Source: Octopus bimaculoides (Eukaryota). Taken from it: a stretch of 64,000 nucleotides of DNA. The notes under the pieces were generated by a model. The model made no database searches and was not told the DNA's origin. It was given only the letters and a program-made list of their open reading frames with translations. This document shows, one piece after another, positions 1 to 64,000 of this stretch (positions are counted from its first letter, which is position 1; each line of letters starts with the position of its first letter). The translations under genes were made by a program, and so were the position numbers. Location: assembly GCF_001194135.2 (NCBI RefSeq), contig NC_068984.1, forward strand, positions 132,600,515-132,664,514, in the 5' to 3' direction.

Positions 1-1130
1 AGCTTTTAAACCATTTCTTTGATAATTCGTTCCAGATTTGCAAAAAATTTAATGTACGGCAATTGTCATTATCATCATCAACAACAGCATTTAACTTCCA
101 TTTTCCCTGCTGGCATGGGTTGAATGGTTTGACAGATCCCAGCAAACCATAAGGCTGCATTAAGCTTCAATGTTAGTTTTTGATGTGGTTTCTATAGCTG
201 GATACCCTTTCAACCATTTTACAGTGTGTGCTGGGTACTTTTTTGTGCTACCAGCACTGGCGAGGTTACCACGTCATGTAACCCCTCATTACTTTTTATT
301 GTTTGGAATTTTCAGAAAATTTTTGCAAATTTGTATCCTATGCACAGGAATTCATACACCAAATATGAAATCACTTGGAATAAAAATTGAAAAGATTCTA
401 CAGTCCTATTCAAGAGGAGAAACTAAAAATAATTCAAGTATCCAGTTGGGATGGACGCAACATTGTTTTTGTCCATACCATATTCAATTATTTTTTGCCA
501 GCCAAGTAAACTGGAGCTATAGCTAATAGAACTGCTTTCCTCAAAGCTATCGTAGGATTTTTTTTCTCTTACTGTCATTGCAAGCAAGGCTATGGTGCAG
601 TCAGTCTCCACTTGAACCTGTTTGATTTTGCTTATACAATTGACATATCTCCATAAATACTATGCTTTTTAGCTAGTCCAAAATTTAAAAGAAACTACCC
701 ACCATTTAAATTTGAAGAGAGAGAGAGCAATGCACAGGTTTCTGGTCTGAAGAACAGTTTAGGTGATAGAATGTCACAAAAGCAGTTGGTCTAGTTGTAT
801 TACAAATAAAAACGGAATGGACTGAATTACAACATTCTTCAATAATTGAAAGCTTCTTAGTTGGAGAAAACAAACAGCATTAATTAGCAACTCTAAGAGA
901 AGTGAAGATAATTTTAAGAAATTAAGAATGACATGCATAAGGAAAAGACTGATCAAAATTTCATTTTTATTTTTGCAATCTATGTCAAAAGTATTGTCAA
1001 GTGATGGAAACAGGCTTGATTATAGTATATTGATGTTGTCCATTAAGACTGAAACATGTCCATAGTAGTCTTCTTCCCTGCAAAAATCACGTTTACCCCT
1101 TCAGTTTTCTTGGTCTTATGACTGAGAGTA

Positions 1131-1493
1131 GTGGAGGTGCAATGGCCCAGTGGTTAGGGCAGCGGACTCGCGGTTTTGATTCCCAGACCGGGCGTTGTGG
1201 GTATTTACTGAGCGAAAACACCTAAAGCTCCACGAGGCTCCGGCAGGGGATAGTGGCGAACCCTGCTGTACTCTTTCACAACTTTCTCTCACTCTTACTT
1301 CCTGTTTCTGTTGTACCTGTAATTCAAAGGGTCAGCCTTGTCACACTGTGTCACGCTGAATATCCCTGAGAACTACGTTAAGGGTACACGTGTCTGTGGA
1401 GTGCTCAGCCACTTGCACGTTAATTTCACGAGCAGGCTGTTCCGTTGATTAAATCAACTGGAACCCTCGACGGAGTGCCAACAACAACAATAC
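1131..1493 (+). mobile_element. Full-length tRNA-derived SINE (family A)
   Basis: A-box TGGCCCAGTGGTTAG, B-box-like GTTTTGATTCC, (CAA)n tail, 9-bp TSD CTGAGAGTA (1122-1130 and 1494-1502). Confidence 0.9.
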
Positions 1494-2060
1494 CTGAGAG
1501 TATCTTGTATTTCTACAAGGTTACCATTCAACTCTGCTGTCATCTTTTGGATTGGTGCCTCTGAATGCCTTGCTTGACTAAATTCAAAATCAAATTAACA
1601 CAGTTGGTCCTCTTCTTTCTACTAGGTTAGAGTCTTCGGCTCATCATCATAGTGTATCTTCATTGCCATTGTTCTCTAATGAACTTTCTGGTCAAGTACC
1701 CACCGTCAAGATCTTTAAATATATCCTCACTTGATTCTCTTCCCAGGTTCATCATTTCTCTGTTGAGCTTTCTGTTAGTCATAAATCCTTTTATTCTGAT
1801 AACTTTTATCCTTGAACTGCTTCTGAGCAACTCACAACCATCACGTTTTCCTTTATATTTGGGCCTTTTGAATTCTCAGGTCCCTTACAATAGTGGCCTC
1901 AAGTTTTGTTTGGGAAAAATTAAGAAAATGTAACTTGACAAGATTACTTGGTCTTTTGAAATCATACCTGCCACCTTTGAGAATATCTGCTAGGTTGTTT
2001 TTTTGTTTCCTTTCCCCAACTTAGGAAATTTCAATGGATTTTCTTTTCCTTTTTTTTTCT

Positions 2061-2091
<31 letters not shown>

Positions 2092-3502
2092 CATTCAGTA
2101 CATGGCACTATAACTTTTTTTTAAATCCAGCAAGCTTCCACACAGTCATTATCGAAAGTCTAAACTTTCAAACAATGAACTTGTATAATTTCTGCAGTCT
2201 ATTTTTGAAATTATGTCAATTTAACATGGTTGTTTTCTTGTGAGTAAAACTAATTAACTTAAACAGTCAAATTTCTAAAGTATTGTTGTACTGAATGGCA
2301 AGTGTAGAACAAAAATCTCTAAACTTGGCTTAAAAGAAAATAATTAAAATCTAATTTAAGAAAGTAGAATAAAACTTTAATTAATTACAGTTCAATTAGT
2401 ACAGGGCCAACTAAAATCTGATATCCTGAAATTAATCTTATTCTGAGGTTGAAAGTAATTATAGTAAGAAGAATAGTGTCCCTGATCTTTTTACAGTCCA
2501 GGTAAATTAATTTCAAATTTTGGCACACGGCCAGCAGTTTTGAGCATGGAGGTAAGTTGATTACATTGACCTGAGTGTTTAACTGGTACTTAGTTTATTG
2601 ATCCCAAAAGAATGAAAGGCAGAGTTGATCTCAGCAGAATTTGAACTCTTTGCATAGTTTGTCATAGGTTCTGAATTCAAAAAACAAAACTAATTTGGTG
2701 CCCTGTTTCAGATAATATTCTTAGATATATGAAGTATACAAATTTCAAGATCTAGTTCTGTGTGCTTCCAATATCTTTAAATTATGCCTTAAAGTACAAT
2801 TGTCTGTCATTAACTACTTAGTGTGTTCCTTTCAATTAGGAACATTGCTAGACAGTTGAAGATGGATGTGGACAACCACTTAGAGAAGAAATAAAGCAAG
2901 TTGGAAATCATTTTAATGAGTGGTAAGCAGTTTGCTTCCCAGCCACATGGTTTCAGGTTCTATTCCATTGTGTGGCACATTGGGCAAAATTCTTGTACTA
3001 CAGCCCCAGAGTGATCAAGCCTTATGAGTGAATTTGACTGACAGGAACAGAAAGAACCCTATCATGCAATATATATATATATACACACACACACGTGTTA
3101 CTGTCTCCTTGCCTTGACATCATGTGATAGTTGTTAAATGAATGTCACTGTTATAAGAACAGTTTCCATTCCTAATCTTTCATGAAAACGTCTGTGCATA
3201 GGGAAGTATTACCTTGGGAACAGGTAAAGGTTGGTGACAGGAAGGGCATCCAGCCACAGAAAATCCACCTCAGCAATCTCCATCTGACCCATGTGAGCAT
3301 GGAAAAATGGACATTCAAAAACAATGAGAATAACAGACTCCCAGTACAATTAGCTTCAATAGCTTACCTTTCAATTTATAGCATGGAACATTCTAATCAT
3401 TAAGATTAGATTCAGATTTTTAGAGGTGTTGACTTGTTTGTCATTGTCTAAAAGAAAACAAAATAGTGGCTACCATAAATTGAAACCAATCACTGGATTA
3501 GT

Positions 3503-3720
3503 CTAACCCTTTAGTATTTAAACCAGCCAAAAAATTCCACCTGTTTCATGTTAAAACTGGCCATATCTGGCCTCTTTCAGCTACCTTACAATATCATTAT
3601 AAAAATAAAGAATTACATCACGAAGCTCTTGAAACTAAGAGGTAATGCATGATTAATTCAAAAACAATATTAATAAATAAGCATTACATTCGAAAGTAAT
3701 CTGAATGCTAAAGAGTTGAA
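3503..3720. mobile_element. piggyBac-like MITE of about 215 bp
   Basis: Ends TAACCCTTTAG...CTAAAGAGTTGA; same body as 41390-41994. Confidence 0.6.
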
Positions 3721-4373
3721 CCAAAGAAATAATTCACAAAATAGGGAAAATAAATTAATAGTACCAAAGGTTTTGCTTTAACTGGTAAAGTGAAACAATT
3801 ACATTTTTCATTGCATATCCAGTAAAAGATCTGTATACAAGACTTCAGCAGTTCCTTGACCAAAATATGTGGTGCTCAGTTATTCTGTAGCACATATTTA
3901 CTGCTAGGTGCACAGACTAGTATAGTTAATTACTGCAAGCAGATAATTTTATTGATTTTATTAAGCTCGTTTAGTTCTGCAACAGCCACCAGACATTTTG
4001 TTTGCATTCAACTGTTCAAAGAAAGAAAGCTCATCTGACTTTCAGTTTGCTTCCCAAAAAGATGTGTATCTGAAGCTTCGAGAGCTATGGGTGACGTTAT
4101 TGGGTTATAGCAGTGGAAAAGGCTAGCCACTGAATTTGGTTAAAAAGAGACGATGAGCGATGGCTAGAAGAATATCGAGCTTTATTTGATAACCAGTTGA
4201 TCTAGCAAGCAGGGCCTCATATTAGTGAAGGTGTGCAGTGATGCCATCAAGAGGTAGGCCCTGAAATGGCACACATTCTCTCCTGATGACCCTATACACT
4301 AGCTGGCTTCTGGTATGTGGAGCTTTCGACTGGTAGCACTTGCATCTGCAAGTTGTTTGCAAAACAACATATA

Positions 4374-4530
4374 TATATCTGAAAAAAATGAATAGAAATG
4401 GCTTTTCTGATAATTTTTCCACTTTAATAATTACAAAAGGTAAAAACTGTTTGTAAATTTATAAACATCTAATTATTAATGTGGAAAATTTATGAGAAAA
4501 GCCATTTCTATTCATTTTTTCAAATATATA
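4374..4530. mobile_element. MITE/foldback with about 50-bp inverted arms in TA-rich flanks
   Basis: AAAATGAATAGAAATGGCTTTTCT...TTTTCCAC (4374-4422) is inverted at 4481-4530. Confidence 0.7.
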
Positions 4531-5371
4531 ATACTGTACAAAGGACATTTTATTTCTTATTCTAGTATATATATATATAATACAAATCATATGTGAGCAT
4601 ATGCATATATACATACATATATGTACATACCTACATCTAAATGTATATATAGATGCATATCCAGGTACAGGACATAAAAAAAGGAACTTTTTTTACGGAC
4701 AACAGAATGAACACATAGACAAGCCACATATGGAACTTTTCCTTCATCAGCTGCCTCTATTCTAAACTAGGCATTTCGAGACATTTATGTATGTATATAT
4801 ATATATATACAGACATTTATGTATGTATATATATATATATACAGACATTTATGTATGCATATGCGTATTTACTCGTCTTGACAGCATGGTTGTAAACAGG
4901 TATCACTGTCATACAAGCAACGTTTATTTCGAGTCTGATTGGAAACAGATGAGGGTTGGTGACAGGAAGAGCATCCAGCTGTGGAATATCTACCTCAACA
5001 AATTCCACCTGTCCCATGCAAGCATAGAAAAGTGGTCATTATAAGACAATGTTGAAATAATTCAAGCAGTGGCAATAAATGTTGAACTGTGAGGAGCATG
5101 TCAAACATTTGTCTTATAAACCTGCTGTTTGAAATTTAATCAATTCCCCAGGTGAAGTGAAATGATTAATCAGAGAATCAAAGCAAGGATGTCACATCTG
5201 CTGGTTATAAATTTTACATCTAACTCTCCAATACTCATCATACATTTCGCACAATTTTACACAACACATTTTTCAAATTTCATAGAATTTTAATTTAAAT
5301 TTGCAAAACAGGTACTTAGCGTATAAAGATTTCAAAATATTAAACATACAAAAAATGGTCTTTTTCTCTTT

Positions 5372-5410
5372 ATATATATATATATATATATATACATATA
5401 TATGCATAAC

Positions 5411-5459
<49 letters not shown>

Positions 5460-5648
5460 TAACATATATATATATATATACATACAAATAACATATATAT
5501 ATACATAACATATACATATATATACACATATAATCATATACATATATATATATATATATATATACACATACATATATATACACACACACACATGTACATA
5601 CATATATACACTTTATATATGTGTATATATATATATGCATATATACAT
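5372..5648. repeat. Compound (TA)n/(TACA)n microsatellite
   Basis: Direct inspection; similar arrays at 10525-10722 and 42348-42450. Confidence 0.95.
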
Positions 5649-5667
5649 AACAAATACAAGAACTATT

Positions 5668-5673
5668 TTTATT
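5668..5673 (-). terminator. Candidate FLCN polyadenylation signal (AATAAA)
   Basis: AATAAA on the minus strand about 330 nt past the stop; actual use not shown. Confidence 0.35.
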
Positions 5674-6003
5674 TTACTCAAATAAAAGTAGCTCTGAAAT
5701 TTATAAATATTCTCAGCATTTATAATTGAAAATTCTTCCTTCCCATACAAATTCATGAGCAATTAACATTTCTTTTCTTGCTGATTTGTTTTCGATATAT
5801 ATATATATGTATGTGTGTGTGTGTGTGTATCATCATCATCATCATCGTTTAACGTCCGCTTTCCATGCTAGCATGGGTTGGACGATTTGACTGAGGACTG
5901 GTGCAACCGGGTGGCTACACCAGGATACACACACACACGCACAAATGTTTATGTACAAGAAAAAGAGGGAGAAGAATTTTGGAACTGTGATGATGACATC
6001 AGT

Positions 6004-6199
6004 TTAAGGAGGAACCATGTTCATATTCATTGATGTGGACAAAATGTGGTTACGGTATTGAACACTTAAACCAGTCATCCAGAACTTTAGCAACTGTTTG
6101 TCTTCTTCTTTGGCACCAACTACTTGCAGAAGTTTCTTCATGTCGTCTTCTGACCGGCTGCCACCAGCTTTGGTGAACTTGAATAAAACCTTTACTTTG
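6004..6199 (-). CDS. FLCN: FLCN coding exon 9 (terminal)
   Basis: TTCCAG|(N)[10 protein letters not shown]...[10 protein letters not shown]...VPP-TAA. Confidence 0.95.
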
Positions 6200-9100
6200 C
6201 TGGAAAAATAAAACAAAATTGCTATAAAAAATATTTCATCTAAATGGAGGGTGGGGGTTTCTTCTTAATTTTTTTATCAACAAAACAAGAACTGACCTGA
6301 ACAAAGTTTGAGGTAAATAGAGTGCGAAAGTGAGGGAGAACAAGGAAAATGTGCAGGGGACAGGGGGGGAGATAGGAGGGTTGGTTTGAAAGGGAGGATG
6401 CCCAAAACCTGGCAAGATGGTGTGAGGGCGGTTGCCATGGCATTGAGGTAGATCCAGCCTCCCCTATTGACAGGGACAAAACCCATATTTAAAACACTGA
6501 ATGATGATGATGATAGAATACCAAATACTGCAGTATTCACCTTGAGAGATTCTTTCATATATACATATGGTATTAAAAGCACAGACATATATCATTAGCA
6601 AACAAGAAGTGTCTGGCATGAGTTCCAGAACTGCCAGATCATGTGATTTCACCATACTCGCTTCCTCAGTGGTAGGCATCTACCAACCACATACCAGCTA
6701 AATCTCACTGCCAACAATATCTAGAATAACAGTGATTTTTTCAGTCACTGATATTGCAGGCTTATTAAAAAACAAATATTAGTGACAGAAGTAATATTAA
6801 TACCAAATAGCAATCATTATATCTTACTTAATGTGGATGTGTTATTAGAATGCCATATACAGTGATATTTACCTTGAGAGATCCTCTCATGTTTGTGGAG
6901 CTCAATACATATGACAGGCATACTGAGCACCCAGAAGTATACTAGTTGGATCATAGACACAAATCTCATTTAATAAACAAAGTGATCAATATTTAGTAGT
7001 AAAAAATATATAAATTTCAAATGAGAAAAAATTAAAAAATATGCTTACTTCATCCATTCTTCTTTTAAGCAAATTAAGCATTGTTCAATAACTTCATAGC
7101 ATAGATTTGTATTTCTTAGTGCAAGTTCCATACGGATTAATACCTTAGGAGCTGAAAAAGGAAGACAATTCTTATAATTAAATACACGTGATTTATCCAT
7201 GAAATAGAAAAGAAAAAGCAATCAATTACATCAAAAATAATTCAAAACAAACATGCTTATTGTCTTACAAAACTGTTGGACAAGATCTAAGAGGAGAATT
7301 TTCGTGACAATTCTATAAAACAAGACTAAAAGACAGCGTCACCAGGCATACACAAGACGACTGTTAGTGGGGCAGAAGAGATTTACTTTAAGTAATACAT
7401 AGAAAAAGATCAATTCCATATGGATAAGCTGTTAACAACAAACAAGATGAGGACAAATATCCGTCGAATGTAAATAAAGTAATAATAATGTTTAAGTAAA
7501 TATTATTCTTATATAATCAGGCTTGGCAGAAGAGACCGTCTGGATTAAAATTAACCTATAGTAGTGAACACCAGGGACAAAATTAGCTTATGGGAAACCC
7601 AACTTCATGCATAGAACCTGGGATGGTGTTATGAAATATTTTGGGGAAAAAAAAGTCTTATATGCCATCAAATATGGTACATATAAATTGTTTAAAAATG
7701 GAAATTTTTACCTTTATCTGGCAGGATAACATGGCTACTGATTTTGAACTCGTAGCTATTGAGATCTTGTGGTCCCTCTTCAGGACTGAGGATCTCGATT
7801 AAAAGGAACTGTTCTGAGTTTAGAATATGGTTAGGTAACAAAACTCCAAGAGGGACTCCTAAAAAGTTGCAGCGCCAAGATTCTTCATACTTTTCACTGT
7901 AAGGAATTATTTTACAACAGCCTTTCGGTAATAAACCCTGTAGTGAGATAAAGAAATAAATAAAAATGCCATGACGACAGAGAAAAATGATTCAATAAAA
8001 TTTATTTTTAAAAATGGTGTGCATTGAGAGAAATTAAAGAGAATTATGAACGAAAAATAAAAAACAGAATAATTCAACATTAAATCGTTAACAAATTAAT
8101 TACATTGTTACAGGGAAGAATAAACAACAAGCTAGACTCTCTTCTTCCAGATCTAGATTTCATATCCAGTTGTTGGCATTATTGGAAGACAGTTCACTCT
8201 ACCTGTTGAGCCTTCAAACCTAGTTACTTATGTATCATCATCATCGTTTAACATCCGCTTTCCATGCTAGCATGGGTTGGACGATTTGACTGAGGACTGG
8301 CGAACCAGATGGCTGTACCAGGCTCCAATCTGATCTGAGTGCTTCTGGTGTATCATAATGAAGCAAATAACAAGTAATTTTGTATTTATCAAATGTGAGC
8401 ACAGTATCTCATGAAGTTGGGGTTCCCCAGTTGAAGACATCAGCTTTACATGTATTTGAAGCAGGACCCATCTGGTGAAGACACTCTTTTATAAGCTTCA
8501 TTCATAGAACTTCAACTCAATACAAGCTAACACAACACATCACTTATGCATTGATATCAGTTTCTAGTAGTGAGCTACACCTATATATGATGCCTTGTTC
8601 AGATCCCAGATCATCAGTGATCTAGCAGACCTATGAACAAAACCATACCAACCATGACCATCCCATCTTATATTTTAAGACATGATATATCTAGGACTAT
8701 TATCCAATTTGTTCATCATTTTTAAGACAATAGGGTGTGTGTGATTCTAAGGAATTTTGGTAGTTATTTCAAGCAGATCAAGTGACTAACATAGAGGCTC
8801 CCACACTGATTCATCTACATGATGCCCATTGAAAGTACTATGATGTAGTTACATCACAGTGCCAAGATATGAACCACTGACCCTGCAGCTACCAGCCTGT
8901 GAAGCCTATCAATTCAGTCTACTGCAACAGCAATCATTATAATAGAACAGATGAAATAATTTTGGGTAGTAACAAACCTTCAAGACTTCTAACATTGACT
9001 TGACGAGCTGTTTCTCTGTACCCTTGACAATTAATTGGTTCCCTATGACAATATGATGAGCCACCGTGTGAAAGTTTAAATAACCAAGCACCTGTAAAAA

Positions 9101-10525
9101 AAAAACACAATTCATTAGGCCTATAGTTATTTGTTACTCACTACGTTTAGATTACACTTTAGCATTTAAAACTGGCCATATCCAGCCCAAATATTTTACC
9201 TATTTTATGTTCAAACCAGATCCAGCCTCTTACACATCATCATCATCTTCATCATCATCATTTAACATCTGCTTTCCATGCTGACATGGATTGGACGGTT
9301 TGACTGAAGACTGGCGAGCCGGATGGCTGCACCAGGCTCCAATCTGATCGAGCAGAGTTTCTACAGCTGGATGCCCTTCCTAACGCCAACCGTTCCAAGA
9401 GTGAAGTGGGTGCTTTTACATGCCACCAGCACGAGGGGCAGTCAGGTGGTACTGGCAATGGCCACGCTCAAATGGTGTTTTTTATGTGCCACCTGCACAG
9501 GAGCCAGTCTAGTGGCACTGGCAATGACCTCGCTCAAGTATATGGAATGCTGTGAACAACAAATTATAATTTCATTTCAAATACATTTAAATATATTTAA
9601 GATAATTAGTAGGGGAAAAAAAGAACATAATATTGATCTGGTGTGGACAGAGGGGTATAGTAACTTGAGAAATTTAGTATTTTAAAGACAAAAAATTTGA
9701 CAGTACAAAATTACCTGCATAACATTTTGTAAATTATAAAATCTCGGCTGATTTGGGTCGGCATCCATTGAATCAATGTCTGGATTTTCTTTGTCTGGAC
9801 TGGATTTCCTCATGTAGAGTTTTATAAAGCCTTCTTCAGTTTCTAGAAAAATAAAAGGGACAGAATAATTTATTTACACTTTAGAAATGTTCATTCATTG
9901 ATTCACACACAACAGGCTTCTACACAATTTTTGTCTATCAATTTCACTCACAATGCATTGGTCAGCCTGAGGCTATAGTAGAAGATACTTACACATGGGG
10001 TCATGCAGTGAGATTGAACTCAAAGCTACATGCTTGCAAAGCAAGATTCTTAACCACACAGCTAGACCTGCGTCTGTGGTCAGTAATCCATCTTAACCTC
10101 AGTCATTATATATCAAGCATTAATGAGCAAAATAAATTTCGGAAATTATTGTTCATCAAAATTTTGCTTTCTTTATCAAGATTTTATTTTTTTTTAATTC
10201 TTCAACTCACCTTCTAATCTCTCTGTATCCAGAATAGCATCTTCTGTAGGAGGGGCTTCGAGAGAGGTTTCAGTTATTCGGTTAACGCAAGCTTTAAGGA
10301 TCCACACAAATGATACATGTAACATTTTGAAAATATGTTTATCATCTGTTAATTCTTTCAACGATCTAGCTGGCTTGTTACCACCTCGTTGAAACCGGAA
10401 GCTTGCTGGGTAAATACTGTCTCTGTAGCCTTTCTGCGGACATCTTGTCTGTTCTTCAGTGTAGACCTAATAAACAGTAGACCAAAGTAAAAACGATTCA
10501 CTCAACTACTTTGAAAAAGAATGAT

Positions 10526-10595
<70 letters not shown>

Positions 10596-10650
10596 ATATA
10601 TATATATATATGTGTGTATATATATATATATGTGTGTATATATATATATA

Positions 10651-10698
<48 letters not shown>

Positions 10699-13600
10699 TA
10701 TATATATATATACACACACACACCTTGAAACTTGAGTATGAGGGGGGGGGCTGAAAAGTCCCTGGCTTTAAGAGTAACACGAAAGGGCTGGCTGGAGGCC
10801 TGACCTTCCGACTTCTTTTACAGGGCTTAGAAAAACTGAAGGAATGCTGCAATAACTGCAAATCTGGGAGGGGAATATGTTGAATGAAATCATAATTAAC
10901 TAATCTTCCTGTTTCTTTTTTTTACCCAAAGCCAGGAACTTTTCAGCACTCCCTCCGGTGTATGCACATATGTAGATATGTATGCATGTATGTATATACG
11001 TATGTATGCATGCATGCATTTATTTATTTATGCATATATATGAGGGGATGCTAAAAAGTTCCTGGCTTTAAGGGTACCACAAAAGCCTTATTTGGAGGTC
11101 CAACCTTCCCAGTTCTTTTACAAGCCTTAGAAAAACTGAAGGATTGCTGTAATAAGTGTGTGAATCTGAGAGTGGGATATGTTGAATAGAATCATAATTT
11201 ACTAATTTTCCGGCATTGTCTTTTACCCAAAGCCAGGAACTTTTCAGCACCCCCTCATATATACTCTCACCATTTATCTCTCTCTTTTTCCAGCTGAAAA
11301 AGCCATGTATCTCTTCTATCATACATCGTCCCACTATCATACTTTCATCTCAGTTGAACAGGGCCTTATTTTGAAAGTTACTTGGTGACTTCATTAATGC
11401 TGGTGCCACAACAGAAGCACCCAGTACACCTTGTAAAGTGGTTGGTGTAAGGAAAGGCATCCACCTGTAGAAACCATGTCAAAGCAAAAACCGGAGTTAG
11501 GCACAGCCTTCTGTTTCCCTGGTTCCTGTCAAACCATCGAACCCATACCAGCACAGAAAACAGATGTTAAACAATGATGATATGTATATATACACACATA
11601 CATATAAGCATGAAAAATGCATGTTAAAACAATGACCATGGTATATGTGTGTTGTGAGAGAGAGAGAGAGAGAGAAAGAGGGAGAAAGAGAGCCATTACA
11701 GCTATAGAGTGCTGACACAACAGAGTCTCAAGTTTGGTTCCACTGTGTGGTACCTTGGTCAAGTGTCTTCTACTACAGCCTGGGGTCAACCAAAGCTTAT
11801 GGGTGGATTTGGTAGACGGAAACTTAAAGAAACTTGTCATATATGTATACATGTGTGTGTCTATACCCTTGCCTTGATATCACATAATGGTTGTAAATGA
11901 GCATCACTGTCACACCAGCAATGTTATCTGTTTCCAGTTTTCTGTGAAATGTGTTTGTCCATAGGGAAATATTTCCTTGCTTGGAAACAGATGAAGGTAA
12001 GTGACAGGAAGGGTATCCAGCCATGAAAAAAATCTACCTTAAACAAATTCCATCTGACTCATGCAAACAAAATTAATTAATTCTATATTTAAGAGATGAG
12101 GAATTATGTACATTATTTACATTATTTATATTTGACGGATATTTGTCCTCGTCTTGTTTGTTGTTAGCACAACGTTTCAGCTGATATACCCTCCAGCCTT
12201 CATCAGGTGTCTTGGGGAAATTTTGAACCTGGGTTCTCATTCCTAAGATATTTTTTGATGTTATTATTATTATTATTATTATTATTATCATCATTAAGGT
12301 CAGTGCCTGGAATCAAACTCGGAATCTTGGGGTTAGTAGCCCACGCTCTTAACCACTATGCCATATGTTGAATGAAATCATACGCCATATGGTGTAGTGG
12401 TTAAGAGCATGGGCTATTAATCCCAAAATTCCGAGTTTGATTCCAGGCAGTGACCTCAATAATAATAATAATAATATCAAAAAATACTTTAAGAATGAGA
12501 GGTTCGAAATTTCCCCAAGAAACCTGATGAAGGCTGGAGGGTATATCAACCGAAACGTTAACAACAAACAAGATGAGGACAAATATCCGTCAAATATAAA
12601 TAATGAAAAATAATTGGGTATTACATCATGATGATCTCTGTCTCAAAACACAGGGCGAATTATTTCAATAAATATCAACAATGTTAGCTTATTTTCATTT
12701 TTTTTCTCCCGTTCCACTTAAACTTCTTCAACAGAAAAAGAAGAATTACACACAAGTTACCTTTTCTGCTTTCATTTGTAGTTGCTTGATAACAAGTTGT
12801 AAATTTGGTACAAGGAAAGACCAAGAGTTCAACAAATATAATTTATCCATCATAACAATGATGATGCTATACCAACGTTTAAATCCACGAGCTTGATTAT
12901 CTTGGATATAGAAAGTGTAACTGAGAACATTGCCTTGTTGTTTATCACCAAAGAAAATAGGACCTTCTCGACCAGGACACACCTGTGGGTTATAAAAAGA
13001 GTAAAAATAGCAATAAAATATGACTAAACAGCTATTAGATATTTTTCTGTTATAGTGTCCATCTCTTACAAGATACTATAATTTATAAAACAGCAATCAG
13101 TTCAGTGTGGCAATAAACCAAGAATAATTCAGAATTATTTTTCCCAAGTATGAACAATTGAGACTAGAGATATTATCTAACCATCGTGTTTTTGGTCTAC
13201 CCCTAGGTCTCTCATCAATCGACTTGGCTTGAGAAATATCTTGCAATTCTTTCTTGTGACATTCTAATCACATGTTCACAGTACCAGAGCTGTGACCTCT
13301 CCATGCAGAGAAATAGCATCTCCCTGATCTCTGAGCTATGCACTCTTAAGTAACGTTATTCTAGAGATCCTTTGGAGTAGGAGCTCTCAACCACTTTTTA
13401 TCTATGGACCCCTTTGATTACTATTTTATTCTGGTGGACCCCTATACCCATTCAATGTTTAAAAGTTAGTTTTATAGAAAATTCTTTGAAAATTCCTATT
13501 TTGCTTTTCACACATTAATTTGTGTAAGTTGAACTAAATAAATGCTAGAGAAAGAAACTTGTTTCTTGAAATGCATACAAAAACACACATCTAAAGCAAA

Positions 13601-15898
13601 ATTTTTTCAGGGGCCCTTAAAATACTGTTGTGAATCCCCAATTTACTATTTTGTTACATTAACTCCCAAAAATCTTATATGAACCTTCAGGGGCTATATG
13701 GACCCTGGTTGAGAACCACTATTTTGGAGGAACCCCATTTCGACCACCTGCATTCACAATAATACTGACATAAATTCTCTAAATACAACTACACAAGTGT
13801 TTCTCTTACTTATAAGTAATAAAAAAATCTCCATTTTGCACTTTTAAATTATTCCTAAAAAAAACTTGGAAAAAATACCAAATTGATAGTATTCGATAAT
13901 AATTTTGAAATATATAAGATATAGAAAAAAAGTATACATTACCTCACAACTAAGACTGCGCAGACATGCTTGTCGTACCATACTAAAAACTTTGGGATGG
14001 TGTGGATGTTGGCTGCTCACATAACTAATAGGAACTTCATCATCGTGACTAACAAATCCAGTTTTGACAGAATAACAGCCCTGCAAGTAACAAATTATCC
14101 AGTTTTTAAAAAGATATACAAGTGACAATTAAACAATTATGAAGAACACAAATTTATAATTCATCTCAAAATAAACTGACATGTTAAAACATTTGCATTC
14201 TAATTCGTTTGATCTTTTAACTGGTTTGTATCCAATGGCTTCATGGCCCTGTGGTTAAGAAGTTCGCTTCCCAACCATGTGATTTTGGGTTCAGTCCCAC
14301 TGTGCTTCACCTTGGGCAAGTGCTTTTTGGCATAGATAGTCCTGGGTCAATAAAGTCTTGTAAGTGGATTTAGTAGACATTGTGTGTGTGTGTGTTTGTG
14401 TACACACACATGTAAATTAGTGTTTGTGTGAGTGAGCTTGTACTTCCCCACATGTATTTGTTGGTTATAAACAAGGGCTTCACTGACATGGTGTACAGTG
14501 TTATTTGCTTCTCATCCACCACAAAAGCATGTCTGGCCTTCTTCACATGTGAAATATTTGTAAATATTCTTCTCACTTTCTCCTTTATTATCATTCCCTT
14601 GGCTGTTTTCTCTGCTTCAAGCTACCTGGCTGATATCAACATCTGGTGGTCTGTGTGCTTGTCTACAAACAGTCATGAAACATGGTCCAAAACTTCTAAT
14701 GAACAGCAACTCCCTGAAATTTTCCCTAATGGAACTTAACTGCATGGTATTATTGCATCTGTTCATGCAACAGGCAAGTTTGTTTGGTGATATGTAGTAT
14801 CTTAAGTTTTGTGGCAGAATCTGTTTAGAAATTATGCTCTTTGCTTCTTTTTCAATGAATTGGAAATGGATTTGCAGTGAAGAGAAGGACACAATGAAAT
14901 TAAGCAGGCCTAGGGAGTTCCCCCATTATTATATGTTCCATATTAAATCTGATATTATGTAGGGCATACCGTGTGACTGGCCTTTGTGCCGGTGGCACGT
15001 GAAAGCACCCACTACACTCTCGGAGTGGTTGGCGTTAGGAAGGGCATCCAGCTGTAGAAACTCTGTCAGATCAGACTGGAGCCTGGTGCGGCCTTCTGTT
15101 TTGCCAGTCCTCAGTCAAATCGTCCAACCCATGCTAGCATGGAAAGTGGACGTTAAACAATGATGATGATGATGATTATGTAGAGCATTAAAAGTCTCTT
15201 TGGTTTTTATGACCTTTTCTATGGAAAAGATCAACAAAGAGCATTATCTACATATCTCTGGTATATATGATATGTTGCTTCACTTCAGTTCAACTGGAGT
15301 TAGAGTTGTCAGGATCTTACTGGAAGGTTACTTGTATGTGATGGAGAATTCAAGGGAGCTGAAATTTACTGAGGTGAAGTCTGCTGTAAGTTTGTGCCCT
15401 CTTTCCAGATGTTGTTAGACTTATTGTATGGCTTGTGCTGGAGTGCACATTCAAGTTGAAGGTAAATGATGAGAAATGACATAATAGTCTAGAGATTTTA
15501 CTGAACAAATATCCAATGTTTACATTTAAAAATAAAAGTGAAATATAAAGCAAAGACAGCAAATAAAGAAGAGAGTAAAAAAGAGACAAAATAAAGGGGA
15601 AAGAAAAAAATAGACAGCGTAGAGAAAGAGAAAGAAGGAAGAATATAGAAATAGGAGTAAGATGACATACTTCACAAAGATCTGTCTTCATACTTGTCAC
15701 AGCAGCACTATCAGTAGAAGAAAAAGAACCATGTCTTATGGCTTTTGACCGGTTGTGTAGATGACCAGCACTGACATCAGACAATGCATCCTCATCATCT
15801 ACAGCTCTGTGTTCTTGTGGATGGAAAGATTGTGTGCAATATACAATTCTTGGGCCATGGAGTTCACAGAAGTGACACACAGCTATGATAGCATTCAT
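6004..15898 (-). CDS. FLCN: Folliculin (RagC/D GAP, longin/DENN folds), 9 coding exons, 536 aa
   Basis: Exons 15898-15671, 14080-13943, 12982-12761, 10466-10211, 9842-9715, 9091-8978, 7937-7712, 7151-7049, 6199-6004. All are GT-AG with consistent phases and sum to 1611 nt. Peptides [69 protein letters not shown] and [10 protein letters not shown] match human FLCN as I recall it. Confidence 0.97.
7049..7151 (-). CDS. FLCN: FLCN coding exon 8
   Basis: TTTCAG|(A)[11 protein letters not shown]...[12 protein letters not shown]|GTAAGC, 103 nt, phase 1/2. Confidence 0.95.
7427..7490 (+). repeat. 3' fragment of the same Penelope-like tail
   Basis: GTTAACAACAAACAAGATGAGGACAAATATCCGTCGAATGTAAATAA matches 12560-12605; lacks the CTGATGA/GAAA core. 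Confidence 0.75.
7712..7937 (-). CDS. FLCN: FLCN coding exon 7
   Basis: CTACAG|[27 protein letters not shown]...PDK G|GTAAAA, 226 nt. Confidence 0.94.
8978..9091 (-). CDS. FLCN: FLCN coding exon 6
   Basis: TTACAG|[22 protein letters not shown]...EVLK|GTTTGT, 114 nt. Confidence 0.94.
9715..9842 (-). CDS. FLCN: FLCN coding exon 5 (linker)
   Basis: TTCTAG|(E)TEEGFIKLY...YNLQNVMQ|GTAATT, 128 nt, phase 1/0. Confidence 0.9.
10211..10466 (-). CDS. FLCN: FLCN coding exon 4
   Basis: TATTAG|[10 protein letters not shown]...[12 protein letters not shown]...EAPPTED...ERLE G|GTGAGT, 256 nt, phase 0/1. Confidence 0.94.
10525..10722. repeat. Compound (CA)n/(TA)n/(TG)n microsatellite in FLCN intron 3
   Basis: Direct inspection. 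Confidence 0.95.
10739..10958 (+). mobile_element. Mariner-derived MITE, copy 1
   Basis: TIR GAGGGG..CTGAAAAGTCCCTGGCTTT / AAAGCCAGGAACTTTTCAGC. Confidence 0.8.
11041..11257 (+). mobile_element. Mariner-derived MITE, copy 2
   Basis: TA-flanked TIRs; internal remnant [20 protein letters not shown] matches the mariner transposase C-terminus. Confidence 0.85.
12105..12367 (-). mobile_element. Chimeric tRNA-head / Penelope-like-tail element, left copy
   Basis: tRNA-like head (TAGTGGTTAAGAGC...GAGTTTGATTCC), (AAT)n, then CTGATGAAGGCTG...CAGCTGAAACG tail. Confidence 0.75.
12166..12211 (-). ncRNA. Candidate minimal hammerhead ribozyme motif (Penelope-associated type)
   Basis: GACAC-CUGAUGA-A-GGCUG(10-nt loop)CAGCU-GAAA-CGUU^GUGCU: core, stem II, loopless palindromic ACGU helix III and stem I pairing. 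Activity not shown. Confidence 0.55.
12386..12612 (+). mobile_element. Chimeric tRNA-head / Penelope-like-tail element, right inverted copy
   Basis: Inverted homolog of 12105-12367 with an 18-bp spacer. Confidence 0.75.
12761..12982 (-). CDS. FLCN: FLCN coding exon 3
   Basis: CCACAG|VCPGREGP...QMKAEK|GTAACT, 222 nt. Confidence 0.96.
13377..13721. mobile_element. hAT-like MITE (TTCTCAACC...GGTTGAGAACCACT ends)
   Basis: Terminal motif resembles Charlie-type TIRs; a related copy at 28464-29045 is split by an RTE tail. Confidence 0.55.
13943..14080 (-). CDS. FLCN: FLCN coding exon 2
   Basis: TTGCAG|GCYSVKTGF...RSLSCE|GTAATG, 138 nt, phase 0/0. Confidence 0.95.
15671..15898 (-). CDS. FLCN: FLCN coding exon 1 (76 codons)
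   Basis: ATG at 15898; [10 protein letters not shown]...KTDLCE then GTATGT donor. An acceptor (TTCCAG) at 15918-15920 implies an upstream 5'UTR exon. Confidence 0.95.
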
Positions 15899-18879
15899 TT
15901 TTATAATTTAAAAATATCTGGAATGAAAGATACATACAATGTTACTAAAAAGAAAACTTTAAATATAAATGATTTCTGAATTAGAATCTAGAAAAACACT
16001 TGAATTGCTGACCATATAAGGACAAGCTATACAGGTGTTTTGAGGAGGATTGCAAAAAGTGGGTGAAACAGAAACAATTAAAAGTGGAGGAGGAGGAAAT
16101 GCCATTTCTTTTCAATTCAAAGTTGTTGCACTTGACAATCAGTAAAGCATTCAAGAGTGTCCAGCTCACAAATCTACCAAAAGTAGGACTGGTTATGCAC
16201 ATCTAGTAAAACTACCTGCCTATAGACTGTCACTCATCTATTGGATCAGAGGCATCCTGCTAGATCACACAACTGTTGAGTGTGCTGATTGAGCTCTCTG
16301 TCCAACTCTATCAATTCTGGTAACCAAGGTCTGGGTTTGTCCCCTACATTTTTTCCCTTCCAACAACGTCCACTACTGTGTAGAGGATACCACCCTTCAT
16401 TTGTTCTAACATTCCAAATGCAACTAAGATACTTCATATCAAAGCTGCACTGGGTCCATGAATAGAGACCTCAAAAACATTCTCTAATCTCGTCTTCTTC
16501 AATAACACAAAGACAAATTACAACATATATCAAGAAAACAATATTGTACCTAACCCTTCCTAACCTAGATCAATGCAAATGTTAGGTCACACAATTACTG
16601 AGGATTTCTCCAGGAAACTGCACATCTTCAGCATAGCAAAGACTGGCCTTCCTATTCAGGGTCAGAAAACAGTACAGTCCCCAACAACTCAAATAAATCC
16701 CACAATGAAGTAGTACTTCCACAATGCAGCTGCTACACATTCAGACATCCAAAACAGACCAGCCAACTAAGTGACATGAAATCACTCACCAACACATTCA
16801 ACCTCTAGTCCATAATCATGCTGTATATACTCACTCCACCTTTTCTACTGCTGCAGTAGCCTCTGCTTCACATAGCTGGCTGGTCTTATTCCACTCCACA
16901 ACTCAGACACTTCCAACTTGTATTTCCTTGCCACATCATTTATATTGCATTCAACCCACTTAGTCCAGCTGTTCTCCCCAGAATGTCAACACTTTGAAAT
17001 ACCCTCTCTACCCATGTTTTTCCAGCAAACATCAACTTGCAACTATAAGAACACTAACTATGTACATTTCACCAATTTCAGAGGGTTTGCAAAAACAATG
17101 GGCACATCCCTTCCTTTATACCTCCCACCCTAAAAAGATATATGGGTTTATGTGCAAGCGTATACAATAAGCAGAGAAACAAAACCATTGTTGAAGAGAT
17201 GTAGTATTCATTACAGGCTTATTTTCTTGAGATATGCCAAATGTGCAGTTTCATTCCACTACAAAACTAAGACCCTCACAGAACATTCTCAATGAGATAG
17301 CACATAACAGGGAGTAATCAAATTATGTGGATGAAGCTTGTATGTGAAAAGAGAGGAAGGCATATAGGCTGGTGCTATCAATACAGGAGTATGTATAAGA
17401 CATAACATTAATATAGAATATGATAGAGATAACTTGAACACTGAGATACATCTGAGCATTCCACCAACATACACACTACAATGGAACAATCGGACACGAG
17501 TCTTCTAAACCTAGTGATTAATGGCAAGTATAACCCATAAACTGGCAAATGTATCTAACATCCTAGACATGGTCAAAAGCTTTGCAACAAATAAGCTTTT
17601 ACCAAAATGCTCAAGAATAAAAGACAACTGGCATGTAACGTAGCACAGACCTCCAATGTAGTTGACTGTGAATACTAAAAGAAACCTAATGAATATAGTA
17701 ATAAAGTGTTTGTTTACTATCACCATCATCTAAGAAAAACTGGAGATGAGGGTGATGGGCTAATAATTGACAGGATAAGAGAGATTACCTTTCTAAGGAG
17801 TAGGTCACAAAGATGCGTTTCCATATCTCAAGGTAAAATGCACACAGAAAGAGAGCAATTGCGGAAGTTGGTGAAGCCGGCAGTGCCCAATTGCTGAGTA
17901 ATTTTCTTAGATATGGTTGGGTCTCGCATATGCAAGACTAAAATTCAATCTATGAATATTTTGTACGCAGAACGCTCCTTTGAGGTACTTCCTACGGCCA
18001 TATTGTGTAATTTATTTACATCTGTCTAATTAGATACATGGCATCTGAAGTTCCGTTTTCTGGAACAAGCCCAAATAACATTTTGTTCATTTTAACTCCC
18101 AACGTGTGCATAACAGGAAAACTATCAAACTATAAAATTAGTAAAATTTAAGACTATTTTTGAGTTTTCAAAATCAGTTTAAAGATTTTCCATTTATTTT
18201 GGGTTTCTTTCTTTTTTTTTTTTTTTCCAAATTAAGGTACAAATTCTATATCAATATAAACTTAGTGGTTAATGTTTGCTTTAGTACCCAACTAAAATTA
18301 AAAAGATTAATTCATTCTAGTCATGAAAACATCAATATAAATGTAGATTAGTTTATCGGAATATTACAATACACAACTTAAATAGAGTTTGAAGAATTCA
18401 AAACAATTTTATAACTTCATTATAGTGACGTTTTTTTTCCTTCTTAATTGTTGTTGCAAAAGTTATATAATGTTTGTAATTAAATATTTAATAATGATCA
18501 GTGACACGCGCACATCATCAAACAATTATTTTCCTGCGATTCAATATTGTATATAATCTAACGTTAAGTAAATAACCATGTGCTACCTGAGGTGGTTGAA
18601 TCAAAGCAAATTAACAGAGAAGATAAACACATTATATAGATATATTGACAAAATAAAAAGATTTGGGAGAATGGGAGTGCGTGTTTAAATAATTAAAATA
18701 CACTAAATGAGAATAAGAATAAAGTAATTACCGATATTTTATTTATTAAGATAAAAATATAAATGTTTATCAGTAAAAACAATGGTGACAGTTAATCTAA
18801 CAAACACACTATCTCTATGTTCGAAATAAATCATTTTATCAATCACACGAAGTAAATATATCATAAAAGAAAACAACAT

Positions 18880-19380
18880 GGTTATAGTAAACAATACGAC
18901 AAAGGTAAAAATGTCGGGAAGAGGAGACTGACGGTGAAAAAGGAAACTAGACAAGCTTTGGGAGGAGGTTCTTAAAAACAAAATTAATCGATGTATATAC
19001 AGACCATCAAAAATTGAATGCACTTGTTGTGTTTACAAAGCCGTGTTGGCTAGAACCAATTTAGATATCGGCCACATCCCCGTGATTAATGAACTGGTTG
19101 GCACACGATGAATCACGAGAAACACTCCTGCCATTGCACAAGATATCGTAAAATGCCAAGTTTACTAGAAAGCAGAGTTTTATCCGCTGATGTTTCTAAC
19201 GCTATCTATGATTGGTTGATATTACGAACGTCAGCGTAATACTGACCAATTATAAACGTCGTTTCAAACAGTGAAATGTTTGTATTTGTTTGGTTTTAAA
19301 ATGGTGTCTGCTTGTTGATAAAAGTTTGTCGAAGTGACTACGACAGCTAAGTTTATTATCTGAAACATACTTCAGTTGTC
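18880..19380. promoter_or_regulatory. CpG-enriched putative promoter upstream of FLCN, possibly bidirectional
   Basis: Local CpG enrichment against an AT-rich background; ATTGG at 19211 and CCAAT at 19246; AAAATGG (YY1-like) at 19298. TSS not determined. Confidence 0.5.
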
Positions 19381-19390
19381 CTCTCTCTAA

Positions 19391-19758
19391 GGGAGGCGCA
19401 ACGGTCCAATGGTTAGAGCAGCGGACTCGTGGTCATAGGATCGCGGTTTCGATTCCCAGACCGGGCGTTGTGAGTGTTTATTGAACGAAAACACCTAAAA
19501 GCTCCACGAGGCTTCGGCAGGGGATGGTGGTGAACCCTCACAACTTTCTCTCACTCTTACTTCCTGTTTCTGTTGTGCCTGTAATTCAAAGGGCCAGCCT
19601 TGTCACACTGTGTCACGCTGAATATACCCGAGAACTACGTTAAGGGTACACGTGTCTGTGGAGTGCTCAACCACTTGCACGTTAATTTCACGGGCAGGCT
19701 GTTCCGTTGATCGGATCAACTGGAACCCTCGTCGTCGTAAGCGACGGAGTGCCAACAA
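19391..19758 (+). mobile_element. Full-length tRNA-derived SINE (family A)
   Basis: Same body as 1131-1493; 11-bp TSD CCTCTCTCTAA (19380-19390 and 19759-19769). Confidence 0.92.
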
Positions 19759-20331
19759 CCTCTCTCTAAACTGAATGAAAGTAATTTTCTTATCTGTATT
19801 ACAAATGTATTTCGTAGAAAGTTAAGGAATTATCTTCGGTCTGTGTTATTTATTCACTTTTCTTCGAACATTCTTTATCCTAGTTTCTTTGGAAAACCAT
19901 TTACTTTCTTATTAATGACTTAATTGCGGTATCCTATAATATTTTCACTTTCTTTTACATTATTTTCCTACTTCATTTCTGCCACTTTATTAGTATGTGC
20001 TATGGACTGAACCGTGAAGTCAAATCGGACAACCTGTGGCCTCCGTCAAACATCTGCCTGCGTACACAAAGTTTTCCTAGTCTTTAATAAAGAGCAGTCT
20101 ATTTATTGTCATCCTCTGAGATTCACTTTTTCCCCGTCATAAATCATTGAACTTGTTACCTATTTAAGCTAGATAGACTCGGCTGATTTGAAAGTTGTGA
20201 AAAAAGTCACTGACACCACAAATAACAAGACATTAATCGCCGACCTCTCGACTGGATGTCTGATGAGCTACTTGTGTTCCCTCTCCATCCGATAGGTTTC
20301 TGCATAGTTTCCATTTAACAANNNNNNNNNN

Positions 20332-20430
20332 TAACCTTAACCCCCTAACCGTAACTGTAACCGTAACCCTAAACCCTAACACTAACCCTAAAACCCTAAC
20401 CCTGACCCTAAAACCCTAACCCTAACACCC
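20332..20430 (+). repeat. Degenerate interstitial telomere-like (CCCTAA)n array next to a gap
   Basis: TAACCC, TAACCG, TGACCC and TAAAACCC variants over about 100 bp. Confidence 0.8.
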
Positions 20431-21318
20431 TGGTGAAGATCGTGCGGGTGTTAATATGAAAAATTACCGATTTTTTTTTCTTGTTTTTTCATACAGCAGA
20501 AATTATTCTGAGAAAAAAAAATTTTTCAAAAAAACTTCATTCCTTTACATTTTGCTCCCTTCTTCTGTATCCTTCTACCCGATTGTAAGCCAAAATCTGC
20601 TGGAGTTGCTTGTTTCTGGATAAAACCCCTTAATCCACATTACCTCAGTTCAACAAACTATCATTAACAGGTATCAAATCATTTAGTATATTTCACCATA
20701 ATAGACCAGTACTCTATCCAGGAGAACATCCATCTCAGCTACTTAACCATGAAATTAGGACTTTGTACTGGTTTTAAAACTCTCTTAGGGTTTTGAAAGT
20801 ACTTGATTTCCTCTTTTTTCTCTTTCATTATAAACTTTTCTTTCTTGATGGAACAAGATATTTTTCGTTCTTATTTAGGATAGAGAAAAGTGTTTGAGAT
20901 GCTTAACTTTATGTTTTGCTAACAAACTTTTTGACTAAGTAAATTATGACTTTCATTCTTTACCTCTTTCTTGTGAATGTTTTTAGCAACACTTTACAAA
21001 GTTAAAATAAATGATTCACTAAATAAGTCGTTCTCATAACAACAACTATCAGCCTCACCACCACCAACTATTAGTAAGAAATGAAAATACAATTTGAATC
21101 CTTATTATTCTTTCTTTTTCATGTTGTACAAGTTTAAAAGTGTAACAGGCAGTCTTTTTATGTCTGTTGGAATATAATTTATTTGTTACATAAATAGGAA
21201 AGGTGTTCATGCAATACAATTAATGGAAACAATAAAATGAAACAACATAAGATGGTAAATAATTTCATGGGCGTCTGCCCGTGATATTATTAACCATCTT
21301 ACTAACAATAACTCTGAG

Positions 21319-21676
21319 CACCTTTTCCAACTCCACCTGTCTAACACCCGTGGACATGTTTACAAAGTCAGAAAACAGCACAGCTCCCATGACTTTCGGA
21401 AACACTTTTTCATGCTAAGAGTTGCTGAAGTATGGAACAAACTGCCGGCATCAGTTGTTAGTTATCGGAGCACTGCATCCTTCAAAACTTCCATGCTTCC
21501 TGAGATTCGCTGACACTACACCTGATGTTCTCCCCTCCATACACACGCAAGCATGTATCTGACTCATACACAGTTCACTTTCCAGACATTTGTACAATAC
21601 TGCATATGCTTTATACACACTTTTGACAAGTTGTAGTGCACCTGAGCACTGTATACAATAATTTCATTATTATAAT
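21319..21676 (+). mobile_element. CR1-clade LINE 3' end
   Basis: Translates LFQLHLSNTRGHVYKVRKQHSSHDFRKHFFMLRVAEVWNKLPASVV...SFK, the CR1 ORF2 C-terminal motif; 3'UTR and (ATT)n tail follow. Confidence 0.85.
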
Positions 21677-23345
21677 ATGACACGTAGGGAATGTCTCTGC
21701 AAGCAACTCAATACAAAGGCAAGTATATCAACTAAATATTCAAGTGCCATGACATGTCTTCTTCAATTATCCTAGACTGAATACGCAGCTGTGAAAATAG
21801 CTATTAGGATGCCGTAACACAACTGAACTCTAAACATTCTGAATTGGCAAGAGTGGAGAACCTGGTGGCTTGGACATCTCAATGCTCTGCAAAATTGGCA
21901 GCTAATTTGACTGTATTTAGAGGTTGTGTTCACAGAAAGTTCTTGGTAGGCCACTGAACTATCATGTGAACAATGGCTGTTCATTGAATATTATCTCAAT
22001 TGCACACATGCTGAAACTATAACTGAACTGTGGCTTGAAATTCGTATGTGGCAAAACACAGGATCAAATCTAACACTACAAAAATGTAAACCATCTTTTC
22101 CAATCCTTACAGACCTCCCACTATGAGAGGCACTGCACTAAAGTACTTCCAAGGAAAGACTGCCTTCCAGAAAAGTAAACCCTTACTAATCTCTCTTAGA
22201 ATGGTCTCAGTTCCTAAAATTACCAGACCAATGCTACTCCACCACATTTACTCCCCACCTCCTCATCACTTCAGCTGTATGATCATCCAGCAGCCTTTCA
22301 TTTGTGTGTTAAACAATTTGCCCTATCCCTTATTTCCAGAGCTCATTTCTTCTGGAGCACTATTTCTATCTCAATACTGTTCTAGCCGGTATATCCTCAT
22401 TATCATCCATTTCACACTGGCATGGGTTAGACAGTTTGACAAGGATCTGATAAGTTGAAGGGATGCTTCGTGCTCCACTGTCTGCTTTGGCATGGTTTCT
22501 TCAGCCAGATGCCCTCCTAATACCAACCATTTCACCATGTGTACTGGGTGCGTTTCATGTGCCACTACCACTAGTAAAGTCAGCATGCAGCTTCCAAATC
22601 TTGTAGAGGATTTACATGGCTGCTCACAGTTAGAGGAGAGAATGAGTATATGTTGTGTATATTTACTAGTATCTTGATTTTTCAGGTTTTCCATGAAGTA
22701 ATAATAAATAATTCATAAAAGCGTTCTTTCTTTGTAGAATATTGGTAAATTACAGCTCAGAGTTGGAAAATAACAATATTGAAATTAACGATGCTTCTTC
22801 TTTGGAAACTATGTCAAACATTGATTTGGATAGATATCTCACCTAAAGTGTATTTTCATCCATATTATTGTGACTGAGGATTATTTTATATTGTTATTCA
22901 GTATTTGCCTAAAAGCAAAAACCTGAAAACCATGTTAACATTTTTATAAGATAATATTGGTTTGAATTTTTCATTATCTTTTAAAAATCTGACTTTTGTA
23001 AACTAAATTACTTTATCGAAATAAAGCAAATAAATTTCTCCAGAGTTTTATATTTATTTGGTGTTACACTGAAAATTTATGTCTGTATATTTTTAAATGC
23101 ATGTCATCAAGTTTGTGTGATTCAAGGAGAACAATGTATATTTACCAGTATCTAGATACCGTTTCAACCTTACATTCCTTTAACAGTTATAATGATGTTG
23201 TGTTTACTCATGATACTTGTGTGAACTGAGTCACTTAGTTAAGTGTTTTGGACACGAGATATAGATCATCAGCTGGTTCAACAAAACAATATTGACTCTG
23301 AGGCTGTGGCTCTATACATCTAACATTAGTTTCATATAAATGCAT

Positions 23346-23735
23346 ATCATCATCATTTAACGTCTGTTGTCCATGCTGGCATGGGTTGGACAGTGTGACC
23401 AAAGCTGGAGAGCTGCACTAGACTCCAGTCTGATTTGGCATGGTTTCTACAGCTGGATGCCCTTCCTAATGCCAACCACTTTACGGAGTGTACTGGGTGC
23501 TTTTACATGGCTCTGCCACAAGTGCTTTACACCTACTTCTGCTGTAGGGGTATGGGTCTTCTTGAGTATGGCCAGGTGCCAGGTATCTCGGTCCTTTGTC
23601 ATCTTGTTTGAAAGGTTCAGCATCCTGAGATCGTTCTTCAGTACTTCATCCCATGTCTTCCTGGGTCTCCCACTTCTACGTGTTCCATCCACTTTGAGAA
23701 ATCAGCACTTCTTTATTGAGCTATCCACAACACAC
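23346..23735 (-). mobile_element. RTE-clade LINE 3' end
   Basis: GTRRSGRPRKTWDEVLKNDLRMLNLSNKMTKDRDTW followed by the (GAT)n-tailed 3' UTR. Confidence 0.82.
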
Positions 23736-24739
23736 CATATTTTAGCTAGAACACAGTGATATATTTAAATAAGTCAACTTTACCTTCTGACAATAGCCAA
23801 CCCACACTTGAAGTATTTTGCTATAAGATATTTGGTATGTTAAAACTAAAACTACAGGAAAACACAAAATAAGTTCGTCTGAGGAATAGAATTACTTAGT
23901 AAAGTTATGAAAATTAAAGGATGTTGTAATGTTAATGTGACATATTCACTTATGTATAAGTTGTGATTTTTTTTGCTGACAACTTCAATGAAAAAAAATA
24001 TGAAAAAATTGAGGGATGCAAGAAATTACATCAGTACATCATGTGGATTTATAAAAGCTTTGTGTCAATTTTTCTGATCAAAGTATGGAGTGTGACTGAT
24101 GCACAATAACTACAGATGAATGGTAGGTATTGAAGTTGAGATACTGACTAATTGACTGGCGTTTAGCTGCTGAGTGACATCATATCTAATGAACTAGCTT
24201 ACTGGTACTTGTGCACAAACTGAAATTTTACAGAATAACAAAACATTGATATTAACCCTAATTGTGTATATAGAGAGCTTTCATATCATATTAATGCTGA
24301 TGGAGTAATCAGGTGAAGAGAGAGAGTACTGCGTAAATGACAGTGCTGGCTGAAAGGTAATGTTTCTTTTTGACTCCGTGTGTGTTGTGCTTAAGAACAT
24401 GTTTATATTCTTGAATGTGATAAAGTGTAGAATTAGATTATTATCCTGCTTCCAGCTTCAGTGTTGCTGCCAAGATTTGAAAAATAGGGCACATTTCCCC
24501 CACTTATTTTGTGATTTAGGGGGGATTTTTGAAAAACAAGGGGGAATTTGCAGCGCTGTTCAGTGAACAAATTAAGCACACTACCAAGCAGTGGTTAAAA
24601 TGCGAACCAATCAAGTTTATGCATAAATTTTCTTTTTATATGTTTGTTTCCTTTTACACAATATTAAAACAACGGCTAAGAATTTTCTGAAGCAGTGCCC
24701 CCACTAATTTTATCTACGAGCTACCAATGCTGATATATG

Positions 24740-25500
24740 AAGTTAGACCTTCTCAACAATGAATGATAGTGACCTCGTTATCAGAGCTAGTTTTTTTAAT
24801 GACATGTTAGGTAACACCATCATGGTTTCTCCAGCAAACATGGAGGTTATGGATATGGTGCAAGGAATGAAAAGAGGATAAAGGTTCTTTGAATTTTGTA
24901 ATGTAAATGACCCAAACATTTGCAACACTAACTTCAGGAAAGCAACTAGTGATCTGACCAGGCAAACATGCAAGCCAAATTGACTTACCAGGATACAGGA
25001 TAAACAGATGATTGTGAATTAAGTTTTTTACTGGTGAAGAATGTACCACTCAATTTAGACTATTGAATAAAACAAACTGCTGAACCCAGAGACACAAGAC
25101 AATTCAGAGAAAGAAAATGTGAAAGTTAAAAGATCCCTTTCAAGTGATAAAACATGTCAAGAGTGAGAAAAGACACAAATTTATAACATGGAGGACAACT
25201 AAAAATTTATGAGAGACCGCTTGCTGTGAGCTGTAAACCAGATTTATGGTTGAAGCAAGGTTCCAACCAAATAAAAAGAGATATGGTGGTGGAATGGTAG
25301 AGAAAATAGAGCTATTAAAAGCTAAAAGGCTTAGAATGATTGGAAGAAAGTGGGAAATAGGAAACAATATTAAGTAGCAAGAAGTGAACTACAAATTGTA
25401 CATTGTAAGATAGAGAGAGGCTGAAAGTGAGAGGCTCGCCAACATTCTGTTACAAGAGGATCAAAAGCATGAGTTGTTCTAGATTACAAAACAATGTAAA
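24740..25500 (+). mobile_element. Degraded RTE-type AP-endonuclease fragment
   Basis: Broken frames give HGGYGYGARN and ICNTNFRK motifs typical of RTE/BCNT-like endonucleases. Confidence 0.6.
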
Positions 25501-26379
25501 TCAAGATGTCATTCTGGTACAATGTGCTTACAGGTAGGCATGCATCAAGATCCGGGTCTCAGTCCCTCCAATTTATTATAGATTTCTAGGTCATATTATG
25601 GGTGTTTAAAACCCTTTAATGACCATGGGAACTCTTGTATGCCAATGCTCCTATTCTCTTAACTGAATCTGTTGAAGATTTTGAAAAGAAATTCTAAGCA
25701 AGAAGACAAAGTCTAGAATTGAGAGGCTTCAAAGTCATCATCATTATTGATATCTGAGATTTTCGTGGAACAAAATGTCTGTATGCTTGTAAGAAAGTGA
25801 ATTTTGTAAAATAATACAAAATGGTAAGAGCATCTTACCAATCTACAGCTATTGCATTCTGTCAACAAGATGGCATGATTTTTTTTTTTCTTTTGTAAGA
25901 AAGTTCACGTTTGTGAGAGTGATTCCTCCAGCTCCCCCCACCACCACCAGCCAAAAATAATTCTTTAAAATTTTGGTACAAAGCCAGTAATTTTAGGGAA
26001 GGGGCAAGTTGATTGTATTGGTCCCAGTACTTGACTGGCAATTTATTTAGTGACCCCAAAAGGGCGAAAGGCAAAGTTGACCTCGGCAGTATTTGAAGTC
26101 AGAATATAAACAACCCGAAAAAAAAAAGCATTTTGTCCGACGTGTTAATAGTTATACCTATTCGCCGCCTTAACCACCAAATAATAAATACTATTTATTT
26201 ATTTATTTATGCTTATTCTACTCGAGTCAGGCTTATTAAAGTTGTTATGAAACGTTAAAAGATTGATTTTGGTATTACACAAGTTTAGAAAAGAAAAAAA
26301 ATACGAAACTATAAAAGAAACACGTTTTGAGTTTACAAAAAGAACACTACGCTTGAGAAAAGTTAAGGTAGTTTAATTA

Positions 26380-26582
26380 ACTGCTTTTCAGCCGATGAAT
26401 CATTTGTATTATCTCTATGGCGCAACTTATCGTCTGCCTGTTGTTATCGAAGCAGACAAGTTTTTTATATTTTATAACGCATGTTTTCATTGGATAACAC
26501 TGTAAACATTAGCATAGTGATGACCAATTATAGAAGGTATTTCAGCAGAAATACGGCGTATCTTCGGAATGTTTCAAAATGG
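26380..26582 (+). promoter_or_regulatory. Putative CP110 core promoter
   Basis: CpG enrichment; TGACCAAT at 26521; TTCAAA (CHR-like) directly before the ATG; AAAATGGCG (YY1-like) overlapping the start codon. Confidence 0.5.
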
Positions 26583-26622
26583 CGCTTGCTGGGCAACATA
26601 ACTTGTCTGATGAAGAAGAAAA
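26579..26622 (+). CDS. CCP110: CP110-like exon 1
   Basis: CAAAATGGCG start in a CpG-richer region; MALAGQHNLSDEEE AA|GTACGT. Confidence 0.72.
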
Positions 26623-29600
26623 GTACGTTGAATCTTTGTTTAATTATCTTGTTTCCCTTTAAACTTCATGGGATAACTAACACACGAATAATACTCGTCT
26701 TAGTATAGTGATTTTTGTGTTAACGCTTACTAATCCTCATGTAACTAAGTTGTTTTCGTTCGTTTAATCATATCCAAACATGTTTTTGTGTTTCTTTTTT
26801 AAGTAATTTATTCTTTCATTTATATGTTTTGTTTTTCTTTGTTGTAGTTTTTGCTAAAGAGAGAAATTCTATAAATATTTGCACTATATCTATTCCGTGG
26901 TTAGTCTGTAGAAACTTTTCTTTTGCTAAAAAGTTAAAATTTAGGACACTTCCCTTCTCGCGTGTGTACGAAGGAAGGACCCAACAGCCTCTTAGTATGT
27001 GAGTGGTAGTTTTTAACCATTCAGGCTTAGCAGTTTTTAAATCGCAAATTCCCAGGATGACTCGAAACTCTACACTAACAGTTGCTGAGTCGACAAAATG
27101 TTCTGAATACAAATCGTAAAATTAGTACAAAATAAAAAGAAATCAACAAATGAATTTCATTAAAATTTATAGTGTTCTGTCTGCCATAAATTTCTAATAA
27201 CATACGGTAGTATTGTTAAAGGTGTTTAGAAATATCGAGATATATCTTTTAATTCAGAGTTTATTTACGACATACTGTTGGCCAAATTTTTTATGAGATA
27301 GGACAAGTTTCCGAAATCCAAAATTGTAGAAGACCGACAGCTCTACATGGGTAACTATCGGAAAGCAGTTGCATCAGTTTAACATTTCAACCTGGCACTT
27401 AGATGTCTTTAGTACAGTCTACTTTAATACAAGTATTTGGAACTGGTTTCCAGATTGAAGATAACCCAATATTTTGATGTGTTGCATGTATGCCGTAGTT
27501 TTTTTCCAAACCATGAAAAAGAAATATACATTACGAAAACACACAAGACAAAAACTACCTAAGTGAAATGGCGAATCTGTAATAAATAAACCTGCAAAAT
27601 TTAGTATCATTAAAACAAAATAAAATTCAGTTTTGAAATGTTGTGAAGAAGAAATTACGTTCATTTAAACAAAAGCAAATCGTAACTGAATTAGTCCCGG
27701 TCAATGTCTGAGAAAAAAGCAAAACAAAAAAAGGGTTTCAGAAGGACAAAGATACATTATATAAGACGAATGTTAGACTTTTCGTGTTTTATGGTATTTT
27801 TTAGCAAAATTCACCTATGAATAACTCCTTCACTTTGTTGCTAAAATAATGATTTTAAACATAGGTATAAGGCCACAAATTTGAGGAGGATACACTGAAA
27901 TTGTTATAGAAGTGGTGTAGTCAATCGAATTAACTTTAATAGAACTCGTTTTGTAAATTTCTACCAATTTTTCCTTCTGAATACTACCAGGTGTAGTGTT
28001 TTATGTGAAGTTTGGGAGGAGGAGAGATAGTGGAGTTCAAGTAAAGAGAGTATGCAACTGCCTAATTTAGAATGTGCTAATAGCAGTGCCAAAGTAGACT
28101 GAGGTGTAATTGCACAGCTGTTATTGCAGAATGACTTGCTTAGATGAAAGCATATTGAGACGACAGTGGGAGACCTCTCTGGGTGTAGTTAGCAGCCAGC
28201 TTAAGTCTGAAATCTTCAAGCCTCACAGAATTGAGAGGATCTTTCTGAATTGGTGGACACCATTTGTTTTCTAACGAAACACTTTCAAACTTGGGACACT
28301 GGTAGAATGTGTCATATAAAACATCTTTTTACTCTTAGTGTTGTTGAGAAAACTTTACATTTTTAAAGTTATTTCATGCTAAATAAAAAATGGTGTCCAC
28401 CAAATCAGAAAGATCCAATTGAGATAGTATTTGAAATACATATGTTGTATTGAAGGCTTAACGTAATGTTTCTCAACCATTTTTTTTCACTGTGGACCCC
28501 TTTGATTCCTATTTTACTTAAATGGACCCTCTTAGCCATTTTATGTTTAAAAAATCCTATTATATTTCTATGATTAAATATTATTGCCAGTACTGGCTGA
28601 CTGGTCCTGTGCCAGTGGCACATAAAAAGTACCATTCTAGCGTTGTCGTTGCCAGTGCTACCTGACTGGCTCCTGTGCCGGTGGCACTTAAAAAGCGCCA
28701 TTCAAGTGTGGTCGATGCCAGTACCACCTGACTGGCCCTCGTGCTGGTGGCACATAAAAAGCACTCTCTACACTCTCAGAGTGATTGACATTAAGAAGGG
28801 CATCCAGCTGTAGAAACTTTGCCTGATCAGATTGGAGCCTGGTGCAGCCTCCTGGCTTTCCAAACCTCAGTCAAACCTATGCCAGCATGGAAAGCAGACG
28901 TTAAACGATGATGATTATTAGGAATTGTATTTTTTTAAATTGTTAAAATATATTGTGAATTGTAGAAGTATAACAAATTTATTACACACAAATTTTAACA
29001 AAATCTTTTATAGACCCTCAAGGGCCATATGGTTGAAAACCATTGGCTTAACTAATCCAAATCAGTATGGGACAAATGACTAAGATAGCGACATTGACAA
29101 TGGTGATGGGGATACAATCATCATCATCATCATCGTTTAACGTCCGTTTTCCCTGCTGGCATGGGTTAGACAGTTTGACTGAAGGACTGTCAATGTTTCT
29201 ACAGCTGGATGCCCTTCCTAAAGCCAGCCACTCTGTAGTGGGTGCTTTTTACATGCCACCGGCACGACCCACGCATAAATGGTGCTTATTGCGTGCCACC
29301 AGCACTGGTATCAGTCACAACTACAATTTCAATATAAATTGAAGTCTATTTTATCTACTGTTCTAACTTAATAGCATGTGACATTTTGTTTCCTTCTCTT
29401 TTGTTAATCTCAATTCTCTTGTACTCTTATATTTCAGCCAAAACAAATATTTTGATTTACTCTCTCAAATACCCCAGCTACTGACCCAAATTGAAGAGCA
29501 TGTTCTTTCTCCCACCGATCCAAGTGAAAGTGTTAGTTACAGCTCTAATCCATCCAATTCTAAGCCTTATGTTTCCTGTATAAAGATTAATGGTGTACCA

Positions 29601-32600
29601 ATCTTGCCTCCAATTGTAAGTACAAGAAACTTGAAATTATATTTATATACTAGCTGGCCCTGTGCTGTCAAAAATGACAGCTAATTGTAGTATTTTATAT
29701 ATAAATAAGGTACATAATCACAGATACAAACATTCACACACTTCCCTTGTACATGCACACACACATATACTCACAGAGTTGAAACACTGTTTGATTTTTC
29801 TTTTCAGCATTGAAAGTTCACCATCCCACTTCCATTGCACACATGCACACACATTCACATGACTCCCTTTTATATACACACATATATACTCATGCAGAGT
29901 TGAAATGCTGTTTGATTTTTTTTTTTTTACCATTGAACTTCCATCAACCCACTACCAAGTTTGCTATCACCCCTCCCTTCTTTATTCATCTATACCCCCT
30001 TCGTTTCCCATTCATATATTGTGACGGAGAAATACACAAAAGTTATTATTATAGTAGAAGATATGGATGGTAAATCAAATTAATACACTTGTCAGTGTTC
30101 ACATACATTCACATACCTCCCTTGTATATGCACACACGTACATATACTCACACATAGTTGAAATGCTATTTGATTTTTTTTTTCAGCATTGAATGTTCAA
30201 CCATCCTATTTCCATTGCACACACAGACACACACACATTCACTTGATGGATGAAGTGACACAAGATCAACAAAAGTAGCAGCCTGACCTATACAAATGAA
30301 AATCGTTTTCATATATTCACATTTTATATATTCCATGTTTCGCCTCTTCCACTAGAACTAATATTTCATCATTGAGCCATATCATCATCATTTAACATGT
30401 TTTCCATGCTGGCATGGGTTGGATGGTTTAACGGGATCTAGTGAGCTGCGGGGCTGCATCAAGCTCAAATGTCAGCTTTGGCATGTTTTCTACAGCTGGA
30501 TGCCCTCCCCAATGCCAGCCACTTTACAGTAAGTACTGGGTGCTTTAAGTATACTTGTATATGTATGCTTTTGTATCTATACATCTTGTTTTCAAATTGA
30601 GAGTACAAGTATTTAAGGTCATAACTACTAGAATAGCAAAGTGGAGTTGGACTTGACTGTAAAGGTATTAGACTTCTAATTACATGATTTGTCTTCCAAA
30701 GCTTGATGATGCTGAAAGAGAAGAAATGAGACAATACAGAGATGAAGCTGTCAGACGGATGCAACAACGTAACCAAAGAAAACGGACATTGACAGATACT
30801 TCTGCTTCTGTAAGTAAATTATTTTTAGTATTTATAACAGAATTTTCCTTGTATTCAAATTTTTAATTCTTTGTTGGGATGGATAAAGCCTAACATATTG
30901 CATGAATCTCTATATTGTAAGTGTTTGGGCTGGACATTGTTCTCACCAGTCTATGAGAGTCCAAAAAAGTTGTGCACACTGCCTTTCTTTTAATTAACTT
31001 ACTAAAGGAAAATAGCCTGGTAGATTTATGCATATGGCTGGAGCAGCTAAATAACTGTTACCTCAAATTATCTTCTGTAATTTGTTATCCAATGAAGGCA
31101 CATGGCTCAGTGGTTAGAGCATTGGGCTCACAATCATGAGGTAATGAGATCAATTCTCAGACCAAGCTGTGTGTTGTGTTCTTGAGCAAGACACTTTATT
31201 TCATGTTGCTCTAATTCACTCAGCTGTAGAAATGAGTTGTAATGTCGCTGGTGCCAAGCTGTATCAGCATTTGCCTTTCCCTTGGATAGCATCGGTGGTG
31301 TGAAGAGAGGAGGTTGGTATGCACGGGCAACTGCTGGTCTTCCATAAACAACCTTGCCCAGACTTGTGCCTCAGAGGGGAACTTTCTAGGTGCAATCCCA
31401 TGGTCATTCATGTCCAAAGGGGGTCTTGACCCTTTTAGTTGCCATCCATATTTTCAGCTATTTTATCAATTGAAGCAAATAAATGTATGTGATATGATTT
31501 AAGATGCTAATCATGGATTAACAATATATTTTTAGATTATCACCATCTTATCCAGCCAGCACTCCAAATTTCTTTTATTTTGTTGTATAATCTATTATAA
31601 CTCTGCATTATTTCTTATTGTAATTTATGAATTCATAAGCAAAATCATCACATTTCAGATTAACTCTTCTACTGTTGCTGAGAACATTTCAAATCCTCTT
31701 CTGGAACAAGACAGAACTGCACCATTTCATGACAATATAACAATACCTGGGTGTATACCTGAAGAAGACAAATCTTCAGACAATCTTCCACAGTCTTCAT
31801 CCCCAGAAGAAGAACTTGTTCCCCAACTTTCACATGAACTAATCCCTCCAAAAGATGAAATCTCTTTTCAGGACAATAGAGGACAGACAAATCTAAATTC
31901 ACCTACAGAGAACAGAGAAGAGACAAATTTAAGCTCACCTTCACTCAGATTAAAATATTGTGACAATTTACTGATTACCAGCTCTCTTTCTGACTTGGGC
32001 TCCTTAGAAGAAGGTTCATTACCCACCGAAATGAATGGTATGCCCCTAACTTCCCGATGTGAGCAACAAATTACTAAAGATCTTTCAACTCTTATCAAAC
32101 ATTTACCTGACAACTGTAGTTCTGACAATTCTGACTTTAGTGATTTCGTTTCTGCTTCCAACTTCGATTTAATCTGTGAGTCTCCTGAGCTTGATAAGGA
32201 AATTCCTCCTGTCACTAAATCAGCTTCAGATGAACCAGTAATCTGTTCCTTTCTTTCCAATATGAAACCAAACACAAGTGATTCCCCTCTCCATTTACCA
32301 AATGATACATCCCAAAATGTTCTGAGGGCTCCTATATTTCTCACGGATGAAAATGGTTTGGAATTGCACGCATTGCCAGCTGAAAGCCAAAGTTCGATGC
32401 AAATTAGTGTTAATGAGGGGCAAGGATGGATCATGACCTCTCCTTTGATTGCTTATGTCACCAAGAAACGACCTGAAACAGTAGGCATGTCTTCCAATTC
32501 ATCTCAAAAGCCCATTAAAATCCAACAGGCAGGTAACGCCACCTTTACAATTGACCGCAAAGACGATGGAGAAGAAAGTCACCTTGTTCGGCCTGTAATA

Positions 32601-35488
32601 TCTAGCAATCAAGATTCTTGGGGCGCTAATGTTTGTCAAGCAGACTATAGTAATAACTCCATTTCTCCTAAAGCTAAACTAAACCAGTCCTGTAATAATA
32701 ACAATAATATTAATAATAATAACAACAACAATTCTGTCCAAGTTCATTCTTCAAATCAAGAGCAAATCATTACAAATCATCAGAATACAAATCCTGCTGT
32801 TTTGCCAGCAAATTTGAACACCACATGTAATTCAAGTAAAAGAGACAAGTCTTTCATCGATGCCAGTTTAAATGAACCAAAGTTAGAGGATGATGAACGC
32901 AAAATGCTGTTGCCATTTTTGTCTTCACCACATAATTTATCTCTAAAAGACCATTTCAGTGATGATTCTTTAGACGAACTTTTATTTGGGATTGACAAAA
33001 TTGGATTCGTTCCACGGAAGGATGGTGATGGCAGCGACTTGAAGGATTTAAGCAATCCAGTCAAAACAGGTGCTATCAATAAGAAATGTAATTCTAAGCA
33101 GCCAACTAAGACACAAGTAAGTTTTTATATTATTTATTTACTCTTTTACTTTTGGTTCTACAAAAAAATACACCCAGGAAAGTGGTTGGTGTTAGAAATG
33201 GCATCCAGCTGAAGAAACCATGCCAAAACTTGAGACATGTGATTTGTCTAGGAAGGCAGTAACTCCATATAAATTCTGACTCACACTGGCAGACAGTCAC
33301 AGAAATAATGATTAGGGGGATGATTTGGTAGTATTATTATATTGATACAATTTTGGCTCAAGACCTGTGATTTTGAAGAGAGTGGTCAGTTCATTTCTTC
33401 AACCCCTTTACTCAACTGATACTTATTTCATTACCCAGAAAGAGTGAAAAGCAAAGTTGATCTTGGAGGCATTTCGACTCAGAACATAGAGGGCTGGAAG
33501 AAATGCTACTAAGCATTTTGTCTGGTGTATGAATGATTCTGCCAGCTTACCATCTGATATAATATTAATATATAAGGCAGCAAGCTGGACAAAATACTTA
33601 GGAACATTTCATCTGTCTTCATGTTCCGAGTTCAAATTCCACCGAGGTCAACTTTTCTTTTCCTCCTTTCAGAGTCATTAAAATAAGTACTGGTCTTATA
33701 TTGGGATTGATAAAATCAATTAGCCACCCGCCCCCAACAAAATTTCAGGCCTTGTGCCTATAGTGGAAAGGATTATTATATTAATATATCAGTTAAGGTA
33801 GCAAGCTGGCAGTATCGTTAGCACGCTGGGCGAAATGCTTAGCAGTATTTTGTCTGCCACTACGTTCTGGGTTCAAATTCCGCTAAGGTCGACTTTGCCT
33901 TTCATCCTTTCAGGGTTGATGAAATAAGTACCAGTTACGTACTGGGTCAATGTAATCGACTAATCCTCTCTCCTCAAATTTCAGTCCTTGTGCCTGTAGT
34001 AGAAAGGATATTAATATATCATCATCATCATCATCATCGTTTAACGTCCGCTTTCCATGCTAGCATGGGTTGGACGATTTGACTGAGGACTGGTGAAACC
34101 GGATGGCAACACCAGGCTCCAATCTAATTTGGCAGAGTTTCTACAGCTGGATGCCCTTCCTAACGCCAACCACTCAGAGAGTGTAGTGGGTGCTTTTACG
34201 TGTCACCCGCACGAAAATGGCCACGCTCGAAATGGTGTCTTTTATGTGCCACCCGCACAAGAGCCAGTCCAGGGGCACTGGCAACGATCTCGCTCGAAAA
34301 CCCTACAAAGGCCAATCAGCATTCATTATATTAATATCACAATATTCATGTGAAAAATCTATTGTATATTTTTATTTTAATCACTTTCTAGTAAGAGTTC
34401 TGTTATGCTAAGGTGTAATAACATTCATACGTTCATCTCTGAATTATTCCTTTCCAGACCAGTCTCCCTACCAAATCAATTCAAACTAACTTCACTACGG
34501 TAACAACTCATTCTTCTCACAACTTGCCAGTTTCCACTGCTACTGTTACCATGGCTGATATCCCTAATCCATCAGAGGTATGCAGTCTTGCAGAGATCTC
34601 TGCTTCAGATTCCACAGCCAATCATTTAAATCCAGCAGAAAAGAAAATAGCCATAACTAGTCCAAGCCTAATTCCAAAGTATTGTAGTGATTCGTTAATT
34701 CGCCGGGGCTCGTATACCCTTGGAGAGCCATCAGTTGATTTAAGAAAATACTTAAACAATTCAATCCACAATTCCCATGAAGATAAAGATGCTGACAATA
34801 ACAGCAGTTGTTCAGATTCTGACAAAATCCCTACTTATGAAGATTTTGAAACTCAACTTCTGAAGAAAAATTCTGAAAATGTCAGCCCATTACCTATCAG
34901 AGTTGAAATAGACAGCTTTAAATCAGAACAGCAATCTACAAGACAAAACGAGGTTAAAAACACAAGTAGTAATTCTATCCAACATTCTTCCCCTGTTACA
35001 AAAGAGAAAATTCCCAGAAACTCAATTTTGGAAAATATTCCATTATCAGCAGCTTCATGCCAAAGTGAATACAGCCCATTAAATACTTCAAGAAAAAAAT
35101 CTCCAATCAAGAAAAAAGAAGACAAATGCAACATGAATACTTCTGCATTAAATCATACACAAAATGGTTTGGAAACTTCAGCTTTCAAAGGTAACATTCA
35201 CTTTAAGTTTTTAAAGATTTTTTGTTTGTTTTTGTTTACAATTTGTTTACATAGGCACAGGAGTGGCTGTGTGGTAAGTAGCTTGCTTACCAACCACATG
35301 GTTCTGGGTTCAGTCCCACTGCGTGGCACCTTGGGCAAGTGTCTTCTACTATAGCCTCAGGCCGACCAANNNNNNNNNNNNNNNNNNNNNNNNNNNNNNN
35401 NNNNNNNNNNNNNNNNNNNNNNNNNNNNNNNNNNNNNNNNNNNNNNNNNNNNNNNNNNNNNNNNNNCGTCATATATATGTATGTGTGT

Positions 35489-35526
<38 letters not shown>

Positions 35527-36207
35527 CTGTGTTTGTCAACCGATGCTGGTGTGTTTACGTCCCCGTAACTTAGTGGTTTGGCAAAAAAGAGACCGATAGA
35601 ATAAGTACCAGGCTTACAAAGAGTAAGTCCTGGGGTCGATTTTCTTGACTAAAAGGCGGTGCTCCAGCATGGCCGCAGTCAAATAACTGAAACAAGCAAA
35701 AGAGTAAAAGAGTAATTGCAAACCTCCTTAATTTCAATGTTTTGCTTCTAAGTTAAGCCTTTTCCTGTGCAAAGCATTTTCATAAGTTTGTCCTAATCAT
35801 TCAATGCTTGCTTTCAGACTTTTTAGTTAGCCCTTGTTTTATAGATCCTAAGTAATATAAAGCTTTCCTTTCATAAGCCTCAAGTTACTCTGGTGGTTAA
35901 AAAAAATTGGAAGTGTATATCATATATGGTGCATGGACATCAGGCAAATACATCCTGCACATCACGTGATACACAGGACAGGCAGAGTGTTAAAAACCAG
36001 GCAGTTACATCTTTATCTTCTATCTTTTACTGGTTTCAGTCTTAGACTGTGGCCATGCTCGGGCACTGCCTTGAAGAATTTTAGCCTGGTACTTATTCTG
36101 TTAGTCTCTTTATGCCGAACCGCTAAAGTTACAGGGATCTAAACATACCAACACCAGTTGTCAAATGGAGGTAAGGGATGAACAAAGGCACTAAGAAACA
36201 AACACAC

Positions 36208-36241
<34 letters not shown>

Positions 36242-36678
36242 NNNNNNNNNNNNNNNNNNNNNNNNNNNNNNNNNNNNNNNNNNNNNNNNNNNNNNNNNNN
36301 NNNNNNNNNNNNNNNNNNNNNNNNNNNNNNNNNNNNNNNNNNNNNNNNNNNNNNNNNNNNNNNNNNNNNNNNNNNNNNNNNNNNNNNNNNNNNNNNNNNN
36401 NNNNNNNNNNNNNNNNNNNNNNNNNNNNNNNNNNNNNNNNNNNNNNNNNNNNNNNNNNNNNNNNNNNNNNNNNNNNNNNNNNNNNNNNNNNNNNNNNNNN
36501 NNNNNNNNNNNNNNNNNNNNNNNNNNNNNNNNNNNNNNNNNNNNNNNNNNNNNNNNNNNNNNNNNNNNNNNNNNNNNNNNNNNNNNNNNNNNNNNNNNNN
36601 NNNNNNNNNNNNNNNNNNNNNNNNNNNNNNNNNNNNNNNNNNNNNNNNNNNNNNNNNNNNNNNNNNNNNNNNNNNNNN

Positions 36679-36711
<33 letters not shown>

Positions 36712-38832
36712 CTATATATATATATATGTATCTATATATATGTATCAGTGCCACCGAACTGGCTCCTGTGCAGGTGGCACGTAAAATACACCATTTTGAG
36801 CATGGTTGTTGCCAGTACCGCCTGACTGGCCTTCGTCGGTAAAAGCACTCACTACACTCTCAGAGTGGTTGGCATTAGGAAGGGCATCCAGCTGTAGAAA
36901 CTCTGCTAAATCAGATTGGAGCCTGGTGTAGCCAACTGGTTTCACNNNNNNNNNNATCAGATTGGAGCCTGGTGTAGCCAACTGGTTTCACCAGTCCTCA
37001 GTCAAATCGTCCAACCCATGCTAGCATGGAAAGCGGACGTTAAACAACGATGATGATGATCTATATACACATACACACACACACAACAGGCTTCTTTCAG
37101 TTTCCATCTGCCAAATCCACTTGCAACGCTTTGGTTAGCTCAAGTATATAGTAGAAGGTGTCATGCAGTAGGACTGAAACCACAACCATGTGGCTGGGAA
37201 ACAAGCTTGTAGCGTACTTCTCTCTCGGACGTAGCAGATAACAGCTAGCCTTCGGCTGCATCTTTGGTCCCTGTTGTGTCCACCACTCTGATTGGTTGGT
37301 ATTGGTGCATTTTTGTCTCTTGTTCTATTTTGCGCCAGATAGATTTAGCTGCTATTGCTAGCAGTTCAATCAACTGCATATAGGCTCTATTGTTGCGTTG
37401 AGTTTCAAATATTATTTCTGTGGGGAGACACAGTAAACAATCTAACAGCATAACTCCCTCTCTCTTTTGTGAAGTTATGCTGGATTATTTCAGAAAGATT
37501 TTGTTTTTTTTTAAATCTCTATAAAATGTGTTTTGAGAAATGTTATATCAAGCAAAAAAAAAAAAAATTATTAAACTTGTATCATTTCAGCTTCTAACTC
37601 GCCAGGCCAGTCTGCTGTTCTTACAAGCAATGAGCTGTTTGACTGGGAAGACATGTTTGAAGATGAGTTGAGATCATTTTTCAGTGAAAAAAGACAATCA
37701 TTTATGAAGATGCAGCAACAATTTAGAGAATATGAAGAACAATTTGAAGAGGAGTACCAGAGAACTCTTGACAGCATGAAGAAATCTCAACGTTGGCCAA
37801 AAGAATTCACACCTGACATGAATATTTTCATTCCTAAAACAGACATGACTGGCAATCCAACTGAGGAGCAAGCATTGTTGAATTACCAACACACTCCTGA
37901 ATCTACCACTTCACAACGAAAATCATATAAACTTATTAAGGTATGTCTTTAATTTTAATCAATCAATAATTTTACGTGTGGAGGCACATAGCCTAGTGGT
38001 TAGAGCAGCAGACTCGTGGTCAAGGGATCACAGGTTCGAATCTCAGTCCTGGTGATGTGTGTGTTTATGAGTGAAACACTTAAGCTTCACGCAACTCCAG
38101 CAGAAGATAATGGCAAACTTTTGTTGACTCTTTCGCCAAACCTTCTTGCCTATATCCAAAAGGAAACCATCAAGCATATTGGTAATTACTCACAATTAAA
38201 CTACAATCACAGATGTGTCACATCTCACCTCGTACATGAAGCCCCTTTTTCTACTCCTCTATTTGTCATTTCCTGTGACCCTTCACCAAACACGTTACCC
38301 AACTGTTTCACCTAAGAACTGCAACCTTTTGGGATTCCTCTCCAGTTCACATTTTTCTGCAGGCACTGACAAACAGGTGTTCCAACTGAACATCAATTAT
38401 ATCATCTTATGAGACCCTACAGGCACCAGGGGTTCTGACCCACTTCCCCCAGCTAATTAATAAAATAAACTCATAATTTTGTTCTGGTTTCAAATCCTGC
38501 AGGGGTTAACTTTAGCTTTCATCTTCCTAGGTTTGATAAAGCACCTGTAGAGTATTGGGAATCACCCTGACTGAGTATACCGTTTTTCCTATGACTTCCA
38601 GGCCTTGTGCTAATATGAGAAATCATCATCATTATTATTGTGGTGGTGAGCTAGCAGAATCATTAGTACATTGGACAAACATACTTGGCAGCATTTCTTC
38701 TGACTCATTCAAATTCTGCCAAGGTTCACTTTGCCTTTCATCCTTTTGGAGTCAATAAAATAAGTACCACTTGAGTCTGGGGGTCAATGTAATTAACTCT
38801 CTGCCCCTAAAAATTTGCTGTCCTTGTGCCAA

Positions 38833-38867
<35 letters not shown>

Positions 38868-41800
38868 CAAAAGAATGATGCATTGGTAAAGTATATTTTT
38901 GTCGCTCTGAGGTCAATAAAATAAGTATAAGTCATGTGTCAATGTAAGAAATTACTATTAATATAATTTTTTTATGTAGACTGACCAAGATCCTGCCAGT
39001 GTAATCGGTGCTGCTATAAAGGGCTTTCTCACAAGAAGACTTTTGTCCTGTCCTAAAGTGGAAGCTTTGAGAAAAACTATATATGTGAGTGAAATTTCTG
39101 ACTTACTTCACTGAAGTATCCTTCCTACATCTAACTACAGTATGTTACTTTGTGTGAGATGTTAGTCATTGCATTGTGAGATGAACATTTCGTGATCAAT
39201 GGTATCCATCAATGAATGATGGATCAGCAGTATCCGATCATCAATGAATAAAGCTGACACTGGAGCTCAACACAGCCTTGCAGCTTGCCAGATCCTGTCA
39301 AACCATCCAACCTGTGTCAGTATGGAATATAGATATTACAAGATGGTGGTGGTGGTGGTGGTGAAGGTGGATTGGTCTATTTGAAAATTAGTTGCTTTGG
39401 CTACAGGTACAATGTAATGCTGATCACCACTTGGCTAATTATCCAGTACTAGCAACACCACCAATCCTTGTATAAACACTCAGACATATAAACAGTACAG
39501 TAGTATATGTATGTGTGTGTGTGTGTGTGTATATCTATATATATATATATATATATACATACACACACACACACACACACACACATGTTGTGTTGAGTGT
39601 TTTTATCACAAACAGATGTCGCATCATTATTGATTTTCTGTCTTTGTTTAGGAATGTTTAAAGCTACTCAGTGAAACCAACGACTCTTCCAATTTGGATT
39701 TGATAACAAGATTAAATAACCAAGTAAGTTCATTCTTTCTTTTTTTCTTCTCATCTCTTTTTACTACTATTGTTGCTTTTTCTGCTCCTCTTCTTCCTCC
39801 TCCCCTCCCCTTTTCACAACTACTACTTCTAGTTTTTTTTCCCCCCCTCCTGCCATTGTTTGTTTTCTTTGACTCTGTCCTCTTCCTTCTTCTAAAACTA
39901 CTACTTTTTTTGTCCTTGTCTATGACTCCAAGGCAATGAGACAGTACAATATGGTTGTTCAATCTGCTGGAAATGGCTGTCGAAACTCCCTCTAATCACA
40001 CCATCGAAGCTATATTGGACAATGTTGTCCAAGGCACATGAAAAGATGGGATGGTCATGGCTAATAAAGCTTTGGTCATAGGTCTGCTTGATCAAGCTGA
40101 CTTGCAACTAAACATCAAGAACAGTCATATTACTTAGATGGAAATAGGGAATGAGGTAAAATTGTAGATAGGCACAGGAGTGGCTGTGTGGTAAGTAGCT
40201 TGCTTACCAACCACATGGTTCTGGGTTCAGTCCCACTGCGTGGCATCTTGGGCAAGTGTCTTCTACTATAACCTCGGGCCGACCAAAGCCTTGTGAGTGG
40301 ATTTGGTAGACAGAAACTGAAAGAAGCCCATCGTATATATGTATGTGTGTGTGTATATGTTTGTGTGTCTGTTTGTCCCCTCAACATCACTTGACAACCG
40401 ATGCTGGTGTATTTATGTCCCCGTAACTTAGCGGCTCAACAAAAAAGACCGATAGAATAAGTACAAGGCTTCCAAAGAATAAGTCCTGGCGTCGATTTGC
40501 TCAACTAAAGGCGGTACTCCAGCATGGCCGCAGTCAAATGACTGAAACAAGTAAAAGATAAAAAAAAGATAAAAAGATTAAGAATAAGGTAAAACTGAAT
40601 TAAGGAAAAGAGTTGAATTGTGGATTAGAAATTATGTAAAATTGTGAAAGAAAGATGATGAAAAACTTAATTAACTCTTTCATAAGTGCCATGTTACTCT
40701 GGTGGTTGACAAAAAGATTAGGAATGTGTACAGACACCAAGGAAATATGTCTTGTGTACCATATAGACTAAAAACTGGATGAGAGATAGGATAAAATAGT
40801 TATATTTCATTCACTGTGACATTTAGTTTGGAACATATCTCAAGCAGAAAGTCATCATCATTTAACATCCATTTTCCATGCTGGCATGGGTTTGACGGTT
40901 TGACAGGAACTGACCAGCTGAAGAGCTGCCCAGGCTCCAGCTGGTCAGTTCCTATCAAACCGTCCAACCCATGCCAGCACCACTTTAAATAAACATCATC
41001 CAGTAGTAGAAAATCTGCTTCAGTGGATTATGTCTGACCCATGCAAGCATGGAAAAGTTGACGTTAAAACGATGATGTAATGTTTGTAGCAGTTTGAATT
41101 CTAGCTGGTTTTATATAGGTGTTGTGTGTGTTTTGTTATTTTCCATTCAATTCAAATATCAAAGTCTTATCTATTTTCTATCTTAGCTGGATGCTGCACG
41201 TCTAGATATACATGACATTTTCTTTGAGATGACTACTCAAGAGAGAATGAACATCATTCACCAATCTCGGATACTTGCAGCGAGGAAACTACAGGTAAAA
41301 GTAATCACCACAAAAGTGGTTTAATTAATTCAATTGTTTTGCATTTTAATGATTTGGCAAATGTCAGCGAGATTTATTTGTGTCTTGACTTAACACTTCA
41401 CCATTTAAACCAGTTACATCCAGCACAAATATTCTACTTATTTTATGTTCAAACTGGCTAGATCCAGCCTCTTACACCTACCCTACAATGTCATTCTAAA
41501 AATAAACATTCGTGTCATTGAAATCTCAAAGCTACAAAATGATGCATGATTAATTCTAAACAATGTGTATAACCAGGCATTACATTGACAGTTGTTGGCA
41601 CTCCGTCGCTTACGACATCGAGGGTTCCAGTTGATCCGATCAACAGAACAGCCTGCTCGTGAAATTAACGTGCAAGTGGCTGAGCACTCCATAGACTCGT
41701 GTACCCTTAACGTAGTTCTCGGGAGATATTCAGCGTGACACAGTGTGACAAGGCTGACCCTTTGAATTACAGGCACAACAGAAACAGGAAGTAAGAGTGA

Positions 41801-42381
41801 GAGAAAGTTGTGGTGAAAGAGTACAGCAGGGTTCGCCACCATCCCCTGCCGGAGCCTCATGGAGCTTTAGGTGTTTTCGCTCAATAAACACTCACAACGC
41901 TCGGTCTAGGAATCGAAACCGTGAGTCTGCTGCCCTAACCACTGGGCCATTGCACCTCCACACATTTGACAGTAATCTGAAGCTAAAAGGTTAAACTCTT
42001 TTTGATATCAGTCCTACAATATTTTTTTTTCCCCATTAGTTTGATCTGCTGGAAGGGGTTTTGCTCATCCTCACCCCACAGTTCATATGTCACATGACCT
42101 GCCCAACTGATACATGTGATCTCTCATTGAGACCTTTCTTATTTATGCTGCAATTGTAACATATTTATATAGCCTGTTGAAGAGAAATACATGCATACAC
42201 ACACACATACACACTTTTATTCAAATTGACCTCCAGACTTATTTTTTAAAGCCTAGTACTTATTCTATCAGTCTCCTTTGCCTAACTGGTAAGTTAGGGG
42301 ACATAAACGCACTAGTACCAGTTGTCAAATGGTGATATGGGAACGAGTACACACACACACACACACACACACAGATATAGA

Positions 42382-42425
<44 letters not shown>

Positions 42426-44214
42426 TACACATACACACACTCACACACACATGGGCTTCTTTCAGTTTCTGTCTACCTAATACACTCACAAGGCTTTGGT
42501 TAGCCTGAGGCTATAGTAGAAGACACTTGCCCAAGGTGACACACAGTGGAACTGAACCTAGAACCATATGGTTGGGAAGTAAGTTTCTTATCATACAGCC
42601 ATACCTACACCTATATAAAAATAGCAGATCAGCCAGTGTCTGCTTTGAGAAAAGTTAGTAATAGTTCAGTTATGGATAGGCAAACACCAGTATCAGGTAG
42701 AAAGAAAATCCATAATGTTGATGTGACTGAGACAAGTAGATCAATGGTGTCACGAGTGAAAAAACTTGGAATTGATAGAAAAGATGTGCATAGGTTATTT
42801 CATTGTCCTAATTAATAACGAAATTATATTAAAGCTATGGAAAATAAGGGTATCAGCTAATATGACAGTCTAAAAGAAATATCACTTGATTGTTGTACAT
42901 TCACTTGTCTAATTAAATCTTTATATTTTTTTCATATTTTAAAGGCCAGACCACAACAAATATCTTCAGCAACTCAAAAGTATTTGATGCGGAAAAACCA
43001 AATGTATCCTTTTTTTATTCTGCTGTTGTTTAAACTCCACCAGGTCAGCTTCAATCCCACAGACTGAAGAATACAGGCATTCCAGCTGTGACCATTTTAA
43101 CTTTATCTTTAGACATAGCTTCATTTTTCTAACAAGTTTTATAAGATAGTAGATTTGGCTGCTATTACTAAGATTTTAAGCAATCATCCAAAATATAGCT
43201 CCTTGGTAATACTGTGCCTCTACAGCCTATCTAAGTAAGCTACACTTCCACATGATACCTATTTACAGGTACTGAGAATTAAGTGAATTAAGCCATTGTT
43301 GATTGTTATCCTGTGTTCTAATGTAATTATAATATTTGTGTAGTTCAATGGAGCTATATCTAAAAATTCAACCAAATAGACCTTCCATTTTCTAAAAAAC
43401 ATCGCTTATGAAATAAGTCCGGTGGTACTTGCAACAGCCACACTCAAATGGTGTTTTTTACATGCCACCTGCACAGGAGTCGGTCCAATGTTTTGTTCAC
43501 ATGCCACCGGCACAAATGCCAGTAAGGCGAAGCTGGAAACGATCGTGCTCAAACGGTGCTTTTACGAGTTTAAATCTGTGAATTTCTACACTTCTAAAAC
43601 TATTACCTTAATGCAAACTCAGAAACCAGAGTCAAAGTGTCTCATCATCTTTATCTGACAAACCAAATACCAGGAACAATTCCAACCTTCATCCAATTCC
43701 TTCTCCAGTCCAACCAACAAGGTAAGTATTGTCTGGGTGGCTAACATACCTCATATATGTTTGTCCTTGTAGATAAGATTATATTATCAGCAATGTTAAA
43801 GACTACCGAGCCTCAATAGTTAATTTACTCTATCAGTTTCTGGATTTACACATAATTCTTGCTTGTATTGATTTGTGACTCAGTCCCATTCCTGTTTCCT
43901 TTTTTTGTTTTTGACATTCATGGGTCTGTTAACAAAGAAACTTTAAACATGCTAGCAAGGAAAGAAAAGCAAACAATATTGATAATTCAGATATAAAAAG
44001 CAAAAAGGTTAGATGTGTGTAAATATTGACAGATAATTACGAAATTTGTAATTTTTAAGTGATCTCATGAGATCACTGGTAGGTAATGGATTAAACAAAT
44101 AAACCCCAGGACTTATTTTTTAAGCCCCTTTTGCCAAACCACTAAGTTACAGGGACATAAATACACCAACACCAGTTGTCAAGCAGTGGTGAAGGGACAA
44201 ACGTAGACACAGAC

Positions 44215-44249
<35 letters not shown>

Positions 44250-44928
44250 CTCTGACTGGTTGGCGTTAGGAAGGACATCCAGCTGTAGAAACTCTGCCAA
44301 ATTTAGATTGGAGCCTGGTGTTGCCGTCCGGTTTCACCAGTCCTCAGTCAAANNNNNNNNNNTGTTGCCGTCCGGTTTCACCAGTCCTCAGTCAAATCAT
44401 CCAACCCATGCTAGCATGGAAAGCGGACGTTAAACGATGATGATGATGATGTTATATACATATACACAACAGGTGTCTTTCAGTTTCTTTCTACCAAATC
44501 CACTCACAATGCTTTGGTTGACCCAAGGCTATAATAGAAGACATTTTCCCCAAGGTACCACGCTGTGGGACTGGACTCGGAATCATGTGGTTGGGAAGCA
44601 AGCTTCTTGCCACACAGCCACTCCTGCAGTTACGAAATTATTTCAGTTTATTTCTAATATTTACTTTAAAATTAAATCAGTTGGTGAGATTATGGTTGAA
44701 AATGCAGTTCTGAATGTACTTTGTTGTTTCATGTTAAGTCTTAACATCATCATCATTTAACATGCACTTTTCCATGCCTGCATGGATCACATGGAATTTG
44801 CTGAGGCAGATTTTCTACAGCTGAATGCCCTTTCTGTTGTAAAATACCTGTGGAAAACTTCTATACTGTTTGAGAAATTACTGATAATATGGTAAGTATT
44901 ACATCCTAGAATTAAAAAATATATATTG

Positions 44929-44964
<36 letters not shown>

Positions 44965-45555
44965 CGTCATCATTTAACATTCACTTTCCATGCTAGCATG
45001 GGTTGGACGGTTTGACTGAGGACTGGCTAGCCAGAAGGCTGCACCAGGCTCCGATCTGATCTGGCAAAGTTTCTACAGCTGTATGCTCTTCCTAACGCCA
45101 ACCACTCTGAGAGTGTAGTGGGTGCTTTTATATGCCACTGGCATGAGGGCCAGTCAGGCAGTACTGGCAACGGAAACATTCAAAAATTGTTTTTTACATG
45201 CCACCTGCAAGGGAACCAGTCTGGCGGCACTGGCAATGATATATTAATTTATTATTGCCAAGGCAATGTCTAATAACATTGTTTTTTTTTTTTTCTTTCT
45301 TTTCTTTTGAAGATCAACAACTCGAAAAATATCAAGCCAGCAGATTCCAAAAAATAGAATTGGTAAGTTGATTTACCAACGTTTTGATTTTTATTATAGA
45401 TTTTTTTTCTACATTTTGAGGATAAGACATTTATGGGTGTAATTTTTCTCTTCGTAGTGTCTGTTGCTGGGAAAATGGCTGCCACACGATTTGTTTCAAC
45501 GAAAATGAAAGATGTGCCTTCATTGAAAATTGCCTCAAACAAGCCATGGCGTTGA
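26579..45555 (+). CDS. CCP110: Centriolar coiled-coil protein CP110-like, 14 coding exons, about 1184 aa
   Basis: Exons 26579-26622, 27258-27350, 29438-29615, 30702-30809, 31659-33116, 34458-35190, 37591-37940, 38980-39084, 39652-39723, 41187-41294, 42945-43003, 43623-43721, 45313-45362, 45458-45555 (3555 nt, open frame). N-terminal VSCIKINGVPILPPILDDAEREEMRQYRDEA resembles CP110 [26 protein letters not shown]. C-terminal AAIKGFLTRRLL, LDIHDIFFEMTTQERMNII and ISSATQKYL resemble CP110 AVARGFLTRRLM, GIHDIFFVMDAAERMSIL and LSAATQKSL. Gaps in intron 6 could hide exons. Confidence 0.85.
27258..27350 (+). CDS. CCP110: CP110-like exon 2
   Basis: TTCAG|(K)VYLRHTVGQ...PTALH GG|GTAACT, 93 nt, phase 2/2. 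Confidence 0.72.
28237..28416. mobile_element. 180-bp MITE with 29-bp TIRs and 8-bp TSD (Merlin- or hAT-like)
   Basis: TIR GGATCTTTCTGA(A/T)TTGGTGGACACCATTT, 28/29 match; TSD AATTGAGA at 28229-28236 and 28417-28424. Confidence 0.85.
29438..29615 (+). CDS. CCP110: CP110-like exon 3
   Basis: TTTCAG|(G)QNKYFDLL...VSCIKINGVPILPPI|GTAAGT. Confidence 0.88.
29650..30330 (-). mobile_element. Non-autonomous Helitron-like element
   Basis: Minus-strand 3' end has hairpin GCTGTC-6nt-GACAGC 10 nt before CTAG|T; internal duplicated blocks; 5' end unclear. Confidence 0.5.
30702..30809 (+). CDS. CCP110: CP110-like exon 4
   Basis: AAG acceptor; LDDAEREEMRQYRDEAVRRMQQR...SAS|GTAAGT. Confidence 0.85.
31093..31435 (+). 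mobile_element. tRNA-derived SINE with CORE-like central domain (family D)
   Basis: GGCTCAGTGGTTAGAGC head and GTTGTGTTCTTGAGCAAGACAC domain; an antisense copy lies at 52500-52750. Confidence 0.75.
31659..33116 (+). CDS. CCP110: CP110-like exon 5 (1458 nt, S/N/P/D-rich)
   Basis: TTTCAG|INSSTVAEN...PTKTQ|GTAAGT; 486 open codons that include the 31995-33212 ORF. Confidence 0.9.
33816..34010 (+). mobile_element. SINE family B (representative; about 8 more copies in the window)
   Basis: AAGGTAGCAAGCTGGCAG...TTCAAATTCCGCTAAGGTCGACTTTGCC...AAGTACCAG; related copies near 2510, 25950, 33360, 33575, 38640, 47410, 49305 and 59428. Confidence 0.8.
34020..34315 (-). mobile_element. RTE-LINE 3' UTR/tail, young copy (about 20 related fragments in the window)
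   Basis: (CAT)n CGTTTAACGTCCGCTTTCCATGCTAGCATGGG...; near-identical to 51170-51467; other copies near 5830, 8238, 9236, 14965, 28587, 29117, 36745, 44255, 44965, 50155 and 62795. Confidence 0.88.
34458..35190 (+). CDS. CCP110: CP110-like exon 6 (733 nt)
   Basis: TTCCAG|TSLPTKS...RRGSYTL...SAFK G|GTAACA. Confidence 0.88.
36242..36678. other. Assembly gap (N run)
   Basis: N run flanked by (TA)n; other gaps at 20322-20331, 35370-35466, 36946-36955, 44353-44362 and 54794-55400. Confidence 0.99.
37591..37940 (+). CDS. CCP110: CP110-like exon 7 (coiled-coil)
   Basis: TTTCAG|(A)SNSPG...FMKMQQQFREYEEQFEEEYQ...KLIK|GTATGT. Confidence 0.88.
38980..39084 (+). CDS. CCP110: CP110-like exon 8 (IQ-like GFLTRR motif)
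   Basis: TGTAG|TDQDPASVIGAAIKGFLTRRLLSCPKVEALRKTIY|GTGAGT. Confidence 0.92.
39652..39723 (+). CDS. CCP110: CP110-like exon 9
   Basis: TTTAG|ECLKLLSETNDSSNLDLITRLNNQ|GTAAGT. Confidence 0.88.
40168..40580 (+). mobile_element. SINE family C with central microsatellite (representative)
   Basis: GGCACAGGAGTGGCTGTGTGGTAAG...GGCAAGTGTCTTCTACTATA...(TG)n...GAAACAAGTAAAAGA; related copies at 35251-35713, 42255-42610 (minus), 50813-51690 (split) and 61647-62080. Confidence 0.85.
41187..41294 (+). CDS. CCP110: CP110-like exon 10
   Basis: CTTAG|LDAARLDIHDIFFEMTTQERMNIIHQSRILAARKLQ|GTAAAA. Confidence 0.92.
41390..41994. mobile_element. piggyBac-like MITE interrupted by a SINE
   Basis: Ends TTAACACTT...AAAAGGTTAA; body matches 3503-3720 and the fragment near 9160-9235. 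Confidence 0.6.
41592..41960 (-). mobile_element. SINE family A inserted into a TTAA-type MITE
   Basis: Reverse complement of family A; imperfect TSD ACATT(T)GACAG. Confidence 0.88.
42945..43003 (+). CDS. CCP110: CP110-like exon 11
   Basis: TTTTAAAG|ARPQQISSATQKYLMRKNQ AT|GTATCC. Confidence 0.82.
43623..43721 (+). CDS. CCP110: CP110-like exon 12
   Basis: Strong donor (AAG|GTAAGT) but weak acceptor (CTCAG, poor pyrimidine tract); phase 2/2 and open. Confidence 0.6.
45313..45362 (+). CDS. CCP110: CP110-like exon 13
   Basis: Long T tract then GAAG|(R)STTRKISSQQIPKNRI G|GTAAGT. Confidence 0.72.
45458..45555 (+). CDS. CCP110: CP110-like exon 14 (terminal)
   Basis: TTCGTAG|(V)SVAGKM...ASNKPWR-TGA; AATAAA candidates at 46084, 46300 and 46383. 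Confidence 0.72.
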
Positions 45556-48191
45556 TTAGATCATTTTCATGTGTTTCATCTAAGTCATATTTCAAATTTT
45601 ATCTGTGATAACAAGAGAACTAATTAATCTTATTTATATTTGTTGGACACATTAAATGCCATGCTATGGTATTCACTGATAGCAGTAACATGTGTTGTGT
45701 CGGGGAGAACATGTACAATTTGTGGCTTGTTAAAATGATTTCTTCTTGCCAAGTTTTATTTGGTAAATGACTCTTCTGCTAGTATATGAATATTATATTT
45801 TCATAGTATTAGAACAGTTTATGAGACAGATTATAGCTTCACTATAAATCTTTTTTAATCAGATGTTATCCCATTTTGCTATTAAACCTTTTTAGAATAA
45901 TCATGTTGTCAACAATTCCGAGCCATTTTAAATTATAAATATTCTGACCTAAAATATCTGACACATGGATACCAAAACTGGGAAATCTGTTTGAAGATTG
46001 TATCTATTGTAAATAATTCACAAAAATTTTTGTATATTTTTCATTTGGTCATATTCATATACTTACATATATATATACTAGAAAATAAACCAAATTTATT
46101 TTCTTTCTGTTACTTACTTGCTTATTGCGTTTCTACATTTGTTTCATTGCATTTTTTCCCTTGTATAGCAAACATCCCATTGATGTAGATGACGGGTACA
46201 CTACCTGCAAACTGCTAATCTCTACACATTAAAATAACAATCCTTTATTTTTATATATTGTGAGTGTTTATCGTATTTCCCTCTTAAAAAATTTATAAGA
46301 ATAAAAAAGCAATGAAGATTGTTTAGTATCTCCAAGCTTCTGATTCATTGTTTTATATTTACAATTTGTAAACTTTACATCTAATAAACCCTCTAAACAT
46401 ATTTAAAGTGTTTGGAATGTTTTACTTCTTTTGTATTCATTGAACATTTCAATTCTTGAAAGTCACCTGACCAGCTGAAGAATAACATTTGTCCAGTGCT
46501 GTGTGATCATATCATCATCTGTAAGACAGATCTGACTTATTTAGAATAGACTTGGCTGTAAATAGGGGTGACACAGCTCGCTGTTGAAAGCAGGAGCACT
46601 GTGTAACATGTGCTATGTTCAAGCCATTGGAAACCTAACATAAGAGCAAGGTTTCCCATCATCATCATTTAACGTCCATTTTCCATGCTGGCATGGGTTG
46701 GACAGCTAGACAGGAGCTGGCAAGGCCAGGGGCCACACCACCAGGTTCTAAGGTCTGTTTTAGCTTGGGTTCTATAGCAGGATGTCCTTCCTAACACCAA
46801 CTACTTTGCAGGGAGTACTGAGTGCTTTTTAGCATAGCACCAGTGCCTAGCAATTTAAATGCTTACTGATTTTATAGTTATTCTACCTAATTATTGAAGA
46901 GTGGGTATATCTAGAACACTGATCTTAGGGTGTGGATATAACTAAAAAATCAGCTGTATGCACAGTTGTGGTGTATTAAGCTGAGTGAGGCCATTTGGTG
47001 CACTAAGCTCAAAAACTGTGTATGCAAAGCTTGATGTGAAGCAGCAGATGTGTAGTACCATACAAAAGGTGACATGATGCATGTAACCAGATGAAATGAA
47101 AGATGACTTGAGTGTATGTCCAAAAGAACAGCAGCTTATTCAAAGAGATGAACAAGAAGTAACAAGTTTGAAACCAGATAAAAGTTTGTTGGAATGAAGT
47201 GGTGTGTGTGTGTGTGTATGTATGGTGCTTCAGATTTTTCTACTTCTTTCCAATTATTTCTCTGAATTTCATTCAAGAAATGTTTTATCATTTTTTACCC
47301 AATGTTTTAAGACCTAGTTTTAGAACATAAAGCTTATAATAAAGACAGAATTGCCATAGCTAGTACATCATTCAAGAGATTCTCCAGGAAGTTAAGTTTG
47401 TACCAAAATTCTTATTTCTTTATTGCCCACAAAGAGGGGAACATAGAGGGGACACACAAGGACAGACAAAGGGATTAAGTCAATTACATCGACCCCAGTG
47501 CGTAACTGGTTCTCAATTTATCGACCCCGAAAGGATGAAAAGCAAAGTCAACCTCGGCGGAATTTGAACTCAGAATGTAACAGCAGACAAAATATCGCTG
47601 AGCATTTCGCCCGGCGTGCTACTGATTCTGCCAGCTCACTGCCTTTTGTCCCAAAATTCTATTGAATCAAATCTTACCAGGGGCTACTCAGTATTATTAT
47701 TGCTAATCTACAACAGGATTACACAGAACTAAAGAATTTTATAGTAACTCACAACATTCAATTACCAATAATTCAAGAAACATTCTTACTATCTAAACAC
47801 AGAACTCCCAGCAGTCAAACTCATATTAGACAGACCTTTCCAAAATGAAGGCAATCTGATTGAATGTATAAAAAAAAACATGCAGAAACAAATGGGAAAC
47901 AACATGGCACTAGAAATACAAACATGCAAAATAAAAACCAGTAATAAGAAGCAAAGTCTTATAGTGCATTCTCTAAGTGTCACAATTCTGATAAAGATTT
48001 TGATGAAATGCAGTTAGTCCAGTTTGAAAAAAAGTATTGCAGAAATTTTGATAAATTTGGTGATATATGATTGCTGGTGTACATTGTAAACGTCTGTTGC
48101 TGAATTTTACATGTCAAATCTTTTCATTTACCAATGTAAGTTGAATACAGTTAATTACGTATTTTCATATCTATTTACAAGATACTGCATC

Positions 48192-48594
48192 CTAGACATT
48201 GATTTCCAGAAAACCTGAAATGCTGGGGAATTAAAAAAACAATGAATTGAAATAAAAAGTTTTAGCAAATCAAAACAATTCGCATTGAAATGAAGAATTA
48301 GCAAACGCTAAATAGATTACCGTTAATACGCTGTCTGTTTATACCCATGACATATTTTTCGTCAAATTGATGTCACAATGGCTAGTGCAAAAAATGCCAA
48401 AATTTTACAATTTTTGAAAAATCGATGCTGATTAAAAATCGATTTTTTTTTTTTTTGAATTCCAAGTGCGTAAGTGACCACATGGGCATAAGCCCCATAC
48501 ACATGTCAAGTTTCATCAAGGTCTGTTGGATAGTCTCAGAGGAGTTAAAGTAACAAATTCACAAACACACAAACTTGCCATTTATTATTATAGA
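48192..48594 (-). mobile_element. Degenerate non-autonomous Helitron-like element
   Basis: Minus-strand 5' end A|TCTATAATAATAAATGGCAAGTTTGTG resembles the 55750 end; 3' CTAG/hairpin degenerate. Confidence 0.45.
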
Positions 48595-50007
48595 TATTTT
48601 TGGAGCCTTAACTAACCACACAAATTTAGTTGTATGATTGTAACTTCAACTATGAATATTAATTATTTAAAATGTAACAGATTTAGAAGTCTATCATACC
48701 TGTATTCAAGCCAATGATACCAATGGCCTACATTAGTACATGCATTAAAATTAAACTTTCATAACTACAATCCATCAAAAATGTGTAATTTATTTTCAGT
48801 TTATCTCAGAAACACAATAATAAACTGTTTTAGAAAATTCAAAATTTATAAATATGATATAAAATTTAAATTTAAAAAAATAAATAACATGCGTATGTTT
48901 TTCAATTTTAAAATATCACAGTGAAAACAGGGAGAAGCAGTGAAATTCTTGTTCAGATCACAAAATATATTTCGGTGCTTTAAATCGGCAAACAGTTCCA
49001 TTTGTTCTGTGCTTGATATGCCAAAGTAATATTGAAATGGGAAGATTTTAGTAAAAATTGAAGTATAAATCACATCATATAATTTAAGCTGTTTTAATAG
49101 GAAGGGGTTAATAATATAAATAAAATGGCTTCAATTTCGGTGGGAAGGCAGGGATCAACAAATTAAGTAAAATATCTTCAGTTGAGTCATCGAACATCTT
49201 TGATCTGAAAATATAACATATTCATACATTAGTATATTCTCAATACATACATTCATATATGAGAGAGAGGTGGGGAGAGTGTGTGTGCTTTGAATGTCAT
49301 ATTATTGGTTTCAAATTTTGGCACAAGGCCAGCAAATTCAGGGGAAGAGTTAAGTTGATTACATCAACCCAAATGCTCAACTGGTACTTATTTTATCTTC
49401 TTCAAAAGGGATGAAAGGCAAAGTCAACCTCGGCAGAATTTGAACTCAAAACATAATGCCAGACAAAATACCACCAAGCATTTTGCCTGGCATGCTAACA
49501 ATTCTGCCAGCTTGCAACCTTTGAATATTATATTATTAAAAAAACCCAATAACTACGTTGATTGCTCTTTGCTTCTTTTCCCTCAAACATTGAGACAAAC
49601 AACAACCAATAGTGGCTTTTATCACGTGATCAACCAGACTATTGGATGTTATTATACATTGCTGGTCCCAATGCATTTTGCCCTGTTTTAGCTTATGAAT
49701 GATGGCACCCTGCTGAAGGCTAATCCATCGCAGGGTTACCCATTTATAGCTGAGTGGACTGGAGCAACATAAAATGAAGTGTTTTGCTCAAGAACACAAT
49801 GTGTTACTCAGCCTAGGAATCGAACACATGATCTAGCAATCATGAATGCAATATCCCAACCACAGTGTGTTTATAAGCATTAATAATATAATTTTTACAA
49901 AATATAAAAATACCGGTTTCAAGACACAGTTCCAGATCAAAATTCTTGCAAAACAATTTAAAATCTACATATATATTTCATTTTTGACCTTTTTGTTCAT
50001 TTTACAT

Positions 50008-50048
<41 letters not shown>

Positions 50049-50626
50049 TGGCCGTGCCAAGGAGGCAATCCTTTTGTAACAGTTCTACTGGGCACTCTAT
50101 TCCAATTTCCTTTATATTCCCCTTGTATTATTATTATTATTATTATTCATTTATAGGCATCCAGCTGTAGAAACTCTGCCAAATTTAGATTGGAGCCTGG
50201 TGTTGCCATCCGGTTTCACCAGTCCTCAGTCAAGTCGTCCAACCCATGCTAGCATGGAAAGCGGACGTTAAACGATGATGATGATGATGATGATGATCTC
50301 CCTGTAGTATTGATACATAGCATAAAGATTAGTTATTTTTTCAATTAGCTAATGCCACATTCTACCAAATAACAACTGTTAATTCTTTCAACATTCTTTG
50401 GCATCAGCACTCAAGACCAAAAGAATTATAAGTTACATTTTTTTTTTCTTTCTTCCTTGCAGAAATATGAAGTAGAGATAGGAAGTAACAGGGATGAATT
50501 GTCTAAACAAACCATAATAAATCATAAAGCAATGAAATAAACGTCAGGTGATCTTACCATTTTGCCAAAAATCATTGTCTTTCTCCTATTTAAGATTCCA
50601 AGAAAAGATATCAGATAAAACTTTTA

Positions 50627-50757
50627 TCAGCTTCCGACTAAGACATGAATCTCTGCAATATCCTGCAAGGCTCTCTGCTGGTCTGCTGGTATAGGATTGT
50701 TACATAGATTCACTTCTTCTATAGAAGCCATACCTTCAAGTTTCTCCTGGTCTACAT
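50627..50757 (-). CDS. LRRC20: LRRC20 exon 4 (terminal)
   Basis: CACCAG|(D)VDQEKLEGMASIEEVNLCNNPI...VLVGS-TGA. Confidence 0.92.
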
Positions 50758-53700
50758 CTGGTGAAATAATTAAAAAGGAAAAAGAAAACATTTAGTATCT
50801 TTTGTATTTCCCTGTGGCTATGTGGTAAGAAGCTTGCTTCCCAACCATATAGTTCCAGGTTCAGTCTCACTGCATGGTACCTTGGGCAAGTGTCTTCTAC
50901 TGTAACTTTAGGCCGACCAAAGCCTTGTGAGTGGATTTAGTAGACAAACTGAAAGAAACCTGTCATATATGTATATATCTGTGCGTGAGGCAAGACCTTC
51001 GAACATTGGGCCTCACCGAGGCGATGACTACTGACCGAGACCTTTGGAAATGTGCTGTGCGTGAGAAGACCCGGCAAGCCAAGTGAGATCGTTGCCGGTG
51101 CCCCTGGACTGGCTCTTGTGCGGGTGGCACATAAGATGTACCATCCTGAGCGTGACCGTTGCCAGTACCGCCTGACTGGCCTTGTAGGGTTTTCGAGCGA
51201 GATCGTTGCCAGTGCCCCTGGACTGGCTCTTGTGTGGGTGGCACATAAAAGACACCATTTCGAGCGTGGCCGTTTTCGTGCGGGTGACACGTAAAAGCAC
51301 CCACTACACTCTCTGAGTGGTTGGCGTTAGGAAGGGCATCCAGCTGTAGAAACTCTGCCAAATTAGATTGGAGCCTGGTGTAGCCATCCGGTTGCACCAG
51401 TCCTCAGTCAAATCGTCCAACCCATGCTAGCATGGAAAGCGGACGTTAAACGATGATGATGATGATGTGTGTGTGTGTGTTTGTCATCCTGCCATCACTT
51501 GACAACCGATGCTGGTGTGTTTATGTCCTCATAACTTAACTTAGCAGTCTAACAAAAGAAGAAACAGATAGAATAAGTACTAGGCTTACAAGGAATAAGT
51601 TCTGGGGGGTCAATCTCTTCGACTAAAACAATTTAAGGCAGTCCTCCAGCATGGCTGCAGTCAAATGACTAAAACAAGTAAAAGAATAAGAATACAAGTC
51701 GACATAGTATATAGTGAAAACATGTAAATATCTAAGCTTCATCATCTTTACAAATCCTGCTGCATTTCTTTTTCACTAGTTCATTCTATTTACAGCACTT
51801 GGCACTTTCCTATGCAACTGTCATCCTTCAAACATATCAAACACAAAAGGAAAAAGTTGGTGTTACTTACCAGTTATCGAATTGTTTTCTGCATTCAGGT
51901 TTACTAGCTTCGGTAATCTGTAGACAGCATTTGGTATACAAGTGAAGCTATTGAAGGATATATCTAGAGACTGGAGATTTGATAAGTCTTGTATCTCATC
52001 TGGGAGGCTACTGAATTTGTTTTTCTTGAGACATAATTCTGTTGAGGAAAGGAATTTTTTTTTTTTTAATCAGAAAATATTTCTTTCTTCATTAAACAAA
52101 AACGGTTCGTGGGAAAGTGAATAAGATTCTGAAATCCCAACCACCACCACCACCACCTAACTGATCAGAGCTTTGCCAGTTCAATGTTGATTACTTCCAG
52201 CAGCAAATGTGTTTCACCATTGATCCATCTGAAAGACCTAACCAAGTAGCCAAAATCATCCTGCCAGGCATGTAACTTCAAATCCCTCACAGAATCAAAA
52301 TCTTTAACCCTCAAATCCCCTAAGCAGTTGTCCCATAACAATTGAATACTATCTTTAACACCTTAAGGAAGTCACCCACTACCACAATTCAGAGGCTTTT
52401 ATCCACTACTGCAATACATGCAAGAAAATTACCATTAAAAAAAAAGCAAGATGATATGGCCTTCAAGCTCTCCTGCCTCCCAAAGTAAAGCAACTTTATG
52501 GAATCCTCTTACTCGCCCATGCATACCAGCCTCCCCTCTCTACGCCACCAGTATTATCCAAGGGAAAGGCAATGGCCGATAGAGCTTGGCACCTGTGACG
52601 TCGCAACTCATTTCTACAGCTGAGTGAACTGGAGCAATGTGAAATAAAGTTTCTTGCTCAAGAACACAACACACAGCCCGGTCCGGGATTCGAACTCACA
52701 ACCTCACGATCGTAAGCTCGTCGCTCTAACCACTGAGCCATGTGCCTTCACTCCTACTGAAATGGTAAGAGTTGTTAAGAATTACTGCCATCACATTGAG
52801 TCCTCTATTGTACATACCAGTATAGTTTCCTTAAATTCAGATCTACAGGAGACTTGCCTGTTTATGTCATTCCCCAACATAACCCTCACTATTGATGAAA
52901 GCATGAGAACCACCCACAGTTTCCATCAAAAACTCATTTCGTTGATGGGAAGTTTTCTAACACAGTTCCAAAGATTCTTCAGAGAAATCCCATTTTGGGA
53001 TCAATAGAAATATTAAGCTTCACAGGCTCTGATGACCTCTCAATTCAACACCCATATATATACTGTCAAACTTGCATCCCAAAGAATAAAATTCTTAATT
53101 AGGATGAGAAAAGATTTCGACTATAATCAGTGTCTGCAGAAAGAAAAATTAGGTAGGGTCCGATTCAAATTTTTGCAAGAGGACCCCAAGATCCAAGTGT
53201 TAAAATAGTTGTACTAAAGTTCAATAGTAATGTTAAGGTATATACTTTTGCTGATTATAGAAGAGAGATGATCAAAAAGAACTGGATTGTACCTGAGATT
53301 CCTGGAAACACCACTCCAAATTTCTTTGGTAGACGTGGAATTTGATTATTAGTGAGAACTAGACTCTCAACACAAACATTCTTCATTAAAAAATATACTG
53401 CTTCAGGTATTTGGATTAATTTACAACCAGACAGATCTGGAAATAAAATAAAATACAATTAATAAGCTTAAAGTCAAATTTGATATGAAAACAAATCTAG
53501 GTTCTAAAGAAACTTGCAATGGTTGACACCAGTAAACACACAGTTAATAAAATTTTCAATAAAATTTTACTGTAGCCTGCTCTATAGGTGGAATGCTCGG
53601 TGCTTATAGTAAAACACCATTTAATAGCAAGCACTACACATCTGTTGATGGGTGCTACATCACCACTACTAAAATGTATGCACAGGATATGCTGAAAGCC

Positions 53701-56700
53701 TGCATACTTCTTCAAGCACAATAAACACAGATGTTAGAAATAGTAACATTTGGACCTGTTGGATGTAAAATGTGATAAGCTGGTGATGTTGGTGCAGTTT
53801 AAATTCCAGAGGGTTGGAAAGGAAAAATTCTGCAAGATGTTTAGAATGGATCTGAGTGTGCAATTAAAGGAGGAGGAGATTAGGTAGTACACTGCTAGCA
53901 AATTCAAAGGGGCAGAGACTATTGTAGTAGTGATTAGAAAAGACTCTCTCACAAATACAGTACAACTACTAACCCAAAGATAAGCTGATTTTTATGGCTC
54001 TATTTCCTCTAATGCTATCACAACAGCATCTGCTTCTCTAAACAACCAAGCTCTCTTCAAGCCCAATGCACTTACTTCTTTCAGCATTCTTAGTGTGTCT
54101 CACCCTCTAGACTCTACACTGTGAATATTTTGTTCAACCATTTCTTGCAGAATTTCAATTCTCTGGAATGTTCTCCTTGCCTACGTTTTGAATATCAATC
54201 ACATCAATCCCATCATTTGAAGATGGCCTGGAAACCTTGAAAGAGATCTGTAACATTTTTACATCAAGAAATTGAAGCCTTCTTCGGGAGTTAGACATTT
54301 ACATTAGGTTCAGTACTCTACTATTTGAGCTATCTCCACCACCCATACAAAAAAGATATTTTGGGGTTTGTTTTTTTAAATTACTAACAGATCAAATATT
54401 TTGATATTGGGCAGTCCTCTTTTGATAGTAATTTGTATTAATAACTAGCAGAAATACCCGGCGTTGCCCGGGTTAAAGAGAATAATGAAATCTAAAAACG
54501 CCGTCTAGACTACGCATCATCTTTATATATAGAGATGTATATACACACACGCACCCAAACACACGTATATATATGTATATCAATATAAATATATGAAAGT
54601 CAATGAAGTTTCGTAAAAGAAGGTGATCATGTACATACTTTCTTGCTGTTGTGATTATAACACCTCATTGTAAACTATGTTCCTTGTTTTCCCTTGTGGA
54701 GCATATACAAATAGGTTTTTTGTTGCTGCCCACTCTTGAGCAGCCAACATACAGTTGTCCATGTGAGAAGCAGGGCTCTTCCAAGAGAAGACCNNNNNNN
54801 NNNNNNNNNNNNNNNNNNNNNNNNNNNNNNNNNNNNNNNNNNNNNNNNNNNNNNNNNNNNNNNNNNNNNNNNNNNNNNNNNNNNNNNNNNNNNNNNNNNN
54901 NNNNNNNNNNNNNNNNNNNNNNNNNNNNNNNNNNNNNNNNNNNNNNNNNNNNNNNNNNNNNNNNNNNNNNNNNNNNNNNNNNNNNNNNNNNNNNNNNNNN
55001 NNNNNNNNNNNNNNNNNNNNNNNNNNNNNNNNNNNNNNNNNNNNNNNNNNNNNNNNNNNNNNNNNNNNNNNNNNNNNNNNNNNNNNNNNNNNNNNNNNNN
55101 NNNNNNNNNNNNNNNNNNNNNNNNNNNNNNNNNNNNNNNNNNNNNNNNNNNNNNNNNNNNNNNNNNNNNNNNNNNNNNNNNNNNNNNNNNNNNNNNNNNN
55201 NNNNNNNNNNNNNNNNNNNNNNNNNNNNNNNNNNNNNNNNNNNNNNNNNNNNNNNNNNNNNNNNNNNNNNNNNNNNNNNNNNNNNNNNNNNNNNNNNNNN
55301 NNNNNNNNNNNNNNNNNNNNNNNNNNNNNNNNNNNNNNNNNNNNNNNNNNNNNNNNNNNNNNNNNNNNNNNNNNNNNNNNNNNNNNNNNNNNNNNNNNNN
55401 GTATCGAAATGGTGTACATATACATGTATATGTATACATATACACCTCTCTCCCTCTCTCTTTCTGTCTCTCTCTTTCTCTCTTTCTCTCTCTGTGAAAG
55501 TATTTGACACGAGTGTTTTTGTTTCACTTTTGACACGTAATACTTAAATAGTGGAGGAGATATTATGTTGCCGTGTGCTCGAACTCTGCAAGAAGTTAAT
55601 AATTTTATTTGACTAAAACACAACTGGAACCCTAAGTAAGGCATGTGTAAAATTTGAATGAAATTGGTTGCGTAGTTCTCGAGTTTTAGGGATTCACACA
55701 GACAGACAGACAGACAGACAGACACACATTCTCATTTTTATATATATAGATGACTCAAATAATTTCTTGGTAAAAGAAAAAATTCCTGCTCCATTTTAGA
55801 TGCTTAAGCATCAAATCAGTCCTAATCGAGCAAAAACTTCTGGTGATGTCCATCCCGTTTCAAAAGCTTCTAATGATGTCTGTCCCGTTTTATTAAGAAA
55901 ATCTAGGTCTACATTATTCGATACGGCCTACCTTAAAATGATAAGGGTGTGATTTAACAGACATTTGGTCGCTATTTCTAGCACGTGAAGCAACAACTTT
56001 GAGGCTCTCTCGTTAACTTGTTTCTACTATATATACTGTGGCGATATGATTTCTAGTAATTTTACTGTTTGCATAGCAGACGTAAACCTCTGCTAATGAA
56101 ATTCGTTCTAAAATTAATACTAAATAAATTATACATTTCAAAATTTCCCTTTGACTAGGCATATAATATTTTTATTTATTTTGATTGATAGAATTAGCCG
56201 CCAGAAGGTCGACTCGACGAGAATCGAACGAACACAACCTGCGGGACTGAAGAAATAAAACATTCAAAGGGTTTTCCTTTACCAGCTACAGCCACCAAGA
56301 CACAACTCAACATAATAATATACAGCAAAAGGAAAGGACAAATGAATTAAAATTCAAAAGTAAAATAACTTCTCAAATTTGAAGCTTTGGCAGACTGCTT
56401 ACTTTAATCAGGGCCTTTTTTTTTTTTTTTTTTTCGTGGCTCGTCTAACCTATAATCTATTTTGAAAAGCACCAAATTATTTTATTTTTACTTTTTAATA
56501 GTTTAGTCAGAGAAAGGGCATATTCTGTGAAGTTTTTTCGTGGTTTCCGAGACTGGAAGGAAGAAGGGAGGAAGTTATCCTCATACCCGGGAGATCGAAA
56601 TGCTTGCAAAACCGTGGACTTCGCTAAAGGTGATAAAGGGTGACGATAGACTAAATTCATAACCTAAAAAATGGAATAGTCCCTCTGATGGACTTCCACA

Positions 56701-57109
56701 GCTTTTGTCTCTCGAATTTTATTCATAATGCTTTCATCGACCCGAGACTAAGCTAGAATAATACACTTGCCCACAGTGACACGCAGTGAAACTGAACCTG
56801 AAACCATTTAATTGCGAAACGAATTTTTCACATATGCAACAACGATAAACTGTTTTAGGATAGAATCTCGACTAGATCACATGAAATAGATAATCTTTAG
56901 CAGAATTGATACAATAAGTATCAACCCTATTAAACTCATATAAGACAATCATAATGATGTCTAAAAACAGAAGCATCCACTTTCATTTTCTAAGCTAAAA
57001 TCCTATTAGATTAAACTTATCAAAACTTACCCAACTTTTTATCTTGCTTTGCCGAATTACAACGATTAACGACGTTAGCGACATCAGCTCCTGCTTGTGA
57101 ATGAGCCAT
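50627..57109 (-). CDS. LRRC20: Leucine-rich repeat-containing protein 20, 4 coding exons, 173 aa
   Basis: Exons 57109-57031, 53436-53293, 52038-51871, 50757-50627, all phase-1 GT-AG, 522 nt. MAHSQAGADVANVVNRCNSAKQDKKLDLSGCKLIQIPEAVYFLM...LTNNQIPRLPKKF...LKKNKFSSLPDEI...LDISFNSF...VNLCNNPI matches the LRRC20 N-terminal signature and LRR pattern. Confidence 0.92.
50985..51467 (+). mobile_element. 5'-truncated RTE LINE nested in a family C SINE
   Basis: VRQDLRTLGLTEAMTTDRDLWKCAVREKTRQAK* ORF end, tandemly repeated 3' UTR, (GAT)n tail; SINE halves lie on both sides. Confidence 0.88.
51871..52038 (-). CDS. LRRC20: LRRC20 exon 3
   Basis: CAACAG|(E)LCLKKNKFSSLPDEIQDLSNLQSLDISFN...NAENNSIT G|GTAAGT. 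Confidence 0.93.
53293..53436 (-). CDS. LRRC20: LRRC20 exon 2
   Basis: TTCCAG|(D)LSGCKLIQIPEAV...FPGIS G|GTACAA. Confidence 0.93.
54445..55750 (-). mobile_element. Helitron derivative carrying a RepHel C-terminal fragment (spans a 607-N gap)
   Basis: 5' A|TC at 55750; 3' hairpin ACCCGG-6nt-CCGGGT 7 nt before CTAG|T at 54445; 54793-54655 encodes GLLLEEPCFSHGQLYVGCSRVGSNK/NLFVYAPQGKTRNIVYNEVL* with one frameshift. Confidence 0.8.
57031..57109 (-). CDS. LRRC20: LRRC20 exon 1
   Basis: ATG at 57109; ...QDKKL G|GTAAGT. Confidence 0.88.
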
Positions 57110-59154
57110 AATCGAATTATTTTATTAATTTACAGAGAAGGTATCTTATTATCTAATTATATAGTGACTTTCCCCAAACACAATAAAATAGATTACAAAA
57201 GTTGAATGGAAACAAAATTTAGGAAGGCGGTGTAAACCTACGCTAGTTTGGTCTTGCAAATAATTCCATGTGAAGAATGTAGTTTATTTAATACTGCTCA
57301 ATATACTTGCACACTTCAAAGTTGAAATCAAATTTATTCTATGATTTGTATGTACTATATATATAGTCGTTTTGTTTTATTTCATTTTTTATTTTCCAAA
57401 TCCTACTATTTTCACCCACTAAGTAATACAAATCTGTCAACACAATAACTGTTGGTTAATGATGTTGGACTACGTTAATTTACTTGGTCTTTTTATAAAT
57501 ATTTTCGGCAAGTACGATGACGTTTATATACTTTGCTGATGAGATCAGATTAAGATCAAAACATAATTGGAGTTGTCTCTCGTGCTTGCTGGAAAAATAG
57601 GAAAATATATTGAATTCTGATAGAGAGAAAGACACAATATATGACTGATACTTTATTTTATTGACCTTGTAAACAATAAATAGCACTGTCTACCTACAAA
57701 AGAATTTAAGAGAGCTCTGGAAACAAAGAAACAGTGAGAGTTGAACTCAAATTAGAAAGGAACATTTTTAAAATCCTCACATCATTTTGTTGCTCTCTAG
57801 CAATTCTACCAATATGTTACCCTATGAAAATAAAATTATTCATTAAGTGAAATCCTTTTGTATACACATTTATTAATTTCAACTTTTGCATGATCTGTAC
57901 ATTGAATATGTTAACGCTAACTTACATAAACTGTTTTTCACATGGATGGATATAAAGTGGTTGGTATTAGGACGTGCATCCAGCACTAAAATCAATGTCA
58001 AACAGACCTTGCTGGTGATGGTGCCAAGTAAAAAGCATCTAGTACGCTCTGTAAAGTAGTTGGCATTAGGAAGGGCATTCAGCCATGAAAACCATGCCAA
58101 AACAGATTGGAATGTGGTGCAGTCCTCTGGCTTGCTAACAATGCAGTCCTCTGGCTAACAATATATGCATCTCTGATCATGAGCAGGAGTAGTAGAGGAG
58201 CATCACAGCCATGTGTTGAGAGGGATTTGGGGGAATTTGAATAAATGTAACAAAAGCAAAGTTTGAAGGAAATCATCTTCATCATCACCGTCATCATTAT
58301 CCATGCTGGCATGGGTTGAACAGTTTGATAGGGGAAGATAATAACACTACCTATTATTATAAATAACTTGCAGGACCTCGTTTGGCCCTGCTTGGATTTG
58401 AAACGAAATCCACCTGCTTGTTGCTTGAAAAGACAGTGGGAAATTTCTTTGTCCTGTCAAAAGGGAACATTGATATATTTCTACTTGATCCATGACCATG
58501 CTGAGGTGGATGTCCACAGAGAAAATATTGACTTCCAGGAAAAAACCCTGCCAAAAGAAATAGTGAAGCCAACTTCAGTGTTTCTGTTAGCAGGGTTTTA
58601 CAACTAGATGACCTTCCTAACAACAGCCACTTTACAGAGTGGACTGAAATATTAGCCATTTTTCATACTTTCTAGGGGTAAGCAAATAGGAAATAGCAGT
58701 TGCTACCCAGGGACAAAAATTGTATTACAGTGTTATTTGTCTGTCTTTCTCACACAAGAACACTTGACCATGCTGCCTTGGATGGTCAGAGAGACTGCAA
58801 GACCAAGCAAATTCCTTAGTCCTTTTAAGGACAGACAACCTCCATAAAATGCATCAACTAAATTCTGTTAAGTGGTTGGAAATAGGAATGGCATCTAAAT
58901 ATAGAAACTATGCCATTAGAACATACAAGTGAAAAGTGGTTTTCTATCCCATCCAGGAGCATAGTGACCCTAAGTAATGATTCAAACTGTGACAACTCAT
59001 CCAGTTGATGCTAGTATAAAAGGAGAACAGTTGATGAGGATGATGAAGGTGATAGAGGAGTCGGTGCAGTCAGGGACTATTGATTAAGACCTTCTCCTCA
59101 AAATTGCCAGCCTTGTGCCAAAATCTGAAATCATTATTACAGCTTCTCTTGAAA

Positions 59155-60085
59155 ATGGACAAAACTTGGCATTGTGGCGTTATCAAGTACCTGTACAAAA
59201 AGGGTTTAGCTCCCAAGGACATTTATGTTGACATAGTTGCTACATTAGGACTTTATCAACAGTGCAAAAATGGACAACTGATTTCAAGAAGGGAAAGAAG
59301 ATTCTTGAAGGTGACCCAAGATCTGGATGTCTTACAACTGGCACCACTGAAGAAAACGGTGACTGTGCTCACCACATGGTAATGGATAACAGGCCTGCAC
59401 AATGAACTTGGCATAATGAAGTTTTCTTATTTCTTTATTGCCAACAAGGGGCTAAACATAGAGGGGACAAACAAGGACAGACAAAGGAATCAAGTTGATT
59501 ACATTGACTCCAGTGCGTAACTGGTACTTAATTTATTGACCCCGAAAGGATGAAAGGCAAAGTTGACCTCATTGGAATTTGAACTCAGAAAGTAGCGGCA
59601 GACGAAATACCGCTAGGCATTTCATCCGGTGTGCTAATGTTTCTGCCAGTTCAGCATAATGAAGTTTTCTGCTTGGCAGGTGCCACATCTTCAGACACCT
59701 GAGCAAAAGTGTACCAGGTTGATCACATCACCAGAAAATTCGACATTGTTTGAAGCAGATCCAGCTGGTTTCTTTAAATGTTTCCTAAGCTAGGATGAGT
59801 GTTGGCTTCATCAGTTTGAGCCAGAGACAAAGAGACAATCCATGTAGTGGAAACACCCCTCCTCACCTGCTCCAAAGAAGGCCAAGATCTTTTCGTTTGC
59901 AGGGTAGGTGATGGCTTCAGCTTTTAGGGATGCAAAAGGCATTGTGTTTATTTACTATCTTCAAAAAGGGCAACACCATCAATGGGAAGTATGATGCCAA
60001 CTTGCTGAGGCAGTTATGAAAGGCTATCAAGACCAAACACCCAGGAAACTGACAAAAGGGATCTTGTTTCATAAGAACAATGCTC
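59155..60085 (+). pseudogene. Degraded mariner transposase interrupted by a SINE
   Basis: MDKTWHCGVIKYLYKKGLAPKDIY (HTH), DECWLHQFEPETKRQSM*WKHPSSPAPKKAK and ILFHKNNAP; contains stops and frameshifts. Confidence 0.88.
59428..59653 (-). mobile_element. SINE family B inside the mariner remnant
   Basis: 17-bp TSD GCATAATGAAGTTTTCT at 59411-59427 and 59654-59670. Confidence 0.9.
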
Positions 60086-63000
60086 CAGTCTATGAACATT
60101 ATAGCTGACCCATGTATAGGAGAAAGGATTACTGATATCAGTTGCTCAACCTACCAGTTACAGGAGGCAAAACCACAACCAGCCGTCTTAACTGAAAGAA
60201 AGACACACTCTGTAATATAACTCTCGTGAAATTCGCTATGAAATTCGCTATTGAAAAAAGACAGGATTATCCAGAACATACATTATTTCATCAGTGAATA
60301 AGTCTTGTAAACAGCTGTGACAAGTGTAATTTCATGTCATTCTAATCAATAAAATTATGTCGTTTGTTTTCACAAAACTGAACATGGAGAGCTTTTAAAA
60401 TGTTACTAACATTAAATGTTAGCCATTTATACAATAGGATCTTTTTTATTTTTAATTGGTTCAGCTCCTGCAGTGCATATATAACACTTTGTACTAAACA
60501 GAAAATATCCTGATTTCTATTTTTAGTTTAAAATTCAAAACAAAACTAATAAACTACTTGTTGAATGTATACACATATAATATTACAATTGTGTGAACAT
60601 ATGTGCACATATACCCACACAGACACACATTTATATAGAAAAGAAAAAGAACATTGTCGTAAAGATCATTAGCGAGACAAAAATCCGTCTTCAGCAGCAA
60701 ATAAAAGTCTCTTCTATTTTCCAATTGCTCCAGTGAAATCACATCTCAGATAGTCTTTAACAACCTTCTGTCTTTGTTATTATTTTCCATCTTATCTTTT
60801 ACTTGTTTCAGTCATTGGACTGCAGCAATGTTGGGGCACTACCTTAAAGTGTTTTAGTCAAACATATTGAACCCAGTTTTTTTTGTTTTTTTTTACCAAA
60901 CTGATAAGTTATGGGGATGTAAACAAACCAACACCTGTTGCCAAGCAAGGGAGGGGGACAACAAAATACACACACTTATAGATGTGTGTATATGCATGTG
61001 TGTGTGTGTGTGTGTAGAATATAATTATTCATTAATTCATTAATTTCAGTTTTCAGTCATGTCATTACGTATCACACTTACAGCTACTGATATAGATGTG
61101 ACATGAAAAAGATGAAACTACAGGATCATCCAGTGTTGAGAGTTTATGACGCCAGGGTTTGTTTTGGCTCTTCAGATATCAACAGCCACCAACACATCAC
61201 AGGAGATTGAACAGACAGTTGAAAAACACAGGGGGTTGGGTCAAATAAAATAATGACTTCATAAAGTTCTTTCAAGGTCGTGCAATTAACAAAAAAAAAA
61301 AAAAAAAAATGAGACTCAGCTTTTAACACACAAGTGAACCAAAAATTTTTAAAATTGTTGAAAAGGCATCAGTTTTGAAAAATGTGTTCCAGGGAAGCTG
61401 TGACTCCCTATGCTCTCCTATGTCTCTGACTCAGATCTGCCTACGTCACCATTCTTTCTCAGCTGTTTTATTCAGTCACCAACCTGCAGTTTTTAGCTCT
61501 TTATCTCTCATACATAGTGTCACACAAATACTCCAAACACTTTCACTCACTCTCCTTACTTTTCTCATCTGAAAGATGTCTCCAGAGGCGACATCTGTTA
61601 CCTTCCAATTCAGAATTTCTTATTAATGAAATCATCATCATTATTATAGGCACAAGTGTGACTGTGTGGTAAGAAGCTTGCTTCCCAACCACATGGTTCC
61701 GGGTTCAGTCCCACTGCATGATACCTTGGGCAAGTGTCTTCTACTATAGCCTTGTGAGTGGATTTGGCAGAGGAAAACTGAAAGAAGCCCATTGTGTGTG
61801 TGTGTGTATGTGTGTCTGGGTCTGTGTCTGTGTGTCTGTCTGTATCTGTGTGTGTTTGTGTCTTTGTATCTGTGTTTCTCCTCCACTACCATTTGCCAAC
61901 TGGTGTTGGTTTGTTTACATCCCCATAACTGAGCAGTTCATCAAAAGAAACTGACAGAATAAGTAGCAGGCTTTAAAAAAATAGTCTCGGGATTGATTTG
62001 TTCAACTAAAACTTTCCAAGGTGGTGCCCCCAGTATGGCCACAGCCAACTGACTGAAACAAGTAAAAGATAATAACAGATAGAAGATTATCACCATCATT
62101 TTAATGTCCCCTTTTCCATACTTGGATGGGTCAGATGGAGTTTATCGAGGCAGCTTTTCTATGGCTGGATGCCCTTCCTGTCACCAACCTGTTCTCAAGC
62201 AAAGTAACATTTCCCCATGGCCAGACATGTTTCCATAGAACATCAGAAATGAATGATTCATATACAACAATCCCAAGAAGTCTCAAGCGAAGGAGACACA
62301 ATCACACACACACACAAAGCTTTTGTTGGCCCAGAGCTATAATAGAAGACACCTGACCAAGATGCCACAGTGTTGAACTGAACTTGAAACCATGTGGTTG
62401 AGGAACAGACTTCAATAACCACATAGCCACATCTGCTTGCTAAAAATCATACAGAAAGTGATAAAGAAGAAAATATTTCACACGATAAAACTCTTTACTT
62501 TGGCTGTCTAACAGTTTGGAATGGTAACAGCTGTAGAGCTTGATCGCTTAGCTTTGTTGATCATTTTCATTAATACAATTTCTTTACTAGCCCACAACCA
62601 CCACCTACATCACCACCTCCAACACCATTAACCATCATTGCTTAGACTTAGGCTTTTAGATCTTGATTGCCTCTTACACTTCATAACTATATTTAAAGGG
62701 CTCTTCCTCTGTTTTCTCTCATTGCAAACTACCGCATCCTTTGCTAACTCATTGATTGCACATTGACAAGGAAAAGCAACCACTACATTCTCAGAGTTGT
62801 TGGCGTTAGGAAGGGCATCCAGCTGTAGAAACTCTGCTAGATCAGATTGGAGCCTGGTGCAACCATCTGGTTCGCCAGTCCTCAATCAAATCGTCCAACC
62901 CATGCCAGCATGGAAAACGGACGTTAAACGATGATGATGAAATACAAAAAATGGAGGAAAATACACAAAAAGTTTATGTATGTATGATTGTCAGCTGTGT

Positions 63001-64000
63001 GTTTGTGCATGCAAGCATGTATTATATTTTCCACTATTATATTGGAATAAAGTGTGTGTGTGTGTGTGAATTTGTCATATGTAAAGTAAACAGGATTACA
63101 TGTAACCTTGTTTACTTTTATATATGACAAACATATATCAGATTACATGTTACTTCTAACACAAGTACTTTCAAATTTCCACATCCCAAAATAAACAATT
63201 TATAAAGAGAAAACATTGTTCTCTTTACACAAAATTCACCAGTTTTTCAAGATTATACATGAAACATTTGTTAACATAACAAACTGCCTCTGAAAGTATA
63301 GTTACAAATGAATATTTATAATCATGTGGTAAATACTTTTCAAAATGTATTAGCAGTATATAATTTGGGATTATATCTCACTTTTAGGATTGGTAAAATT
63401 TATAAATCAAAATATTGCACGCTGTGAAATTTGTGAGATGTGGCATTTCATACAAGCTTTACTTTTGAAGAAAATTGCAAAATTCTTTTTTTCTTCTAGC
63501 ATAAAAACTTACATTAACTTACAAATTTTATCAAATTTCTTCAAATTCTAGTTGTTGCTATTGAATCCAAGATCAGACTAGACTCACTAGACATATGGCC
63601 AAAAGAGTTCCAGCTGTCCATATTGTCATTTTCACAGGGATATTGTATATCTAGGTCTACATTATCCAATATCTTCCTTATTTTTAATGTAGTAGGTGGT
63701 CACTTTGGCCAAAATTTGGATGTTATTTCTAGCAGACCAAATAACCATATATGAGTTACTAACAGGTTTCTAGGAATCCAGTTTTTTTTCTTTGCTATTA
63801 TGATGTTATTTCATATCATGATCTTTTTTTTTTTTTGTGTTTTTATAATACTGACTATGCTTTCAGAGAAGCCACAAGTTCTGTAATGTATTTTGTGTTG
63901 CTAATATATGCATAAATAATTTATGTGAGGGCTACTGCCGGAAAGCCCACCACCACCATCACCACTATATATATATATATATCATCATCATCATCATCAT

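What the first reader, a model, noticed from the sequence alone, without database searches (positions are those of the whole stretch)
12166..12211. Minimal hammerhead-ribozyme motif in the sense strand of FLCN intron 3
Seen: the minus strand reads GACAC CUGAUGA A GGCUG gaggguauau CAGCU GAAA C GUU^ GUGCU. That gives the CUGAnGA and GAAA core, a 5-pair stem II (one G-U) with one extra A, stem I (GACAC/GUGCU, one mismatch) and a loopless palindromic ACGU helix III ending in a GUU triplet. Known: Penelope-like elements carry minimal hammerheads with palindromic helix III that cleave as dimers. Inferred: the FLCN pre-mRNA carries a potentially self-cleaving motif. The plus-strand copy (12519-12564) has lost GTGTT and has a stem II mismatch, so it is probably dead.
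Basis: partly seen in the sequence, partly recalled or inferred. Interest (0 to 1): 0.7.

Follow-up and report, generated by a model that had tools for sequence, protein, structure and literature searches.

The report
Decayed retroelement hammerhead motif in intron
The hammerhead-ribozyme motif is really there, but it is a decaying relic carried near the tail of a short tRNA-headed retroelement. Two copies of that element sit head-to-head in a folliculin (FLCN) intron, so this is an ordinary kind of animal repeat and is very unlikely to cut the FLCN transcript.

Summary
**Observation:** confirmed. The minus strand 12211→12166 reads GACAC-CUGAUGA-A-GGCUG…CAGCU-GAAA-CGUU-GUGCU. This is a complete Penelope-type minimal type-I hammerhead. 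A descriptor finds it once in the window, against 0.003 expected per shuffle. The site lies in FLCN coding intron 3, on the sense strand.

**What it is:**
- It is not a free-standing feature. It and the plus-strand copy lie ~60 nt from the outer ends of a ~500-bp inverted repeat (12103-12616), with 2 nt between the arms.
- The arms are 90% identical.
- Each arm is a SINE-like unit: a tRNA-type A/B-box head, (AAT)n, a body, the min-HHR and an A/T-rich tail.
- Head-to-head inverted copies with hammerheads on opposite strands are a published signature of Penelope-like element (PLE) insertions.
- A third copy (7429-7491) holds only the tail. It starts within 3 nt of the predicted cleavage site.

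**Function here:** unlikely.
- Rfam hammerhead models do not match.
- A CpG→TpG change made the 10.1-11.1 pair G·U.
- Helix I has only 3 Watson-Crick pairs.
- The hammerhead fold is not the energy minimum.
- In the pre-mRNA the motif is buried in a ~250-bp hairpin (−339 kcal/mol).
- Only one sense copy is present, yet the motif needs a dimer.

**Limit:** family-wide covariation could not be tested, because no other copies were reachable.

**Verdict:** a new member of a known kind, of low to moderate interest.

The parts
12166..12211 (-). Complete minimal type-I hammerhead motif: helix I 5' strand, CUGAUGA, bulged A, helix II, GAAA, palindromic ACGU, U17 and helix I 3' strand. The predicted cut is after U at 12171.
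   Evidence: one descriptor hit against 0.0033 expected per shuffle
12519..12564 (+). Degenerate second copy of the motif. The core is intact and the 10.1-11.1 pair is G-C. Helix II has a C·A mismatch, and there is no helix I 3' strand because GTGCT is absent.
12103..12376 (-). Minus-strand arm: a full SINE-like unit with its 5' head at the centre of the repeat and its 3' tail pointing outward.
12377..12616 (+). Plus-strand arm: the same unit, head-to-head with the first. It is 90% identical over 234 aligned bases, with three indels.
12309..12363 (-). tRNA-type internal Pol III promoter region. Box A (TGGCATAGTGG) is a perfect match to TRGCNNAGTGG. Box B is AGTTTGATTCC. The two boxes start 44 nt apart.
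   Evidence: pattern found in 0 of 300 shuffles; weak Rfam tRNA hit of 11.9 bits at 12306-12363; ARAGORN finds no tRNA
12390..12444 (+). The same A/B-box head in the plus arm.
12259..12297 (-). Internal (AAT)n microsatellite of the minus arm. It is 18 nt longer than in the plus arm, where it lies at 12458-12477.
7429..7491 (+). Third copy, 5'-truncated, holding only the ~60-nt tail downstream of the hammerhead. Homology begins at GTT|AACAAC, within 3 nt of the predicted cleavage site.
12761..12982 (-). Context: FLCN coding exon 3. Its GT donor is 145 nt upstream of the repeat in the transcript.
10212..10466 (-). Context: FLCN coding exon 4, which marks the end of intron 3.

Best explanation
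The motif is a neutrally decaying relic of a Penelope-like-element (PLE) type minimal hammerhead. It sits about 60 nt from the 3' end of a short non-autonomous retroelement.

**The unit (~250 nt), in order:**
- a tRNA-derived Pol III promoter head;
- an (AAT)n microsatellite;
- a body;
- the min-HHR;
- an A/T-rich tail.

**Inferred history:**
- The 3' part, including the hammerhead, was probably borrowed from a partner PLE's terminal (pLTR) region. That is where the PLE reverse transcriptase/endonuclease would act.
- One integration event produced two head-to-head inverted copies. This is the 'inverted copy at the 5' end' structure typical of PLE insertions.
- The insertion landed in FLCN intron 3. 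The arms have since diverged by about 10%.

**In the source element (inferred):** pairs of such motifs can form a double hammerhead through the palindromic ACGU and cleave after GUU. That cut would separate the promoter head from the tail. The tail-only copy at 7429-7491 fits this.

**At this locus:** the motif does nothing catalytic. It is mutated, single in the sense orientation, and locked in a long intronic RNA hairpin.

**Shown:** the sequence anatomy, the inverted repeat, the A/B boxes, the fold energies and the exon map.
**Inferred:** PLE mobilisation, a single-event origin and past cleavage activity.
For: **The motif and the published PLE min-HHR hallmarks (PMC4209133):**
- The motif is present and improbable by chance in this window.
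- There is an extra A between A9 and G10.1.
- Positions 15.2-16.2 are a palindromic C-G.
- Helix II has 6 bp and helix I is short.
- A second motif lies 353 bp away on the opposite strand.
- The two arms differ as CAGCU|G and CAACC|G. The U/C difference sits at a CpG, which implies an ancestral CAGCC. That gives a perfect helix II with G10.1-C11.1.
- With that single base restored, predicted helix II probability rises from 0.2 to 0.88 and helix I from 0.15 to 0.47.

**The repeat:**
- It is a 494-514 bp inverted repeat with 2 nt between the arms.
- The arms show 23 mismatches in 234 aligned bases (16 transitions) plus three indels. This rules out an assembly artefact.
- Divergence in the hammerhead segment is 3 substitutions plus one indel in ~46 nt. 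That is no lower than in the rest, so there is no sign of constraint.

**Retroelement character:**
- A/B boxes at tRNA spacing occur in both arms and in 0 of 300 shuffles.
- Neither arm has a TTTT run in its sense strand, against 2-3 in the antisense.
- A 5'-truncated tail-only copy exists.
- Craig et al. 2021 (PMC8557442) report that PLE insertions often carry an inverted 5'-truncated copy adjacent at the 5' end, and that hammerheads lie near the 3' ends in pLTRs.
- The intron has no room for a PLE ORF and contains none.

**Inactivity at this locus:**; no Rfam hammerhead hit even at E ≤ 10.
Against: - No other family members could be retrieved, so there is no family consensus and no covariation test.
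- It is unknown whether the family as a whole has helix I. GTGCT is present in one copy. It is absent from the plus arm. In the tail-only copy, MAFFT also places a gap there, but that copy's homology begins at this point, so its state is uncertain.
- No partner PLE with a matching 3' end was found.
- No target-site duplication could be recognised.
- The tRNA relationship rests on the promoter boxes alone: ARAGORN finds nothing, and the Rfam tRNA model gives 11.9 bits against a gathering score of 29.
- The single-event origin of the inverted dimer is inferred only from the 2-nt junction. Two nested insertions are not excluded.
- The position of the tail-only copy's 5' end is a single observation (about 3% by chance).
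Confidence: 0.72

Rival explanations
1. One reading: the motif is a working, or conditionally working, ribozyme. It would cleave FLCN pre-mRNA after GUU, as a dimer with another transcript, and so affect FLCN expression.
For: - The complete core and all three helices can be drawn on the sense strand.
- PLE-type motifs are reported to cleave as dimers (PMC4209133; Lünse et al. 2017 as cited in PMC6765202).
Against: - The transcript holds only one sense copy.
- The motif is sequestered in a ~250-bp hairpin (−339 kcal/mol).
- The hammerhead folds are 4 kcal/mol (monomer) and 25 kcal/mol (dimer) worse than the alternatives.
- The 10.1-11.1 pair is G·U, helix I has 3 bp, and the triplet is GUU.
- Min-HHRs show low activity in vitro even as consensus dimers (PMC4209133).
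- The arm shows no conservation signal relative to its twin.
- About 43% of retrozyme-homologous copies (monomers and tandems together) lie in introns in Xenopus (bioRxiv 10.64898/2026.07.22.740005). An intronic location is therefore unremarkable.
Confidence: 0.04
2. The hammerhead likeness is coincidental. On this view the ~500-bp palindrome is a foldback or MITE-type DNA transposon, or a local inverted duplication, with no relationship to PLEs or ribozymes.
For: - Structurally it is a long terminal-inverted-repeat element.
- No Rfam hammerhead match.
- No family consensus is available.
- Genome-wide, chance descriptor hits are expected. This is an extrapolation.
Against: - Several independent features not required by the descriptor coincide: the bulged A, the palindromic 15.2/16.2, the inferred ancestral G10.1-C11.1, and the position near a 3' tail.
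- Pol III A/B boxes point outward from the centre in both arms.
- The sense strands are free of T4 runs.
- A tail-only truncated copy fits retroposition better than cut-and-paste.
- No target-site duplication of a DNA-transposon type was seen.
Confidence: 0.12
3. The inverted pair has been co-opted as an intronic double-stranded RNA element. It would be a substrate for A-to-I editing, or a modulator of exon 3/4 splicing or back-splicing, like inverted Alu pairs in primates. The hammerhead would be irrelevant. This does not exclude the best explanation.
For: A very stable hairpin begins 145 nt downstream of the exon 3 donor.
Against: - There is no comparative or expression evidence.
- The arms have drifted apart by 10% with three indels, as expected for neutral sequence.
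- The nearest available FLCN loci from other species have a ~640-bp intron 3 with no such repeat.
Confidence: 0.07

Closest known systems
Minimal type-I hammerheads of Penelope-like elements (min-HHR; Cervera & de la Peña 2014, PMC4209133; Lünse, Weinberg & Breaker 2017)
   Same: - CUGANGA and GAAA boxes.
- No helix III beyond the palindromic A15.1-C15.2-G16.2-U16.1, which implies a dimeric active form.
- An unpaired nucleotide between A9 and G10.1.
- A long helix II (6 bp) and a short helix I.
- Dispersed copies, mostly outside full PLEs.
- Pairs on opposite strands 100-700 bp apart.
   Different: - There is no PLE ORF or pLTR nearby. The motif is attached to a tRNA-type Pol III head.
- In this copy the 10.1-11.1 pair is G·U and helix I has only 3 Watson-Crick pairs.
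- Family covariation is untested.
Smα / Sjα SINE-like retroposons of schistosomes (Ferbeyre et al. 1998; Laha et al. 2000; summarised in PMC6765202 and PMC8490949)
   Same: A short non-coding element with a Pol III promoter upstream and a type-I hammerhead downstream. In both, cleavage would separate the promoter from the 3' part.
   Different: - Smα carries a canonical hammerhead with a helix III loop and loop-loop contacts. It is active in vitro and often occurs in tandem.
- Here the motif is the loopless minimal type and the copies are inverted, not tandem.
- Sequence similarity was not tested because no Smα sequence was at hand.
Metazoan non-LTR retrozymes (Cervera & de la Peña 2020; PMC7761336; bioRxiv 10.64898/2026.07.22.740005)
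   Same: Non-autonomous, hammerhead-bearing, 150-400 nt units thought to derive from PLE pLTRs and to depend on them. Their homologous copies are commonly found in introns.
   Different: - Retrozymes are head-to-tail tandem repeats and yield circular RNAs.
- They are reported to lack their own promoter (PMC7761336).
- This element is an inverted pair with A/B boxes.
PLE insertion architecture with an inverted 5'-truncated copy (Craig et al. 2021, PMC8557442)
   Same: A head-to-head inverted arrangement with the 3' ends, and their hammerheads, pointing outward.
   Different: Here both arms appear full-length and symmetric to within 2 nt, rather than one arm being truncated. No autonomous element is involved.

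Membership tests
Hammerhead ribozyme (any type) | Conserved core: C3 U4 G5 A6 N7 G8 A9 … G12 A13 A14, with A15.1-U16.1 and H17 | tested here: met
   CUGAUGA, GAAA, an A…U pair and U17 are present in both copies.
Hammerhead ribozyme (any type) | Three helices around the core, with the G10.1-C11.1 pair | tested here: inconclusive
   - Helix II has 6 bp.
- Helix I has 3 Watson-Crick pairs, then a mismatch, then G·U.
- Helix III can form only between two molecules.
- The 10.1-11.1 pair is G·U in the minus copy and G-C in the plus copy.
Hammerhead ribozyme (any type) | Match to a curated covariance model (Rfam Hammerhead_1, _3, _II, HH9, HH10) | tested here: not met
   No hit at gathering score over the whole window. 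No hit at E ≤ 10 in 11900-12800. This is expected for a motif without a helix III hairpin.
Hammerhead ribozyme (any type) | Self-cleavage after H17 | not testable with these tools
   Only thermodynamic predictions are available. The hammerhead folds are disfavoured.
PLE-type minimal hammerhead (min-HHR) | No helix III loop, and palindromic 15.2-16.2 | tested here: met
   GAAA-C-G-U-U gives the ACGU palindrome.
PLE-type minimal hammerhead (min-HHR) | An unpaired nucleotide between A9 and G10.1 | tested here: met
   An extra A at 12199 and at 12531.
PLE-type minimal hammerhead (min-HHR) | Consensus families in the genome with compensatory changes in helices I and II | not testable with these tools
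   No further copies were found in any reachable collection.
PLE-type minimal hammerhead (min-HHR) | Location in a PLE pLTR, or in a fragment derived from one | tested here: inconclusive
   No PLE ORF is nearby. The inverted head-to-head arrangement and the near-3'-end position fit PLE insertions.
tRNA-derived SINE | Internal Pol III promoter: box A and box B at tRNA spacing | tested here: met
   Found in both arms and in 0 of 300 shuffles.
tRNA-derived SINE | Recognisable tRNA-like cloverleaf | tested here: not met
   ARAGORN finds nothing. Rfam tRNA gives 11.9 bits against a gathering score of 29.
tRNA-derived SINE | Dispersed copies with 5' truncation, a repetitive 3' tail and target-site duplications | tested here: inconclusive
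   There is one truncated tail copy and the tail is A/T-rich. No target-site duplication was recognised.
Non-LTR retrozyme | Head-to-tail tandem units, each with a hammerhead | tested here: not met
   The two copies are inverted, and there is no direct repeat of the unit.
MITE / foldback DNA transposon | Terminal inverted repeats flanked by a fixed-length target-site duplication | tested here: inconclusive
   Inverted arms are present. No flanking duplication could be seen by eye at 12090-12105 and 12610-12640.

The most novel reading that the evidence does not exclude
This could be an undescribed family of Pol III-driven, tRNA-headed SINEs that captured the hammerhead-bearing 3' end of a Penelope-like element. 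On this reading:
- the family is mobilised by PLE machinery;
- it integrates as head-to-head inverted dimers;
- its hammerhead is active in vivo. The tail-only copy at 7429-7491, which starts at the predicted cleavage site, would then be a retro-copy of the cleaved 3' product.

That would be a SINE-PLE partnership parallel to SINE-LINE tail sharing, outside flatworms.
Probability: 0.25. Interest if true: 0.45.

Novelty: new member of a known kind. Interest (0 to 1): 0.25.

Why it matters
As it stands this is an annotation point. A hammerhead 'hit' in a gene's intron is a relic of a repeat, not a regulatory ribozyme. Thousands of such minimal motifs are already known in animal genomes.

Two aspects carry modest wider value:
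- The architecture joins a tRNA-type Pol III head to a PLE-type minimal hammerhead tail, integrated as an inverted dimer. If it proves to be family-wide, it would add evidence on how PLEs mobilise non-autonomous passengers and on what their hammerheads do. Both are still open questions (PMC7761336, PMC8557442).
- The inverted pair creates a ~250-bp RNA hairpin 145 nt from an exon. This kind of structure can feed RNA editing or affect splicing.

Tried and rejected
**Searches for further copies of the repeat family.** All failed, so no covariation test was possible.
- A protein search with the open antisense frame of the repeat, hoping for called ORFs on assembled contigs, found no candidates.
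- A 17-mer from the tail scanned against metagenome contigs gave 74 hits. None extends beyond 20-30 nt, so all are chance.
- A 20-mer from the hammerhead scanned against genome and viral contigs gave nothing.
- Sequence strings searched in the literature library gave nothing relevant.

**Orthologous FLCN introns.**
- The closest exon 3 relatives are only 70-72% identical.
- In the one species with a long enough contig, intron 3 is ~640 bp.
- Those contigs carry no related repeat or motif.

**Rfam.**
- There are no hammerhead hits.
- The many microRNA-family hits at 12294-12457 are generic hairpin matches, all below their gathering scores. I rejected them.

**Species.** It could not be identified with these tools. 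The low GC content (35.5%) and the repeat content made me think of a cephalopod, but that is a recollection and was not tested.

**The loose viral scan.** It returned 30 phage contigs with hammerhead-like motifs. These are unrelated to the repeat.

**Assembly artefact.** I rejected this as an explanation of the palindrome, because the arms differ by 10% and by three indels.

**Papers not held.** Lünse et al. 2017 and Ferbeyre et al. 1998 could not be read.
Full report
**1.

Read on the minus strand, 12211→12166 is GACAC CUGAUGA A GGCUG GAGGGUAUAU CAGCU GAAA C GUU GUGCU.

- The 36-nt core-to-triplet string occurs once exactly (12171-12206, minus strand) and once with two mismatches (12524-12559, plus strand). 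It occurs in none of the shuffles.
- I wrote a descriptor for the minimal hammerhead. It requires CUGANGA, a 0-1 nt bulge, helix II of at least 4 bp, GAAA, complementary 15.2/16.2, U16.1, H17 and helix I of at least 3 bp.
- The descriptor hits only this site in the window. The mean over 300 dinucleotide-preserving shuffles is 0.0033 hits.
- That makes the motif improbable in 64 kb. A gigabase genome would still give chance hits, so the context has to carry the argument.

Corrections of detail:
- Helix II can be drawn as 6 pairs, two of them G·U.
- Helix I is 3 Watson-Crick pairs, then A·C, then G·U.
- The plus copy lacks GTGCT, not GTGTT.
- The plus copy retains the canonical G10.1-C11.1 pair. 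The minus copy has G·U there.

**2. The gene context is right**

The minus strand encodes folliculin.
- Exon 1 ([17 protein letters not shown]…) matches PDB folliculin chains at E = 6e-11.
- Coding exons 1-4 lie at 15898-15671, 14080-13943, 12982-12761 and 10466-~10212, all with AG/GT borders.
- The motif is therefore in coding intron 3 (12760-10467), on the sense strand.

**3.

The two motif copies are not independent. They lie near the outer ends of a single inverted repeat spanning about 12103-12616, with only 2 nt between the arms at 12376/12377.
- The arms align over 234 bases with 23 mismatches (16 transitions, 7 transversions).
- They differ by three indels: 18 nt of microsatellite, 5 nt in the body, and the GTGCT.
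- This divergence rules out an assembly artefact.

Each arm, read from the centre outward, consists of:
- a tRNA-type internal promoter. Box A is TGGCATAGTGG or TGGTGTAGTGG and box B is AGTTTGATTCC, and the two boxes start 44 nt apart;
- an (AAT)n run;
- about 60 nt of body;
- the hammerhead;
- an A/T-rich tail of about 60 nt.

Evidence on the head:
- The A/B-box pattern occurs in both arms and in one unrelated SINE at 52686-52740. It occurs in none of 300 shuffles.
- Neither arm has a TTTT run in its sense strand, against 2-3 in the antisense.
- ARAGORN sees no tRNA. The Rfam tRNA model gives only 11.9 bits. The head is therefore tRNA-derived at most.

A third copy at 7429-7491 (plus strand) contains only the tail. 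Its homology starts at GTT|AACAAC, within 3 nt of the predicted cleavage site.

**4. Fit to the known family**

[quoted passage not shown] They list traits that emerged beyond their descriptor:
- a conserved G10.1-C11.1 pair;
- palindromic 15.2-16.2.

For Schistosoma they also report a long helix II, a helix I of 4-5 bp, and pairs of motifs 100-700 bp apart on opposite strands.

The present motif compares as follows:
- It has the extra A.
- It has the C-G palindrome.
- It has a 6-bp helix II and a short helix I.
- It has a partner 353 bp away on the other strand.
- The two arms read CAGCU|G and CAACC|G. The U/C difference sits at a CpG, so the ancestor was most simply CAGCC. That gives a perfect helix II with G10.1-C11.1.
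- Restoring that single base raises the predicted probability of helix II from 0.2 to 0.88 and of helix I from 0.15 to 0.47.

Craig et al. (PMC8557442) describe PLE insertions as often carrying an inverted 5'-truncated copy adjacent at the 5' end, with hammerheads near the 3' ends. That is the geometry seen here. The intron is 2.3 kb and holds no long ORF, so the element is non-autonomous.

**5. Most likely mechanism**

My reading is a SINE-like passenger. Its 3' region, hammerhead included, derives from a PLE terminus and is recognised by PLE reverse transcriptase/endonuclease. It integrated once as a head-to-head dimer and has decayed since. These steps are inferred.
- Divergence inside the ~46-nt hammerhead segment is 3 substitutions plus one indel. 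That is no lower than the 9.8% seen overall. There is no sign of constraint since insertion.
- In a source element, two motifs could pair through ACGU and cut after GUU.
- Because the promoter lies upstream of the cut, cleavage would yield a promoter-less 3' fragment. The tail-only copy at 7429 is what a retro-copy of that fragment would look like.
- That copy is a single case. By chance its 5' end would fall this close to the site about 3% of the time.

**6. Why it is unlikely to act on FLCN RNA**
- The 551-nt intron segment folds into one hairpin of about 250 bp at −339 kcal/mol. Shuffles average −112 kcal/mol, giving z = −36.8. In this fold the motif is paired with the antisense of the other arm.
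- The transcript holds only one sense copy, although the loopless type needs two.
- In isolation the hammerhead fold scores −6.4 kcal/mol against an MFE of −10.7.
- The double hammerhead scores −9.7 against a dimer MFE of −34.5.
- The dimer minimum is driven by the palindrome UCAGCUGA, which the CpG decay itself created.
- Rfam's five hammerhead models do not match, even at E ≤ 10.
- Published min-HHRs cleave weakly in vitro even as consensus dimers (PMC4209133).
- In Xenopus about 43% of retrozyme-homologous sequences lie in introns. An intronic relic is therefore commonplace.

**7. Limits**
- I could not obtain other family members. all failed.
- The nearest FLCN loci from other species lack the repeat.
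- There is therefore no consensus and no covariation test.
- The polarity of the GTGCT indel, and hence whether the family has helix I at all, is open. I lean 60:40 towards GTGCT being ancestral.
- No partner PLE was found and no target-site duplication was recognised.
- The species was not identified.

**8. Verdict**

This is a real motif of a known kind, and it is a decayed copy in an ordinary repeat. The architecture (a tRNA head, a PLE-type minimal hammerhead and an inverted dimer) is closest to schistosome Smα elements and to PLE-derived retrozymes, without being either. It deserves a family-level look in the source genome. As a finding about FLCN it is of low interest.

Noticed in passing
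L001-L030 (IMG/VR contigs), e.g. L013:4418-4450: - Thirty phage contigs carry CUGAUGA-U-GGCUG…CAGCC-GAAAC followed by a real helix III hairpin and GUC. They look like complete hammerheads and have the same extra nucleotide after A9.
- Five of them share loop-2 sequence (GGAGGGAUACC) with the window motif (GGAGGGUAUAUC).
- Rfam misses the motifs at gathering score in the eight loci I scanned.
- In L013, Hammerhead_II scores only 16 bits.
   Followed up: partly
window 7429-7491 (+): A tail-only copy of the repeat whose 5' end falls within 3 nt of the predicted hammerhead cleavage site. It could be a retro-copy of a cleaved RNA, or a coincidence (about 3%).
   Followed up: partly
window 12103-12616 (transcribed minus strand): The inverted pair would form a ~250-bp RNA hairpin (−339 kcal/mol) starting 145 nt after the exon 3 splice donor. 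Structures of this kind can be edited by ADAR or can influence splicing.
   Followed up: partly
window 52686-52740 (-): Another tRNA-derived SINE head with canonical A and B boxes (TGGCTCAGTGG … GAGTTCGAATCC). It is unrelated in sequence to the hammerhead-bearing repeat.
   Followed up: no
window 11035-11263: - A MITE-like element with 35-nt terminal inverted repeats that are 94% complementary.
- A 20-nt stretch inside it (11177-11196) matches the centre of the big inverted repeat (12363-12382) at 18 of 20 positions. I estimate about 0.1 such matches by chance, so this is probably coincidence.
   Followed up: partly
window 31536-33209 (+) and 34443-35351 (+): Two long open frames (558 and 303 aa, rich in Ser and Asn). 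They are presumably large exons of a neighbouring gene on the opposite strand to FLCN.
   Followed up: no
window 20322-20331, 35370-35466, 36242-36678, 36946-36955, 44353-44362, 54794-55400: Runs of N (assembly gaps), several of them flanked by TA/CA microsatellites. The window comes from a draft-quality, repeat-rich assembly with 35.5% GC.
   Followed up: no
window 12179-12184 (-): One CpG→TpG transition (CAGCC→CAGCU) changes the 10.1-11.1 pair to G·U. It also creates the palindrome UCAGCUGA, which dominates the predicted dimer fold. This shows how a single neutral change can disable a small ribozyme.
   Followed up: yes
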